Part shown: piece by piece, positions 1 to 64,000 of the stretch | Layout of the letters: every line of letters starts with the position of its first letter | Numbering within the stretch: position 1 is the first letter of the stretch | Sequence record: KM657822 | Length of the DNA stretch: 64,000 nucleotides | Direction: 5' to 3' (one strand) | Source of the DNA: Escherichia phage vB_EcoM-VpaE1 | Notes under the pieces: generated by a model | The model's input: the letters and a program-made list of their open reading frames with translations, nothing else | What the model was told of the DNA's origin: nothing | The model's database searches: none | Position numbers and translations under genes: made by a program

Positions 1-2367
1 ATGCGCATGGTAAATGACCACGCAGAAGTGATTAAGAGTTCAACTTCTTTGGAGACATCTCAAGCACAGATTACAATGACACCTGAAATGTTCAGCCTTC
101 TGAGTTCTGGTGTATACACATTCAAAGAAAGGGCAGTGATTCGTGAACTGTCATGTAATGCAGTAGATGCTCAGAAAGAAGCTGGAAAAGAGAACATCCC
201 ATTCCATGTGCATTTACCTACTCGATTTGAGCCTTACTTTGAAGTCCGTGACTTTGGAACTGGTTTAACCCATGACAAAGTAATGAGTTTGTACCTGAAC
301 TACGGGGCTTCTACGAAGAATGACTCTAATGATTACATTGGTGCAATGGGTATCGGCTCAAAATCACCATTTGCAATTGCTCAGTCATTCACAGTGTCTA
401 GCTATGTTGATGGTGTTGTTAATAAGTACTCTGTTTACCTTGAGAATGGTATCCCTCAAGTAACTAAGCTTACTACTAACCCAACAAATGAACCTAATGG
501 CTTAGCTGTACGCGTGGCAGTTGCTGACCACCGTATTTCAAAGTTCTTTGAAGAGGCTGGTCACGTATACTCATACTTTGCTGTAAAACCAGAAAGTAAC
601 ATTGTATATGATGATGTGTTAGCAGATATGAACGTCATTGCTCGTGAAGAAGGTGTTTATGATGCCATGATTCATAAGCAAAGCTGGCGTTCTAGTGGTA
701 ACAGGACAGAGTTTAATGTGGTGATGGGTAATATTGCCTATCCAGTGAACATGGAAGCATTACTTGGTGATGATTTCTTCAAAGTATTGCCAGAATTTTT
801 CCGTAGGAGCGTAGACCTTGTAAACATCTACATGCCTATTGGTTCAGTTGCTATTGCAGCTTCTCGTGAAGCATTGCAGATGAATGACACGACAAAAAAT
901 GTTATCATTGAGGCTACTAAAAAGATAACTGAAGCCATTACAAAGGATGTTATCAAGAAAGTTAATAGCCAACCTACACTCATGGATGCTGCACAGGCTT
1001 ATGCTGAGTTACGTTTGAACTCACGAGAGATGTTTAATGCTGTGTGTCCAAAGCTAGAGTGGGGAGGCGTTAAGCTTGATTCTCTGGAAGAAGAATTGCT
1101 AAACATTCGTCGTGGGATTATCTACGCAGAAGACGGCTCAGTCATTTATGAACGTGACGGTAAAGGTAATATTAAGGTTGACAGTAAAGGAAACAACATT
1201 CCTAAAGTGGACTACCTATACAATCCAGTTGCTTATGTCAAGTTCAACTCTTTAGAGAGTAAGATTCGTGCAACAGCACTTTCCTACACTCAAGAGGCAA
1301 GTATGTTCAATATCTTTGGTGCAATGCGTAAAAGCCAAATTGAACAGTTTTTGTTCGTGATTAATGACCGTCGCAATAAAAACGGAACTGAGAAGACTGT
1401 AGGACGCAATCAAATCTTGCGTGGTGCATGTCGAGACTACGCCAACGAGTCAAGTCTGTTTCACAGATACAATGGTATTGTGTTTGTATTCTCGACTGAA
1501 AAAGAGTTGGATGATTTAATAAATCTACACAAACTTGATAAAAGCTTGTTAAAGATTGTGAAGATGTCTGATAAGGAACATCACTACCAGCGTAAAGAAG
1601 CTGTAAGAGGTGTTGTAAAACTCTGGAAAGCTGTTCCAGCAGAAGGTGTAGCTTCCTATAAAGAGGTTTCAGAGGACTTCGATACAATTGAAGAACCTCA
1701 GCTTTACATTAAGGCAGTTGGCGATACAGTTGATGGCGAATGTTTTTGCTCATCTCCAGAAGATGTAGCCAAGTCAGTTGCTAATGTTACAGGGAAGACA
1801 GTCTATGTTTTCCGAAAAGCAAATTGGAAAAAGATACCAGAAGACTGGATTGAAGTAGATGAGAAGCTCTTGAACGACAGCTTAACTGATGTTCACTGGA
1901 TTAATCATAACAGGTATATGACACGTATCTATATGAATGGTGTTCTTGACCTTACAAGCAGTTGGATTATCGCCAGAAACTTTACATTCAATAACAGGAA
2001 GATTTCTCGTGGTTATTGCTATTCACGAGATACTAACAAAACTATCTTCCTAGAAGGCAATGAAGATGCTGTAGAGGCAATGTTCGGTAAAATCCAATAC
2101 GTTGCTGCACCATTTGCATACACTTATACTATTAGTGTATTGAAAACTTTGAAAGACTGTCTTGACAACGATACAAAGCTTTACAAGAAAATTAAGAAAG
2201 CTGGTGACCGTATGGTTATTAAGGTGACAAACTATCTTTCAAAAAGAAAACAAGAAAACTTCTTGCTTTCTCATTTAGATTGGAATAAAGTGTCACCCAT
2301 CGAAGTGAGTAAGTTCTTAGGTTTTGATGTAAAATGTGTTCCAGAAGGAACTACAATTTACGATTAA
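1..2367 (+). CDS. rIIA: rIIA-like membrane-associated protein (GHKL ATPase-like N-terminus)
   Basis: N-terminal motif RELSCNAVDA resembles the GHKL ATPase fold seen in T4 rIIA; 788 aa; immediately followed by rIIB homolog. ATG at position 1, so the true start could lie left of the window. Confidence 0.8.
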   Translation: MRMVNDHAEVIKSSTSLETSQAQITMTPEMFSLLSSGVYTFKERAVIRELSCNAVDAQKEAGKENIPFHVHLPTRFEPYFEVRDFGTGLTHDKVMSLYLNYGASTKNDSNDYIGAMGIGSKSPFAIAQSFTVSSYVDGVVNKYSVYLENGIPQVTKLTTNPTNEPNGLAVRVAVADHRISKFFEEAGHVYSYFAVKPESNIVYDDVLADMNVIAREEGVYDAMIHKQSWRSSGNRTEFNVVMGNIAYPVNMEALLGDDFFKVLPEFFRRSVDLVNIYMPIGSVAIAASREALQMNDTTKNVIIEATKKITEAITKDVIKKVNSQPTLMDAAQAYAELRLNSREMFNAVCPKLEWGGVKLDSLEEELLNIRRGIIYAEDGSVIYERDGKGNIKVDSKGNNIPKVDYLYNPVAYVKFNSLESKIRATALSYTQEASMFNIFGAMRKSQIEQFLFVINDRRNKNGTEKTVGRNQILRGACRDYANESSLFHRYNGIVFVFSTEKELDDLINLHKLDKSLLKIVKMSDKEHHYQRKEAVRGVVKLWKAVPAEGVASYKEVSEDFDTIEEPQLYIKAVGDTVDGECFCSSPEDVAKSVANVTGKTVYVFRKANWKKIPEDWIEVDEKLLNDSLTDVHWINHNRYMTRIYMNGVLDLTSSWIIARNFTFNNRKISRGYCYSRDTNKTIFLEGNEDAVEAMFGKIQYVAAPFAYTYTISVLKTLKDCLDNDTKLYKKIKKAGDRMVIKVTNYLSKRKQENFLLSHLDWNKVSPIEVSKFLGFDVKCVPEGTTIYD

Positions 2368-2448
2368 AGTGTTTGACAAGGGGCTTCAAAACCCCTTAAA
2401 ATAGCATCACAAAATGATTTATTAACTAACAAGAGAGAGAGTAATAAG

Positions 2449-3558
2449 ATGACTACTAAAACTAAAGCACAGATTGACGCAGAAATTTACAAACTGGTTA
2501 AAGAAGGTAAGCTGACTAAAACAGCTATTGCACAGAAATTTAATACTTCAACCCGTTCAGTCGGTCGTGCTGTAGAGCGTCATGAAGCAACCTTAAAAGG
2601 GAATAAGAAGGCAACTTCTACACCAGCTACGAAGACTTTGAAACAAGTTGCTAAGACTTTTAAAAAGAAAGCTGGCAAACCAGTTGAAAAGGTTGTTAAA
2701 GATGCTGTACAGAAAGCTCCAGTAAATAAACTGCATGAAGCTATGCAGAAAGATGACAAGATTGAGTACATGATTACTGGTGACTCTGTAATTATGACTT
2801 ACGGTTCAGAGTCTGAAATTGTTGAATCTACTCATCCGAACTATCAAGAGATTGTAGTTCATGTTGTGAAAGGTGAGTTTAAGAAAGCCTTTGAACTGAT
2901 GAACATTCGTAAGTCTATCGAAAACTTCACTCAGGGTGCTATCACAATCAAAGGCGACAAACTATTCTACGGTGCTGTTGAGATGCGTTCTACTCTGGTT
3001 GACCGTATTCTTCACATGATGAAGACTGGAGATAAAGGTTTCGAACGCCTTGTGATGTTCTTCGAAAAACTGATGGAAAACCCATCTAAAGATTCCGTAG
3101 AACAACTTTGGGGCTTCGTATCTCACCTTGATGTTGAAATTGATGAAGAAGGCTACATCATTGGTTGGAAGAAAGTATCTACTCGTGAAGGCAAGCTGGT
3201 TGACTCCCACACCTACAGAGTACCTAATGATTTGGGTAACATTGTAGAAATGCCACGTTGGATGGTTGATAATAACCGTAACGTGACTTGCTCTCAAGGT
3301 CTTCATGTTGGTGCTTGGGATTATGTTCGTTGTTTCTCAGGTGATACAATTCTGAAGGTTCGTGTCCATCCACGAGACGTTGTATCCGTACCAACTGATT
3401 ACAACGATATGAAGATGCGCTCGTCTCGTTATGAAGTTGCAGCAATCGTTGATAGCCAGCGTAATGTTCTGAAAGCATGGGATGGCAAGACTGAAGCTCT
3501 ACATGTTATCGTTGGTACTGCTGGCGAACTTATTTCTCAGCGTAAACGTGAAATCTAA
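2449..3558 (+). CDS. rIIB: rIIB-like protein
   Basis: Recalled T4 rIIB blocks match (LFYGAVEMRSTLVDRIL...; VRVHPRDVVSVPTDYNDMKMR); adjacent to rIIA. Confidence 0.85.
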   Translation: MTTKTKAQIDAEIYKLVKEGKLTKTAIAQKFNTSTRSVGRAVERHEATLKGNKKATSTPATKTLKQVAKTFKKKAGKPVEKVVKDAVQKAPVNKLHEAMQKDDKIEYMITGDSVIMTYGSESEIVESTHPNYQEIVVHVVKGEFKKAFELMNIRKSIENFTQGAITIKGDKLFYGAVEMRSTLVDRILHMMKTGDKGFERLVMFFEKLMENPSKDSVEQLWGFVSHLDVEIDEEGYIIGWKKVSTREGKLVDSHTYRVPNDLGNIVEMPRWMVDNNRNVTCSQGLHVGAWDYVRCFSGDTILKVRVHPRDVVSVPTDYNDMKMRSSRYEVAAIVDSQRNVLKAWDGKTEALHVIVGTAGELISQRKREI

Positions 3559-3574
3559 TAAGTAATTCTCTTAA

Positions 3575-3598
3575 AAGGCTGCTTCGGCGGCCTTTTTT
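3575..3598 (+). terminator. intrinsic terminator after rIIB
   Basis: GC hairpin ggctgcttcggcggcc followed by T6. Confidence 0.7.
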
Positions 3599-3659
3599 AT
3601 TTGTATTTTGTGCAGAGTGCTGTATAATTGTTTTCACGATAAACTAAACAGGAGAACCA

Positions 3660-4208
3660 ATGAAGAAATTGATTCTAGGTTTGTGCTTAATGCTTACAGC
3701 ACACTTATCTTATGCAGTTGACTGCCCAGAGCTATCAATTAGCCAAAAAGTAAACATGTTAAAAGCTTACCAGTATGGTGAGAATAACATGGGTAAAGGT
3801 TGGGGTATAACTCTAGCTGCTATAGCCTTACAAGAGTCAGAGTTAGGTCTGAAGGTAGAGAATAAAAAGACACATGATTATGGTATTTTCCAGAATCACT
3901 TGAAGACTGTTGTAAAGCGTAACAAAATTAGTCCTAATGTGGCTAAAAAGAAACTCTTAAAAGACTTTGACTATGCTGCAAAGGAAACGCACAAAGAGCT
4001 TGAGTTTTGGACAAAGGTACATGGTCAGCCAAAGTCAAAGAAGACTTTACAAAAAGTTTTAGCATCATATAATGCTGGGTATTCGTACAGAATCCCTAAA
4101 GCTAAGAAGTATTCTCAAGATGTCTATAACAACATGAAAGTTATCGCTCAATGTGAATTTGCAACAAACATTTCTAAGGTAAATCATGAAAAAATTAAGA
4201 AAGTCTGA
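3660..4208 (+). CDS. secreted protein, lytic transglycosylase (SLT)-like
   Basis: N-terminal signal peptide MKKLILGLCLMLTAHLSYA; AIALQESELG...YGIFQ resembles the SLT catalytic-Glu region. Confidence 0.4.
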   Translation: MKKLILGLCLMLTAHLSYAVDCPELSISQKVNMLKAYQYGENNMGKGWGITLAAIALQESELGLKVENKKTHDYGIFQNHLKTVVKRNKISPNVAKKKLLKDFDYAAKETHKELEFWTKVHGQPKSKKTLQKVLASYNAGYSYRIPKAKKYSQDVYNNMKVIAQCEFATNISKVNHEKIKKV

Positions 4209-4881
4209 TGAAGTACTGTGTCACGCTTATGACTTACATCCTTATGAGTTAGGTCTTGATTCCTGTGTATGGACTCCAGAACAGTGTAGGGATTTTGAAG
4301 ACACCGCAAGAGAAGTTGTATGTTCACTCGAAGAGTTCCACACATCAGAGCCAATTGTGAATGTTGTAGATAAAGAGACTGGACAAACTATAGGCGTGAG
4401 TCGTGATAGCTTAGTCATAGTCAATAAAGACCTTGTAGAAAAAGGGAATCTCATCTTAGCAGATATTGATGGTGTTCTTACAAATTTTAATCACGAAGAT
4501 TGCTCAACGGAATTGACTGACGGTTCATTCTCGCAGTATACCAATCTTCTTGATTCTGTAAGAGCAAAGCCGACGTATGTTTTCAATATCATTGATGCAA
4601 TTGCTAATCATGCTGCTGTTGGACTCTTGACAGCGAGAGGTGAATCTCAGAGAATACCTACTGAGATGTTTTTAAGGCATAACACAGAGCATGACTACAT
4701 GCTTTTTATGCGTGGTTTTGGGACTAACTCTATAAGTGCAGAAAGTTTGAAAGTGAGGATGATTCAGTCTTGCATTCTGCCTTACTTTAATATAGTATGT
4801 TTTATAGAAGACACAGAGAAGAATGTGCAGAAGGTGAACAGAATCCTTCCACACATTAAAACCATGTTAGTTAAACATTGA
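4186..4881 (+). CDS. hypothetical protein (possible HAD-like phosphatase)
   Basis: ORF with DIDGVL motif resembling HAD motif I; otherwise unrecognised. Confidence 0.3.
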   Translation: MKKLRKSDEVLCHAYDLHPYELGLDSCVWTPEQCRDFEDTAREVVCSLEEFHTSEPIVNVVDKETGQTIGVSRDSLVIVNKDLVEKGNLILADIDGVLTNFNHEDCSTELTDGSFSQYTNLLDSVRAKPTYVFNIIDAIANHAAVGLLTARGESQRIPTEMFLRHNTEHDYMLFMRGFGTNSISAESLKVRMIQSCILPYFNIVCFIEDTEKNVQKVNRILPHIKTMLVKH

Positions 4882-4891
4882 GAGAAAACTT

Positions 4892-5356
4892 ATGAACAAT
4901 ATCATTACGGTAGCACTGGACGATACGGTAAACAAATCTGCAATAGTTCGTAAAATGATTCAAGGTAACTTTGAAGGTAAAATTTTTCGTGCTGTTAATG
5001 TAAAAGCTGATGGCAGCATTCGTGAATATCGTGCATTATTGAATGTTAAAAAACACGTAAAAGGTGCTGGTTCAACGACTGCACACAAAGAAAACCTGAT
5101 GACTATCTATGATATGGGTAAGGCTTCAGAGTTAGGTGCTGAAGGTATCGTTAAAGAAGGTGCTCCGTATCGCTCTTTCAATCTGGAAACTACTCTTATG
5201 CTTTCCTTTACAAGTGGTTCTAAAACAATCACTTATCTCTTTACTGATGCTGCAACGGTATCTGCTATTAAGGATAGCACTGTCAAAGCTGGCGTAGTTG
5301 CTGCTGCAAAAGCTTCTTCGATGGCTGCGAATATCCTTGCTAAAGTCCTCGGTTAA
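4892..5356 (+). CDS. hypothetical protein
   Basis: ORF with upstream RBS; followed by terminator. Confidence 0.5.
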   Translation: MNNIITVALDDTVNKSAIVRKMIQGNFEGKIFRAVNVKADGSIREYRALLNVKKHVKGAGSTTAHKENLMTIYDMGKASELGAEGIVKEGAPYRSFNLETTLMLSFTSGSKTITYLFTDAATVSAIKDSTVKAGVVAAAKASSMAANILAKVLG

Positions 5357-5368
5357 GGTTAAGATACA

Positions 5369-5389
5369 GGCTCCTTCGGGAGCCTTTTT
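5369..5389 (+). terminator. intrinsic terminator
   Basis: Hairpin ggctccttcgggagcc followed by T5. Confidence 0.7.
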
Positions 5390-5408
5390 CATTTTAGGAG
5401 ATTGTTAA

Positions 5409-5756
5409 ATGACATTTAAAGAGTTCTGTCAAGCTACTTTCATAATTGTTTTCTTAGTTGGTGCAGGTGTCTGGGGAGGATACTCTTACAGAGACTATCA
5501 AGTTGCTGAAACTGAGCTAAACAATCAAAAGCTCATAAGTGTTGCTAAAGATGCTTATCAGGAAGGATTAGTCACACTGAGCACCAATTACAAAAATGAT
5601 TTGAAAGATGTGCTTGCTAAGAATAAGCATACAAAAGAGGTACTAACATATGAAAAAACTAAGCCAGAGTTTTATAATGTTTGTGTTACTGATAACTATG
5701 TCAGGGTGTTCAACGAACAAAGTGAACAGTACATTCAAAAACTCCCAAGTAAGTGA
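5409..5756 (+). CDS. candidate i-spanin (Rz-like)
   Basis: N-terminal TM segment then helical periplasmic-type region; overlapped at 3' end by a lipoprotein ORF in another frame. Confidence 0.4.
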   Translation: MTFKEFCQATFIIVFLVGAGVWGGYSYRDYQVAETELNNQKLISVAKDAYQEGLVTLSTNYKNDLKDVLAKNKHTKEVLTYEKTKPEFYNVCVTDNYVRVFNEQSEQYIQKLPSK

Positions 5757-5919
5757 GAGCGATAAGTACACTCAAGAAGAGTCACGGTATATCATCAAAG
5801 GTAACACAGGCAGTGATGTAGCAGCAGCCCTTGAGTTCTATCGTGACGGCTTTTACCAGTGTACAATCAAAGCTAATAACCTTATTGACATGATTTTATT
5901 AGGGAATAAGCAGCAATGA
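5650..5919 (+). CDS. candidate o-spanin (Rz1-like lipoprotein)
   Basis: Signal peptide with lipobox LITMSGC; start embedded in 3' end of preceding ORF, the classic Rz/Rz1 arrangement. Confidence 0.4.
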   Translation: MKKLSQSFIMFVLLITMSGCSTNKVNSTFKNSQVSESDKYTQEESRYIIKGNTGSDVAAALEFYRDGFYQCTIKANNLIDMILLGNKQQ

Positions 5920-6185
5920 CAGAGAATCAAGATACTTTCTATGTAGAAGGTTACTTACTGTTACCACGACCAAAAGAAACTTATATGCGAATTGATTTCT
6001 CACCAACCATTATGGATAATGTGATGTGCCATATCTTTATGCAAGGTGTCACAGCACAACTTAAGCATGTTGGCAAAGAGTGCAAAATAAAGGTTGACAC
6101 TCATCCAGAAATCAAAGAGAATCACTACACATGGTTCTTACCAGACTCTAAAGAAATCTTAGCAGTTCTTAAAACGAGGAAATGA
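5916..6185 (+). CDS. hypothetical protein
   Basis: ORF in tightly packed same-strand gene series. Confidence 0.4.
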   Translation: MTENQDTFYVEGYLLLPRPKETYMRIDFSPTIMDNVMCHIFMQGVTAQLKHVGKECKIKVDTHPEIKENHYTWFLPDSKEILAVLKTRK

Positions 6186-6496
6186 TTATGCAATTCCAGC
6201 CAACAAATCGTGGATTTTCTTATGCAGAATTTAAAGATGCTAAAGGGGAAATTTGTACTTTACAAGAGAGTTCATCATACGAACCATGTATCTGGTTAGG
6301 TGCTAAAGAGGTCTCTGTTCAGTACCTAGATAATGGCTGGAAAACACTTGATATTCCAGCATTAGTAGGCAAAGATTTTGTAGGTAACCAAAGAATGAAA
6401 CTCAATCAAGAACAGGTAAAAGAACTGTTGCCGTACCTTCAATACTTTGCTGAAAATGGTGAATTACCAACAGAGGAACTTACAAATGCAGATTAA
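6182..6496 (+). CDS. hypothetical protein
   Basis: ORF, start overlaps previous stop (ATGA). Confidence 0.45.
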   Translation: MIMQFQPTNRGFSYAEFKDAKGEICTLQESSSYEPCIWLGAKEVSVQYLDNGWKTLDIPALVGKDFVGNQRMKLNQEQVKELLPYLQYFAENGELPTEELTNAD

Positions 6497-6812
6497 TGGA
6501 AGAGACTTTGTAGCCGTTTACTACGAGAACAATAAAGAAGTTGGTGTAGCACAAGTAACTTATGGTAATGGTAAGTGGTTATACGGAACAATCGCAGTAG
6601 TTGGAACAAGAAGTGATACAAAAACTTTTAAAGATTGTGTTGACCTTCTTGAAGAATCCATCCACAATCATTGGTGTCTGATATGGATGACCGACAACGA
6701 AGTGATAGAACGCTTCAAAAAGATTGGTATCAACATTGATAGTATTGAGCATGTTGATTTATATGAACTAACTGAGAAGGTAAACTATGAAAGTAATACT
6801 GGCCAGAGATAA
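6486..6812 (+). CDS. hypothetical protein
   Basis: ORF; start moved to ATG at 6486 preceded by gaggaa RBS. Confidence 0.4.
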   Translation: MQINGRDFVAVYYENNKEVGVAQVTYGNGKWLYGTIAVVGTRSDTKTFKDCVDLLEESIHNHWCLIWMTDNEVIERFKKIGINIDSIEHVDLYELTEKVNYESNTGQR

Positions 6813-7014
6813 AAAGACACGGAAAATTATCCGGTCAGCAGTATCCATTGGAAGAAATGAAGTGATTCCTTTTACAGCAAATGATGTGATAATCTACAGG
6901 AAAAAATTAGCATTCAGTTATTGCTTACGTGGCTTTATCTCCCAGCCATTGGAAGACTTTAAAAGTCGTTGTGGTAAAGGTATCATCATTCAAGAGGCAA
7001 TTATCAATGGCTGA
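6787..7014 (+). CDS. hypothetical protein
   Basis: ORF in series. Confidence 0.35.
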   Translation: MKVILARDKKTRKIIRSAVSIGRNEVIPFTANDVIIYRKKLAFSYCLRGFISQPLEDFKSRCGKGIIIQEAIING

Positions 7015-7207
7015 CTTCTGCAAAGACTGTTCTATCGAAATGTTCGGACGTGATACAGGTGACTTAAAAGGTCTCATCACTGAAGATGACTTTAAAGCTG
7101 GTTATGCAATGCCAGTAATCTGTGAAGGATGTGGGTGTATCTGGGTAGACCACGAAGGGCAACGTGTAAAACCTTCTGAAGACAAAGAATCTTGGGAGAG
7201 ATGTTAA
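7006..7207 (+). CDS. small zinc-ribbon protein
   Basis: CxxC...CxxC pattern (FCKDCS ... CEGCGC); start taken at internal ATG 7006. Confidence 0.4.
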
Positions 7208-7208
7208 G

Positions 7209-7994
7209 ATGGGTATTGTAAAAATCATCAATGGTGATATCTTTGCTGCATTTGATAAAGGTAAGTTTGACATCATTGGTCACGGTTGTAATTGTATGAA
7301 TTTAATGGGTGCAGGTATCGCTGACAAGATTTCTAAACTTTACCCAAAAGCATATGAGACCGATACAGAAGTTTACCTATATGCAGGTGGCATAGGTCAC
7401 AAACCCTGTGAAAATTTACTGGGTAATTTCTCTGTAGCACGTTTAGAACAAGGCCGTATAGCTAACCTTTACACTCAGCTTAAGACTGGTAAAGATGCCC
7501 GATACAGTGCTTTAGAGTCATCTTTGAAGCAGCTTAACAGATACTGTGAAGTCAACCAGTTGAAGAAGGTTGGTTTACCTATGATTGGTGCAGGTATCGG
7601 TGGGCTAGACCCTCAAGCCGTCACAGTTATCATTAATCAGGTGATGAAGAGTGTAGATGTGTATCTTTATGTCTACGAAGGAGAGATGTACCACAAGTTA
7701 CGCTCAGGTTGGAAGAACTACTGTGAACCAGAATACTTTGCAGGTGTAGCAGTGTTCACAGATAACGCAGTTACCCTCTTCAGACGAAGAAAAGGTAAGA
7801 TACATCAAAGTAACCCTCCGGTTGAAAAGATGTCTCTAAGTAACGCTCTAGTTACCCACCTGTCGAAGAGCAATCACAGGATTGCAGTAACATTTGGCAG
7901 TGATGCAGATGCTTACATCTATGCAAGAACTGATGAGGATATCGAGACAGTTTTCTCTTCACCAGAAGTTACCTTCTTAGACGCAAAGAACTAA
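7209..7994 (+). CDS. macrodomain protein, TARG1/OARD1 (DarG-like) type, with C-terminal extension
   Basis: GDIFAAFDKGKFDIIGHGCNCMNLMGAGIA and LPMIGAGIGGL match the recalled OARD1/TARG1 blocks GDLFAC...HCISEDCRMGAGIA and MPRIGCGL. Confidence 0.75.
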   Translation: MGIVKIINGDIFAAFDKGKFDIIGHGCNCMNLMGAGIADKISKLYPKAYETDTEVYLYAGGIGHKPCENLLGNFSVARLEQGRIANLYTQLKTGKDARYSALESSLKQLNRYCEVNQLKKVGLPMIGAGIGGLDPQAVTVIINQVMKSVDVYLYVYEGEMYHKLRSGWKNYCEPEYFAGVAVFTDNAVTLFRRRKGKIHQSNPPVEKMSLSNALVTHLSKSNHRIAVTFGSDADAYIYARTDEDIETVFSSPEVTFLDAKN

Positions 7995-8413
7995 GAAACT
8001 CCGTAGAATATTCACAATAGTCTAAGCCTTCCTTATCTGGTAAATTTTTCAGGTAAGGAGGGCTTTTTCATTTCAGATTTGTGCAGGTAGAGTTCTGTAG
8101 AGAAATCTGTAGAGAGAATTTTAAACTCCAAAGAGAAAATTCATTTTCAAACTGTGTAGGTAATCTCCAAAGAGCTTTTTCATTTTCAAAACGTGCAGAG
8201 AAAAATCAGGTCGGGCAAGAAAAATCATTTTAGAATTGTGCAGGTAGGTGGGGATGTCGCCATTTCTCACAAGGCTACCACATCTAAAAAGAAAAGTCAA
8301 CAGAAAAATTTGTAGCGGATTGAAAAATAATTCTTGATTGTAGTTCTGTTTTGTGGTAGTCGCGTGCGCCCGTTTCATTACAGTTTTTTGCAAAAATATT
8401 TTTAAAATCCCTA

Positions 8414-8442
8414 TTGACTCTCTGACTATGGTTATTTAATAT
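8414..8442 (+). promoter_or_regulatory. sigma70-like promoter
   Basis: TTGACT - 17 nt - TAATAT. Confidence 0.6.
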
Positions 8443-8503
8443 TTGCATCAACAGGGGGGCGATGACCTCCCAACTAACTAACCTTAAACTAGGAGATTCA
8501 AAA

Positions 8504-8884
8504 ATGGCTTATCGTGCACCTAAATTCATCAATAAAGACAACTTCCGCAACGCACTGGAGAAGACACTTGATGAAAAATTTAACAGCAAATTGATTGTTG
8601 TTCACGCATATAATTTTAAGTATGATATTAACGGGAACAGAATCAACCATTACACGGCAACAATGTTAGATGGCACACTTTCAAGTGAAAAAGCCATTAT
8701 CAATGCACTTGCAGGACGTGGGAAAAACCTGATAAAATGCGATAAGAGACGTTATCAGGGTGGCGCATATGGCTATGATGATGCTGTTTATCATCTTGAA
8801 AATATGGGCTATTCAGTGGAAAAAGCTGGAGTGTCTCAAATAATCGGCAGTGACGGCTATGTGACAATTTTCAAAATTAACTGA
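8504..8884 (+). CDS. hypothetical early protein
   Basis: ATG preceded by conserved taggagattc RBS cassette. Confidence 0.55.
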   Translation: MAYRAPKFINKDNFRNALEKTLDEKFNSKLIVVHAYNFKYDINGNRINHYTATMLDGTLSSEKAIINALAGRGKNLIKCDKRRYQGGAYGYDDAVYHLENMGYSVEKAGVSQIIGSDGYVTIFKIN

Positions 8885-8972
8885 TAAAGTACTTTACAAG
8901 GGGCTTATAGTTCGATAAAGTAAGCCCCAGATAAAGAGCTTTACCACTAAATCCTAAATTGGAGATTCCAAA

Positions 8973-9230
8973 ATGGCTATTATCAAAAACGTTGTAATTC
9001 ATGCAAAAACTCGTGATGACGCTCGCATCATGGCGAAAAAGTTAGGCGGGAAAGTGATTGACAACGGGAAAAAATCTGCTGTAAGATGGGGCGTACAGGT
9101 TGATAAACGTTTAATCTTAAAACGTAGTTCAAACAACCTTTTTAAAGGTGTAAAATCACTCGGTAAAGTGAACGTCTTTACCAAAAAAGGCTATAAAATG
9201 CACTTATCATTGACTGGCAATTTAATCTGA
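8973..9230 (+). CDS. hypothetical early protein
   Basis: ORF preceded by conserved hairpin+RBS cassette. Confidence 0.55.
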   Translation: MAIIKNVVIHAKTRDDARIMAKKLGGKVIDNGKKSAVRWGVQVDKRLILKRSSNNLFKGVKSLGKVNVFTKKGYKMHLSLTGNLI

Positions 9231-9320
9231 TAAAGTACTTTACAAGGGGCTTAAAAGTTGTTACCTTAAGCCCCAGATAAAGAGCTTTACCACATTAACC
9301 TTAAACTAGGAGATTCTAAA

Positions 9321-9617
9321 ATGAAATTATCAAATAAAGTTAGGGAAAATCTAAGCAAGTTACTCAACAAAATTGATTTTATCGAGACCTCAAGAAATAC
9401 TCATGAGGTTATGGAATGGTTGCACGGGAAAATAAATGGCCGTCGTGTAGTGATTTGCTTATGGAATAGTTGCAGGGAGTATAAAAAACCTGTATTACAA
9501 ATTAATATTTATGACGATACTTTTAAAAGCCCTGTTAAATCTAAAAGTGACTTATTAGAATCTTATGAGATAACTTTAAATGGCAAGGTATCACGCAAAG
9601 AGGTAACACCATGTTAA
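9321..9617 (+). CDS. hypothetical early protein
   Basis: ORF preceded by conserved cassette. Confidence 0.55.
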   Translation: MKLSNKVRENLSKLLNKIDFIETSRNTHEVMEWLHGKINGRRVVICLWNSCREYKKPVLQINIYDDTFKSPVKSKSDLLESYEITLNGKVSRKEVTPC

Positions 9618-9943
9618 TGATGGGGACAACTGCAATCATCGCCATTATAGCACTTTATAAGGCTTACAGCGCCTACAATCTGGCAAGTAAGGCAATTACG
9701 CAACAGGTTAATAATAGCCTTGTAATGAGTTTTCTGGAGCGTTTAAGTGATGAACAAATAAAACGGTTAGAAATGAGCTTCAGATTTCAATCAAAAACTT
9801 ATCAAATCAGCGACATTTTCAAAGATAATTTTCAGCTTGTCGATGATTATAACTCCCTGATAAATGCTTTAAATATCAGTGACTTAAAAGACTATTACAC
9901 TGTAATTGTCCAAGAACTGAACAAACGAAAAAATTTCTCTTGA
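9611..9943 (+). CDS. hypothetical membrane protein
   Basis: ORF with N-terminal hydrophobic segment; start overlaps previous stop. Confidence 0.45.
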   Translation: MLMMGTTAIIAIIALYKAYSAYNLASKAITQQVNNSLVMSFLERLSDEQIKRLEMSFRFQSKTYQISDIFKDNFQLVDDYNSLINALNISDLKDYYTVIVQELNKRKNFS

Positions 9944-10033
9944 TTTTAGTTTTAAAAACAAGTAAATTACTAATCAACGGGGAGGGAATGACCTTCCCCA
10001 CTAAATAAAGTCCTTAAACTAGGAGACTCGAAA

Positions 10034-10306
10034 ATGTATACTACTAACAACGGTCGTACTCTAAACGTAACTTTACGGCACTATGTAGACGGTGTAATGC
10101 ACTTTGAGGATTTACGGGCTGAACAGCACATTTTGGATTGGCAACTTGCAGGATTCCAAAAAACTGTTACAGGATACGGTAAAAAGATTCCAACCAGTTG
10201 GAAGGTACACTATGAAGGACGTTTGCGCAGAATTTATCAGGATGTATGTAGCAATAGTGCATCGAGTTACATCATAGTAAAAGGTAAAAAACTGCATTTA
10301 GTGTAA
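10034..10306 (+). CDS. hypothetical early protein
   Basis: ORF preceded by conserved cassette. Confidence 0.55.
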   Translation: MYTTNNGRTLNVTLRHYVDGVMHFEDLRAEQHILDWQLAGFQKTVTGYGKKIPTSWKVHYEGRLRRIYQDVCSNSASSYIIVKGKKLHLV

Positions 10307-10392
10307 AGTACTTTACAAGGGGCTTATAGTTCGATAAAGTAAGCCCCAGATAAAGAGCTTTACCCCTAAATCCTAAATTGGAGAACTTAAAA

Positions 10393-10797
10393 ATGGCTAT
10401 TAATAACCGTGAGTTATCAATCTTAAAAGCACGTTTGACCGTTAACCGGATTAATGTTATCACGTCATCAGCGCCTGATGAGACATTGCACAACATTATC
10501 GGGAAGATTCAAAGCGTTATCTTAGACGTTGAAAACGTAAAAAAATCATTGGCTGACGTTGCAGCAGGTATCACGCTAGACGGTGCACAATACGAAATGG
10601 CTGACATGTTGGGCAAATCTAAGGTAATGAATAAAGAGCTTGATTTAAAAATGTTCAGATTCGCTGTGAAAGTATGGCTATCCGTCGAGTATGATGCTAA
10701 TTATGCAATCGCTGACTTTTTCGCCACTTGGTTGCAGCGTAATTTGACAAATCACGATTTTCGTAATATCTGCGATGCAATCTATGCAGAACTTTAA
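10393..10797 (+). CDS. hypothetical early protein
   Basis: Start moved to ATG 10393 directly after conserved RBS. Confidence 0.55.
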   Translation: MAINNRELSILKARLTVNRINVITSSAPDETLHNIIGKIQSVILDVENVKKSLADVAAGITLDGAQYEMADMLGKSKVMNKELDLKMFRFAVKVWLSVEYDANYAIADFFATWLQRNLTNHDFRNICDAIYAEL

Positions 10798-10896
10798 AAA
10801 ATTTTCTTGACACTGGTTTTTATGTAGGTTAAATTACACATCAACGGGGGGCGATAACCTCCCCACTAAATAAAACCCTAAACTGGAGATTCTAAA

Positions 10897-11100
10897 ATGG
10901 CTATTATTAACGGTTTAAACATTGAAACTACACACATCAAAGATATTAAAGTTGGTGATGCAGTCCTCTTTCACGGCGTAGAAAAAACCGTCACGGCGAA
11001 AGACATTACAGAGGATTCATTCATGGGTCGGTCGCTCTTCGGTGATTCCTATTGCTTAGGTTACCGTGCGGTTTTAAAAGTTGTCAAAAATAATAAATAA
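10897..11100 (+). CDS. hypothetical early protein
   Basis: ORF preceded by conserved cassette. Confidence 0.5.
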   Translation: MAIINGLNIETTHIKDIKVGDAVLFHGVEKTVTAKDITEDSFMGRSLFGDSYCLGYRAVLKVVKNNK

Positions 11101-11185
11101 AGTACTTTACAAGGGGCTTAAAAGTTGTTACCTTAAGCCCCAGATAAAGAGCTTTACCACTAAATCCTAAACTGGAGATTCAAAA

Positions 11186-11728
11186 ATGAAATGCTTTCAC
11201 GGTACTACCCAAGAAAACTTCCTCAACCTGATTAATAACGGTGATAAGCCATCAGGTGCATGGAATTGTTCGGACATGGACGGCAATTTTTACGTGTATC
11301 CAGAAAATAAAATCTACGGCGACGATGAGGAAGAGATAATCTCTGAAGGCATACAGCAAGCGTTAGGCAATGCCACTATTACAGCCGCTTTCCAGATGAA
11401 AACCCAAAATATTGTTATCTTGGAACTTGATATCCCAGAGGATGACCTGAATGATGATTATTCTTGTGATAATATGTCTGGCGTAGCAAGTTTTACAGAA
11501 TACTTCGATTTAAATTGGATTAAAAAGGTTTATGTAACCGAGTTTAACGCTATGTATTCGCCTTTTTGTCTTCCTTCACTGGATAACCCAAATATGAATT
11601 ATCTTGATGAGACATTAAAACTACTTGCTAAAAGTGTTCAACAATCGGACAGTATTCAGGTTTTTTGTGACATCATGGACACACTAACGGAAAACATCGC
11701 AGAAGAGGATTTGAAGAGCTTTTTCTAA
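11186..11728 (+). CDS. hypothetical early protein
   Basis: ORF preceded by conserved cassette. Confidence 0.55.
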   Translation: MKCFHGTTQENFLNLINNGDKPSGAWNCSDMDGNFYVYPENKIYGDDEEEIISEGIQQALGNATITAAFQMKTQNIVILELDIPEDDLNDDYSCDNMSGVASFTEYFDLNWIKKVYVTEFNAMYSPFCLPSLDNPNMNYLDETLKLLAKSVQQSDSIQVFCDIMDTLTENIAEEDLKSFF

Positions 11729-11794
11729 TAACCTATACAATCACCTTATAAACACTATTCAGCCCCTTGTAGGGGCTTTTAAGAGGCTTAAATC

Positions 11795-12028
11795 ATGCTT
11801 ACAACCGTTTATCTTATCCTTTCTATATGTAATGGTCATTCATGCGATTTTAAAGGGCTTGAAGATTTTACAGGAAGTAAAGAAAATGCTATTCAAGTTT
11901 GCCAGATAGCGAGACAAGACTATCCCGCAAGTGATGATATTCAGTGTTACTTTAAGACAGAAGATGAAGACGGTATCTATTTTGACAGTGTAGATGGTCA
12001 GTATGAAATTATCATTGAAAAAGACTAG
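11795..12028 (+). CDS. hypothetical protein
   Basis: ORF. Confidence 0.4.
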   Translation: MLTTVYLILSICNGHSCDFKGLEDFTGSKENAIQVCQIARQDYPASDDIQCYFKTEDEDGIYFDSVDGQYEIIIEKD

Positions 12029-12117
12029 ACAAGCCTGATAAAAATCTGTAAATTGTCAATCAACGGGGAGGGGATGACCTTCCCCACTAAATAAAATCCT
12101 AAACTGGAGATTCAAAA

Positions 12118-12459
12118 ATGGCTTATGTAACCGTAATTACCGATAAAGCTGGCGCATCTTGGTCAACTCAAGTAAGCGATAAGATGTCACCTATGCAGTG
12201 CCTAAAGTACTTTGAGCAATGGAACAAAGGCGAGGATGTCAGCCCCTTTCAAGTAGTGCAGATTATCCATACAGATAACGAAGGGAAGAAAACTGTTTTG
12301 AATAGTGAGTACTACGCAACCAGATTTGAAACGAGATGTAAAGCAATGAAGCTCTTGCGTGAGTCTGGTTATTCTCATATTGCGGCAATAATCTGGGATG
12401 ACTTGCTAAAAAGTCAGCGTATCAGCTATGTAAAACCTGAAAAAATATTCATCAGTTAA
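12118..12459 (+). CDS. hypothetical early protein
   Basis: ORF preceded by conserved cassette. Confidence 0.55.
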   Translation: MAYVTVITDKAGASWSTQVSDKMSPMQCLKYFEQWNKGEDVSPFQVVQIIHTDNEGKKTVLNSEYYATRFETRCKAMKLLRESGYSHIAAIIWDDLLKSQRISYVKPEKIFIS

Positions 12460-12681
12460 TCAATAACTTACAAAAAACTTTTAAAAAAGTGTTGACAATG
12501 CCCCTTGACATTGGTAACTTTGTTCGAGGGGGTTTATCTAAAAGGGATTAACTTAAAAGATTCTTTATAGATAAACTTAAAAAATTGCTTGCAATCAGAT
12601 ATCAAAACAAGTAAATTACTAATCAACGGGAGGGATAACCTCCCCACTAAGTAAAGTCCTTAAACTAGGAGATTCAAAAAA

Positions 12682-13212
12682 ATGAACAAGTTCAAAGCTA
12701 TCAACTTCATTCGTTCAAATAGTGTTATGTCAAAGCCTGTTAAAGACACCTATGAATTTCGTTGTAATGGTGTACATTTTGCAACAATCACCAAATCAGA
12801 AAACGGGGTTTATTACGTCCATCGTCGTAATGTTTCTACTGTTGTAGTTTCTCACTTTATGCAAGCTGTCGCGGAACTTCTCCCGATGTTTTTAGGTCTT
12901 TACTTAGATGAGTGTAAAAACGTTCACAATCACGTTAAAAACCTTTTAAACAGTTATAAAATGGCTTATGAACGCTCTATCAAGTCCTTAAACAAGTTTT
13001 ACAAAGCACCTGAAAATACTGTGTCAATAGCCTATGGTGTAAGCGGTGAAATGGTAAACTTATCAAATGTGGAAGAAATCAAGCTGCATGATTTACGCCC
13101 TAGCGGTTACTCTAAGACTCTAGGTGAAGGTTTAACGTTCAATATCAAGAACTTAGAGAAAACTTTAAAAGATATTGAAAAAGATATTGACGAGACAATC
13201 AAAAATCTGTAA
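12682..13212 (+). CDS. hypothetical early protein
   Basis: ORF preceded by conserved cassette. Confidence 0.55.
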   Translation: MNKFKAINFIRSNSVMSKPVKDTYEFRCNGVHFATITKSENGVYYVHRRNVSTVVVSHFMQAVAELLPMFLGLYLDECKNVHNHVKNLLNSYKMAYERSIKSLNKFYKAPENTVSIAYGVSGEMVNLSNVEEIKLHDLRPSGYSKTLGEGLTFNIKNLEKTLKDIEKDIDETIKNL

Positions 13213-13280
13213 ATTGTCAATCAACGGGGAGGGGATGACCTTCCCCACTAAATAAAGTTCTTAAACTAGGAGATTCTAAA

Positions 13281-13529
13281 ATGGCAACTATCCGCGCTAC
13301 TGTAAACGCTTATGGCTGTTATACTCTGGACGTTAAATTTGATATTGGTGGGACTGATGAATGTTTTTCCTTAGTGAAGACAGTTATCAAGCAAGTAATC
13401 CCAGATTATAACCCTACTGATGACTTCTGGAAAGATGCCGTAAAAGAGGCCATAAACGATGAGCATCACTATCATTACTGGGGTGATTTGATTGTCTCCC
13501 TGTACTACAATAAACAAGGTTACAACTAA
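13281..13529 (+). CDS. hypothetical early protein
   Basis: ORF preceded by conserved cassette; last gene of the plus-strand block. Confidence 0.55.
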   Translation: MATIRATVNAYGCYTLDVKFDIGGTDECFSLVKTVIKQVIPDYNPTDDFWKDAVKEAINDEHHYHYWGDLIVSLYYNKQGYN

Positions 13530-13567
13530 TCAACGCAGCGGGGCTATTTAGCCCCAGATACCTGAAC

Positions 13568-13589
13568 AGCCCCTCATAGGGGCTTTTTT
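13568..13589 (+). terminator. intrinsic terminator ending plus-strand early block
   Basis: Hairpin gcccctcataggggc followed by T6; preceded by a second hairpin ggggctatttagcccc. Confidence 0.7.
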
Positions 13590-15245
13590 ACGTCTATGTA
13601 ATAGCCTCTATACAACCCCTTTCCTTTCCTTTCCAGAATCTTACTAGACCTTAAAAGCAATAACTCTATAGTCTACTCTATAACCTCTTATCAAATCAAC
13701 TTAAATATAAGCCCATAACCCGAAAGGGAAGGGCAACCATTTAAACGCTCTATAAAGCCCTATAACAGCCTTATCAACCTAACTTAATGGGTTGCATTAA
13801 CTCACCCTTAAAAGCCCTTCCTAGAGCTTCTCAGAGCCTTAAAAGAATCTTATAAGGGTGTAAGCTTTACCATCTCGTTAGTTCCTTGTGAATAACTAAA
13901 AAGGGCTTGTTAGTGTCTTAAAAGTATGTTATAGGGGCTATAAAGTTACTTTGAAGTTGCTTAAAAGTTACGTAAAAGGGGCTATAAAGTTACGTAAATG
14001 CTAGCCCCCTTAACATTTTCTTAACAATTTCTTAACAATCCCTACATAGTTATGCTTTTAAGACACTTGTTAGCAACTTGTTAGCCCCTTGTTAAATCTC
14101 TGTTAAGACCACGTAAAAGCCTTGTAAGAGTCTTTGACATAGCCTTAAAAGCTCCTGTAAAGCTCTATAAAGAGCTATCTGTACAGTTGGGGTGTAACTA
14201 CTAGGAAGAGGCTTAAAAGAGCTTATAAAGAGCTATAGAGAGCTTTTAAGAGGTATGTTTAAGGAATCACTAGGGATTGGTAACAATACCAATTAAGAAA
14301 GGAAGGGAACGATAAGAAAGAGAAGTTGTGTTTGAACCAACCACTGTGACCATGTTAACAGCTTGTTAAAAAGATTAAACACTTGTTAGAAACTTGTTAA
14401 TTATCTTAACAAAATAACTCTTAAAAATTAACTTGTTAGCTCTTGTTAGTCATTTGTTAAGCCTCTGTAAAGACTATTCAGCACTTGTTAGAAAACTGTT
14501 ACAGTCTTGTTAGTTCTGTTAAGAAACTGTTAAGACCTTTGAAGAGTTGTTAAGAGCTTGAGAGAGTTGTTAAGAAATTGTTAAGGATATTTTAAAATTT
14601 TGCAAAGTACTTGTAAGGGAGCTGTTAAGGGCTACCAAGCAGATATACATCATGAGGTAGATTCTACCGAATCAACTCTACAGATATTTTTCAGTTCCTT
14701 CAAAGACCCTAAAAAATGACTTGATAGTCCTATTTTATAAAAATTTTAAAATTCTGAATAATTACCTATACAGCCTTTTAAAAATACAGGTAATAACAGG
14801 CTTATAAGATACCTTGTTAGTACCGTGTTAGACCTTGTGAGATAAGGTCTGTAAAGATATTCCTGTTAAGTTTGTTAAAACAGTCTATATAGAGGCTTAG
14901 TAATACCTAGTGAACACCTATAGAGAGTGTCATAGCTAACATAATGGGTTACTGTTAAGTAACACAGATAACCTAGAGATTAAGAGGTGTATAGGAGCTT
15001 CTAAGAAGGTGTAGAGAGATGGTTAAGGTGATTGTATAGGCTGTTAAGAAGGCTTGTTAGAGGGCTAGTTAGAAGGTTTATACAGAGGGCTATTAAGACC
15101 ACTAGATAGTTACTAAGATACTATATAGTACTATATAACTATATAGAGAGTAAGATTAAGAAGGTTGTTAAGAAGGGTAGATATTTTGTTCACATATGAT
15201 GGTGACCCAGAGGTTGGGACAACCGATAAAATTTTATAAAAATTA
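13590..15245. repeat. ORF-free region with dense same-strand YTGTTAR motif array
   Basis: No ORF of 60 aa or more in the six-frame track; about 28 copies of [CT]TGTTA[AG] all on the plus strand, often 10-11 bp apart; TATAAAG motifs also present. Confidence 0.8.
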
Positions 15246-15279
15246 AAAAGCCCCCGATTAAGGAGGCTCTTAAGATATT

Positions 15280-15903
15280 TTAAATCAGTGTTTCTAGAAC
15301 TGTTTTTAATGATGACTTGGTTGTCTGATAAAAATGAGTGAATCCATTGTTTTTATCGAATACCTGCATCATGACATCATCTCCCTTGATTGGGTACACT
15401 CGGATACCATAGTGAAACCCATTAAAGATAGCAGAACCATTACAGAATACACTAAAATCATCCACTGAGATATACTCTTCATGTCCTGTGATTTTTATAC
15501 AGACACCTTTACTCGGTCTCTTAGGATTGATGTCTTCCATCACAGACATACTCTGTCCACCAAGAGAAACCATAGTGACCACTTTACGGTTCTTCTGTTT
15601 AAAGTACATCTTAACTTTCTGCAAAGTATCTTCATAGAACGGATAAGACTTCTCTACAAAGATTCCTTCAAGTGGCTCTTTACCATTTTTAACTTCTCTG
15701 TAACCCCGTACTGCAAAGACAATCTGTTTTAATCTGTCAAGACTTTCTTCAGAGAGTGCTTCTTGAACATCACTCCAGTCAAGTACTAGGTAGTTACCTT
15801 CAACATCTTTTAAGTTATCTTTTTCCATAGCTATCACACCACTATCGTAAAACTTGGTAAGCTGGAACTGCGAATTTATTACTATTGTTCTTGATGAGGT
15901 CAT
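15280..15903 (-). CDS. hypothetical protein
   Basis: ORF; start may be the internal Met near 15828 to avoid overlap. Confidence 0.45.
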   Translation of the reverse strand: MTSSRTIVINSQFQLTKFYDSGVIAMEKDNLKDVEGNYLVLDWSDVQEALSEESLDRLKQIVFAVRGYREVKNGKEPLEGIFVEKSYPFYEDTLQKVKMYFKQKNRKVVTMVSLGGQSMSVMEDINPKRPSKGVCIKITGHEEYISVDDFSVFCNGSAIFNGFHYGIRVYPIKGDDVMMQVFDKNNGFTHFYQTTKSSLKTVLETLI

Positions 15904-16306
15904 CCTCTGAAACTAAAAATGTAATACCACATAAGTGTCTGTAACGACTATCATACTCGAATATCTTAAACAGATATTTACCATCATGATAAACCTGTTG
16001 CACTTCACCTTCTGCAACAATCTCGCCTGTAATAAAATTTTTTAGTTTATACACATTACCAACCTTAGGTACTGTTTTCATCTCAGGCTCTTTTAGTGCT
16101 ACACCTATTTTTACATCACCGAGTAAATGAGAACTCTCAAAAGCTACGTGTTTCATATAGGCTTCTGAGCATTCCCAGATAAAACAGTGTACAAGAACCT
16201 TAGCAGCATGTCTTGAACAGTCTAACTTATCACAAATTTCTGTGTACATCTCATCTTTAGTTGAGTTGTCAAGCATTGCTCTTTGCACTATCTCTTTTAC
16301 TTTCAT
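15842..16306 (-). CDS. hypothetical protein
   Basis: ORF in minus-strand block. Confidence 0.45.
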   Translation of the reverse strand: MKVKEIVQRAMLDNSTKDEMYTEICDKLDCSRHAAKVLVHCFIWECSEAYMKHVAFESSHLLGDVKIGVALKEPEMKTVPKVGNVYKLKNFITGEIVAEGEVQQVYHDGKYLFKIFEYDSRYRHLCGITFLVSEDDLIKNNSNKFAVPAYQVLR

Positions 16307-16724
16307 AAGCTCTCCGAATAACCCTATTAAGCATCTCTAAAGTCAGCTTTCCAGATTCTAAATGTGGCATGATGAGTTTTAAAGCTTTTTCAACATCATT
16401 CACAACATCTATTATACCTTCTGCATAGGCTTCTACAAGGATATCTTTTACGTTTTGTTGGTTACCTTTTTGTGGTATCACTAGACGCATATCAAAATCA
16501 TTTGCTTGAGGATGGTCACTGCCACGCCAATAACCCTCTTTGTTAAAGCTGATGTAGTTACCGTGGTAAAAGTGTATACCATTAACTTTAAACTTTTCCA
16601 GTACAAGGCATTGAATGGGGTATTCAGTATCCCAATCCCTGACTCCTAGAGCCTTCACTGTTGCGATATACTTCTGTGTTTTTGCATCTATGATGTCAAG
16701 TTCTTGACCAGCAATGATTTGCAT
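16269..16724 (-). CDS. hypothetical protein
   Basis: ORF. Confidence 0.45.
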   Translation of the reverse strand: MQIIAGQELDIIDAKTQKYIATVKALGVRDWDTEYPIQCLVLEKFKVNGIHFYHGNYISFNKEGYWRGSDHPQANDFDMRLVIPQKGNQQNVKDILVEAYAEGIIDVVNDVEKALKLIMPHLESGKLTLEMLNRVIRRAYESKRDSAKSNA

Positions 16725-16778
16725 ATTCGCTACCTTCTAAGTTTCTACAAAGGGGCTATCAAGTAACCCCTCAAGTTA

Positions 16779-17003
16779 TTACTCAGACTTTTCAGTCTTC
16801 TTATCGGATTTCTTACTAGTCTTCTTCTCAGCTTTCTGCTCAGGTTCCTTCTCAGGAGTTGCTTTGATAACCATATCAAGAAGCTCTGACAAGTCACTCT
16901 TCAGCAAAGTAACAGGCTGCTCATTGTAAAAGTTTTTGTCAAGATAAACTTTGAACTCTTCTATAGAAGGAAATCCAAAAATTGGTACAGGTGTCTTAAT
17001 CAT
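16779..17003 (-). CDS. hypothetical protein with Lys-rich C-terminus
   Basis: ORF. Confidence 0.4.
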   Translation of the reverse strand: MIKTPVPIFGFPSIEEFKVYLDKNFYNEQPVTLLKSDLSELLDMVIKATPEKEPEQKAEKKTSKKSDKKTEKSE

Positions 17004-17079
17004 TACTTAGTCTCTCCATAGGCATCTTTTAAGATTGCCTTGTTAATCATTTCAGCGATTGCAAAACGAACACATACAG

Positions 17080-17613
17080 CTATAATTGTAGGTTGCATTC
17101 TTTACTTACCTCTTCAAGTTTAACCTCAGAATCCTTAAGTCGTTTCTTATGAACTCTGAACCTCATTAGTGAGATGATGATACCAGCTAAAGGAACAACA
17201 TACAAGTACCAGATATCATGTAGCTTTGCAGTAATCTGTGTAATTGTCAAGTCTTGAGCTATGTAGCTGATTGCTGATACAGCTAGTAATGTTGCTAAGA
17301 AGAACACTAGTATCATAACAATATTTAGGCAGCCTCTGGCATGATATTCATGCTTAATGCACTTGTTCTTTTCGTCAACAACCCTGTTGTAGTCGTTTGT
17401 AAAGTCTCTGTAGAAAGCTTTCAAGTATTCTTGACTGTAGCCCTCAAAGCAACCTGTACCGTACCAATAATCACCACCAAAATGTGCTATGATACCGGTA
17501 TCTCCATTCGGTTTGGTTACTCTAAGAGAAGTATGATGACCAGTCTTCTGGTAATCTATTTTGTATCTTTCTTCGTAAATCATTTCCCAACCCCTCTCAA
17601 TCGTTTGTTCCAC
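17080..17613 (-). CDS. hypothetical membrane protein
   Basis: ORF with predicted TM helices in the C-terminal half. Confidence 0.45.
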   Translation of the reverse strand: MEQTIERGWEMIYEERYKIDYQKTGHHTSLRVTKPNGDTGIIAHFGGDYWYGTGCFEGYSQEYLKAFYRDFTNDYNRVVDEKNKCIKHEYHARGCLNIVMILVFFLATLLAVSAISYIAQDLTITQITAKLHDIWYLYVVPLAGIIISLMRFRVHKKRLKDSEVKLEEVSKECNLQL

Positions 17614-17798
17614 TCAAGGTCAACAAGCCTTTGCAGGACTTTCCCTCTAGGTGTTACACCTTTTAAATCTGCATCGTAGCAACGGTAAAAGTCACCTTCA
17701 GCGTGTTTACCATAGCATTTTCTGATATTCTGGCTTCTGCGATACTGCTCTAACAGGGATAGTTTGTAGTAATCTTCAACTGTAGTTAACTTTTTCAT
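17580..17798 (-). CDS. hypothetical protein
   Basis: ORF. Confidence 0.35.
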   Translation of the reverse strand: MKKLTTVEDYYKLSLLEQYRRSQNIRKCYGKHAEGDFYRCYDADLKGVTPRGKVLQRLVDLEWNKRLRGVGK

Positions 17799-18340
17799 TC
17801 TTTCACCATAGCGTTTCTGAACTGGCGTTGTGTTTCTCTTGTAATTTCGTTTGGAGTAAACCCTGCTTTTAGCATATCTCTGAAAAGAACTTCTAAATGG
17901 TTCCTCTCAATGATGTAAATAGCATTCTGAATAGCTGTTTTACGCTCCTTCAGGTCACTACTAATTTCTTCGCACTTACTGGTAAGCTCTGTGTCAACTT
18001 TCTTATAGACTGGCATAACATGTGTGTAGCAACCTTTATTAGTCTCCATGAAAAATTTAAAAGATTCTTCAGAGTCCTTTAGAGCAATCTCTATAAAGTT
18101 TTTGTAAGCACCTGTGAAAGATAAGGAATCAATCTCAGCAGTTGAGTATACAGTCCCTGCACACAGTCTTGCAGAAGTACTAAATGTGTGGTTTGGTGTT
18201 GTGTCAAAGTCTAAGTTCTTCAGTGGTCGGAAATAAACTGTACCATTGTGTGAGATGTGTGTTACAACAGCCTCAACACTCTTTGAAGGATTCTGTTTAA
18301 CATACAAAATAATTTTATCGTGTTCTTTCACTTTAGCCAT
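17795..18340 (-). CDS. hypothetical protein
   Basis: ORF. Confidence 0.45.
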   Translation of the reverse strand: MAKVKEHDKIILYVKQNPSKSVEAVVTHISHNGTVYFRPLKNLDFDTTPNHTFSTSARLCAGTVYSTAEIDSLSFTGAYKNFIEIALKDSEESFKFFMETNKGCYTHVMPVYKKVDTELTSKCEEISSDLKERKTAIQNAIYIIERNHLEVLFRDMLKAGFTPNEITRETQRQFRNAMVKE

Positions 18341-18412
18341 ATCTATTCTCCAGAAACTAAAAAGGGAACTACCTCTCGATAGCTCCCATCATAGTCAATA
18401 TTGTATACTCGG

Positions 18413-18994
18413 TCAAGAGTATTTTTTAGGCAGTAATGCACTGCGCTTGTTACTCTCTTCACTCAATAGTGCAATGAAATCATCACTTTTACCTTTCCAC
18501 GGGCTGAATGAAGGGATATGTTCGCGGATAGCCTCAATCACTGTCTTAAGTGCTGTGTTCTTCATCCACCAATCAGAATCTGCTGATGCTACCACGTAGT
18601 ATCCACCATCATCAGTTAAAATTGGCTCTGAAATACATGGTGAAATCAAAGTGGTGATAATTGAACCATTGTTCATGTAGTATGTGCGTTTCATAACCTT
18701 TTCAAGAAGCTTGTGAAGGTCGCCAAACAATGTTACAAGTTCTTTGTGGTCAATATCTTTTTCGAGGTTTGCTCGATACTTCAATAGTGCAGCATCAACC
18801 TCTCTGTCATTGAACTTGAAATATTGAACTTCTTCAACAAGGCAAACACTGATGTTGTTAACATTCATAGTCAACTTGCAAACTTTTGCAGGAGAGTTGA
18901 TACTTGGTTGAAAAAGTGCAATACAACCTTCAATATTTCCAAAATGTTGTACCAGTGTTACTTGTGGAGTGATATTCTGTTGCTCTTCGGACAT
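18413..18994 (-). CDS. hypothetical protein
   Basis: ORF. Confidence 0.45.
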   Translation of the reverse strand: MSEEQQNITPQVTLVQHFGNIEGCIALFQPSINSPAKVCKLTMNVNNISVCLVEEVQYFKFNDREVDAALLKYRANLEKDIDHKELVTLFGDLHKLLEKVMKRTYYMNNGSIITTLISPCISEPILTDDGGYYVVASADSDWWMKNTALKTVIEAIREHIPSFSPWKGKSDDFIALLSEESNKRSALLPKKYS

Positions 18995-19338
18995 TACAGT
19001 TTCCTCATTAAATACTTTTTAAGTTGTGTGTTAGGTTTCTCAAAAACTTCTATAGAAGATATCTTGACAGATTCACCACGCATACCAGTATGTTTGAATA
19101 TGTAGTACTCTAACATCCCTATATACTTTGCTGGTAAGTCATGCTTGACATACACCGTTACAGAATCTTCAAATTCAACGACCTTTGTACCATCTTTGTA
19201 GTTAAACTCTTTAGGATGGTTGTAGTTGTCTATGTCGTACATTAAAAAGAGTCTTTTACGTTGTAAGTCAAGCTTATTTGTTAAAGACTCTTTGATATCT
19301 GAGAAGTTTTTGTAAACTGTGACATGGAGCTTACTCAT
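18994..19338 (-). CDS. hypothetical protein
   Basis: ORF. Confidence 0.45.
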   Translation of the reverse strand: MSKLHVTVYKNFSDIKESLTNKLDLQRKRLFLMYDIDNYNHPKEFNYKDGTKVVEFEDSVTVYVKHDLPAKYIGMLEYYIFKHTGMRGESVKISSIEVFEKPNTQLKKYLMRKL

Positions 19339-19624
19339 CGTTAAACTCTCTGACGAAGAAATAGTTGACTTTATTATTACCTACCATAAGGTCAAAGCAG
19401 GTATTCTCAAAAGGTTTGTTGTAGGCATCATATGAAACGTATGGGTCAGATACTTGCTTAGTACTTAACTTCTTACTTGAAGGGTTTAAGAGGCCACCAT
19501 ACAGCTTCTTGATAGCCTCTTCTACAACAGACCAGATAATTTCGTCAGTAATTTCTTCGTACAGGTCTAGTTCACGCTCTAGTGAGAAGTCACAAATAGG
19601 GAAAATAACCTGTACTTTACTCAT
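19331..19624 (-). CDS. hypothetical protein
   Basis: ORF. Confidence 0.45.
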   Translation of the reverse strand: MSKVQVIFPICDFSLERELDLYEEITDEIIWSVVEEAIKKLYGGLLNPSSKKLSTKQVSDPYVSYDAYNKPFENTCFDLMVGNNKVNYFFVREFNDE

Positions 19625-20031
19625 TAACGAATAACCTGTGAGACTTGAATTGCTTCAGTTACTGATAAGTCACCCACTTTCTCTTCTTTGATAAAAGTGA
19701 AGGTGAGTTCAACAGGTTCTTCCGCTTCTTCTTCTTCTTCTTCTTCTTGCTCAACTGGAACACCATTAAGCTCATCAAAGATTGATTGAGTTGTCCAGTC
19801 TTCTCCACCATCTGGATAATGGATGGCGTAAAGAGGAAACTCCATATCATACCAGCCAAATACAGGACAACCATCTGCATCATCTCGCATTCTGCGAAGG
19901 GTGCTACCTGAGCCTGTAAAGCGAAGACTGATATTTCCATTACACTCAAAAATCACTGCGTCGGCAAGTCCGGCATCTTCTCGACCATCATGGCCAAAAG
20001 TGTCAACTTTTACTTGAATCTCTTTATTCAT
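19624..20031 (-). CDS. hypothetical protein with poly-Glu tract
   Basis: ORF; acidic EQEEEEEEEAEEP run. Confidence 0.45.
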   Translation of the reverse strand: MNKEIQVKVDTFGHDGREDAGLADAVIFECNGNISLRFTGSGSTLRRMRDDADGCPVFGWYDMEFPLYAIHYPDGGEDWTTQSIFDELNGVPVEQEEEEEEEAEEPVELTFTFIKEEKVGDLSVTEAIQVSQVIR

Positions 20032-27894: not shown

Positions 27895-27970
27895 GGGGTC
27901 ATAGTTTATATGGTTAAAATTCGAGTTTTGCAAACTTGGGAACTGAGTTCAATTCTCAGTGACTCCACCA
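27895..27970 (+). tRNA. tRNA-Ala (TGC)
   Basis: Anticodon stem cgagt/acttg, loop ttTGCaa; CCA. Confidence 0.7.
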
Positions 27971-27976
27971 ATTAGT

Positions 27977-28051
27977 GCATCCATAGTTTAAACGGGAAAA
28001 TTACAGTCTTCCAAACTGAGGTTGAGGGTTCGATTCCCTCTGGATGCTCCA
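27977..28051 (+). tRNA. tRNA-Gly (TCC)
   Basis: Anticodon loop ctTCCaa; T-loop GGTTCGATTCC; CCA. Confidence 0.65.
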
Positions 28052-28057
28052 AATAAT

Positions 28058-28134
28058 GCTGCTTTCGTATAATTGGCTATTACACATCCCTTGTAAGGAT
28101 GGAAATGCAGGTTCGAGTCCTGTGAGCAGCACCA
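28058..28134 (+). tRNA. tRNA-Thr (TGT)
   Basis: Anticodon stem catcc/ggatg, loop ctTGTaa; CCA. Confidence 0.7.
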
Positions 28135-28229
28135 ATTCAGAGGTCAAGTGAAAGACCGCTGGTGTCAACTGAAGACCGTAACAAATTCCACGGAGTTGAG
28201 TTAGCGGCACAACTTCAGACCTCTTTCAT

Positions 28230-28304
28230 ACTCGCTTAGTTTATATGGTAAAACATCACCCTTACAAGATGAAGAAAAAGGTTCAAGTCCTTTAGTGAGT
28301 ACCA
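28230..28304 (+). tRNA. tRNA-Val (TAC)
   Basis: Anticodon loop ctTACaa; T-arm aaagg-ttcaagt-ccttt; CCA. Confidence 0.65.
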
Positions 28305-28305
28305 T

Positions 28306-28383
28306 GTTCCAGTATCCCAATTGGCAGAGGATGCAAGCTCAAACCTTGTACTAGTGACGGTTCGAATCCGTCTTGGAACACCA
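28306..28383 (+). tRNA. tRNA with CAA anticodon (Leu by anticodon; short variable arm)
   Basis: Anticodon stem gcaag/cttgt, loop ctCAAac; T-arm gacgg-ttcgaat-ccgtc; CCA. Confidence 0.6.
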
Positions 28384-28402
28384 ATTTTGAGAGGCTATTT
28401 AG

Positions 28403-28960
28403 ATGAGATATTTGAAGTATGCTTCATGGATTTTCCTAGCTTTACTAGAACCATTTGCAGCAACCCTAGCAGTCATCTTAGCACCTTTCGTAGTTCCATT
28501 CTACAGTGAGAAGAAAGGACATCTACCTTTTGGATTCAGATGGATGGAGACCTATGACAACCCAATTGATGGTGATGAAGGCCACGTTAAAAGATGGGCT
28601 AAGATTAGAAAGATTGGTAAGCTGGGTGTCTACATGCAGAGAGTTGGATGGCTCTGGAGAAACAAAGCTTATAACTTCTCTTACCATGTATTAGGAAGAG
28701 ATGTAAAAGATGTTACTAAGTGGAAAGGTAATATCAACGTAAGTTCTAACCCTGAAGATAATCAGACTGGTTATCTCCTAATGTGGAACAGTAATGCTTG
28801 GGGATTATTCGCTTTTATCCCATCAATTAAAGTCTTTGGTAAACAGTTTTACTGGAGAATTTATGTTGGGTGGAAACTTAAAAGTGTTGTCCCAGAAGAA
28901 AGAGCATTCTCAAGGGAAAGAGTTATGTTGGCATTCTTTATTCATCCACTGAGAAAGTAA
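28403..28960 (+). CDS. hypothetical membrane protein encoded inside tRNA cluster
   Basis: 185-aa ORF with N-terminal hydrophobic segment, Trp-rich; no tRNA overlap. Confidence 0.5.
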   Translation: MRYLKYASWIFLALLEPFAATLAVILAPFVVPFYSEKKGHLPFGFRWMETYDNPIDGDEGHVKRWAKIRKIGKLGVYMQRVGWLWRNKAYNFSYHVLGRDVKDVTKWKGNINVSSNPEDNQTGYLLMWNSNAWGLFAFIPSIKVFGKQFYWRIYVGWKLKSVVPEERAFSRERVMLAFFIHPLRK

Positions 28961-28968
28961 AGATTTAA

Positions 28969-29044
28969 AGGGGATTAGTTTACAAGGTTAAAACCTCGGT
29001 CTTTGAAATCGAAGAAGTTGGTTCAATTCCAACATCCCCCGCCA
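28969..29044 (+). tRNA. tRNA-Gln (TTG)
   Basis: Anticodon loop ctTTGaa; unpaired 1-72 (A/C); CCA. Confidence 0.65.
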
Positions 29045-29046
29045 AT

Positions 29047-29125
29047 GCTCCATTACTCCAATTGGCAGAGAGGCCAGACTTAAAATCTGTGTTATGTATC
29101 GGTTCGAATCCGATATGGAGTACCA
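29047..29125 (+). tRNA. tRNA with TAA anticodon (Leu by anticodon; short variable arm)
   Basis: Anticodon loop ctTAAaa; T-arm atcgg-ttcgaat-ccgat; CCA. Confidence 0.6.
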
Positions 29126-29130
29126 AATTT

Positions 29131-29206
29131 AGCGGTATAGCATAACTGGCAATGCAACAGTCTCTGAAGCTGTCCTATTAAGGTTCAAATCCTTATGCCG
29201 CTGCCA
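29131..29206 (+). tRNA. tRNA-Gln (CTG)
   Basis: Anticodon stem acagt/gctgt, loop ctCTGaa; CCA. Confidence 0.65.
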
Positions 29207-29237
29207 CTTCTAAGGGTTCTTACGAGAGTCCTTAAAT

Positions 29238-29313
29238 GTGGCCTTATCATAAATGGTAATGACCCATGCTGTGAACATGGTCTATACGGGTTCAAATCCC
29301 GTAGGTCACCCCA
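29238..29313 (+). tRNA. tRNA-His (GTG)
   Basis: Anticodon stem ccatg/catgg, loop ctGTGaa; CCA. Confidence 0.7.
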
Positions 29314-29318
29314 ATTTA

Positions 29319-29395
29319 TAGTCCAAGTAGCTTATATGGTTAAAGCGCGTGTCTGAAAAACATGAGAAGAGGGTTCAAATCCCACTGGACTACCA
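29319..29395 (+). tRNA. tRNA-Phe (GAA)
   Basis: Anticodon loop ctGAAaa; T-loop GGTTCAAATCC; acceptor register ambiguous by 1-2 nt. Confidence 0.6.
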
Positions 29396-29411
29396 ATTTC
29401 AAAGGTGCTTA

Positions 29412-30146
29412 ATGAAAGAGATGACAGAACAAGGTAAGGAGATTTTTAATCTCTTAAAAACCGGTAAAGGGTTTTCTAACCCACTTATTACTGGTGCAGC
29501 AGTTCTCGGTGGAACCGTAGCTGCCTCTACATCACTTGTAAGCTCTATTAGCTCTGTAACAGACCCTGCAATGAAGGAGAAACTTGTTGCTGCTGGACTT
29601 ACAACAGTCCTTCTAAACAGCTTTACAACAAGCCTTACAAGCACTACAGCAACTACTAAGACCCTAACAGACTACGGTCAAAAGTCTATTGATGAGTTTT
29701 CATCACGTATGCAGGTAGCAAAGGGATATTCCAATGTTATGGGTGCAGCAGGAGAACAGGTTGGTTGTACACCATTCAGTGGTATTATGGGTGTTGCTAC
29801 AGAATATGGTCAAAAAGCTATTGACACAATTAACAGTACACTAGATAGTGTTAATGGTGTGTTAAGTGACTTACAAGATGCTATTGATAAGGGTCTTGAT
29901 ACTGTTTCTGATTTAGCTAACCAAGCTGTTAGTAAGATTAATGAAGGTATCTCAAAGATTACAGCTTATGCAGATGAAGTTGTGCAGATGATTGAAGAAG
30001 AAGCTGCCCTTATTGCAGAGTACCTTAAAACGAATATCAATGGGTTCTTAGCAGGTATCTTACCAGACTGGTTTGACGATGCTTGTAAAACTGGTGTGAT
30101 TGACACTATTGCAACACCAGAAATGAAGAACGCATTACAGAAATAA
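29412..30146 (+). CDS. hypothetical protein (Gly/Ala-rich N-region, helical C-region)
   Basis: Start moved to ATG 29412 after aaaggtg RBS, downstream of tRNA-Phe. Confidence 0.5.
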   Translation: MKEMTEQGKEIFNLLKTGKGFSNPLITGAAVLGGTVAASTSLVSSISSVTDPAMKEKLVAAGLTTVLLNSFTTSLTSTTATTKTLTDYGQKSIDEFSSRMQVAKGYSNVMGAAGEQVGCTPFSGIMGVATEYGQKAIDTINSTLDSVNGVLSDLQDAIDKGLDTVSDLANQAVSKINEGISKITAYADEVVQMIEEEAALIAEYLKTNINGFLAGILPDWFDDACKTGVIDTIATPEMKNALQK

Positions 30147-30147
30147 T

Positions 30148-30240
30148 GGAAGATTAACCCTAAAAGGTAAGGGAGCAGTTTGCTAAACTGCTAGTAGCTG
30201 AGAAATCGGTGTACCAGTTCAAGTCTGGTATCTTCCTCCA
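30148..30240 (+). tRNA. tRNA-Ser (GCT)
   Basis: 93 nt with long variable arm; anticodon stem gcagt/actgc, loop ttGCTaa; CCA; begins 2 nt after upstream stop codon. Confidence 0.7.
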
Positions 30241-30244
30241 ATTT

Positions 30245-30320
30245 GAATCCGTGACAGAAATGGATATGTGCCTGTCTGCAAAACAGGTTTATAAGGGTTC
30301 AAGTCCCTTCGGATTCTCCA
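30245..30320 (+). tRNA. tRNA-Cys (GCA)
   Basis: Anticodon stem cctgt/acagg, loop ctGCAaa; T-arm aaggg-ttcaagt-ccctt; CCA. Confidence 0.7.
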
Positions 30321-30482
30321 AGTTATTTTACTCTCTCTCAATTAAAATAATAATAATGCCCTGCTATAAGTATTCTTCCTTTCGCTACCGAAGAGTATTT
30401 TTAGACAGGGCTTTTTTACAGAGTTATACTTTATAGGAAGACTTATACAGTATGTCTCTGACGTACATTGTGGTTTCTCCTT

Positions 30483-30506
30483 GACGGTCTCCGTGCCGTC
30501 TTTTTT
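30483..30506 (+). terminator. intrinsic terminator after tRNA cluster
   Basis: Hairpin gacgg...ccgtc followed by T6; a second hairpin plus T-run lies at about 30358-30417. Confidence 0.6.
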
Positions 30507-30542
30507 AAGGGGAAACAAGATTAATTATTTGGAGAAAACATA

Positions 30543-30743
30543 ATGAGCGAGAACGTTTATAAAGAACTTTATGAAGCTAACAAGAAGTTAGAGTTTATGC
30601 AGAATACTATCATGGCAATTGCAGACAGATTATCTGTAGCAACAGGTATTGATATTAAAGAAGCATCTATGGATGCACTTCTTGATGCTGTTGATGCAAA
30701 GTTCGAAGTTAAGAAAGAAGAGACTGCTACAGACTCTGAATAA
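30543..30743 (+). CDS. hypothetical small protein upstream of terminase
   Basis: 66-aa ORF with RBS; position matches a small terminase subunit but no motif support. Confidence 0.4.
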   Translation: MSENVYKELYEANKKLEFMQNTIMAIADRLSVATGIDIKEASMDALLDAVDAKFEVKKEETATDSE

Positions 30744-30764
30744 TTCTATTTGCGGAGGCGCTTA

Positions 30765-32366
30765 ATGGACTTAAATGCTGTTAAGCAGAAGCGAGTGGAA
30801 GATGTTAGGAAAGTCCTAGCTGGAGAGTTGGGGCTTTCTGATGAAGTAAAAGAAATTATCAAATCATTCGGTAAAGACCCCTCTAAATTCCTTCCAACTC
30901 AAATTCTGACTTTATTAAGATACACACCAGACCAAGTTCGCCTCATCTTTAAATTGATGACTGATAAGAACTATGTAGCCCCTCAACCGGGTTCTCAAGA
31001 GGTCTTTTTAAATACTAATGCTGACTTGGTTCTCTATGGTGGTGCTGCTGGTGCTGGTAAGACTGCCGCATTGTTAATGGACTCTTTAAGATTTATTGAA
31101 GACCCTAACTATAATGCTGTATATTTCCGTCGAAATACAACACAATTACAAGGTGGTTTATGGCCTGCTGCAAAGAAACTATTTGGTAAGTTTGGTGGGA
31201 TTCCTCACGAGCAGAAAATGACTATCACATTCCCTTCTGGGGCAACTATCAAGTTTACCTACCTAGAACTTGAAAAGCACGCTGAAGGTCATCAGGGTAT
31301 TGAATACTCAGCTATTTACTTTGACGAAGGTACACACTTCTCTGCTTCACAGATTTCATACCTACAAACCCGTCTACGTTCTGGTGCTGAAGGTGATTCA
31401 TACATGAAGATTTCCATGAACCCAGACAGAGACCACTTTATTTACGATTGGGTAGAGCCATTCTTAGATGAAGAAGGCTATCCAGACCCTGAAAAATGTG
31501 GTCGTATTCGTTGGTATGTAATGAACGATGGTGTGATGGTTTCTGATTGGGAGAGAGACAAGATTCTTGAAATGTTCCCTCTTGAGATTCCTCAAACATA
31601 CACCTTTATCTCTGGTACGATTGATGATAACCCAATCCTTGACTTCTTAGAACCTAAGTACCGTGGTAAGTTGGAAAACAACACCCCTGTAAACGTTGCA
31701 AGACTTCGTTTCGGTAACTGGAAGGCTCGTGCAGAAGGTTCAAACTACTGGCAAAGACAATGGTGTGAGATTGTTGATTCACTCCCAGAAGATGTATTTG
31801 ATGTTAGAGCATGGGACTTAGCAGCAACTTTACCATCTGAGATTAACCCTAATCCAGACTGGACAGCAGGTGTTAAGATGGGTAAATCTAAAAAAGACGG
31901 TTGCTATTATATCATTGATGTAGTAAGATTTAGAGATAGACCCTCTGGAGTCGAAACACAAATTAATTTGACTGCTGAAAGTGACGGTAAGCGAACTGGT
32001 ATTTTTATCCCTCAAGACCCAGGCGCTGCTGGTAAATCCTACGCAACATCCCTCATCAGGAAACTTGCCGAGAAAGGCTATCGTGCAAGAGCTAAACCAA
32101 CAAATAAAGATAAAGTTACCCGCTTTGCGGGATTTTCTGCTGCTTCTGAAGCTGGACTTGTAAAAGTCTTGAGAGGTAGTTGGAATGAAGCTTACTTTCA
32201 AGAGCTTGAAGGCTTTTGTGGCGATGGTAAAACTAAAGATGACCAAGTGGATGCTACCAGTGATGCTTTCAACAGTCTTAACGAAGTTAAATTATTCAAG
32301 CCACCATCAATGGGTGCTCACACAGATTTAGTGAGGGGAAACCCATATGAGGGGCTTAGACGTTGA
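30765..32366 (+). CDS. terminase large subunit
   Basis: Walker A LYGGAAGAGKTAAL; size and position ahead of portal; start set at ATG 30765 after ggagg RBS. Confidence 0.8.
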   Translation: MDLNAVKQKRVEDVRKVLAGELGLSDEVKEIIKSFGKDPSKFLPTQILTLLRYTPDQVRLIFKLMTDKNYVAPQPGSQEVFLNTNADLVLYGGAAGAGKTAALLMDSLRFIEDPNYNAVYFRRNTTQLQGGLWPAAKKLFGKFGGIPHEQKMTITFPSGATIKFTYLELEKHAEGHQGIEYSAIYFDEGTHFSASQISYLQTRLRSGAEGDSYMKISMNPDRDHFIYDWVEPFLDEEGYPDPEKCGRIRWYVMNDGVMVSDWERDKILEMFPLEIPQTYTFISGTIDDNPILDFLEPKYRGKLENNTPVNVARLRFGNWKARAEGSNYWQRQWCEIVDSLPEDVFDVRAWDLAATLPSEINPNPDWTAGVKMGKSKKDGCYYIIDVVRFRDRPSGVETQINLTAESDGKRTGIFIPQDPGAAGKSYATSLIRKLAEKGYRARAKPTNKDKVTRFAGFSAASEAGLVKVLRGSWNEAYFQELEGFCGDGKTKDDQVDATSDAFNSLNEVKLFKPPSMGAHTDLVRGNPYEGLRR

Positions 32367-32382
32367 TAGCTAGGTGAGAAGA

Positions 32383-33849
32383 ATGGCAGATATTACAGAA
32401 ACACAAGAAAGCTTACCACCATTTAGAATGGGTGAAGTAGGTTCTTTGGGTCTGAAGGTTAAGAATGGAAGAATCTATGAAGAACCTCGTCAGGCACTAA
32501 GGTTCCCTGAAAGTATTAAAACTTTCCAATTAATGATGCGTGACCCTGCTGTAGCAGCATCTGTAAATATTATTAAGATGTTTGTCAGAAAAGTCAACTG
32601 GAGATTCGTACCTCCAAAGGGAAAAGAGCAAGACCCTAAAATGCTTGAAAGAGCAGACTTCTTTAATTCTTTAATGGATGACATGGAGCATGATTGGGCA
32701 GATTTTATTAATTCTGTAATGTCATTCTGCACTTATGGGTTCTGTGTTAACGAGAAAGTTTATAAGAAGCGACAGGGTAAAAAAGGAAAGTACCAGTCAA
32801 AATTTGATGATGGTCTAATTGGATGGGCTAAATTACCAATCAGAAACCAATCAACACTTGATAAGTGGTATTTTGACGAAGACTTTAGAAAAGTTACTGG
32901 TGTTAGACAGAATCTGAGAAATGTTTCACATATTGCTGGAGCAATTAATCTTGGAGAAAGAACACTAACAAGAAAACTTCCACGAGCTAAATTCATGCTG
33001 TTTAAGTATGATGATGAATATGGAAACCCAGAAGGTCGTTCACCATTACTTAATGCTTATGTACCGTGGAAGTATAAAGTACAGATTGAAGAGTACGAAG
33101 CTGTTGGCGTTTCAAGAGACTTGGTAGGTATGCCGAAGATTGGTTTACCACCAGATTATCTGGATGAAAATGCAGAACCTGAAAAGAAAGCTTTCGTACA
33201 ATACTGCAAAACTGTTGTTAATGATATGATTGCTAATGACAGAGCAGGTTTAATCTGGCCTAGATATATCGACCCAGATACTAAAGAGGATATTTTTGAG
33301 TTCTCATTAGTTTCTAGACAGGGTGCTAAAGCATACGATACAGGTTCTATTATTGACAGATATTCCAAGCAGATTATGATGGCATTCATGTCAGATGTTC
33401 TTGCTATGGGTCAGTCAAAATACGGTTCATTCTCTCTTGCAGATTCTAAGACAAGCTTACTAGCAATGTCGGTAGATATTCTGCTGAAGCAAATTAAGAA
33501 CGTAATTAACCGTGATTTAGTTGCACAGACTTATGCTCTTAATATGTGGGATGATGAAGAACATGTACAAATCACATATGATGATATCGAAACTCCAGAC
33601 CTTGAAGCAATTGGTTCTTATATTCAGAAGACTGTTGCAGTAGGTGCTTTGGAAGTTGACAAAGAGCTATCTAACAAGCTTAGAGAGCATATTGGTCTTC
33701 CTCCTGCTGATGAGTCTCAGCCAGTATCTGAAAAGCTTTCTCCAAATAGCCAAAGCCGCTCAGGAGATGGTTATAAGACCGCTGGAGAAGGTACTGCAAA
33801 GACACCTTCAGCGAAAGACCCAAGCACAGCAAATAAGGCAAATAAATAA
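32383..33849 (+). CDS. portal protein (by synteny)
   Basis: About 490 aa immediately after terminase; acidic C-terminus. Confidence 0.6.
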   Translation: MADITETQESLPPFRMGEVGSLGLKVKNGRIYEEPRQALRFPESIKTFQLMMRDPAVAASVNIIKMFVRKVNWRFVPPKGKEQDPKMLERADFFNSLMDDMEHDWADFINSVMSFCTYGFCVNEKVYKKRQGKKGKYQSKFDDGLIGWAKLPIRNQSTLDKWYFDEDFRKVTGVRQNLRNVSHIAGAINLGERTLTRKLPRAKFMLFKYDDEYGNPEGRSPLLNAYVPWKYKVQIEEYEAVGVSRDLVGMPKIGLPPDYLDENAEPEKKAFVQYCKTVVNDMIANDRAGLIWPRYIDPDTKEDIFEFSLVSRQGAKAYDTGSIIDRYSKQIMMAFMSDVLAMGQSKYGSFSLADSKTSLLAMSVDILLKQIKNVINRDLVAQTYALNMWDDEEHVQITYDDIETPDLEAIGSYIQKTVAVGALEVDKELSNKLREHIGLPPADESQPVSEKLSPNSQSRSGDGYKTAGEGTAKTPSAKDPSTANKANK

Positions 33850-34349
33850 TGGCTGAAGTTATCTCTATTTCAAATGCTACACGAGTGCATTCGTATAGAG
33901 GTGTTCTTATTATCACTGACAAATTATCTGTAGAGGCTGGCTCAAGGGTCAGCCTTTCAGGTTATGTAAGTGATGGTGGAACCTCTGACGTTTTCACTAT
34001 TTGCAGGTTACTTGATGCTCCAATGAGTGGAAAACCGTTTATTTCAGGAAATTGTAGTGAAATTGTTAAAATTCCATTTGACAGTTCATGCCTTTTTGGT
34101 GTAAAGTTATATAACTGCGAGAATAAACGTATCAATGTTAATAGCATTGAAGCCGCTTTCATTACCCTCGACACTGCATTTCAATCTCCAATGACAGTTA
34201 ATAAAGAAACAAACAGACTTGAGTACATTTTTTCACAAAATGATTACAAAGTACTTGTCAAAGGTAAAGTATATGATATGATTGTAAATGTGGTAGATGA
34301 ATCTGGTAACCATTCAACAGTCCTTAAACAAAAAGTAAGGTTTAATTAA
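33849..34349 (+). CDS. hypothetical head-module protein
   Basis: ORF coupled to portal stop. Confidence 0.45.
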   Translation: MAEVISISNATRVHSYRGVLIITDKLSVEAGSRVSLSGYVSDGGTSDVFTICRLLDAPMSGKPFISGNCSEIVKIPFDSSCLFGVKLYNCENKRINVNSIEAAFITLDTAFQSPMTVNKETNRLEYIFSQNDYKVLVKGKVYDMIVNVVDESGNHSTVLKQKVRFN

Positions 34350-34681
34350 TGGGAACATTAACTATTGATGGTAAGAATAAAATCCTCGCCACGCTAACCC
34401 CAACGACTATTATTTTACACAATGTAGACCCAACGGCAGACCCTACAGCAAATAAGGTTACTCAGCCAGTGGCTATTTATTTTTCTGAACCGGATAATGG
34501 CTTAATTGCCTCAGAAGACACAGTTAATATTACTGTTCCATCTTCTGCAACGGTCTCACACTATAGCTTGTGGGATGCTAACGATAAATGCGTGGCAACT
34601 GGTGCTCTTAGCAAACCTCAATTCTTTGCTGAAGAAGGTATCTATGTTATCTCTTCAGTCTCTGTAGATTTAAACAAATAG
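34349..34681 (+). CDS. hypothetical head-module protein
   Basis: ORF. Confidence 0.45.
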   Translation: MGTLTIDGKNKILATLTPTTIILHNVDPTADPTANKVTQPVAIYFSEPDNGLIASEDTVNITVPSSATVSHYSLWDANDKCVATGALSKPQFFAEEGIYVISSVSVDLNK

Positions 34682-34692
34682 GGTGAGTAAAA

Positions 34693-36039
34693 ATGAGTTC
34701 GAATATCTTCAGACTTGCTGATAGATTATTCAACCAACCTTTACTAGCCACTGAATCATTAGCTCACTCAGCAGCAACTTATGTGAATAACAGATTGCTG
34801 GGTGATGTCCAAGCAGCAGTAAACTTTGATAAACCCAAAGGTGAAGCAAGAAGTCTTTTAAAAGTAAAAGATGACATTGCTATTATCCCTATTATGGGTG
34901 GTTTAACCCATCGTATGACATTCATTGATGCAATGTGTACAGGTGGACTAAGCTCTTATGAAGGTTTACGTAGAGGTTTTGACGAAGCTTTAGCAGATGA
35001 GTCAATTAAGACTATTGTTCTGCACATTGATTCTGGTGGTGGTGAAGCTTCAGGTTGCTTTGAATTAGCACGTCACATTATGGCTTCAAGAGGCCAAAAG
35101 AAAATTATTGCTTATGTAGATGAGTTCGCTTGTTCCGCTGCATACGCTCTTGCATCTTCTGCTGAAGAAATTATTGCATCACCAGATGCAGATGTTGGTT
35201 CTATCGGTGTAATCATGGTTCATCAGGAATTAACTAAGGCATTTGAAAAGAATGGCGTAACAATTAACGTCATCAAAGCTGGTGAGTTTAAAGGTATGGG
35301 TTCACCATTCCAAGCACTCTCAGAAGAAAGCAAAGAAAGACTTCAAAAGAGAATTAATGATACCTACGCAACCTTTACAGGTTTTGTAGCCGAATCTCGT
35401 AATCTCTCTGAAGAAGCTGTAAAGAATACTGAGGCGAATGTTTATTCTGCTCAGGAAGCTCTTGAACTTGGTTTAATTAACTCAATCATGTCTCAAGATG
35501 ATTTCTTAAATTACTTACAAGGTTCTGAAGAGGCTCCTGTAAGTTTAAACGTTAACAATTCAGGTGAAGAAATGACTGAACAAGAAAAGCAAGAACTAGA
35601 AGCTTTGCGTCTTCAGGTTGCTCAAATGAAAGCTAAAGAACAGGAAGCTGCTTTGTCAGATTTGACTAATAAGATTTCTGCTTCTGCTGAAGCTTTTGGA
35701 TTTGATGCAAAAGAAGTCGCAACGACTATTTTAGGTGCTGGTCTTGATAACCCTCTGAGTGTTCTGTTTATGAATGCTATGGAAGGTGCTAACCAGAAAC
35801 TTAATGAAACTATCGCGTCCCATGCTTCTGCAATGGAAGAAAAAGAATCAGAAATTACCAAGCTGAAAGAAACTGCTGGTGCTGTTCTTGAACATTCCAA
35901 CGCTATGGAAGAAGTGGGTAATGACGGCGAAGCTGATTTGGTTGAAGAAGAAAAAGAACCAGCTAAAAATACTTCCGAAGACACTGCTGAACAACGCAAA
36001 CTGGCTCTCCAGAATGCTCTAAAATCTCTTATCAAATAA
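34693..36039 (+). CDS. prohead protease (S49/ClpP-like) fused to scaffold-like coiled-coil region
   Basis: LHIDSGGGE...YVDEFACSAAYALAS...GSIGV matches the S49 peptidase fold; Glu/Ala-rich helical C-terminus. Confidence 0.7.
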   Translation: MSSNIFRLADRLFNQPLLATESLAHSAATYVNNRLLGDVQAAVNFDKPKGEARSLLKVKDDIAIIPIMGGLTHRMTFIDAMCTGGLSSYEGLRRGFDEALADESIKTIVLHIDSGGGEASGCFELARHIMASRGQKKIIAYVDEFACSAAYALASSAEEIIASPDADVGSIGVIMVHQELTKAFEKNGVTINVIKAGEFKGMGSPFQALSEESKERLQKRINDTYATFTGFVAESRNLSEEAVKNTEANVYSAQEALELGLINSIMSQDDFLNYLQGSEEAPVSLNVNNSGEEMTEQEKQELEALRLQVAQMKAKEQEAALSDLTNKISASAEAFGFDAKEVATTILGAGLDNPLSVLFMNAMEGANQKLNETIASHASAMEEKESEITKLKETAGAVLEHSNAMEEVGNDGEADLVEEEKEPAKNTSEDTAEQRKLALQNALKSLIK

Positions 36040-36050
36040 GGAACACAATA

Positions 36051-36428
36051 ATGGCATATCAAGGTTTTACTAAGTTAGGTAAAAGAGAACCTCTGAATGA
36101 TATCATTCTTTGGGAACAGATTACCCCAACAGGCCACTCTCGTAAAGAGTACACTCCAGTTGCTTCAACAGAATACCGTGTAGGTGAAGTTCTGAAAGCA
36201 GATGGTACTAAGGTTACAGCAGGGCAAGAGGCTCAGGCTGATTCAGTATGTATCGTTAACTTTTATGCAGACTCACAACTGTCTTATCATGGTCAGTTGA
36301 AAGTTGTTGGTATTTACCGCGACGCAGAACTGAAAGACATGCTTACTCTTGAAGCAAGCGTTAATGCTGATGAAGTCAAGAAGGCTCTGGCTGCTAAAGG
36401 TATTGATTTCGTACCAACTGGCCTGTAA
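36051..36428 (+). CDS. small head protein (possible decoration protein)
   Basis: 125-aa ORF between protease and capsid gene. Confidence 0.4.
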   Translation: MAYQGFTKLGKREPLNDIILWEQITPTGHSRKEYTPVASTEYRVGEVLKADGTKVTAGQEAQADSVCIVNFYADSQLSYHGQLKVVGIYRDAELKDMLTLEASVNADEVKKALAAKGIDFVPTGL

Positions 36429-36461
36429 TAACAATAATAAGACATTCTGGAGAATTTTACA

Positions 36462-37568
36462 ATGTTGACTAATTCTGAAAAAAGCAGATTTTTCCTTGCT
36501 GACCTGACTGGTGAAGTCCAGTCTATCCCAAATACTTATGGGTATATTTCCAACTTAGGTCTGTTCCGTTCAGCACCAATCACCCAAACTACTTTCCTTA
36601 TGGACTTGACTGATTGGGATGTTAGCTTGCTTGATGCGGTAGACCGTGATAGCCGTAAAGCAGAGACTAGCGCACCTGAGCGTGTTCGTCAAATTAGCTT
36701 CCCAATGATGTATTTCAAAGAAGTTGAAAGCATCACTCCTGATGAGATTCAGGGTGTACGTCAGCCAGGCACTGCAAACGAACTGACTACTGAAGCTGTA
36801 GTACGTGCTAAGAAGCTGATGAAGATTCGTACCAAGTTCGATATTACTCGTGAGTTCCTGTTTATGCAAGCTCTGAAGGGTAAAGTTGTCGATGCTCGTG
36901 GTACTCTGTACGCTGACCTGTACAAGCAGTTCGACGTTGAGAAGAAGACTGTTTACTTCGACCTTGACAATCCTAATGCTGACATCGATGCTTCTATCGA
37001 AGAACTGCGTATGCACATGGAAGACGAAGCTAAGACTGGCACTGTAATCAACGGTGAAGAAATTCACGTAGTTGTTGACCGTGTATTCTTCAGCAAACTG
37101 GTTAAGCATCCTAAGATTCGTGACGCTTATCTTGCACAGCAGACTCCGCTGGCTTGGCAACAGATTACTGGTTCTCTGAGAACTGGTGGTACTGACGGCG
37201 TTCAGGCTCATATGAACACCTTCTACTACGGTGGTGTTAAGTTTGTCCAGTACAACGGTAAGTTCAAAGACAAGCGTGGTAAGGTTCACACTCTGGTGAG
37301 CATTGATAGTGTAGCAGCAACTGTTGGTGTTGGTCATGCCTTCCCTAACGTATCTATGCTGGGTGAAGCTAACAACATCTTCGAAGTGGCATATGGCCCA
37401 TGTCCTAAGATGGGTTATGCAAATACACTTGGTCAGGAACTGTACGTATTTGAATACGAAAAAGACCGTGACGAAGGTATTGACTTCGAAGCTCACTCTT
37501 ACATGCTGCCATACTGCACTCGTCCTCAGTTGCTGGTAGATGTTCGCGCTGACGCTAAAGGTGGCTAA
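36462..37568 (+). CDS. major capsid protein (by synteny)
   Basis: 368-aa ORF after protease/scaffold; strong RBS. Confidence 0.65.
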   Translation: MLTNSEKSRFFLADLTGEVQSIPNTYGYISNLGLFRSAPITQTTFLMDLTDWDVSLLDAVDRDSRKAETSAPERVRQISFPMMYFKEVESITPDEIQGVRQPGTANELTTEAVVRAKKLMKIRTKFDITREFLFMQALKGKVVDARGTLYADLYKQFDVEKKTVYFDLDNPNADIDASIEELRMHMEDEAKTGTVINGEEIHVVVDRVFFSKLVKHPKIRDAYLAQQTPLAWQQITGSLRTGGTDGVQAHMNTFYYGGVKFVQYNGKFKDKRGKVHTLVSIDSVAATVGVGHAFPNVSMLGEANNIFEVAYGPCPKMGYANTLGQELYVFEYEKDRDEGIDFEAHSYMLPYCTRPQLLVDVRADAKGG

Positions 37569-37588
37569 TAAACTTAGGAGGGTTATGA

Positions 37589-38038
37589 ATGTGTTATACA
37601 GGCGACCCAGCCAATAACCCTCTTGATAGAGTAAGAATCCTCTGCACAGACACTAATAATGATGAAATTCTTATTGAACAGTCTGTGCTAGAGTGGTTCT
37701 ATCTAGAATCTGGAAAGGATGAAAAGAAAGCAGCCATCAAAGCTCTTAAATATTTACTCTTTCAAGTAGCCAAGATGGGAGATGAGAAGGTTGGTGGTGT
37801 TTATTTACGTAACTCTTCCAGATTCAAATCTCTGAAAGCTGTTTATGACGACCTTGTTAAAAGCTCTGTTTCAGGACTACCCTATGCAGGTGGTATTAAT
37901 CAGTGTGATATTGACATGCGTCGTCAGAATCCTTGCTCTGTCAAGAAATACACAGAATATGGTGATGCTGCCAGATACGAAGGCAGAGATTACTGCAACC
38001 GTGTTAATGGCGTATTTATTATCGAGCGAGATGAATAA
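37589..38038 (+). CDS. head-tail joining module protein
   Basis: ORF in connector region. Confidence 0.4.
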   Translation: MCYTGDPANNPLDRVRILCTDTNNDEILIEQSVLEWFYLESGKDEKKAAIKALKYLLFQVAKMGDEKVGGVYLRNSSRFKSLKAVYDDLVKSSVSGLPYAGGINQCDIDMRRQNPCSVKKYTEYGDAARYEGRDYCNRVNGVFIIERDE

Positions 38039-38520
38039 TGGTTAAAAGGGTTATTCACCCCGCTAGAGCAAAATTAGTCGGGGCTATGAAGAACTTGCAA
38101 ACGGCTAATGCTCAAGTTGGGTATTTTCAAGAACAAGGTCAACATAGCTCTGGTTTTTCTTATCCTGCTTTAATGTATTTACAAGAGGTTATTGGGGTTC
38201 CTTCAGCTTCTGGTAAAGTATATCGTAGGTTGTTTGAAATCACTATGATGCTAAACAAACAGACCTTGTTAGAGCAGACTAAGAAGAATCTATATAAGCA
38301 ACTTAGCAGTCTCAACACAGACCCTTCAAATACCTTAGAAGCATTTGCAAAGAATGCTCAAAAGGCAATTAAAAGGGGTTTTGGTAATTCTGCTATCCTC
38401 CCTCCTAACGCACCTTCCACAGTCAAGAAAAAAGGCTTTAACGCACCTCTTGTTGAGACAGGTGACTTAAGGGATAACCTTGCTTATAAAATTTCTACTA
38501 AGAAGGGTATTAAAAAATGA
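38038..38520 (+). CDS. head-tail joining module protein
   Basis: ORF. Confidence 0.4.
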   Translation: MVKRVIHPARAKLVGAMKNLQTANAQVGYFQEQGQHSSGFSYPALMYLQEVIGVPSASGKVYRRLFEITMMLNKQTLLEQTKKNLYKQLSSLNTDPSNTLEAFAKNAQKAIKRGFGNSAILPPNAPSTVKKKGFNAPLVETGDLRDNLAYKISTKKGIKK

Positions 38521-38918
38521 GACTCTTAAACAGACACAGCTTTGTAGTAAAGCGTAAAGTCTCTGAAGACGGTCATTATAATGATGATGGTGATTGGGTA
38601 GCTTCACAAGATATTGTAGAGGTTAACTGTAAAGGTAATATCCAGCCATATATCAAAGGCTCTGTAAAGAATGGTACACAGATTGCTTTACCGGAAGGTA
38701 TTAGACTCACCGATACAAGAATCCTATATACCACATATAAACTTAGAACTTCAGATGATGTAGAGTGGAATGAGTCTGATATTGTTATGATTGATGGTCA
38801 TGAGTATGAAGTATTTATGACTATGGATTGGTCACAGCAATTAGCCCATACGTCCCATTATGAATATATCATTATTAGAAGGGATAAAATGAATGCAGTT
38901 AGAAACAGCAGAACTTGA
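38517..38918 (+). CDS. head-tail joining module protein
   Basis: ORF. Confidence 0.4.
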   Translation: MRLLNRHSFVVKRKVSEDGHYNDDGDWVASQDIVEVNCKGNIQPYIKGSVKNGTQIALPEGIRLTDTRILYTTYKLRTSDDVEWNESDIVMIDGHEYEVFMTMDWSQQLAHTSHYEYIIIRRDKMNAVRNSRT

Positions 38919-39492
38919 AAAAGGTCTAGTTAGAACCTTAGTGGATGTTATTGGTCACAGACTAGCTCGTGATAAAAATAATAGACCAAATGTAATTAGA
39001 GCTTACCCTTCTGATAACTCGAATGACAAAGGTTTAAAACCTGACCAGCCATTTATCACCGTATATTGTCAAGATGCTGCAACACCTTATGGTTGGGTTC
39101 TTGATAAGTTTGTTGAGGATGATGTAGTTTGCTACAGAATTGCTTTTCAAATTCCTGTATTGATTACGGTAAATGGTAAAGGTGCTCACAGTATTATGCT
39201 TGAGCTTAAACAACGATTAGAGATGAGTTCAGTCAGAGATTTAATCCTTGAAGAGACAGGAGCTACAGTCTTAGACACTGGAGCTATCCCGAATGACTAT
39301 ACCTATCTCAATACAGATTTCGAAAATTCTGCGCCTCTTGTTGTAACTCTTGTAAAAAACTCAGTCCTGAAAGATGAACGTGGAAGTATTATTGAGCGTG
39401 TCATTGTTGATGGTGAGTTTGTTTATGAAGAAGGACAAGAGCCACCAGAATATACTATCCATCTAGATGTAGACTCCAAAGGGGTAAAATAA
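38893..39492 (+). CDS. tail completion/terminator-like protein
   Basis: ORF immediately upstream of sheath candidate. Confidence 0.35.
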   Translation: MQLETAELEKGLVRTLVDVIGHRLARDKNNRPNVIRAYPSDNSNDKGLKPDQPFITVYCQDAATPYGWVLDKFVEDDVVCYRIAFQIPVLITVNGKGAHSIMLELKQRLEMSSVRDLILEETGATVLDTGAIPNDYTYLNTDFENSAPLVVTLVKNSVLKDERGSIIERVIVDGEFVYEEGQEPPEYTIHLDVDSKGVK

Positions 39493-40845
39493 ATGTGGAA
39501 TCCAATTGTTAATGTAGATATTACATTGAACACCGCAGGAACTACAAGAGAAGGTTTTGGTTTGCCACTATTCTTAGCTTCAACAGATAACTTTGAAGAA
39601 AGAGTGCGTGGCTACACTTCCTTAACTGAAGTTGCTGAAGATTTCGATGAGAGGTCTGCTGCATATAAGGCTGCTAAACAACTTTGGAGTCAGACTCCTA
39701 AAGTAACTCAGCTTTATATTGGTAGACGTGCTATGCAGTACACTGTATCAATTCCTAATGCTGTTACTGAAAGTACTGACTATTCAATTACTGTAGCTGT
39801 TGGTGGTGGAATTTCTCAACCATACCAGTACACAGCACAAGACTCAGACACTGCTGAGAACGTGTTGCAACAGTTTAAAACACAGATTGAAGCTGACCCA
39901 ACAATCAAAGATAAGGTTTCTGTGAACGTAACTGGTAGCAATGGTTCTGCCACAATGGTTATTACCAAAGCTGGTGATAATGACTTTGTGAAAGTAACAA
40001 CTACAGCACAGACTGTATATATTGCAAGTACAACTGCTGATACAGCATCAACTGCTCTGGCAGCTATTGAAGCTTATTCTACTGACTGGTATTTCATTGC
40101 AGCAGAAGATAGAACTCAACAGTTTGTCTTAGCAATGGCTTCTGAGATTCAGGCTCGCAAGAAAATCTTCTTTACAGCTAACTCCGATGTAACAGCACTG
40201 CAAGGTACAGAGTTAGCCAGTGCAAATGATGTTCCAGCACAGCTTGCTAAGAGTATGTATACTCGCACAGTTTGCTTGTGGCATCACACAGCGGCAGAAG
40301 ATTATCCAGAGATGGCATACATTGCTTATGGTGCTCCATATGATGCAGGTTCAATTGCTTGGGGTAATGCTCAGCTAACTGGTGTAGCTGCTTCTCTACA
40401 GCCAGCTAATAAGAGACCTCTGACAAGTATTCAGAAGTCAGCTTTAGATGCACGTCACTGTAACTTTATTGACCTTGATGGTGGTGTTCCAGTGGTTCGT
40501 AGAGGGATTACTTCTGGTGGGGAATGGATTGATATCGTCCGTGGTGTTGACTGGTTAGAATCAGACCTGAAAACTTCTCTGAGAGACTTGCTAATTAACC
40601 AGAAGGGTGGTAAGATTACTTATGATGATACTGGTATTACCCGTATTCGTCAAGTCATTGAAACCTCTCTACAAAGAGCAGTCAACAGAAACTTCCTGTC
40701 ATCTTACACAGTTAATGTTCCTAAAGCCTCTCAAGTTGCTTTGGCAGACAAGAAAGCTCGTATCCTGAAAGACGTTACCTTCTCAGGTATCTTAGCAGGG
40801 GCTATCTTGGATGTTGACTTGAAAGGTACAGTGGCTTACGAATAA
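39493..40845 (+). CDS. tail sheath protein (by synteny)
   Basis: 450-aa ORF followed by 148-aa tube candidate, chaperone pair and tape measure. Confidence 0.55.
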   Translation: MWNPIVNVDITLNTAGTTREGFGLPLFLASTDNFEERVRGYTSLTEVAEDFDERSAAYKAAKQLWSQTPKVTQLYIGRRAMQYTVSIPNAVTESTDYSITVAVGGGISQPYQYTAQDSDTAENVLQQFKTQIEADPTIKDKVSVNVTGSNGSATMVITKAGDNDFVKVTTTAQTVYIASTTADTASTALAAIEAYSTDWYFIAAEDRTQQFVLAMASEIQARKKIFFTANSDVTALQGTELASANDVPAQLAKSMYTRTVCLWHHTAAEDYPEMAYIAYGAPYDAGSIAWGNAQLTGVAASLQPANKRPLTSIQKSALDARHCNFIDLDGGVPVVRRGITSGGEWIDIVRGVDWLESDLKTSLRDLLINQKGGKITYDDTGITRIRQVIETSLQRAVNRNFLSSYTVNVPKASQVALADKKARILKDVTFSGILAGAILDVDLKGTVAYE

Positions 40846-40860
40846 TAGAGGTAAATTGGA

Positions 40861-41307
40861 ATGGCTATGTATCAGCAATATTCCCCTAAAGACGTTGTAT
40901 GTAGCTGGAATGGTATTGCCATTGAAGGCTTTGCCCCAGACTCATTCTTACGTCTACAGAGAACATCACCACTTGTGACACCAGTCGTTGGTGCAGGTGG
41001 TCAGGTTGCTCTGACAAGAAATGCAGACAAGACAGGTACTATTGAGATTGAGCTAATGCAGACTTCTCTCTCTAACCAGATGCTTTCTGCAATTCAAGCT
41101 AAACAAGACAATATGGAACTTGAAGAAGATATCTCTTCTAACTTCGTAATCTACGACCCATCAGGCTCTGTTCTGGCAACTGGTATTAATGCTTGGTTGC
41201 AGGAGTTACCACAGATTGAACTTGGTCGTGACCAGAACTCTAAAACTTGGATTTTTGGTTGTGAGAAGCTAGACTACACTTCTACAATTCCAGCGTCAAG
41301 TGTTTAA
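40861..41307 (+). CDS. tail tube protein (by synteny)
   Basis: 148 aa; followed by strong terminator. Confidence 0.55.
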   Translation: MAMYQQYSPKDVVCSWNGIAIEGFAPDSFLRLQRTSPLVTPVVGAGGQVALTRNADKTGTIEIELMQTSLSNQMLSAIQAKQDNMELEEDISSNFVIYDPSGSVLATGINAWLQELPQIELGRDQNSKTWIFGCEKLDYTSTIPASSV

Positions 41308-41317
41308 TAAATCCTAT

Positions 41318-41352
41318 AAGGGGGAGACTTTAAAAGGTCTTCCCCTTTTTTG
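41318..41352 (+). terminator. intrinsic terminator after sheath/tube genes
   Basis: Hairpin gggggagacttt...aaggtcttcccc followed by T6. Confidence 0.75.
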
Positions 41353-41380
41353 TTTCTTTTAAAAGTATTAAGGAATCACA

Positions 41381-41779
41381 ATGAAAACAGAATCTAGAGT
41401 AATTAATGGCAAGAAAGTAAATATCGTTCTGCTTGGGGCAAGAGATGGTATTAAGATGTCTATGAAGTTGGGTAAAATTGTTGTCCCAACTTTTGCACAG
41501 ATGCTATCAAGTCTGACTGACAAGGGTAAGAAAGAAGCTCCAATGGTTCCATTTAAAGAACTTGTTGAAGCTTGTTTTGACAGAATTGAAGAAATTAACC
41601 TTGAAGAGATGGCTACCTTATTATTTCAAGGGGCAACTGTTGACGACTTCCCACTTAATATTGATACGTACTTCCAAGCAAACTACGGTGAGTTTATTGA
41701 TTACTTAGCATTTGCGCTGGAGGCAAACTTCGGAAGTTTTTTCGAAGCAAGCATTTTCAAAAGCCTAACTTCTCAGTAA
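41381..41779 (+). CDS. tail assembly chaperone (by synteny)
   Basis: ORF immediately upstream of tape measure. Confidence 0.45.
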   Translation: MKTESRVINGKKVNIVLLGARDGIKMSMKLGKIVVPTFAQMLSSLTDKGKKEAPMVPFKELVEACFDRIEEINLEEMATLLFQGATVDDFPLNIDTYFQANYGEFIDYLAFALEANFGSFFEASIFKSLTSQ

Positions 41780-41781
41780 AC

Positions 41782-42020
41782 ATGGGTAACACTCTACAGA
41801 CACCACTAACTGATGCTGCTGTAGAGGCAACCTATGAAGAAGCAGACGAGATGAAATTTGTGCTTGCTATTTATGGTATGGAAGGGTGTAAAGAAACACT
41901 TGACCAACTCTTTGCTATGACATTCTCTGATTTATTATCATTGAGACAATTTCTTGAAATTCAGAGGTCGTATAAAGAGGAAATTGCTTACAACGAACTT
42001 AGAAGAGCAGGAAAAATGTA

Positions 42021-42021
<1 letters not shown>
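41782..42021 (+). CDS. tail assembly protein (by synteny)
   Basis: 79-aa ORF between chaperone and tape measure. Confidence 0.35.
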
Positions 42022-50040
<8,019 letters not shown>

Positions 50041-50042
50041 TA

Positions 50043-51215
50043 ATGGCAGTAGGTGAAATTCAAATTAGTGCCTTGCCTCAAGCAGCCTTACCAATTGACC
50101 TTAGTGATATCTTCCATCTTAAGCAGGGTATTGAGGATAAGAGATGTACTCTTGAGCAATTACTTGCTCCACACTCAAGCCTAAGAAATAACCCTCATGG
50201 TGTTACTAAAACACAAATTGGTTTAGATAATGTTATTAACGCCCTTCAGTTAGTTGCTGCAAATAACTTATCAGATATTGTTAATGTAGCTGAGGCAAGA
50301 GCAAATCTACAGATTATGTCTTCAGAAGAGGTTAATAACCTTGTTCAACAGCATATTCAGGACAAGAGCAACCCACACAATACAACTAAGGCACAGGTTG
50401 GTTTAAGTAATGTTCAGAACTGGACAACATCTAACCTTTATAATGAGGATGCAGATAAGTACGCTACAGCAAGAGCAGTAAATAACTTGTACAAGGCTGT
50501 TCAGGCTTCCTATCCAGTAGGTACTATCCATCTTTCCATGAACTCTGCAAACCCCTCTACATATTTAATTTGTGGAGGTACTTGGGAGTTAGTTTCAAAG
50601 GGTAGAGCATTGGTTGGTTATGACTCTGACACAAGACCAGCAGGTTCTGTATTTGGTGCTTCAACTGTCACTTTGTCAGTTAATAACATGCCTCAACACT
50701 CTCACTCTGTGTCTCTTAGTGGTGGTGGTCATACTCATAATGCAACGGTGTCAATTTCAGCTTTTGACTATGGGGCTAAGACTACCAACTCTTTTGACTA
50801 TGGAACAAAGGATACCAATACAACTGGTAACCATACACACAACGTATCAGGGAACACAAGTACAAATGGCACTCACAACCATGATGTATACCCTAGAGAA
50901 AATGATGGTACTGGTAATGCTGTAGCTGACTCTGATGGTGGTGGTGCATGGAGAACATCAAGAACATCTAGTGACGGTGCACACTCACATAGTTTTAGCG
51001 TTACATCTGGTACATCTGGTAACCACAGCCACTCTGTAGGTATTGGTGCTCACAGCCACACAGTCGGTATTGGTTCACATACACACAGTGGTGCTGTGAC
51101 AGTTTCTTCTTCTGAGCATACACATAGTGGCAATACGAATAGTGTTGGTGGAGGTCAGGCAGTTAATATTGAACAGCCATCCTTCGTACTGTATGTATGG
51201 CAGAGAACAGCTTAA
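50043..51215 (+). CDS. tail fiber protein with C-terminal HxH-repeat tip
   Basis: C-terminal repeats [32 protein letters not shown]; C-terminus shared with the next fiber. Confidence 0.65.
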
Positions 51216-51225
51216 TTTCTTTACA

Positions 51226-51246
51226 GGGGCTTTCAAGCCCCTTTTA
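51226..51246 (+). terminator. intrinsic terminator
   Basis: Hairpin ggggctttcaagcccc followed by T-run. Confidence 0.65.
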
Positions 51247-51261
51247 AGAGGAAAATTTATA

Positions 51262-53616
51262 ATGGCAGATTACAATTTGAGTGAATTAAACTCAATCGAT
51301 ACAATCCGTTCAGATGACCTTCTTCATGTCAGAGTTAAAAAGAGACCTGAAATGCTTGGCGATGAAGACCGTCGAATGACTTATCAAGATTTATTAGCGT
51401 CTTTTAAACTTGAAAGATTTGTTCAGATTGCTGGTAGTAATATGACAGGTGACTTAGGGATTGTTAAGTTACTTTATGGTGGTAAGGCAGTATTTGACCC
51501 AACAGGCTCTTCTGAGATTAATATTGGGGATGTTTTAAAGACTTTTAAAATTAACGCAAATGGTCTTAGGCTAACTATTACAGATGCTTCAAGGTCAGCA
51601 ACTGTTTATCATACTCTGAATAAACCAAGTCCTAATGAACTTGGGATGAGAACTAATGAAGAGAATGATGCAAGATATGCAAGGTTGGCTGTAACAAATA
51701 ACTTCAACATTAGGCAAGCAATTGTCGTTGATGGTGAGCAGTTAACTCTTAAGAAAGCAACTAATGCAGGAGCTTCATATATTCAGGGTAGAAATGCTAA
51801 TAACCAGCAAACGTGGTATGTTGGACAGGGAAATGCAAACAACACTAATGTTTATCTGTACAATCATGCCACTGGCTCAATGTTAACCCTTGACGCAACA
51901 GCGTCATTTAACAAGACACTAAGAGTCATGGGTCAAGTTCAGCCTTCTGACTTCTCTAACTTAGATGCTAGATACTTCACTCAGACAGTTGCTAATCAGA
52001 GGTTTGCACAGTTAACTGCGAATAATACTTTTAGAGGCGTGAATACATTTAATCAAATCCTATCAATTGAGACGAATAGTGCAGCCTTAAGGTTAAAAAA
52101 TACTGTAGCTAATGGTGCACTGTACATTAAAGGTGAAAGTAATGATGGCTCTAGTAAGTGGTATGTAGGTAATGGTGATAATACACCTGCCGTATTAATT
52201 CACAACTATACATATGGGTCTAATCTTAGACTCGACAATGGTTATGTTGAGGTTAATAAGCAACTTAAAGTCGTTGGTCAAGTTCAACCTTCTGATTGGA
52301 CTAACATTGACTCTAGATATATTCCGGCAGGAACTTTGAGTAATCTTGCTAAACTTAATGTATCTAATACTTTCACAAATGTGCAAACTATTGTGTCTGA
52401 CAACGAGGGTTTGGTATTAAGGAGCTTAACACAGGGACAGCCACAATATATCCGTGGTGTTGATACTGCGAATGTATCTAGGTGGTGGCTGGGCGCAGGA
52501 AGTGCTAATTCTAACGTGGTAACCTTGAGCAACAGCTTTTCAGGCACTCAAATTTCCCTAGAGCCAACATTGGTTAGTATGAATAAGAACCTGTATATTA
52601 ATGGGCAGGTTCAACCACAAGATTGGTCTAACTTAGATGCTAGATACTTTGTTAAAACTAAGTTATTAGACCAATCCTTAATGACTGTAACTGTAAATAA
52701 CCTCGAAGACCACCCAGCATTTAATCTTGGGTACTCAGGCTTTGTCAGAAACAATGGTGTTACTGACGGCTTGAGGGATTTGGCAATTCATGTTGCACAC
52801 TCTAGCAAGACTGCTGCATATGCAAGAGGTATCTCTTTTTCGTATGGCTCAATGGGTTTAGGGGTATTCACCTATGCCTATGATGACGAGGGTGAATACG
52901 CTGGAGAAGCACAGCTTTATACAACTGATTTTAAACCAACACCTTCAGATATTGGTGCATATACTAAAGCTGAAACTGACCAGAAGATTGCACAGGCAGT
53001 AAGTGACTCTACAGACCTTAATAAAATCTATCCAGTAGGTATTGTAACGTGGTTTAATAGTAACGTTGACCCTAATACAGCACTTCCTGGTCTAACTTGG
53101 ACGTACCTGAATAATGGTGTTGGTAGAACTATCAGAATCGCAGCAGCAAATGGTTCAGATGTTGCTACAACAGGTGGTTCAGATTCTGTGACGCTATCTG
53201 TTGGTAACTTGCCATCACACACCCATAGTTTCTCTGCTACCACTTCATCTTTTGATTATGGTACGAAGGGAACTAACACTACAGGTGGACACACTCACTC
53301 TGGTAGTGGTTCTACTAGCACAAATGGTGAGCACAGCCACTACATCGAGGCATGGAATGGTACTGGTAGAGGTGGTGATAAGATGTCATCATATGCCGTA
53401 TCATACAGGACGGGTGGGAGTAACACTAATGCAGCAGGGAACCATAGTCATACTTTCTCTTTTGGTACTAGCGGTGCTGGCGACCATTCCCACTCTGTAG
53501 GTATTGGTGCTCACAGTCACACAGTCAGTGGTAATACTGGTGGTACAGGTTCTGGTTCAGCATTTAGTGTTACCAACCAGTTCTACAAGTTAATGGCTTG
53601 GGTAAGAACTGCTTAA
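51262..53616 (+). CDS. long tail fiber protein with internal repeats and HxH-repeat tip
   Basis: Start set at ATG 51262 to avoid overlap with previous gene; three repeats ending GQVQPSD(W/F)(S/T)N(L/I)D(A/S)RY; C-terminus paralogous to previous fiber. Confidence 0.7.
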
Positions 53617-53695
53617 TCCTTTGTTGACTGATTGTTAAGATGGTGTTAATATTCTTTATGGGTATTCTCACCATCTTGGCTGATGAGGTGATTAA

Positions 53696-53890
53696 ATGCC
53701 TACAATCCTAGCAATTCTTCTAAAAAATCTAGGTAGCTTCTTCTGGAAACTCATTTTATCCCTTCTAAGTGAATACATGATTGAGAAAGTGTTCTTTAAG
53801 CTTGCAAGATACCTTGCGAGTAAAACAGACACGCCTATCGATGATGAGTTCGTAGATAACTTAGAAAAAGCTTTTAAGGGGGAGAAATAA
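53696..53890 (+). CDS. small membrane protein (holin candidate)
   Basis: 64 aa with hydrophobic segments. Confidence 0.35.
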   Translation: MPTILAILLKNLGSFFWKLILSLLSEYMIEKVFFKLARYLASKTDTPIDDEFVDNLEKAFKGEK

Positions 53891-54262
53891 ATGAAGTGGC
53901 TAGAGGAAGCTTTTAAAAACAATATTGGTGCAATTGTTGTTGGTATTTTTAGTGTTATTGGGATGTATACCACCATGCAAGTTTCAAGTGGTAAGCAAGA
54001 AGTGTCTATCACAACAAAGTTACAGCAGCTAGATAATTATTCCAAAAGTAATTATTCAGCTATTCGTGATTTACAGTCTGACATGAGACTGCTTCAGTTA
54101 GGGATGGAGAACCAGAAAGTCCAGTTAGAGAATGTTAAGGGAGAGAACGCAAAACTTACTAAGACTCTTGATAAATTCTCTGATAGCGTGAACAATCTGG
54201 CTCAGTCAGTATCAGCCCTCCAAGCTATTACTGAAAAGAACACAAAGAATACTGAAAAGTAA
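53891..54262 (+). CDS. membrane-anchored coiled-coil protein (lysis-associated candidate)
   Basis: N-terminal TM then coiled-coil. Confidence 0.35.
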   Translation: MKWLEEAFKNNIGAIVVGIFSVIGMYTTMQVSSGKQEVSITTKLQQLDNYSKSNYSAIRDLQSDMRLLQLGMENQKVQLENVKGENAKLTKTLDKFSDSVNNLAQSVSALQAITEKNTKNTEK

Positions 54263-54267
54263 AGTTT

Positions 54268-54296
54268 AAGGCTCCTTTTTACGGGAGCCTTTTTTG
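54268..54296. terminator. bidirectional intrinsic terminator between convergent blocks
   Basis: Hairpin aaggctcc...ggagcctt flanked by T-run. Confidence 0.7.
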
Positions 54297-54299
54297 TTT

Positions 54300-55199
54300 C
54301 TACTTACCTACTGACAAAGGTGCTTCAATCTTTCCTGCATGTTGGTAGTTACTAATTCCACCGATAAAGTCACTTGCAGTAAGATGTTTTAAGTCACTTA
54401 AAGTGTTAAGCTGTACACCAATCTCAAAAGTAGGTGCATGAAACTCTTCATTGTTCATCAGTTCATAGACCTGCTTCATATGGTTATGATAAATCTGAGT
54501 ATCTCCAAAGACACCTATCAAGTATCGTGGAGTGTATCCAGTCATCTTACAAAGAACTTCTAAGATGAAGCCATAAGACGCAATATTAAACGGAAGTCCT
54601 AAAAAGGTGTCTACAGAACGCTGATACCATTGTAAGTCAACTTCACCTTCATTAGTAATATAAATCTGAAACAGAACATGGCAAGGTGCTAAAGCCATCG
54701 AGTTAGCTGAAATATCTGCTGCATTCCAAGCATTAACAAGCATGTAGCGGTCTGTAATATCACCCTTCATCTTCGTTACTAAGGTCTCTAACTGGTCTAC
54801 AACACAACCATTATGACCCTCAAAGTTTCTCCACTGAACCCCGTAGATTCTACCACCTGCATCCTCTAACCAGTCTTGTTCAGAAGAGTAGTTAGAGCTT
54901 AACCAACGTTTAAAATCATCTGACCAGATAGTCCAGCGTTCCCCATCATTTTCACCCCAAGTACGGTAACGGAGTTCACCAAGTTTATTCTCACCATTCA
55001 GGAACCATAAAGCTTCCCCAATAACTTGCCGTGTAAACACCTGTTTAGATGTTAAGAGTGGAAAACCAGTCCTCATATCAAAACGAAATTGTGGTGGAGC
55101 AAATGCAGAGATAACATCTCCAGTTCGTGTAGTACGCAGTTCACCAACGGATAAAACATGGTTCAGGATATTTTTGTAACTTGAATCTGCTTGTGACAT
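54300..55199 (-). CDS. td: thymidylate synthase
   Basis: RTGTG-type N-motif, FPLLTSK, and active-site LAPCHVLFQIY. Confidence 0.85.
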   Translation of the reverse strand: MSQADSSYKNILNHVLSVGELRTTRTGDVISAFAPPQFRFDMRTGFPLLTSKQVFTRQVIGEALWFLNGENKLGELRYRTWGENDGERWTIWSDDFKRWLSSNYSSEQDWLEDAGGRIYGVQWRNFEGHNGCVVDQLETLVTKMKGDITDRYMLVNAWNAADISANSMALAPCHVLFQIYITNEGEVDLQWYQRSVDTFLGLPFNIASYGFILEVLCKMTGYTPRYLIGVFGDTQIYHNHMKQVYELMNNEEFHAPTFEIGVQLNTLSDLKHLTASDFIGGISNYQHAGKIEAPLSVGK

Positions 55200-55200
55200 A

Positions 55201-55746
55201 TCAAAAGTGTCCTTTTACTTGTGGAACATAGATTTCAAAGGTTGCTTTACCATCATCTGAGGGTCTTGACTGCACCTTTGCAAATACACGGCTATCATAC
55301 AGTTTCTCGAAGAAGTTTTCAAAAGGTAAATACACAGTGGCCTCTTCAGTAACTTTATGGAAAACTGTATGGAAAACTACACCAGCATATGGTAAAGCAT
55401 TGACAAGGACACCTGCACCACCAATTACAAAGACATCTTCATCAATAGAGCTATCAAGATACTTCAAAAATGCTCCAAAGGATTCTTTACTGGCCTTAGC
55501 ATACATTACATCATCTTTGTCAAAGTCTATACCCAAATATGGAACAGAGTTCGTTAAGACGAGGTTTGTACGTTCTGGTAATGGTTTACTACCCAGAGTC
55601 TTGAAAGTCTCATTACCCATCACTACTAAGTTGTTTTTAGTGAGTCTCTTAAACTCTTGCATATCCTGTTTATGTCGAGGCCACGGCATACCAGTTGGAG
55701 TACCAAACTCCCCATTTTCACCACTTGCAAAGATTAATTTAATCAT
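55201..55746 (-). CDS. frd: dihydrofolate reductase
   Basis: MIKLIFA...G.PTGMPW...D...F...T.NNLVVMG matches the DHFR signature. Confidence 0.85.
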   Translation of the reverse strand: MIKLIFASGENGEFGTPTGMPWPRHKQDMQEFKRLTKNNLVVMGNETFKTLGSKPLPERTNLVLTNSVPYLGIDFDKDDVMYAKASKESFGAFLKYLDSSIDEDVFVIGGAGVLVNALPYAGVVFHTVFHKVTEEATVYLPFENFFEKLYDSRVFAKVQSRPSDDGKATFEIYVPQVKGHF

Positions 55747-56003
55747 TTTGTAAATCCTTTCTTAATGAACCAGTTGATAGCATTCTTCACAGCTTTATTG
55801 CTATGGTAGATTAAGTGTGGTGCAGGTTGGTATGAACCATAAGCCCAGAAAGCAATGATTTCATTACATCCTGTACACCTTGTACTCTCTTCAGCAATAT
55901 GACCGTTGACTATTTCACTTACCTCGCCTTGTAAGTCTGTACACCCACAATGTGGACATCGGATAGGTGTTCCATCAGACTCATAGCAGTGTTCAATTTT
56001 CAT
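55743..56003 (-). CDS. zinc-finger protein
   Basis: CPHCGC ... CTGCN cysteine pairs. Confidence 0.45.
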   Translation of the reverse strand: MKIEHCYESDGTPIRCPHCGCTDLQGEVSEIVNGHIAEESTRCTGCNEIIAFWAYGSYQPAPHLIYHSNKAVKNAINWFIKKGFTK

Positions 56004-56519
56004 TTACTTAACCTCAAAAACTGGCTCAAGAACCAATATAAAGTCTACACAGTCATCTTCTTCATCCAGAATACCATCAAAGTTCTTAGGAACGAAGTCG
56101 AAGAGGCTCATAACAAAACAGTCAGAAGTGACCTTAATAGTTCCTCCCATGTTCTCTACAGTTAACACTGTACGACTTTCTTTTACCTCCCTCAGAAGAT
56201 TACCCACAAAGTCATCTAAGAAGTACTTCATCAGTGACTTAAAACCTTTAGGATAATCTGTACCAGAGTATGTTTCAATCTGAGGCACAAGCTTAACATT
56301 TATACTAGTCTTTGTTAAGAACGTGTTAGAGAACATACTATCAGGTAACTTACAAACACTCTTTCCAGTACCTTCATGTTCAATCTCAACAAAACCAGCT
56401 TCGTCGCCACATGTAACTATTTTAAAAGATGCTTCATTCTCATACTGTGAAGCCATAAACTTTTTAAGCATCTCTTTAAGGAAATCTGCATGAGCATCTT
56501 GTAAGTAGATATCAATCAT
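56004..56519 (-). CDS. hypothetical protein
   Basis: ORF. Confidence 0.45.
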   Translation of the reverse strand: MIDIYLQDAHADFLKEMLKKFMASQYENEASFKIVTCGDEAGFVEIEHEGTGKSVCKLPDSMFSNTFLTKTSINVKLVPQIETYSGTDYPKGFKSLMKYFLDDFVGNLLREVKESRTVLTVENMGGTIKVTSDCFVMSLFDFVPKNFDGILDEEDDCVDFILVLEPVFEVK

Positions 56520-56532
56520 AGTTAATCACCTA

Positions 56533-56892
56533 TTATGGGAACAAACACTTAATGTCATCGTTTTTGAAAACGAAACTTGTGTAGTTATGACCATCAACAT
56601 CCAACCAAACAGCCTGAACATCTACACCATCAAGATTCTGGTAAAGCTCTTTGATGAAGTGGTCTTTCACAATCTGGCTACTAGTGGTTTCCAGCTTGAT
56701 GTTTGAGATTGCTGAACCTACAGCCATATAACCCATAACACGTTTCTTCTCAGTATGCTTAATCTTACCATCTTTGTAAGCCATAATGAGATTGGAGAGA
56801 ATCTTCACACCATAATACTTTTCAAGGTGAGTAGGTACACCATAAAAGCCTAATGCGAAATTTTCAGAGTGGATAATGTTTTCACGTTTCAT
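56533..56892 (-). CDS. hypothetical protein
   Basis: ORF. Confidence 0.45.
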   Translation of the reverse strand: MKRENIIHSENFALGFYGVPTHLEKYYGVKILSNLIMAYKDGKIKHTEKKRVMGYMAVGSAISNIKLETTSSQIVKDHFIKELYQNLDGVDVQAVWLDVDGHNYTSFVFKNDDIKCLFP

Positions 56893-56893
56893 A

Positions 56894-57223
56894 TTAATCT
56901 GCCAACCTTAAATTGAAATTAACACCAAATTTTTCACATACTCCCAACATATACTCAAGGGAGACGTTACCAGTGAGATGGATTATGTTGGATACACGAG
57001 CCTGAGAGATACCACAAATTTTAGCAACTTGCTCTTGAGAAAGACCTCTGGATTTAATCTCTCTCTTAAAACGATGTGCAACGAAGTCTCTCATTTCGTC
57101 TACATCCATTGGACAAATATAACTCTCCATTTCAGCCTCTCTATCAGCCTCCCAATCATCTTGTGGGGCATAAGGGTCAAAAACCTCATTCATCTTTCTT
57201 CTTCCGTTTGCGTGAAGTGTCAA
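56894..57223 (-). CDS. helix-turn-helix (XRE-like) DNA-binding protein
   Basis: LSQEQVAKICGISQARVSNI resembles an HTH_3 motif. Confidence 0.6.
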   Translation of the reverse strand: MTLHANGRRKMNEVFDPYAPQDDWEADREAEMESYICPMDVDEMRDFVAHRFKREIKSRGLSQEQVAKICGISQARVSNIIHLTGNVSLEYMLGVCEKFGVNFNLRLAD

Positions 57224-57398
57224 TCAATGAATCTATGTTTGTAGCCCTAACCTTTTCACGTTCATCATTAAGATAATCATCAAGAGCCTTTTCAATCTGT
57301 GAATCATCTTGACAGATAACTGTAAAGACTGTAAAGCCGTCTGTATCATCAATTATCTTACCATAACCGCTTCTGGGATGTAACTTTTTAAGAGCCAT
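57186..57398 (-). CDS. hypothetical protein
   Basis: ORF. Confidence 0.35.
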   Translation of the reverse strand: MALKKLHPRSGYGKIIDDTDGFTVFTVICQDDSQIEKALDDYLNDEREKVRATNIDSLIDTSRKRKKKDE

Positions 57399-57399
57399 A

Positions 57400-57783
57400 T
57401 CAAATACCTGTGCAGCTTCTGTTTTCTAAGAAATACTCAACACCATACATAGCTTTTTGCATCAAATCTTCTTTAAACTGGATACGGTGGTTGAGCATAG
57501 CCTGTACATCAATATCATCACGGTGTTTCTCTTTAATATTTGCAGATTGCAGGAAATACTCTGCAAGAACGCGATACTGATAGTCAGTTACCTTATCAGT
57601 CATCTCTGTCAAAGACTCTTCAGAGATTGGTTTAAGTAGCTCACCATTAGCCAAAGCAACACCTTTAACAATCTGGCAAGTATCTTCTGGAACACCTGAT
57701 AAGTCCACATTTGGAAGTTCTGTTGCATTGACTGGTGAATTCATTGCCATAACCATTGCAGCAGCTAATAAAATCTTTTTCAT
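57400..57783 (-). CDS. secreted/periplasmic hypothetical protein
   Basis: Signal peptide MKKILLAAAMVMAMNSPVNA. Confidence 0.5.
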   Translation of the reverse strand: MKKILLAAAMVMAMNSPVNATELPNVDLSGVPEDTCQIVKGVALANGELLKPISEESLTEMTDKVTDYQYRVLAEYFLQSANIKEKHRDDIDVQAMLNHRIQFKEDLMQKAMYGVEYFLENRSCTGI

Positions 57784-57889
57784 AATGACCTCAAAGTTAT
57801 ATTAAATTTTGTATTACATTGAGTATAAAAATAAGCTATAACACCTGACTTGTCAACAGATTTTATAGCTTATTTGGCAGATTTTTTAT

Positions 57890-58150
57890 AAGGCTACTGC
57901 CATCCTTCCATACATTACCTTACCTTACCTCACCTGACCTGACCTGACCCTACCTAACATTACCGTGCCACACCTCACTTAAAAACCCTCTTAAAAGACT
58001 CTTAAGTGATGTAATCGAATTTTTATGTAGCTCCGATTAACTACCCATACCAAGCCTAACCTGACCGCACCAAACCTTACAACACCACACCATACCTGAC
58101 CATACCAAACCTCATTAAAAGACCCTCTTAAAGACCTTTTAAAAAGGAGC
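57890..58150. repeat. G-poor ACCTTACC-type tract plus conserved palindromic module (two units)
   Basis: taccttaccttacctcacctgacctgacc... tract followed by conserved about 75-nt module cacttaaaaaccctcttaaaagactcttaagtgatgtaatcgaattttt atgtagctccgattaactacccatacc. Confidence 0.8.
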
Positions 58151-58174
58151 CTCCGAAGAGGCTACCTAGTCAAC

Positions 58175-58615
58175 TTAGAAAGGTTTTCTACGTTGCTTGT
58201 TAATGTTAGCTTTCATAGCAGCTAAATGGTTTTGCTGTTCAATCAGTCGTGAGCGTTCTTGATGGCTAAGTGCCATAGTGTTCACATTCTCAATCGCTTG
58301 AGTGGCTTGCTTTAAAGCGCGACCAATCTTACCAGACATTTTACGTTTTGCAATAGTTGCTTGATGCTTAGGTTCAACCACACGATAACCAACACCCATT
58401 GAAGCAACCAGATAAATCTTCTCTTCTTTAAGAAGCTTCTCAATAAACTTCTCAAGTCGGTTTAGACGTGTAAGCGCATAAGCCTTCATTTCATCTTCGT
58501 ACTTAACAATGTCACCTTGATAAGTTGGCTTCACAATACCTAAGAAGGTGTCCATCTCAGAGTGTGATACAGTGTCACCGTAACTAAACTTTGCTGCTAA
58601 TGCTTTTGTATTCAT
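58175..58615 (-). CDS. hypothetical protein (cassette gene 2)
   Basis: ORF flanked by repeat blocks. Confidence 0.5.
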   Translation of the reverse strand: MNTKALAAKFSYGDTVSHSEMDTFLGIVKPTYQGDIVKYEDEMKAYALTRLNRLEKFIEKLLKEEKIYLVASMGVGYRVVEPKHQATIAKRKMSGKIGRALKQATQAIENVNTMALSHQERSRLIEQQNHLAAMKANINKQRRKPF

Positions 58616-58617
58616 AA

Positions 58618-59223
<606 letters not shown>

Positions 59224-59289
59224 TTAGTTGATTGTTAAGTTGTTTGTAAAGAACCCTCAACAGAAGACTCTTTAGAAACTTGGTAGATT

Positions 59290-59700
59290 TTTAACGTGGC
59301 TACTACCATCCACCCATACCATACCGAACCTTACCTTACCAAACCAGACCGCGCCTTACCAAACCAGACCAAACATTACTTTACCCTACCTCATTAAAAG
59401 ACCCTCTTAAAGACCTTTTAAAAAGGTAAGTCTCATTTTAATGTAGCTGAGACTAACTACCCATACCTCACCCTACCAGACCAGACCTTACCCTGCCAGA
59501 CCCTACCGAACATCACTTAAAAATCCTCTTAGAAGACTCTTAAGTGATGTAATCGAATTTTAATGTAGCTCCGATTAACTACCCATACCCTGCTTTACCT
59601 TACCGTACCGTACTTTACCCTACCGTACCGAACAATACTTAACCCGACCTTACCCTACCGGACATCACTTAAAAACCCTCTTAGAAGACTCTTAAGTGAT
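59290..59700. repeat. G-poor ACCTTACC-type tracts plus conserved palindromic modules (three units)
   Basis: Same unit architecture and orientation as 57890-58150; near-identical 75-nt module at 59512-59585. Confidence 0.8.
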
Positions 59701-59915
59701 GCTGGTGAGTACCCGTTGGTTTATGATGCTCAGTATACTCACCAAATTTTCTATGTCAACAACTTTTATAAAAAAGTTCTGATAGCTATATGCGTCACGA
59801 AACAAAAGATTGTAAACAAGACACCCATTGCAAAAGATGTGTCCAAAAGCTTACTTGCAACATATGACAATACAAAGACAACCAGTATAAACAAAATGAC
59901 TGTACTGAACATAGT

Positions 59916-61019
59916 TTACTCATAATCCCTAATAACTAGCCCGACAGGGAACTGTAAAGAACCCTTACGAGTCATCTTCTGGAACTGAACCGTTAAAGGC
60001 TTCCCGATAAACTCTTCAGGATGCTCAGCAAGATACTGTTTCTTCTCATGAGTAGTCTTCCATGAGACATCTACAAAGACGTTAGGAAGAGTCTCTACAA
60101 CGAACTTGCCATGACCACGCTTATCAGTCTTTACACCAGTCACTTTAAACTCTTCAGTGTGCATCTTCTTGTGTTTAATCAAGAAGTATGAACGGTGACA
60201 ACACTCATAGAAGGAGTCTTCAGAGATTGAACGGTACATTGCACCTTCAAACTTAGCTTCAACCCACTTATCGTGAGCTTCATCAAACTCTTCCCAAGAA
60301 TTTACACGACGAGACTTAACAGGAACAACTTTACAGCCGTCTCTAAAGTCATTCAATGGTGAAGTCTCAATAATATCTCTACGTTCAGGCCATGTCTTAG
60401 TGCTATCACAGATGTCATACCAGTAGAACTTAAGAAGATGCCTGTCAGGGTTCTCTTCATTTTTAATCATGGAGACAATATCTTCCAAGTCCCATCCATG
60501 AGCATAAATCTCACCATCGAAGTGTTTAACTTTTGGGTGAAGTAGCATCATCTTGTTAATATCACCGATTAGCTCACGGGGTATATGATACTCTGTGTTC
60601 TCTCTTGAGTATGCTATGAAGCCTTGAAAAGCTATAGTATCTCGTGTAATCCTACAACGTACACCATCCAGTTTCGGTTGAGCATCAGCAGGGAACTTCA
60701 AATACTTTGCATGGCTAACCTTTGCAGCATCATGAGCAAGCTGTACACCTACCTTCTCAGTATTCTGTGCAGATTCTTTTGTGTAAGCATAACCTTTACG
60801 GTCAACTTGCTTTTTATACTTAGCAGCAACTTCAAAGAGAGCTTGCTGTTCAGCGTTACGCTCATTCTTTTTACCGATGTTTTTAGGTTCTGCTGTATAC
60901 TCTTCAAACATCATCTTGCCATTTTCTTTACCATAGGTTGTAATAACTTTGTCACCTACAGCAACGCATGACCAGACGTTGAAGGAACCATCTTTATTTT
61001 GTTTGTACAGAATTGTCAT
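59916..61019 (-). CDS. ATP-dependent DNA ligase
   Basis: Adenylation motif I PKLDGVRC (KxDG). Confidence 0.85.
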   Translation of the reverse strand: MTILYKQNKDGSFNVWSCVAVGDKVITTYGKENGKMMFEEYTAEPKNIGKKNERNAEQQALFEVAAKYKKQVDRKGYAYTKESAQNTEKVGVQLAHDAAKVSHAKYLKFPADAQPKLDGVRCRITRDTIAFQGFIAYSRENTEYHIPRELIGDINKMMLLHPKVKHFDGEIYAHGWDLEDIVSMIKNEENPDRHLLKFYWYDICDSTKTWPERRDIIETSPLNDFRDGCKVVPVKSRRVNSWEEFDEAHDKWVEAKFEGAMYRSISEDSFYECCHRSYFLIKHKKMHTEEFKVTGVKTDKRGHGKFVVETLPNVFVDVSWKTTHEKKQYLAEHPEEFIGKPLTVQFQKMTRKGSLQFPVGLVIRDYE

Positions 61020-61222
61020 TTTCTCTTACCACCAATTTCTACGTCAATAACTTGAACATCACCAGCAACATCAAACTTATGAATGATACTTTCTACAGTG
61101 TAAGTCCAATCCTCAATGCGAACCAACTCACCTTCTCGTGGGACGATTGGGTTACGTTGAGCTACCGTTGTAGTGGAGTGAACAACATCATAACGATAGA
61201 TATAGTTTACTAAAACTTGCAT
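61016..61222 (-). CDS. hypothetical protein
   Basis: ORF coupled to ligase start. Confidence 0.4.
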   Translation of the reverse strand: MQVLVNYIYRYDVVHSTTTVAQRNPIVPREGELVRIEDWTYTVESIIHKFDVAGDVQVIDVEIGGKRK

Positions 61223-61231
61223 AGTTTTCCC

Positions 61232-61450
61232 TTAAAAGGATAAGTCAATATCAATACGTTCACCCTTAAGGACTCCAGTACGGTCTTTTGCAATCTTCCC
61301 TTCAACAATAAGAATGTGTGCAGACCTTAAAGTGTCACTGTTAAAGGCTTTTACGAACTTGCTAGGCATCACTACAATACACATCTCCTGAATCAAATCT
61401 GGAGTGTAGCAGTTGTCGTGAAGTTGCTGAATAACGTCTGAAAGTGTCAT
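61232..61450 (-). CDS. hypothetical protein
   Basis: ORF. Confidence 0.4.
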   Translation of the reverse strand: MTLSDVIQQLHDNCYTPDLIQEMCIVVMPSKFVKAFNSDTLRSAHILIVEGKIAKDRTGVLKGERIDIDLSF

Positions 61451-61511
61451 ATGGCCTCCTATATAAGATATTGTATAAGGTACTCTTCCATGAGCACCTT
61501 GTCAATACTAA

Positions 61512-62066
61512 TTAGTGTACTTCAAGCCAATTCTTACCAACTTTACCAGTACCAGTTACAAGCGTTTCCTCCTTAAGCCCTAAGTTTCTTGATGCCTGAC
61601 CATACATCCAGTCAATCACTGCTTTAACATCCTGTGTCATCTCTTCTGGGCACTCCCAACTATTCTCATCGTGGTATGCCAAAAGCAATCTAGCACCAAT
61701 AGCTGGTTTTCGACCATTCAGCTTTGTAAGACCCTCTTCACAAGTTCTTCTACAAGCGAGGTTGATGGCTTCATTCTGAACCTGACTTTCCGAACCCATG
61801 AGCAGATAATTCAATAGCTTGTGTGGAGATTTACACCACAACCATGCACCAGCAACCTTTACAAAACCACCTTTAGAGATTGCAGCAGTCTTACCAAATA
61901 CCTCTTCAAGAGCCTTCTTAGTGGCTTTGAAGTCTGCTTCTAAATTATCTATCAACTTCTTAATTTTAGGGAGGCGTACAAAGTATGTTTGCTTAGTTAA
62001 AGCACCCTCCTCAGTTGTAGATGCTTTAATCGTCTTAGCAAATTTCTCATCGCCAGCCCCGAACAA
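61512..62066 (-). CDS. DNA polymerase family A, C-terminal portion (downstream exon or fragment)
   Basis: Begins inside motif B (FGAGDEKFAKTI, cf. T7 YGAGDEK), contains motif C LAYHDE and the C-terminal GKNWLEVH. Confidence 0.8.
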   Translation of the reverse strand: MFGAGDEKFAKTIKASTTEEGALTKQTYFVRLPKIKKLIDNLEADFKATKKALEEVFGKTAAISKGGFVKVAGAWLWCKSPHKLLNYLLMGSESQVQNEAINLACRRTCEEGLTKLNGRKPAIGARLLLAYHDENSWECPEEMTQDVKAVIDWMYGQASRNLGLKEETLVTGTGKVGKNWLEVH

Positions 62067-62279
62067 TACATCTGGTCAATACACTCGCAAGGTGTACCAG
62101 TTCTCTTATGAACTTCTCCGCATTTCTACGGAGTGTCGGACTATATCACGTAGCAGTGGTGCTACCGTTGCACTTGGGGATGGTCATTAGCTTACCACCC
62201 TACTCTACTCAGTTCATACGTTAAGTATGCTTTTCGATAGTCTCTGAACGTTTCTCTGTTAGGAATCTCTATAGTTATG

Positions 62280-62516
62280 TTATTTGCTTAGGTAGTCAAT
62301 TGCTCTTTGCATATTATCAACGCTATCTGCAAGCAACCCCAAAGCTCTGTTGCAATTGTGGCATAACATACCTCTTACCTTTCCGGTTTTGTGGTCATGG
62401 TCAACAACAAGCTTAGCCTTGTGTCGTGAACCATTCATGATAAAACCTTCACCGCCACAAATTTGACATTTGTAATCACAGTTGCGGAGTAGAGTTTCGA
62501 CCTCTTCTCTTTCCAA
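62280..62516 (-). CDS. HNH endonuclease (Endonuclease VII family)
   Basis: CQICGGEG...LVVDHDHKTGKVRGMLCHNCNRALG. Confidence 0.75.
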   Translation of the reverse strand: MEREEVETLLRNCDYKCQICGGEGFIMNGSRHKAKLVVDHDHKTGKVRGMLCHNCNRALGLLADSVDNMQRAIDYLSK

Positions 62517-62740
62517 GCCATATTATGTCCTTTCTCACCGCAATGTGATGAACAATAAACTTGCCTTGCTGTTCTCGGCATGAACACCTCCTCACAGCTA
62601 GGACATTTCTTAGTAAGAACCCTGTGTTCTGCCCTTCTGTCAAATTTTAACACACAACTTCTGCACCGTTTTTGATTGTATTGGTACGGTTTAAACTCCG
62701 TGCCACACTCAGTGCATAATCTCTCTTCGTAACCTGCCAT
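62435..62740 (-). CDS. zinc-finger protein, probable N-terminal part of the homing endonuclease (different frame)
   Basis: CTEC...CRSC, CPSC...CSSHC cysteine pairs; overlaps the HNH ORF by about 80 nt in another frame. Confidence 0.5.
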   Translation of the reverse strand: MAGYEERLCTECGTEFKPYQYNQKRCRSCVLKFDRRAEHRVLTKKCPSCEEVFMPRTARQVYCSSHCGEKGHNMAWKEKRSKLYSATVITNVKFVAVKVLS

Positions 62741-62807
62741 TATCTCTCTCCTTTGTTTTAGGAGTCCTAACAGAGACTTCGCTGCTGATTACCATATCTT
62801 TACAGAC

Positions 62808-63974
62808 TTAGGCTTCCAGCAATTCACAACGTTTTACATGCGCCACTGACGCATAAATGCCATTTTTGGCTTTCTTACGACCTTTGCTAATTTCTTGAAG
62901 AAGATTTGTATCCTGAGTGGCTCGACAGGTCAAGATGTCTTCCTCTTTATTAAGGCTGAAGTAGATGCTATTTAAAGTATGCGCATCAGTTCCTGAGTAC
63001 ACTACGTACAAGTCATTTTCCGAATCATAATGCAAATACTTGTCAATCTCTGGGTTTAGATACTGGTCAAAATGTTTGCAATAGTACCTGCCATCCTCTT
63101 GTTTGACGAACTCAACCTCTTCTTTACCCTCTGTTACTGCTTTAGTGAACTCTTTATCACCCATAAAGTTACACAGCAGTACAAGTTGCGCGCTATTCAT
63201 ATCTGCTGAAACAATATTAGTTCCTTCCTCACAAGTCCAAACCTCCCTCATAGGTGCTCCATAGACAGCAGCACCAGACGGTACGTTTACAATACCATAT
63301 TGTGTCATACGTCCAGTTGAAGTACCAAACACCATTGCACCAGCACTAAGGCGACCATCAGGACGAATCTGGTTCAACCAACCTTTTTCATCATCCTTTG
63401 AGTTCTCAATAGTTCTGCGTCGGTGCATCAAAGTATAGTATTTCGCAATCTTCTGTCCAAGCTCACCTTCAATCGTATCATAGGATGATTCGGTAAGTTT
63501 TGGTGAAGTACGGATTAAGCAAGGTTCAAGCAAATCTGTGTACTTCTTAACAGACCAGTTATGCTCAATGTACTGTACACCTTCGTGCTCAACATAACTC
63601 AAACCACACCGCTCGACCATTTCCTGCCACTTAGGATGCTTTGTAATCATCTTTTTATTGTCTTTGAAACGACAAACTTTGACAGGGCGACCGTCTGAGT
63701 CTTTCTTGTAGTTCCAGTCATCTGGAATCCAACCAACTGATTTCAAGTAGTCTTTAACAACTGCTACCTGAGTCATACGAGAAACTTCAAACTCAATTGG
63801 TGTATATGGTGCATCAATCAAACCTGTGTAGCGACTTGACTCAAGTCCAAAGTGGTTAACAACGTGGCTGTTATAGTACTTCACAGTTTTGACTGTTTTT
63901 ACTGGCTTCCAGTCTTTGCATTTCTTACCAATCTTTGCGTTCAACTCATTGCAAATTGCACGAGCATCCTTCAT
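62808..63974 (-). CDS. DNA polymerase family A, N-terminal/middle portion (truncated by window end)
   Basis: PolA blocks GTSTGRMTQYG..NVP and motif A-like VSADMNSAQLVLL; ends with RKKAKNGIYAS aligning to the first half of motif B. Confidence 0.8.
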   Translation of the reverse strand: MKDARAICNELNAKIGKKCKDWKPVKTVKTVKYYNSHVVNHFGLESSRYTGLIDAPYTPIEFEVSRMTQVAVVKDYLKSVGWIPDDWNYKKDSDGRPVKVCRFKDNKKMITKHPKWQEMVERCGLSYVEHEGVQYIEHNWSVKKYTDLLEPCLIRTSPKLTESSYDTIEGELGQKIAKYYTLMHRRRTIENSKDDEKGWLNQIRPDGRLSAGAMVFGTSTGRMTQYGIVNVPSGAAVYGAPMREVWTCEEGTNIVSADMNSAQLVLLCNFMGDKEFTKAVTEGKEEVEFVKQEDGRYYCKHFDQYLNPEIDKYLHYDSENDLYVVYSGTDAHTLNSIYFSLNKEEDILTCRATQDTNLLQEISKGRKKAKNGIYASVAHVKRCELLEA

Positions 63975-64000
63975 TGCTACAAAGCCTTCCTTGTACTCTT

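Follow-up and report, generated by a model that had tools for sequence, protein, structure and literature searches.

Two adjacent genes in the 64-kb stretch of DNA analysed here (the window) very probably encode the short and the long tail fibre (STF and LTF) of a Felixounavirus, both ending in receptor-binding tips of the T4 gp37 type with exchangeable heads, the head of the long fibre having been exchanged with a T4-type gene 37. A pair of short and long fibres with gp37-like HxH tips is already known in the Ounavirinae, having been published in 2025 for Bas63 and Sf14, and the tips are known to differ from species to species. In this study the two receptor-binding heads are placed exactly, at 50883-50981 and 53341-53442, and the comparison with relatives suggests that small head cassettes, embedded in conserved scaffolds, determine host range in the genus, one cassette being near-identical to T4 DNA. 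The cassette edges would be natural swap boundaries for fibre engineering.

Layout of the fibre locus

By sequence, the source of the window can be assigned to the Felixounaviruses (Felix O1-like myoviruses), positions 25000-49999 being 97% identical to many members of this genus. The interval under study is occupied by two adjacent + strand ORFs, the short fibre followed by the long fibre, with a gene for a small protein just before them:

49738..50040, + strand: gene of a 100-aa protein, just 5' of the STF gene (full-length match to PHROG 4141, E 3e-62)
50043..51215, + strand: STF gene, 390 aa (PHROG 2097, tail fibre, E 5e-137)
51216..51261, + strand: 46-nt spacer between STF and LTF, with a G+C-rich hairpin at 51225-51242 and the LTF ribosome-binding site AAGAGG
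51262..53616, + strand: LTF gene, 784 aa (end-to-end match to PHROG 4277, 1272 bits)

The STF gene is the homologue of Bas63 gp26 and Sf14 gp52, and the LTF gene that of Bas63 gp27 and Sf14 gp53. In both of these Ounavirinae phages, Bas63 being Escherichia phage JohannRWettstein, cryo-EM has revealed the two fibre proteins as trimers on the virion baseplate (PMC12609058, PMC11821841). The gene order, with a 489-aa wedge protein, a 285-aa wedge protein, the 100-aa protein, STF and LTF, is that of Bas63 (PMC12609058), and by position and size the 100-aa protein probably corresponds to Bas63 gp25, the 'LTF platform' described in the same paper as the site where the long fibre attaches. The Sf14 fibres are 391 and 792 aa long, compared with 390 and 784 aa here, and the STF is 97% identical to those of EC106, NBEco005 and REP8. 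ORF sizes and order, PHROG matches, genomic backbone and published sizes thus agree on a Felixounavirus fibre pair, and the locus shares with Bas63 and Sf14 the same genus-level module, with its gene order, repeated LTF shaft domains and lack of a fibre chaperone gene. The head alleles differ from those of both phages, the LTF head here being that of T4.

The ORF list starts the LTF at GTG 51127; judging from the sequence, the true start is, with near certainty, ATG 51262, preceded by AAGAGG and the 46-nt spacer. Related genomes annotate a 1173-nt gene, a 46-nt gap and a 2358-nt gene, with an identical LTF start. The spacer hairpin has a computed fold of about -16 kcal/mol and was not called by a consensus terminator scan; the number of promoter and terminator sites predicted in the fibre locus did not exceed that in shuffled sequences.

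Baseplate anchors and shaft

A conserved N-terminal baseplate-binding domain is present in both fibres. Alignment of the two N-termini revealed a common 14-aa motif, G(I/D)ED(K/R)R(C/M)T..(Q/D)LLA, and the same Cys/Met motif is carried by Sf14 gp52 and gp53 (PMC11821841). Among six phages compared, the N-terminal ~120 residues of the fibres are 90-100% identical, and the following region is invariant:

50043..50222, + strand: STF N-terminal baseplate-binding region (14-aa motif common to LTF)

By homology, each fibre protein would form a homotrimer attached to the baseplate through this short domain.

The longer fibre had been credited by the first-pass annotation with three internal repeats of about 90 aa. 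Three repeats are indeed present, but their units measure 109-115 aa. Self-BLASTP of the LTF returned the identity match alone, with no repeat alignment; the repeats emerged once the sequence was divided at the motif GQVQP and the resulting units were compared, whose pairwise identity is 35-46% (E 1e-19 to 1e-27). Each of them is backed by this unit comparison, by a repeat HMM and by Pfam:

51637..51981, + strand: LTF repeat 1, aa 126-240
51982..52326, + strand: LTF repeat 2, aa 241-355
52327..52653, + strand: LTF repeat 3, aa 356-464

Pfam PF20744 (gp37_trimer) matches the LTF in three stretches (E 7e-66, 218.7 bits against a gathering cutoff of 21.7), suggesting a long fibre shaft made of three tandem domains of the gp37_trimer type. 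Bas63 has been described with five beta-helix repeat domains; here three are recognisable by sequence, and a search of the LTF with an HMM of these units revealed no fourth or fifth copy. Repeat 2 is also weakly similar to the pyramid domain of T7 gp17 (4A0T, E 1e-3).

gp37-type tips with unlike heads

Each of the two proteins ends in a collar, an outgoing needle strand, a small head and a returning needle strand, of which the following were delimited:

50502..50696, + strand: STF collar domain, about aa 154-218, beginning YPVGTIHL (Pfam Gp10_C, E 2e-17)
50697..50882, + strand: STF outgoing needle strand, 4 HxH (HxH positions, three-way alignment, 2XGF match)
50883..50981, + strand: STF head domain, aa 281-313 (33 aa), predicted receptor-contacting tip (three-way alignment with gp37)
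50982..51125, + strand: STF returning needle strand, 5 HxH (HxH positions, three-way alignment)
53020..53217, + strand: LTF collar domain, about aa 587-652, beginning YPVGIVTW (Pfam Gp10_C; aligned with the STF and gp37 collars)
53341..53442, + strand: LTF head domain, aa 694-727 (34 aa), equal to the T4 gp37 head with four substitutions

That both fibres end in His-rich HxH arrays of the T4 gp37 type, as noticed in the first reading of the DNA, is borne out. The STF contains nine motifs (aa 219, 230, 264 and 278, then 314, 328, 337, 346 and 359) and the LTF six (aa 653, 677 and 691, then 728, 742 and 751), numbers never reached in 20000 shuffles, which gave on average 1.4 motifs for the STF and 0.44 for the LTF, and at most 7 and 4. 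The STF (E 2e-27) and the LTF (E 6e-52) both match the gp37 tip in its crystal structure (2XGF), and in a three-way alignment of STF, LTF and gp37 the motifs are in register, distributed between outgoing and returning strands as 4+5, 3+3 and 3+4, T4 gp37 thus having seven motifs against six in the LTF. The shuffling, together with the in-register alignment to 2XGF, rules out a compositional artefact as the origin of the arrays. Bas63, compared by its published description, has seven motifs in the STF and six, including one HHxH, in the LTF.

The STF collar aligns with the gp37 collar in 2XGF and with T4 gp10, and the phmmer alignment of STF to 2XGF begins within it. The LTF collar scores 25.3 bits against Gp10_C, slightly below the 27-bit cutoff; this region is 93-100% identical across the six phages. 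In the gp37-type tip, the chain descends the needle, makes the head and comes back (Bas63 paper, PMC12609058). A collar before the needle, HxH motifs on two strands and a small head between the strands are found in both fibres, to which the Bas63 description (collar, HxH needle, head, chain doubling back) applies; for the LTF, 90% identity to the crystal structure 2XGF already fixes the fold of the tip. Each fibre would end in a collar, a six-stranded needle and a small distal head at the turn of the chain, which places the receptor-binding head mid-module. By homology, each HxH motif from three chains is predicted to coordinate one metal ion (in T4, Fe bound octahedrally by six histidines per site of an intertwined trimer), giving nine predicted sites in the short fibre and six in the long one.

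T4 gp37 has this collar, needle and head architecture in common with the fibres; the remainder of gp37 (1026 aa) gives no further BLASTP alignment with the LTF, and gp37 ends a jointed fibre of four proteins, whereas here a single protein is the whole fibre. The STF tip is also 43% identical by tblastn to lambda Stf, whose tip, like the P2-like tips, belongs to the same HxH tip family.

The alignability of the two C-termini had been set beforehand as a test, and they do align: STF 136-341 matches LTF 563-755 with 40% identity (BLASTP, E 1e-21), and both proteins terminate in W.RTA. A shared end of about 150 aa had been proposed; the homologous module exists, but it is about 220-250 aa long, with a 21-aa indel and a dissimilar central segment. 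This segment is the head, which in the STF is close in length to that of the LTF and unrelated in sequence, being the one part of the module not common to both. Collar, needle flanks and C-terminus would thus form a conserved scaffold common to both fibres, in which the heads are exchangeable cassettes. As the two heads differ, each fibre most likely recognises a surface structure of its own.

It is possible, although we would not favour it, that the two fibres are not parallel alternative determinants of host range and divide the labour as in T4, the LTF making the reversible first contact and the STF binding irreversibly in the manner of gp12. One baseplate with two fibre lengths and different heads would suit such a scheme, as would the Bas63 virions, in which both fibres were seen folded up along the sheath and LTF occupancy varies. 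Against it, the STF lacks homology to gp12 and has a gp37-type tip and an N-terminal anchor of the same kind as the LTF. The scheme is structurally compatible with exchangeable heads on a common scaffold, differing from it in the order of events alone.

Head cassettes and the question of duplication

Heads vary as cassettes among Felixounaviruses. In the six-phage alignments, LTF aa 691-720 drop to 23% identity with the window, between flanks that are 77-100% identical. The same is observed in the STF, where aa 271-300 are 23-30% identical to the window in KhF1 and Felix O1, with flanks of 77-100%; over aa 271-330, 23-47% of residues are identical to those of these two phages, and the flanks are conserved.

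In nucleotide comparison, the STF and LTF genes of the window have a single stretch of 53 nt in common, with 87% identity, which corresponds to the 'His box':

51016..51068, + strand: STF His-box DNA, encoding 17 aa (87% identical to 53477-53529, about 81% to T4 gene 37)
53477..53529, + strand: LTF copy of the His-box DNA (DNA comparison of both fibre genes)

With only 53 nt of DNA in common, the STF/LTF paralogy is old and not a recent duplication. The first-pass annotation had read module duplication between the fibres as a sign of host-range shuffling. Had the C-terminal tip been duplicated recently, giving both fibres one receptor specificity to shuffle between them, this could account for the alignment of the modules (E 1e-21), and in Felix O1 the two fibre genes do share a 207-nt block of 87% identity that includes a nearly identical head. 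Sharing of the tip from fibre to fibre therefore stands for Felix O1, with the same head on both fibres, but not for this genome: besides the short common DNA, the overall identity of STF and LTF is 40%, their head segments cannot be aligned, and the LTF block described below is much nearer to T4 (90% in amino acids) than to the adjacent STF. We consider such a duplication very unlikely here. The clear shuffling signal in this sequence is the LTF block shared with T4 gene 37, together with the head cassettes, rather than an STF-LTF duplication.

A block shared with T4 gene 37

The LTF contains a mosaic block in common with T4 gene 37:

53239..53526, + strand: mosaic block, LTF aa 660-755 corresponding to gp37 898-993 (outgoing needle, head and returning needle, with all six HxH motifs but the first)

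Its identity to T4 gene 37 is 94.2% over 275 nt (megablast) or 93.0% over 287 nt (blastn), and BLASTP aligns LTF 658-756 with gp37 896-994 at 90% identity over 99 aa. Seventeen of the 96 codons differ, ten of them synonymously. The similarity stops abruptly at both edges, vanishing within a few codons. Among the matches listed, the block was found in a minority of Felixounaviruses, all of them either from E. coli hosts or lacking a host entry, and not in any Salmonella phage. The STF has short nucleotide matches only with T4 gene 37, of at most 65 nt and about 81%.

These boundaries suggest an exchange of the LTF head with a T4-type gene 37 through homologous recombination, for which the conserved stretches coding for FDYGTK and the His box are the likely crossover points; the direction of transfer between T4 and the Felixounavirus cannot be told. 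It is extremely unlikely that strong purifying selection, or convergence towards a constrained fold for metal binding, produced the near-identity in place of lateral transfer: the needle is structurally constrained and conserved His-box DNA occurs in many phages, but the block is 93-94% identical in nucleotides with ten synonymous differences in 96 codons, the similarity is lost within a few codons on either side, unrelated heads occupy this site in other Felixounaviruses, and the adjacent STF, of the same fold, matches gene 37 over at most 65 nt.

Tetart, Desplats and Krisch are said to have proposed in the 1990s a 'His box' model, in which domains of T-even fibre genes are swapped by recombination at conserved motifs. 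The locus resembles that model in having a variable receptor-binding segment flanked by GxHxH-coding DNA, with block edges at or near the motifs. It differs in that the exchange crosses from Straboviridae to Ounavirinae and, in Felix O1, also occurs between paralogous fibre genes of one genome.

Assembly and receptor of the T4-type head

Folding of T4 gp37 requires gp38 and gp57A. By tblastn, no homologue of T4 gp38 or gp57A was found in the 64-kb window, no ~87-kb phage was among the matches listed of 348 records in a database-wide gp38 search, and no gene is named tail-fibre assembly protein in the annotation of REP8. The fibre locus has no adjacent gene of the gp38/Tfa type, whereas the lambda Stf/Tfa and P2-like systems have one. 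The LTF tip would therefore possess the gp37 fold but not the assembly system of gp37. We tentatively propose, as a scenario that is still rather doubtful, that an E. coli subgroup of Felixounaviruses gained the T4 gp37 head across families at His-box DNA and folds it without such a chaperone. The long fibre would then be a naturally chaperone-independent scaffold displaying the LPS/OmpC-binding head of T4, and such phages might use OmpC as a co-receptor, contrary to the usual LPS-only view of Felixounaviruses.

All the T4 residues listed as critical for LPS and OmpC binding (PMC6957217) are present in the LTF head. By analogy we infer that it binds the ligands of T4 gp37, probably LPS core sugars and possibly OmpC. 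The phages phiWec174 and phiWec177, which carry the LTF block at 88.7% identity, require the LPS outer-core genes waaV, waaW and waaY. Moreover, resistance mutations against phages with a T4-like head were mapped to LPS genes and not to ompC, so the use of OmpC is doubtful.

The LTF head differs from that of T4 by V941R, N944D, I951V and A955T, four substitutions located on the binding surface. The head has four non-synonymous and no synonymous changes, compared with three and ten in the needle (one-sided Fisher p = 0.015), a difference which, if the scenario above is true, would mark adaptive retuning of the binding surface.

Layout of the fibre locus

The interval 50043-53616 is filled by two plus-strand ORFs encoding a short (STF) and a long (LTF) tail fibre. 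The ORF lister starts the LTF at GTG 51127, within the STF gene; we place its start at ATG 51262, because this codon is preceded by AAGAGG and a 46-nt spacer and the relatives are annotated with the same layout (1173-nt gene, 46-nt gap, 2358-nt gene).

50043..51215, plus strand: STF gene (ORF listing, 390 aa)
51262..53616, plus strand: LTF gene (784 aa)

Upstream of the real start, the LTF frame has a further 45 codons without a stop (51127-51261), which overlap the end of the STF gene and may be why some annotations are too long, for example the 844-aa 'Tail fiber 1' given for the phiWec phages. The spacer (51216-51261) folds as a whole at about -16 kcal/mol. It holds a G+C-rich hairpin (51225-51242), with TTTT and the ribosome-binding site after it, that could limit read-through into the LTF gene. 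The features listed for the KhF2 record where it matches the fibre locus include a 'terminator'.

In the 25 kb upstream, identity to many Felixounavirus genomes is 97%, whether the host is Salmonella or E. coli, while the fibre interval reaches only 88-94%, with gaps (best records EC106 and NBEco005). The LTF matches PHROG 4277 (tail fibre) end to end with 1272 bits, and the STF matches PHROG 2097 with an E-value of 5e-137.

Architecture of the fibre tips and shaft

As the first-pass annotation had noted, both fibres end in HxH arrays, with nine motifs in the STF (aa 219, 230, 264 and 278, then 314, 328, 337, 346 and 359) and six in the LTF (aa 653, 677 and 691, then 728, 742 and 751). Residue shuffling gave means of 1.4 and 0.44, respectively, and the observed counts were reached in none of 20000 shuffles. 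Their assignment to the T4 gp37 type also holds, both fibres matching the crystal structure of the gp37 tip (2XGF; E 2e-27 for the STF and 6e-52 for the LTF); in the STF/LTF/gp37 alignment, the HxH motifs stay in register, as does the collar (YPVG...). In T4, one Fe is bound per HxH from three chains. By homology, each fibre protein would form a homotrimer, with a needle stiffened by axial metal sites, nine in the STF and six in the LTF.

In a gp37-type tip, the chain leaves the collar, descends a six-stranded needle and, after building a small head, turns back (PMC12609058). Outgoing and returning HxH motifs number 3+4 in T4 (n=7), 4+5 in the STF and 3+3 in the LTF. With this chain-return topology, the receptor-contacting head therefore lies mid-module in both fibres:

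50883-50981, plus strand: STF head (aa 281-313)
53341-53442, plus strand: LTF head (aa 694-727)

The two head sequences are unrelated in the three-way alignment, which corrects the first-pass annotation: what the fibres have in common is scaffold rather than the portion expected to touch the receptor. The heads would bind the receptor, and the two fibres would differ in specificity.

The shared C-terminus is alignable (STF 136-341 with LTF 563-755, 40% identity, BLASTP E 1e-21) and spans about 220-250 aa rather than the 150 first proposed; both proteins close with W.RTA, and they also share an N-terminal motif, as noted for the Sf14 fibres. The LTF does contain three tandem units (aa 126-240, 241-355 and 356-464), each of 109-115 aa and not 90, with pairwise identities of 35-46% (E 1e-19 to 1e-27). 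Pfam PF20744 gp37_trimer matches the LTF three times (E 7e-66), corresponding to these units, and an HMM built from the units found no further copy.

The feature is thus real and was correctly spotted, and it is ordinary and already explained. The same fibre pair has been published as gp26 (STF) and gp27 (LTF) of Bas63, both ending in a T4 gp37-like tip (PMC12609058), and as gp52 (391 aa) and gp53 (792 aa) of Sf14 (PMC11821841); the pair of fibres, their gp37-like tips with HxH motifs, the repeats in the shaft and the variability of the tips have all been described. Differences are minor: the present STF has nine HxH motifs, whereas that of Bas63 has seven, and three shaft repeats are recognisable by sequence in our LTF compared with five domains in Bas63.

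A T4 gene 37 block in the long tail fibre

No recent duplication has taken place between the two fibre genes, since their common DNA amounts to a single 53-nt stretch (51016-51068 and 53477-53529, 87% identity), which codes for the His box. LTF nucleotides 53239-53513 are 94.2% identical to T4 gene 37, and a sensitive blastn gives a match of 287 nt at 93.0%.

53239-53526, plus strand: T4-like mosaic block in the LTF gene (LTF aa 660-755 = gp37 898-993, codon by codon)

Seventeen codons differ, ten of them synonymously. Similarity is gone within a few codons at either side, the edges being the FDYGTK motif and the His box, both conserved in the STF too, and BLASTP found no other alignment between gp37 and the LTF outside the block. 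This segment has been exchanged laterally.

Among the records listed, the block is carried by T4 and its close relatives and by a minority of Felixounaviruses (REP5-REP11, NBEco005, IME338, phiWec174, phiWec177 and AYO145A; REP12 is added from its fibre-interval match only), the host of each of the latter being E. coli or left blank in the record. For the Salmonella phages listed, the match is confined to the 38-48-nt His box.

Cassette variation among Felixounaviruses

The fibres were aligned with those of EC106, NBEco005, REP8, KhF1 and Felix O1. Across these six phages both fibres have conserved N-termini, collars and C-termini and variable head cassettes, identity to our phage falling to 23% in the heads of KhF1 and Felix O1. 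The LTF repeat domains vary as well.

51712-52881, plus strand: mosaic shaft region (LTF aa 151-540, compared with REP8 and EC106)

Over aa 361-540, REP8 is 10-37% identical to our LTF and EC106 80-100%; over aa 151-210 all relatives drop to 20-57%, as do EC106, NBEco005 and REP8 over aa 271-330. Exchange involves shaft domains as well as heads, which agrees with the Bas63 study, whose authors regarded repeat variability as unexpected (PMC12609058).

In Felix O1 (AF320576), the STF and LTF genes have a common 207-nt block (positions 1148-1354 and 3607-3813 of its locus, L009; 87% identity). The head encoded there is almost the same in the two, GGRYGGDSIGGKHRV.VSGTEQVSSVAGDHSH, and the fibres are likely to share a receptor, unlike those of our phage. 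Head exchange between paralogous fibre genes hence does occur in the genus. The shuffling between fibres proposed by the first-pass annotation is found in Felix O1 and not in the present genome, where 53 nt are common and the heads unrelated. We found no statement in the searchable literature of this common head, nor of the near-identity of the LTF tip DNA with T4 gene 37. Both fit long-known fibre mosaicism by recombination at conserved motifs, the His-box model of Tetart, Desplats and Krisch.

A 10-nt 'cos' feature annotated inside the LTF coding sequence of KhF1 (L007, 2971-2980), and also of KhF2, KhF3 and XTG1, is probably an annotation artefact.

Predicted receptor

The LTF head differs from that of T4 by four substitutions (V941R, N944D, I951V and A955T). 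It keeps all the T4-critical residues, H929, H931, I933, W936, N937, G938, G940, G942, G943, S947 and Y949, as well as K945 and Y953, which belong to the OmpC patch (critical residues and patch from PMC6957217). From these retained residues, the head is predicted to bind LPS core glucose as that of T4 does, and perhaps OmpC as well. Experiments favour LPS: phiWec174 and phiWec177, which carry the T4-like block at 88.7% identity, lost infectivity when waaV, waaW or waaY was mutated, and no mutants in ompC came out of the selection (PMC12548472). Felixounaviruses are generally LPS core-dependent; for P10, one study found adsorption reduced by OmpC-related mutations too (PMC13155118).

Inside the T4-like block, the head differences from T4 are four non-synonymous and none synonymous, against three and ten in the needle (one-sided Fisher p = 0.015, on small numbers), which hints at diversifying selection on the binding surface.

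Assembly factors and neighbouring genes

Trimerisation of T4 gp37 requires both gp38 and gp57A (PMC3004832). Neither was found in the window by tblastn with the T4 proteins. A search of all phage records returned gp38 homologues in 348, the matches listed being all T4-like, lambdoid or other smaller phage genomes, with no phage of ~87 kb among them, and the REP8 annotation has no gene labelled tail-fibre assembly protein. For Sf14, each fibre is apparently a single protein without chaperone (PMC11821841).

Proteins of 489, 285 and 100 aa are encoded directly upstream of the fibre genes; in the Bas63 cryo-EM structure, wedge 2 has 489 aa and wedge 1 has 285 aa, with the LTF platform adjoining (PMC12609058). 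The plus-strand ORF 46367-46990 encodes 207 aa ending in ...NEHTHHYYW, without a PHROG match. Its histidines 188 and 190 are at the positions reported for the di-histidine motif, thought to bind iron, of the Bas63 central puncturing needle (PMC12609058), and by this analogy would make a third HxH metal site within the same tail module.

On the 3' side of the LTF gene lie:

within 53696-54291: small gene, 64 aa (PHROG 402)
within 53696-54291: small gene, 123 aa (PHROG 4038)
54300-55199, minus strand: putative thymidylate synthase gene (size and position as annotated in REP8)
55201-55746, minus strand: putative dihydrofolate reductase gene (size and position as annotated in REP8)

The minus-strand genes beyond the hairpin converge on the fibre-side genes. 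Both small genes have likely membrane segments and stop at a strong terminator-like hairpin (54268-54291); their products could be lysis or fibre-assembly factors.

Follow-up and report, generated by a model that had tools for sequence, protein, structure and literature searches.

A probable self-splicing group I intron with a broken homing-endonuclease gene in a Felixounavirus gene for family-A DNA polymerase

The window analysed here, a stretch of 64,000 nucleotides from Escherichia phage vB_EcoM-VpaE1 (sequence record KM657822), is part of a Felixounavirus (Felix O1-like) genome with 96.6% identity to Salmonella phage Sl26. It holds a family-A DNA polymerase gene that is interrupted within motif B, its most conserved motif, and the polymerase, endonuclease and intron features of this locus all lie on the minus strand. 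The polymerase pieces and the insert between them are as follows:

62849 to 64000, minus strand: DNA polymerase exon 1, partial, an open frame to 64000 with a PF00476 match
62069 to 62848, minus strand: predicted group I intron, subgroup IA2-like, 780 nt, from the manual structure, the core alignment and RF00028
61512 to 62068, minus strand: DNA polymerase exon 2, from the ORF listing and the junction alignment with intron-less relatives

Exon 1 ends ...AAA AAT GGC ATT TAT GCG T, and no stop closes its frame before the window ends at 64000; the polymerase gene therefore extends off the window, and the Sl26 homologue of the exon-1 ORF is 2205 nt long. The ORF that covers this piece (62808 to 63974, minus strand) has the 3' end ...ISKGRKKAKNGIYAS VAHVKRCELLEA*, of which the final 13 codons, past GIYA, are read-through into the intron. 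The downstream ORF (61512 to 62066, minus strand) begins (L)FGAGDEKFAKT, while exon 2 itself starts UA UUG UUC GGG GCU GGC GAU GAG AAA in RNA form, with its first 5 nt in P10. Two further ORFs, of 101 aa (62435 to 62740) and 78 aa (62280 to 62516), lie between the polymerase pieces.

Splicing as predicted yields RKKAKNGIYALLFGAGDEK, colinear with intron-less relatives; the ligated junction would be ...TATGCGT-TATTGTTC... (GCGU-UAUUG as RNA), with a leucine as the junction residue (T|TA) and a protein that reads GIYA-L-LFGAGDEK. The first-pass annotation had recognised the continuity of motif B, which stands, but had joined GIYAS to FGAGDEK, which is not the exact junction; comparison with intron-less homologues, a check that it had proposed, fixes the insertion at GCGT|TATTG, with motif B continuous across it. 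The insert, put there at about 740 bp, measures 780 nt (62069 to 62848), its first base lying 41 nt ahead of the stop codon of the upstream ORF. A synthetic junction of exon 1 and exon 2, 400 nt in length, gave a single ungapped alignment to many intron-less relatives (400/400 positions aligned in Shigella phage Sf16), an agreement far beyond chance. The spliced product GIYALLFGAGDEK is identical and colinear in the intron-less phages Sf16, UAB_Phi87, radambza and HY02, and in Pfam the DNA_pol_A profile (PF00476) matches the spliced polymerase at E=1e-16 with a match that spans the junction. The ungapped alignment and the PF00476 match across the junction bear out the original claim that an endonuclease-bearing insert interrupts the polymerase inside motif B, and, as is expected of a group I intron, excision restores an uninterrupted, colinear host gene.

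The structural elements assigned to the insert and its 5' flank are these:

62849 to 62854, minus strand: P1 5' strand, exon AUGCGU, which pairs with the internal guide sequence GCGCAU
62838 to 62848, minus strand: intron nt 1-11, the P10 strand CAGUG and then the internal guide sequence GCGCAU (P1 3' strand), from the manual structure, the core alignment and the Pakpunavirus comparison
62765 to 62831, minus strand: 5' core with the P3 5' strand, P4, P5 (GUAA loop), P4' and the P6/P6a 5' strand, from the RF00028 local match, the manual structure, the core alignment and the centroid fold
62248 to 62264, minus strand: P6a/P6 3' strand (UCCUAACAGAGA...GU), closing a 12-bp stem around the ORF, from the manual structure and the core alignment
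62137 to 62246, minus strand: 3' catalytic core with the P7 5' strand (within GUUCAGAGACUA), P7.1, P7.2, P3', P8, J8/7 and the P7 3' strand (GAUAUAGUCCG), from the pattern, the structure, the core alignment, a partial Rfam match and the centroid fold
62069 to 62133, minus strand: P9 (GAAA tetraloop), P9.1 and P9.2, from the manual structure, the core alignment and a partial Rfam match

All core helices (P1, P3-P9.2 and P10) are present in the manual structure, in which 86/86 pairs are canonical, and an unconstrained centroid fold recovers P4, P5, P6/P6a, P7, P7.1, P7.2, P8, P9 and P9.1 (z = -4.0). Helices P3-P8, including the P3/P7 pseudoknot, are found together with the elements GUUCAGAGACUA and GAUAUAGUC in the order and spacing expected of a group I intron. 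So are the features of the splice sites: the last U of the exon sequence AUGCGU forms a U.G wobble at the 5' splice site, the guide sequence completes P1 (AUGCGU/GCGCAU), the intron has its terminal G (omega-G) at 62069, and P10 (UAUUG/CAGUG) pairs with exon 2. The mark of subgroup IA2 is a pair of additional helices, P7.1 and P7.2, set between P7 and P3' with a GUA linker (PMC3428280); here that position holds two hairpins and a GAGUAGAGUAGGG linker in about 65 nt, the extent of P7.1 and its flanks being a tentative assignment. P2 is missing, just 16 nt separating P1 from P4, as it is also missing in the phiI, W31 and Pf-WMP3 introns (PMC3428280).

A covariance-model search for a group I core, likewise proposed in the first-pass annotation, gave two partial RF00028 matches in the window, one at 62731-62821 (24 bits, E=0.0025, P4-P6) and one of 13 bits (P6-P9), both below the curated gathering threshold of 50 bits. 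The matches are partial because the model is interrupted by an ORF of about 500 nt, and family membership was for this reason tested on ORF-less homologues. These, whose cores are nearly identical to that of the window, match RF00028 end to end (model positions 1-253), with 62.3 bits for Mushroom (E=5e-14) and 61.3 bits for tootiki, and the tootiki intron differs from that of the window by one compensated pair and a truncated P6a.

Covariation within the Felix-like phages is thin, the core being almost invariant. Across 12 Felix-like cores 99.8% of cells are paired, compared with 30-44% with slid partners; the two mispaired cells are both in P6a, and all but two of the variable positions either fall in a loop or junction or keep the pairing. 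The compensatory pairs number two, a U-A to C-G change in P6a (found in tootiki and L134) and a C-G to U-A change in P8, and the measure "pairs changed on both sides" was equalled by 129/500 shuffles. Among the Felix-like introns the core remains 92-99% identical while the ORF drops to 71%. The stronger covariation is that between genera, which rests on a hand-made helix correspondence with the Pakpunavirus polymerase intron: P1 is AUGCGU/GCGCAU here as against AUGGGU/GCCCAU and AUGGAU/GUCCAU, and in YS35 and K5 it changes together with the exon codon; P3 is CGUUGUG/UGCAACG as against CUGUGUG/CGCACAG; P4 is UGCUGG/UCAGCA as against UCAGGG/UCCUGA; P9 is CUCCGUA/UGCGGAG as against CUGCAUG/CAUGCAG; and P7 shows a G-C to A-U change.

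[quoted passage not shown] The other reading was a polymerase split into two polypeptides, in which an endonuclease cassette would divide the gene and two separately translated fragments would assemble without RNA splicing. Such genes in pieces have a precedent in Aeh1 nrdA, split by mobE; the arrangement of an endonuclease gene flanked by two ORFs fits it, and many GenBank records list "DNA polymerase" twice or as "part I / part II". We nevertheless consider it highly improbable here. A group I core, complete and strongly conserved, encloses the ORF; ORF-less versions of 268 nt still interrupt the gene, for which the insertion of a cassette offers no explanation; the break is within the O-helix; and the downstream piece has neither an ATG nor a Shine-Dalgarno sequence before 62066, its listed TTG start being the motif-B leucine codon. 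Moreover, the exon side of the guide pairing is fixed in intron-containing alleles only: all 13 of these have TATGCGT|TATTGTT, whereas the five intron-less alleles show synonymous differences at the P1 bases and use other synonymous codons, for instance GCC C|TG. An intein or a group II intron in place of a group I intron would have as its sole support the HNH domain, which is also present in some group II intron proteins, and we regard its likelihood as negligible: the insert is not in frame, with a stop 13 codons in and many stops over its 780 nt, Pfam finds no reverse-transcriptase or Hint domain, and RF00028 is the only RNA-family match. Reading frames and Rfam matches already refute both.

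For the group I intron we infer the following course. The polymerase gene would be transcribed as a single pre-mRNA in which the ribozyme folds; an external guanosine would attack after the U of GCGU (62849), and the freed exon 1 would in turn attack after the terminal G (62069). Joined in this way, the mRNA would encode an uninterrupted motif B/O-helix (RKKAKNGIYALLFGAGDEK), while translation of the unspliced RNA would stop 13 codons into the intron.

The endonuclease gene is located in the P6a loop, where three features were mapped:

62435 to 62740, minus strand: endonuclease remnant A, a 101-aa ORF with the N-terminal zinc ribbon that corresponds to aa 1-71 of the intact protein and then runs out of frame
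62523 to 62527, minus strand: scar of a net 22-nt deletion, from the alignment with five intact relatives and the tblastn frame change
62280 to 62516, minus strand: endonuclease remnant B, a 78-aa ORF with an Endonuclease VII-type HNH domain (PF02945)

As the first reading of the letters had held, the catalytic domain is of the Endonuclease VII type (Endonuclease_7, PF02945, E=1.4e-19 in the 78-aa ORF by Pfam), but the gene is not intact here, being frameshifted. With the intact Sl26 protein as query, tblastn places aa 1-71 and aa 81-160 in two different frames. Remnant B matches the second stretch (Sl26 aa 81-160) at 99% identity, does not share the frame of remnant A and has TTG as its sole start. 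No single intact frame joins the zinc ribbon to the nuclease domain, since about 9 codons (RVKNYYLRT) are lost with the net 22-nt deletion, which also changes the frame; intact ORFs of 160-161 aa are found in Sl26, LinBro, JLBYU32 and FSL SP-010. With this frameshift the intron is probably still spliced but no longer mobile by itself, and the endonuclease of this genome is, to judge from its sequence, probably dead.

Alternatively, the intron might be spliced and the endonuclease still functional, the 22-nt gap being an artefact or the HNH half being expressed separately or by frameshifting. The deletion was found in no other record of the phage collection and could be a sequencing or assembly error, and both halves are otherwise 99% identical to the intact Sl26 protein with no further damage, which implies that any inactivation is either very recent or not real. 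We nonetheless think a working endonuclease unlikely: the deletion costs the Endonuclease_7 domain 9 residues at its beginning, the Pfam match starting at profile position 13 as compared to position 6 in Sl26; the HNH frame has a stop just upstream, only a TTG start and a poorly spaced AAGGA; and loss of the endonuclease gene is common in the genus, with about 57 ORF-less copies. Programmed frameshifting was rejected on the reading frames, the domains and the lack of any visible slippery site.

If the intron is indeed left with a broken endonuclease gene, this genome would represent an intermediate stage in a cycle of invasion, decay and loss. The gene in the P6a loop would be that of a homing endonuclease (zinc ribbon plus Endonuclease VII-type HNH), kin of LUZ24 gp35 and of the Berlinvirus intron ORF, and in relatives the enzyme presumably cuts intron-less polymerase alleles during co-infection, so that gene conversion would spread the intron. 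Three intron states occur in the genus, namely none, an intron of 267-311 nt that lacks the ORF and one of about 800 nt that has it, to which the frameshifted gene of the window adds a fourth in the Felixounavirus population; about one third of the Felix O1-like records examined carry the intron. With every stage in the life cycle of intron and endonuclease represented together, the genus is a living system in which the homing cycle could be measured. In none of the eight intron-bearing Felix-like records examined is the polymerase given as one joined CDS, and the two "DNA polymerase" CDSs, together with the ORF that runs into the intron, should become one spliced gene of about 905 aa. Felix O1-like phages are widely used for biocontrol and typing of Salmonella and E. 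coli. The intron itself is an ordinary mobile group I intron, a well-known kind of phage mobile element.

Among the closest counterparts is the polymerase intron of Pakpunavirus (YS35, Ab02 and K5), PAK_P1-like Pseudomonas myoviruses, which is inserted at exactly the same point, behind nt 1 of motif-B codon 11 (T|GT in Pakpunavirus, T|TA here), as confirmed by the intron-less phages phiMK, Pa-U and TIETA. It has the same IA2 layout with an endonuclease gene in P6a, a similar 5' core (GCxCAUGUAAAAC..UGUGAAUU) and the same three states (intron-less, an intron of 269 nt without the ORF, and one of 710 nt). Its Endonuclease VII-type protein (YS35) shows 40% identity to the Felix-like one, which has an extra N-terminal zinc ribbon and in the window is frameshifted; the phage family also differs, the polymerase is distantly related, and most helices have compensated changes. 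This insert has been described as "related to an intron described in LUZ24" (PMC4482731).

Pseudomonas phage LUZ24 carries a group I intron in motif B of its family-A polymerase (669 nt; RF00028 40.8 bits), 6 nt upstream of the site here, after nt 1 of codon 9 (T|AT); its guide pairing differs (UCAUCU/GGAUGA), its spliced junction is colinear with 85 intron-less Bruynogheviruses, and its endonuclease VII, gp35, is encoded upstream of the P7 core element and shares 52% identity with the Felix-like one. Splicing of the LUZ24 polymerase intron was reportedly shown experimentally by Ceyssens et al. in 2008. In Yersinia phage Berlin (Berlinvirus) an IA2 intron interrupts motif B at RDNAKTF|IYG, 11 nt upstream of the site here, after nt 2 of codon 7, with an endonuclease 49% identical to the intact Felix-like one of Sl26. 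In Berlin the P4-P6 region precedes the HNH ORF and the GACUA/GAUAUAGUC core elements follow it, by eye as in P6a, while a weak Rfam alignment (26 bits) puts the ORF in P8. The P9.1 sequence GUUCAUAAGAGAAC is common to both introns, the core helices being otherwise unalignable by BLAST; as a sign of a special relationship with Berlin it was rejected, since this P9.1 also occurs in unrelated IA2 introns. Bonocora and Shub are said to have described, in 2004 and 2009, an IA2 intron with the HNH endonuclease I-TslI in T7-like (phiI, W31) polymerases. That intron is assigned to site 881 in E. coli numbering (PMC3428280), which conflicts with the motif-B position found here for Berlin.

Homologous endonucleases (40-55% identity) are seen in IA2 introns at three staggered motif-B positions, at -11 in Berlinvirus, at -6 in LUZ24 and at 0 in Pakpunavirus and Felixounavirus. 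This leads us to speculate, while leaning slightly against it, that one Endonuclease VII-type homing-endonuclease lineage rides IA2 introns at three positions within 11 nt in four unrelated phage lineages. If so, the preference of the endonuclease for the conserved motif-B DNA would have come first, and the enzyme would then have been repeatedly united with, or re-positioned, different ribozymes. The pathway of separate evolution and later union that Bonocora and Shub reportedly put forward would in that case be seen several times over. The life-cycle stages and the three neighbouring motif-B sites together provide a tractable system for the question of how introns and homing endonucleases meet and decay.

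Among more distant systems, the td intron of phage T4 is also of subgroup IA2, with the ORF of I-TevI, a GIY-YIG enzyme, in the P6 loop, and lies in a different gene. The polymerase introns of SPO1, SP82, Bastille and Pf-WMP3 carry I-HmuI, I-HmuII, I-BasI and I-PfoP3I, respectively (PMC3428280). Like the predicted intron of the window, td and the SPO1-group introns are self-splicing group I introns in an essential and highly conserved coding segment with a homing endonuclease in a peripheral loop; the SPO1-type introns differ in their polymerase site (674, E. coli numbering) and in their HNH subfamily. A scan of viral contigs with the IA2 pattern GTTCAGAGACTA N75-105 GATATAGTC returned at least 120 introns, nearly all in other genes (for instance those of RNR subunits, as judged by the flanking ORFs), and among the matches listed only the contig L080 carries the same intron as the window. 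An exact 28-nt scan for the Felix-like 5' core matched 5 contigs. Related intron cores were also seen in other genes, in the RNA polymerase of Schitoviridae (ZQ2, MIF8) and in "Listeria phage LPML1".

We conclude that the feature is a group I intron of subgroup IA2 in motif B of a Felix O1-like family-A DNA polymerase gene, bearing a recently frameshifted homing endonuclease gene of the Endonuclease VII type. The genes of the locus are encoded on the minus strand.

Polymerase pieces and intron
62808..63974, minus strand: upstream polymerase ORF, ending ...RKKAKNGIYASVAHVKRCELLEA and a stop; frame open up to the window edge
62069..62848, minus strand: group I intron
61512..62066, minus strand: downstream polymerase ORF, starting (L)FGAGDEK

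Between the polymerase pieces lie two ORFs of 101 aa and 78 aa, the latter matching Endonuclease_7 in Pfam (E=1.4e-19), and the DNA_pol_A match of the conceptually spliced polymerase spans the junction. This layout and these matches therefore bear out the first-pass annotation of a polymerase gene interrupted in motif B by an endonuclease-bearing insert, two details apart: the insert, put at ~740 bp, is 780 nt long, and the HNH protein ascribed to it, whose Endonuclease_7 domain is indeed there, belongs to a gene that is broken in the window. The same stretch of Salmonella phage Sl26, 96.6% identical to the window over 2.6 kb around the feature, is annotated as DNA polymerase, endonuclease VII and DNA polymerase. 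The 2.6-kb region is matched by 259 phage records, nearly all from Felix O1-like myoviruses (Felixounavirus).

On the RNA strand the predicted 5' splice site reads ...AUU UAU GCG U/CAGUGGCGCAUGUAAAAC... (slashes mark intron insertion points), with P1 formed by AUGCGU and GCGCAU and the splice-site U opposite G; the intron ends ...GACCAGAUG/UAUUGUUCGGG, and the first five bases of exon 2 can pair with intron bases 1-5 as P10. Excision of 62069..62848 yields ...GRKKAKNGIYALLFGAGDEKF..., and the comparison with intron-less homologs proposed earlier for fixing the insertion site supports these boundaries, a 400-nt synthetic exon junction giving one ungapped alignment with many such relatives. The junction protein is the same in intron-less Sf16, UAB_Phi87 and radambza, and in HY02 the sole difference is a Ser upstream of the junction. 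TATGCGT/TATTGTT was present in 13 of 13 intron-containing alleles examined and other synonymous codons (GCC C/TG, GCA C/TG etc.) in 5 of 5 intron-less alleles, a pattern that would be expected if pairing with the guide sequence constrains these exon bases only in alleles that carry the intron.

Helices of the intron model (position 1 = 62848)
P3: 18-24 with 677-683
P4: 28-33 with 61-66
P5: 37-57, GUAA loop
P6: 67-68 with 600-601
P6a: 73-84 with 585-596, 12 bp, enclosing the ORF
P7: 603-610 with 707-712, within consensus elements GUUCAGAGACUA and GAUAUAGUCCG
P7.1: 620-634
P7.2: 649-672
P8: 684-699
P9: 716-733, GAAA loop
P9.1 and P9.2: also drawn
Terminal G: 780

All 86 of the 86 drawn pairs are canonical. 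The model lacks P2 and has P7.1/P7.2 inserted between P7 and P3', which is the IA2 layout (criterion as quoted in PMC3428280). A 303-nt ORF-deleted construct has a fold z of -4.0, and its centroid gives back most drawn helices, P7 included.

The covariance-model search suggested earlier gave partial matches to the Rfam group I intron family RF00028 in the window, below the 50-bit cut-off (24 bits for P4-P6, 13 bits for the 3' half), because the model is broken up by ~500 nt of ORF. In the sister phages tootiki (268 nt) and Mushroom (311 nt) this intron occurs without the ORF, and these copies match the model over its whole length, with 61.3 and 62.3 bits, respectively (E about 1e-13), in an alignment consistent with our helix assignments; the tootiki core differs from that of the window only in one compensated P6a pair and a truncated P6a loop.

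Across 12 Felix-like cores, variable positions fall in loops or junctions or keep pairing, apart from two mispaired cells, both in peripheral P6a. Double compensatory changes affect two pairs (P6a U-A to C-G; P8 C-G to U-A), and five further changes are one-sided but compatible with pairing; pairing holds in 99.8% of cells, versus 30-44% with slid partners, and 129 of 500 shuffles matched the number of doubly changed pairs. The nearly invariant core leaves little covariation to be seen within the genus: its identity stays at 92-99% across Felix-like introns, versus down to 71% for the enclosed ORF, a conservation that fits strong constraint on the RNA. Between Felix and Pakpunavirus introns, under a hand-made helix correspondence, compensated differences occur in P1 (AUGCGU with GCGCAU in Felix, AUGGGU with GCCCAU in YS35, AUGGAU with GUCCAU in K5), P3 (CGUUGUG with UGCAACG versus CUGUGUG with CGCACAG), P4 (UGCUGG with UCAGCA versus UCAGGG with UCCUGA) and P9 (CUCCGUA with UGCGGAG versus CUGCAUG with CAUGCAG), and P7 has a single G-C to A-U change.

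In relatives the P6a loop holds a single ORF of 160-161 aa, encoding N-terminal zinc ribbons and a C-terminal Endonuclease VII-type HNH domain. Relative to 5 of 5 intact copies the window carries a net 22-nt deletion; by tblastn, residues 1-71 of the intact protein align at 62740-62528 and residues 81-160 at 62522-62283 in another frame, each at 99% identity. The HNH frame has a stop directly upstream, and TTG is its only start. From this we infer that the gene was probably inactivated very recently, a sequence error being less likely. In Mushroom, the 311-nt intron (L003:2501-2811), compared with window 62280-62770, has the appearance of a clean loss of the endonuclease ORF by deletion between two similar short stretches, GACTCCTAAA(A/G)CAAA before its start and GACTACCTAAGCAAA where the ORF ends; in the 268-nt variant most of P6a is missing as well.

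The polymerase region is present in ~260-300 records of Felix-like and related Ounavirinae, the majority intron-less, and the phage collection contains ~39 full-length and ~57 ORF-less intron copies; together with the frameshifted form, all four states (empty, invaded, decaying, ORF-less) therefore coexist. Tootiki (L002:3307-3810) and Mushroom (L003:3355-3891) also have a free-standing homing endonuclease gene overlapping the end of polymerase exon 2; the Mushroom record labels it HNH with an AP2 domain, and the window lacks it. Its product could act in trans on the polymerase gene. In VSe11, VSe102, FG1m, FM4b and PMBT20 the 2.6-kb polymerase stretch is lengthened to ~3.33 kb and includes a second annotated HNH endonuclease, which suggests a further insertion in or beside the polymerase gene, possibly a second intron.

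The closest non-Felix homologs of the intact endonuclease are intron ORFs of Berlinvirus (49%), LUZ24 (gp35, 52%) and Pakpunavirus (40%), mutually 49-55% identical, and in all four groups these Endonuclease VII-type homologs lie within group I (IA2) introns of polymerase motif B, at three positions that are no more than 11 nt apart in its coding sequence. The homologous intron of Pakpunavirus, a group of Pseudomonas phages, occupies the exact Felix site.

Insertion points (motif B numbered R1 to K19)
Berlinvirus: after nt 2 of codon 7 (TT/T), 11 nt upstream of the Felix site
LUZ24: after nt 1 of codon 9 (T/AT), 6 nt upstream of the Felix site
Pakpunavirus and Felixounavirus: after nt 1 of codon 11, common site, no offset

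The Pakpunavirus introns measure 710 nt in YS35 and 269 nt, ORF-less, in K5, and their site is confirmed by an unbroken match of 150/150 aa in intron-less Pa-U and TIETA and 149/150 in phiMK. The LUZ24 intron (669 nt) scores 40.8 bits against RF00028, and the exons joined across it are colinear with 85 intron-less Bruynogheviruses. Endonucleases and introns are said, in a proposal of Bonocora and Shub, to target one conserved sequence independently and to unite later; the staggered motif-B insertions resemble that scheme, and also the I-TevI / I-BmoI case. A secondary source (PMC3428280) places the phiI/W31 intron at 'site 881', which does not square with the Berlin insertion position. Cores with 71-82% similarity to portions of the window intron also occur in vB_EcoP-ZQ2 (Escherichia) and MIF8 (Erwinia), between or beside RNA polymerase gene pieces of N4-like Schitoviridae; two 'RNA polymerase' CDSs of ZQ2 have an HNH endonuclease ORF between them.

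Elements of this kind are thoroughly known (T4 td, SPO1, phiI/W31, LUZ24, Pf-WMP3; PMC3428280), and we found no paper that describes the polymerase intron of Felixounavirus itself. The Felix O1 genome paper reports no introns and a one-piece polymerase of 906 aa (PMC3185647), and the polymerase of UAB_Phi87 is likewise intact at 910 aa (PMC4837284). Moreno Switt et al. described endonuclease insertions in Felix-like phage genes, with introns unmentioned (PMC3728262); for SPJ41, a carrier of the ORF-less intron, an ncRNA scan is given as yielding 'two introns', with nothing further said (PMC9951933); and Essoh et al. related an insert in Pakpunavirus Ab02 to the LUZ24 intron (PMC4482731). The chief value of the finding lies in correct annotation and in a natural series for the intron/endonuclease life cycle.

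Elsewhere in the window, an intergenic array at 59260-59710, between an ORF (58618..59220, minus strand) and the DNA ligase gene (59916..61019, minus strand), comprises three ~150-nt repeat units, each with a ATTTTAATGTAGCT head and 5-nt periodic NNACC runs; the last two end in a ~40-nt near-perfect palindrome (59510-59550, 59662-59701). It might be an origin or regulatory array. At 25483-30317 (plus strand) lies a cluster of 23 tRNA genes, each scoring above the Rfam threshold; such clusters are typical for Felix O1-like phages, and 22 tRNA genes are reported for Felix O1 itself.

Follow-up and report, generated by a model that had tools for sequence, protein, structure and literature searches.

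Toward one end of the window analyzed here, a 64,000-nt stretch of the Escherichia phage vB_EcoM-VpaE1 genome (KM657822), two ORFs overlap on the minus strand, one encoding zinc ribbons (ORF1) and the other a nuclease domain (ORF2). A sequence-only reading had taken them for a homing endonuclease coding region split between two frames, and the arrangement raises the question of whether it reflects a frameshifted, decaying homing endonuclease gene (HEG), a programmed frameshift, or a sequencing error. The overlap in different frames, which that reading had put at about 80 nt, measured 82 nt (62435-62516), and the stretch open in both the ORF1 frame and the nuclease frame measured 88 nt (62435-62522). 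The two starts are 224 nt apart, so that, relative to ORF1, ORF2 reads in the -1 (= +2) frame (Table 1).

ORF1 follows a good Shine-Dalgarno sequence (AAAGGAG), and its two zinc ribbons show a CxxC...CxxC / CxxC...CxxxC pattern; profile searches returned weak zinc-ribbon or NinG-like matches only. Its sequence is exactly that of VpaE1_094, deposited as a 'hypothetical protein', and its 101-aa product forms a singleton protein cluster. ORF2, deposited in VpaE1 as 'endonuclease VII', belongs to a cluster of 77 members, the other listed members of which are 154 to 179 aa long, mostly 160 aa.

Table 1. Coordinates of the split endonuclease gene, its intron, and the flanking polymerase exons in the window
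Feature	Position	Strand	Sequence or remark	Basis
DNA polymerase (family A) exon 1, partial	62849..64000	minus	open to window end; ends at T 62849	
P1	62854-62849 with 62843-62838	minus	exon AUGCGU with GCGCAU; U.G at 5' splice site	
Group I intron, IA2-like	62069..62848	minus	780 nt (802 nt in relatives with intact HEG)	
P6/P6a helix, 5' strand	62765..62776	minus	UCUCUGUUAGGA	sequence reading; pairs 81-92/134-145 in RNAalifold
HEG fragment 1 (ORF1)	62435..62740	minus	101 aa; ATG start	ORF list, profile search, alignment
ORF1 residues 1-71	62528-62740	minus	native, two zinc ribbons	translation
Lesion	62524..62529	minus	junction 62529/62528	DNA alignments with relatives
HEG fragment 2 (ORF2)	62280..62516	minus	78 aa; TTG start; residues 83-160 of intact protein	
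ORF1 stop codon	62435-62437	minus	after 30-aa out-of-frame tail	
P6/P6a helix, 3' strand	62253..62264	minus	UCCUAACAGAGA	sequence reading; RNAalifold
Group I 'R' element, including P7 5' strand	62237..62249	minus	GUUCAGAGACUAU	Rfam consensus GUUCAaAGACUA in homologs
Group I 'S' element, including P7 3' strand	62138..62147	minus	GAUAUAGUCC	Rfam consensus GAUAUAGUC in homologs
DNA polymerase exon 2	61512..62068	minus	UA UUG UUC GGG ... to stop codon	

The two ORFs correspond to a single gene in close relatives

The 2.5-kb neighborhood of the locus matched 256 phage records, nearly all of them Felix O1-like myoviruses, with Salmonella phage Sl26 the best match (96.8%). An alignment with intact homologs, which the sequence-only reading had named as a check, was run, and 10 verified and translated relatives (Sl26, BPS15Q2, Seyj1-1, Si3, PC79-13, S.Kent 1-2-1, EC6, FSL SP-107, LinBro, and OPT-SAL01) each encoded one continuous ORF of 160 to 161 aa. 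In Sl26, BPS15Q2, EC6, and Seyj1-1, this ORF is annotated as one 483-nt 'endonuclease VII' CDS between two 'DNA polymerase' CDSs, and translation recovered it as a single ORF in the remaining six. ORF1 and ORF2 together are colinear with this one 160-aa gene, confirming that they are parts of a split endonuclease gene and not a chance pair of ORFs. The 801-nt introns of Si3, LinBro, and OPT-SAL01 were considered as carriers of further frameshifted HEGs and rejected; their ORFs are intact and the 1-nt difference lies elsewhere.

A net 22-nt deletion lies in the interdomain linker

Comparison with the relatives traced the split to one point. Where these read GAGAAAGG-TAGAGTTAAGAATTACTACCTAAGAAC-ATATGGCTTGG, VpaE1 reads GAGAAAGG-ACATA-ATATGGCTTGG, the 27 nt of TAGAGTTAAGAATTACTACCTAAGAAC having given way to ACATA (62528-62524) with a net change of -22 nt, which would most simply represent a 25-nt deletion plus a duplication of ATA. 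The codons for RVKNYYLRT are thereby lost from a protein that reads ...HCGEKG-RVKNYYLRTYG-LEREEVETLL... when intact, and a new TAA appears in the nuclease frame at 62523-62525. The single continuous ORF of the relatives, set against this deletion in the VpaE1 linker, bears out the decaying, frameshifted endonuclease among the three original options. All 16 phage-database matches across the junction spanned 123 bp, versus 101 bp in VpaE1. No other sequence with the lesion junction was found across four collections, and exact-match scans of IMG/VR, JGI metagenome contigs, and GTDB genomes did not return the exact 31-nt junction. Literature searches found no published description of the lesion, and the VpaE1 genome paper makes no mention of introns or homing endonucleases (PMC4690856).

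The position of the lesion in the interdomain linker, with the zinc-ribbon and nuclease coding parts both intact, follows from equal Pfam scores and from an alignment with T4 endonuclease VII that starts at residue 7. ORF2 matched Pfam PF02945 (Endonuclease_7) at E = 1.4e-19 and 70.2 bits (cut-off 23.6), the score being equal for ORF2 alone and for the intact 160-aa homolog, and it could be aligned to residues 7 to 72 of T4 endonuclease VII and to Hpy99I. K51E was the lone private amino-acid change seen in the alignment. This scarcity of other private changes suggests that the inactivating event was recent, and the otherwise undamaged domain halves give no independent sign of long-term relaxed selection, which counts against the reading of a degenerate gene.

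Alternatively, the real phage might carry an intact 160-aa gene, with the 22-nt gap having arisen during sequencing or assembly. The lesion is private to one record, the genome is a single Illumina assembly (PMC4690856), and errors do occur in the same gene, as in the UNVERIFIED drafts of Salmonella phages GE_vB_B1, B3, and BS. The errors in those drafts, however, are small slips, whereas in VpaE1 5 nt stand in place of 27 nt within nonrepetitive sequence, which is not a homopolymer slip. Moreover, a complex 22-nt indel is not a typical Illumina error mode, and the sequence to either side aligns without disruption, VpaE1 being colinear with its relatives except at the lesion point. We therefore regard an artefact as improbable.

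The small frameshifts in the three UNVERIFIED drafts affect the same HEG, with one A/G-rich run, GGAAAGAGAAGAGG, being the site of the break in both GE_vB_B1 and B3. They were considered as cases of independent decay and set aside as probable sequencing errors, because GEC_vB_B1, a later record of the same-named phage, carries endonuclease VII as an annotated gene in a normal intron of 805 nt.

Programmed recoding, the second of the original options, would need ribosomes to shift to the -1 frame, or transcription to slip, within the overlap in order to produce a full-length, slightly shortened endonuclease. The nuclease frame is indeed -1 relative to ORF1, both frames stay open over the 88 nt, and the A/G-rich TGG AAA GAG AAG AGG is the only segment in which shifting would preserve the CxxC zinc ligands. 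However, the ORF1 frame contains no slippery X_XXY_YYZ heptamer, and the sole homopolymer run of at least four (TTTT) is located after those ligands. The two-frame layout is, furthermore, private to VpaE1; all verified homologs are single-frame, so there is no conserved recoding signal, and a recent deletion would account fully for the layout. A programmed frameshift thus has a probability close to negligible.

The nuclease half retains the complete DHHRN signature

ORF2 had been labeled 'HNH' in the sequence-only reading, and this label held for a nuclease but not for a canonical HNH motif; the domain is of the Endo VII-type beta-beta-alpha-metal class, a sister of classical HNH. Its catalytic signature is complete, comprising C17QIC20, D39HDH42, R48, C52HNC55, and N56 (CX2C...DHDH...R...CX2C-N). 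The 'DHHRN' homing endonuclease family was defined around F-CphI of cyanophage S-PM2 (Fang et al. 2018, PMC6083498) by the signature CX2-4C / DHDH / R / CX2C-N, the residues of which are essential by mutagenesis (PMC6083498). [quoted passage not shown] Intron association, a feature of the family, was found in VpaE1 as well, where a polymerase group I intron carries the gene in its P6a loop. Another feature, a nuclease C-terminal to the DNA-binding region within one polypeptide, is present in the relatives and lacking in VpaE1, the halves of which are in different frames. Judged by its sequence, the VpaE1 copy is a broken DHHRN family member and a predicted pseudogene, in which only the single-polypeptide architecture fails.

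The intron HEGs of JH2, EC6, and FSL SP-010 (PMC6083498) share the zinc-ribbon/Endo VII domain order with VpaE1, with 80 to 96% identity of intron DNA. They are single 160-aa ORFs, whereas VpaE1 has out-of-frame ORFs of 101 aa and 78 aa and the net 22-nt deletion. F-CphI was 34% identical to the intact relative over residues 7 to 160 (E = 4e-11), an almost full-length homology, and shares the CX2C / DHDH / R / CX2C-N signature with ORF2. In contrast to the broken, intron-borne VpaE1 copy in a polymerase gene, F-CphI is free-standing, intact, and active, adjoins the psbA intron, and targets psbA. An Rfam match also recognized a related group I intron in the T7-like podovirus Yersinia phage AKS2022HT54S_phi (L011, 2300-2960), where it interrupts motif B of a family A polymerase gene. 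Its HEG is intact, 144 aa long, and 50% identical to the intact relative over residues 44 to 159, with Endonuclease_7 at 80 bits, but it has one zinc ribbon versus two in the Felix O1-like gene. By our reading, the insertion point of this intron lies 11 nt upstream of that in the Felix O1-like phages (AKTF^IYG versus IYA-L^). Yersinia phage records matching the VpaE1 intron numbered 34, at 60 to 80% identity.

More distantly, T4 endonuclease VII (1EN7/2QNC; E = 0.007) and Hpy99I (3FC3; E = 1.5e-5) belong by sequence match to the same beta-beta-alpha-metal fold family. The former is a Holliday-junction resolvase and the latter a restriction enzyme, and they differ from the VpaE1 gene in their other accessory domains and in not being intron-borne. 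I-TslI of phages PhiI/W31 was considered as the closest relative and dropped in favor of the DHHRN family; its intron occupies a different polymerase site, 881 in E. coli numbering, and it is grouped with the classical HNH enzymes (PMC3428280).

The split gene is carried by an apparently intact group I intron

The HEG and its own Shine-Dalgarno sequence are found inside the loop closed by the P6/P6a strands of an intron that begins CAGUGGCGCAU... and ends ...CCAGAUG, the terminal G being 62069. Features expected of a group I intron were present, including the U.G pair of P1, the terminal G, and in-frame ligation of the exons, as well as a conserved core (P3-P8), the R and S elements, and P7.1/P7.2. 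RNAalifold, applied to six homologs with the ORF cut out, returned P1, P3, P4, P5, P6/P6a, P7.1, P7.2, P8, and P9. Covariation was weak, at 2 compensatory pairs, since the cores scarcely differ. The P7 pairing GACUAU/AUAGUC was read by eye, as were the R and S elements, which could also be followed in the Rfam alignments of homologs. With P7.1/P7.2 present, the intron is IA2-like, a subgroup assigned by resemblance without a dedicated classifier.

At the Rfam gathering level, the VpaE1 window returned no intron match. RF00028 (gathering score 50) gave a partial match covering P4-P6 (62731-62821, 24 bits, E = 0.0028), the low score arising because approximately 470 nt of ORF interrupt P6a. The homologous ORF-less introns of phages Mushroom (311 nt) and D1-2 (268 nt) reached 62 bits on the same model. 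With Rfam subthreshold in VpaE1, the intron call is based on these ORF-less homologs and on the manual and RNAalifold structure. The ribozyme parts of VpaE1 are 92 to 100% identical to those of its relatives, and the intron is, on this model, apparently structurally intact. Since VpaE1 is a viable lytic phage that needs its polymerase, we infer that the intron still self-splices.

Sl26 and LinBro carry a 'hypothetical protein' annotation for a 38-aa ORF on the plus strand (62108-62224). As this ORF runs antisense to the ribozyme segment P7.2-P9, the gene call is very likely spurious.

The intron interrupts motif B of the DNA polymerase gene

Profile searches identified both ORFs flanking the intron as halves of a family A DNA polymerase, the gene that the intron interrupts in motif B. 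Exon 1 ends ...AUU UAU GCG U (62849), and its mechanical ORF extends to 62808 only by reading into the intron; exon 2 corresponds in GenBank to a separate 184-aa 'DNA polymerase' CDS. The predicted spliced frame of 1683 nt remains in frame through ...GRKKAKNGIYALLFGAGDEKFAKT..., which we take to correspond to motif B (T7 equivalent, AKTFIYGFLYGAGDEK), with a predicted ligated exon junction of ...ATTTATGCGT/TATTGTTCGGG.... Across this junction, the spliced product is identical to the intronless allele of Shigella phage Sf16, which likewise reads ...GRKKAKNGIYALLFGAGDEKFAKT..., and many relatives are intronless and colinear with the predicted spliced junction over 400/400 nt. Felix O1 itself has one 906-aa polymerase (PMC3185647).

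In VpaE1, as in most relatives, the polymerase is deposited as two CDSs, at 61512-62066 and 62808-63974 of the window (and beyond 64000), and the intron is unannotated in the records examined (VpaE1, Sl26, BPS15Q2, EC6, and Seyj1-1). Elsewhere in the window, ARAGORN identified a dense cluster of 25 tRNA genes on the plus strand (25483-30320), and Rfam counted 23; the VpaE1 paper states two different numbers, 20 and 22 (PMC4690856).

Relatives range from intronless alleles to ORF-less introns

Intronless alleles, HEG-bearing introns, and ORF-less introns all occur in the genus of VpaE1. Introns with an intact HEG were represented by 39 records covering at least 80% of the intron, and ORF-less introns by at least 21 listed records, in 268- or 311-nt versions; an ORF-less intron has also been noted for phage Meda (PMC6486253). 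The Mushroom and D1-2 introns contain the same ribozyme at the same site, with cores 92 to 100% identical to that of VpaE1, and would represent the next stage of HEG loss, the HEG being entirely absent from both whereas VpaE1 keeps a broken copy.

The 311-nt Mushroom intron (L006, 301-611) equals the HEG-bearing intron minus everything between two imperfect direct repeats, and by this comparison looks like a deletion derivative. One repeat, GACTCCTAAA, lies just upstream of the HEG Shine-Dalgarno (about 62753-62767 in the window), and the other, GACTACCTAAG, in the final HEG codons (about 62286-62297). In the 268-nt D1-2 intron, P6 is closed by a short hairpin, GCCUCUUAAGAGG, with a compensatory pair, and this form may be a different or ancestral state. 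When VpaE1 was compared with Mushroom, D1-2, EC6, and S.Kent, ribozyme parts were 92 to 100% identical versus 73 to 90% for the flanking polymerase exons, and the HEG of VpaE1 diverged from that of the EC6 clade by approximately 20%. These values suggest either that the intron has recently spread horizontally among diverged alleles of the polymerase or that the ribozyme is constrained far more strongly than the exons.

Discussion

'Homing endonuclease' and 'decay' are a natural reading of this region because the gene sits inside a group I intron that splits the polymerase gene. We consider it highly probable that the region is a degenerate DHHRN (F-CphI-like) HEG occupying the P6a loop of a group I intron that is itself structurally intact and lies in polymerase motif B. 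The ancestral gene would have encoded one 160-aa protein in which two N-terminal zinc ribbons, presumed to recognize the target DNA, were joined by a short linker to a beta-beta-alpha-metal nuclease domain at the C-terminus. Replacement of the 27-nt linker stretch by 5 nt puts the nuclease domain in the -1 frame behind an in-frame TAA. The native start would then yield the zinc-ribbon half plus a 30-aa nonsense tail only, and the nuclease half is left without a proper start of its own. As a site-specific enzyme the endonuclease would be inactive, and this copy of the intron would presumably no longer home by itself.

With the break exactly between domains, the pieces might retain some function. 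Neither zinc ribbon is damaged, the catalytic domain is complete, and the TTG start of ORF2 has AAAGGA 11 nt upstream, so that separately expressed pieces might form a noncovalent two-subunit endonuclease, or the zinc-ribbon fragment might act alone as a DNA-binding protein. A TTG with an 11-nt spacer is, however, a poor initiation site, no other family member is divided in this way, and the tail of ORF1 is out-of-frame nonsense. The phage's own genome, moreover, has no uninterrupted target site, leaving no obvious selection for either piece, and we find a functional split very unlikely. The TGA stop of ORF1 also shares bases with an ATG that is in frame with the nuclease (ATGA, ...GFIMNGS...; 62434-62437, minus strand), where reinitiation would give a 51-aa fragment without the first CxxC that is probably meaningless. 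Because both halves are undamaged and the break falls exactly in the linker, we leave a very small chance that one or both pieces work, either as a zinc-ribbon binder of the polymerase homing site or reassembled as a two-subunit enzyme. If so, a nuclease-dead zinc-ribbon binder might block cleavage by related endonucleases of co-infecting phages.

Under the favored reading of a decayed HEG, the 'hypothetical protein' and 'endonuclease VII' CDSs of VpaE1 would be annotated as halves of one dead HEG, and the two 'DNA polymerase' CDSs as exons of one gene, joined through splicing of the unannotated group I intron. The feature is ordinary, being the expected decay of a known type of element whose protein family is already published. 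In the model of Goddard and Burt, homing elements are said to cycle through invasion, fixation, degeneration, and loss, and VpaE1 would occupy the 'HEG degeneration' stage of this cycle. Together with its relatives, the locus provides a natural series of empty site, active-looking HEG, broken HEG, and ORF-less intron. The principle is textbook, and the series could be used for teaching the homing cycle or for studying intron dynamics in Felix O1-like phages.
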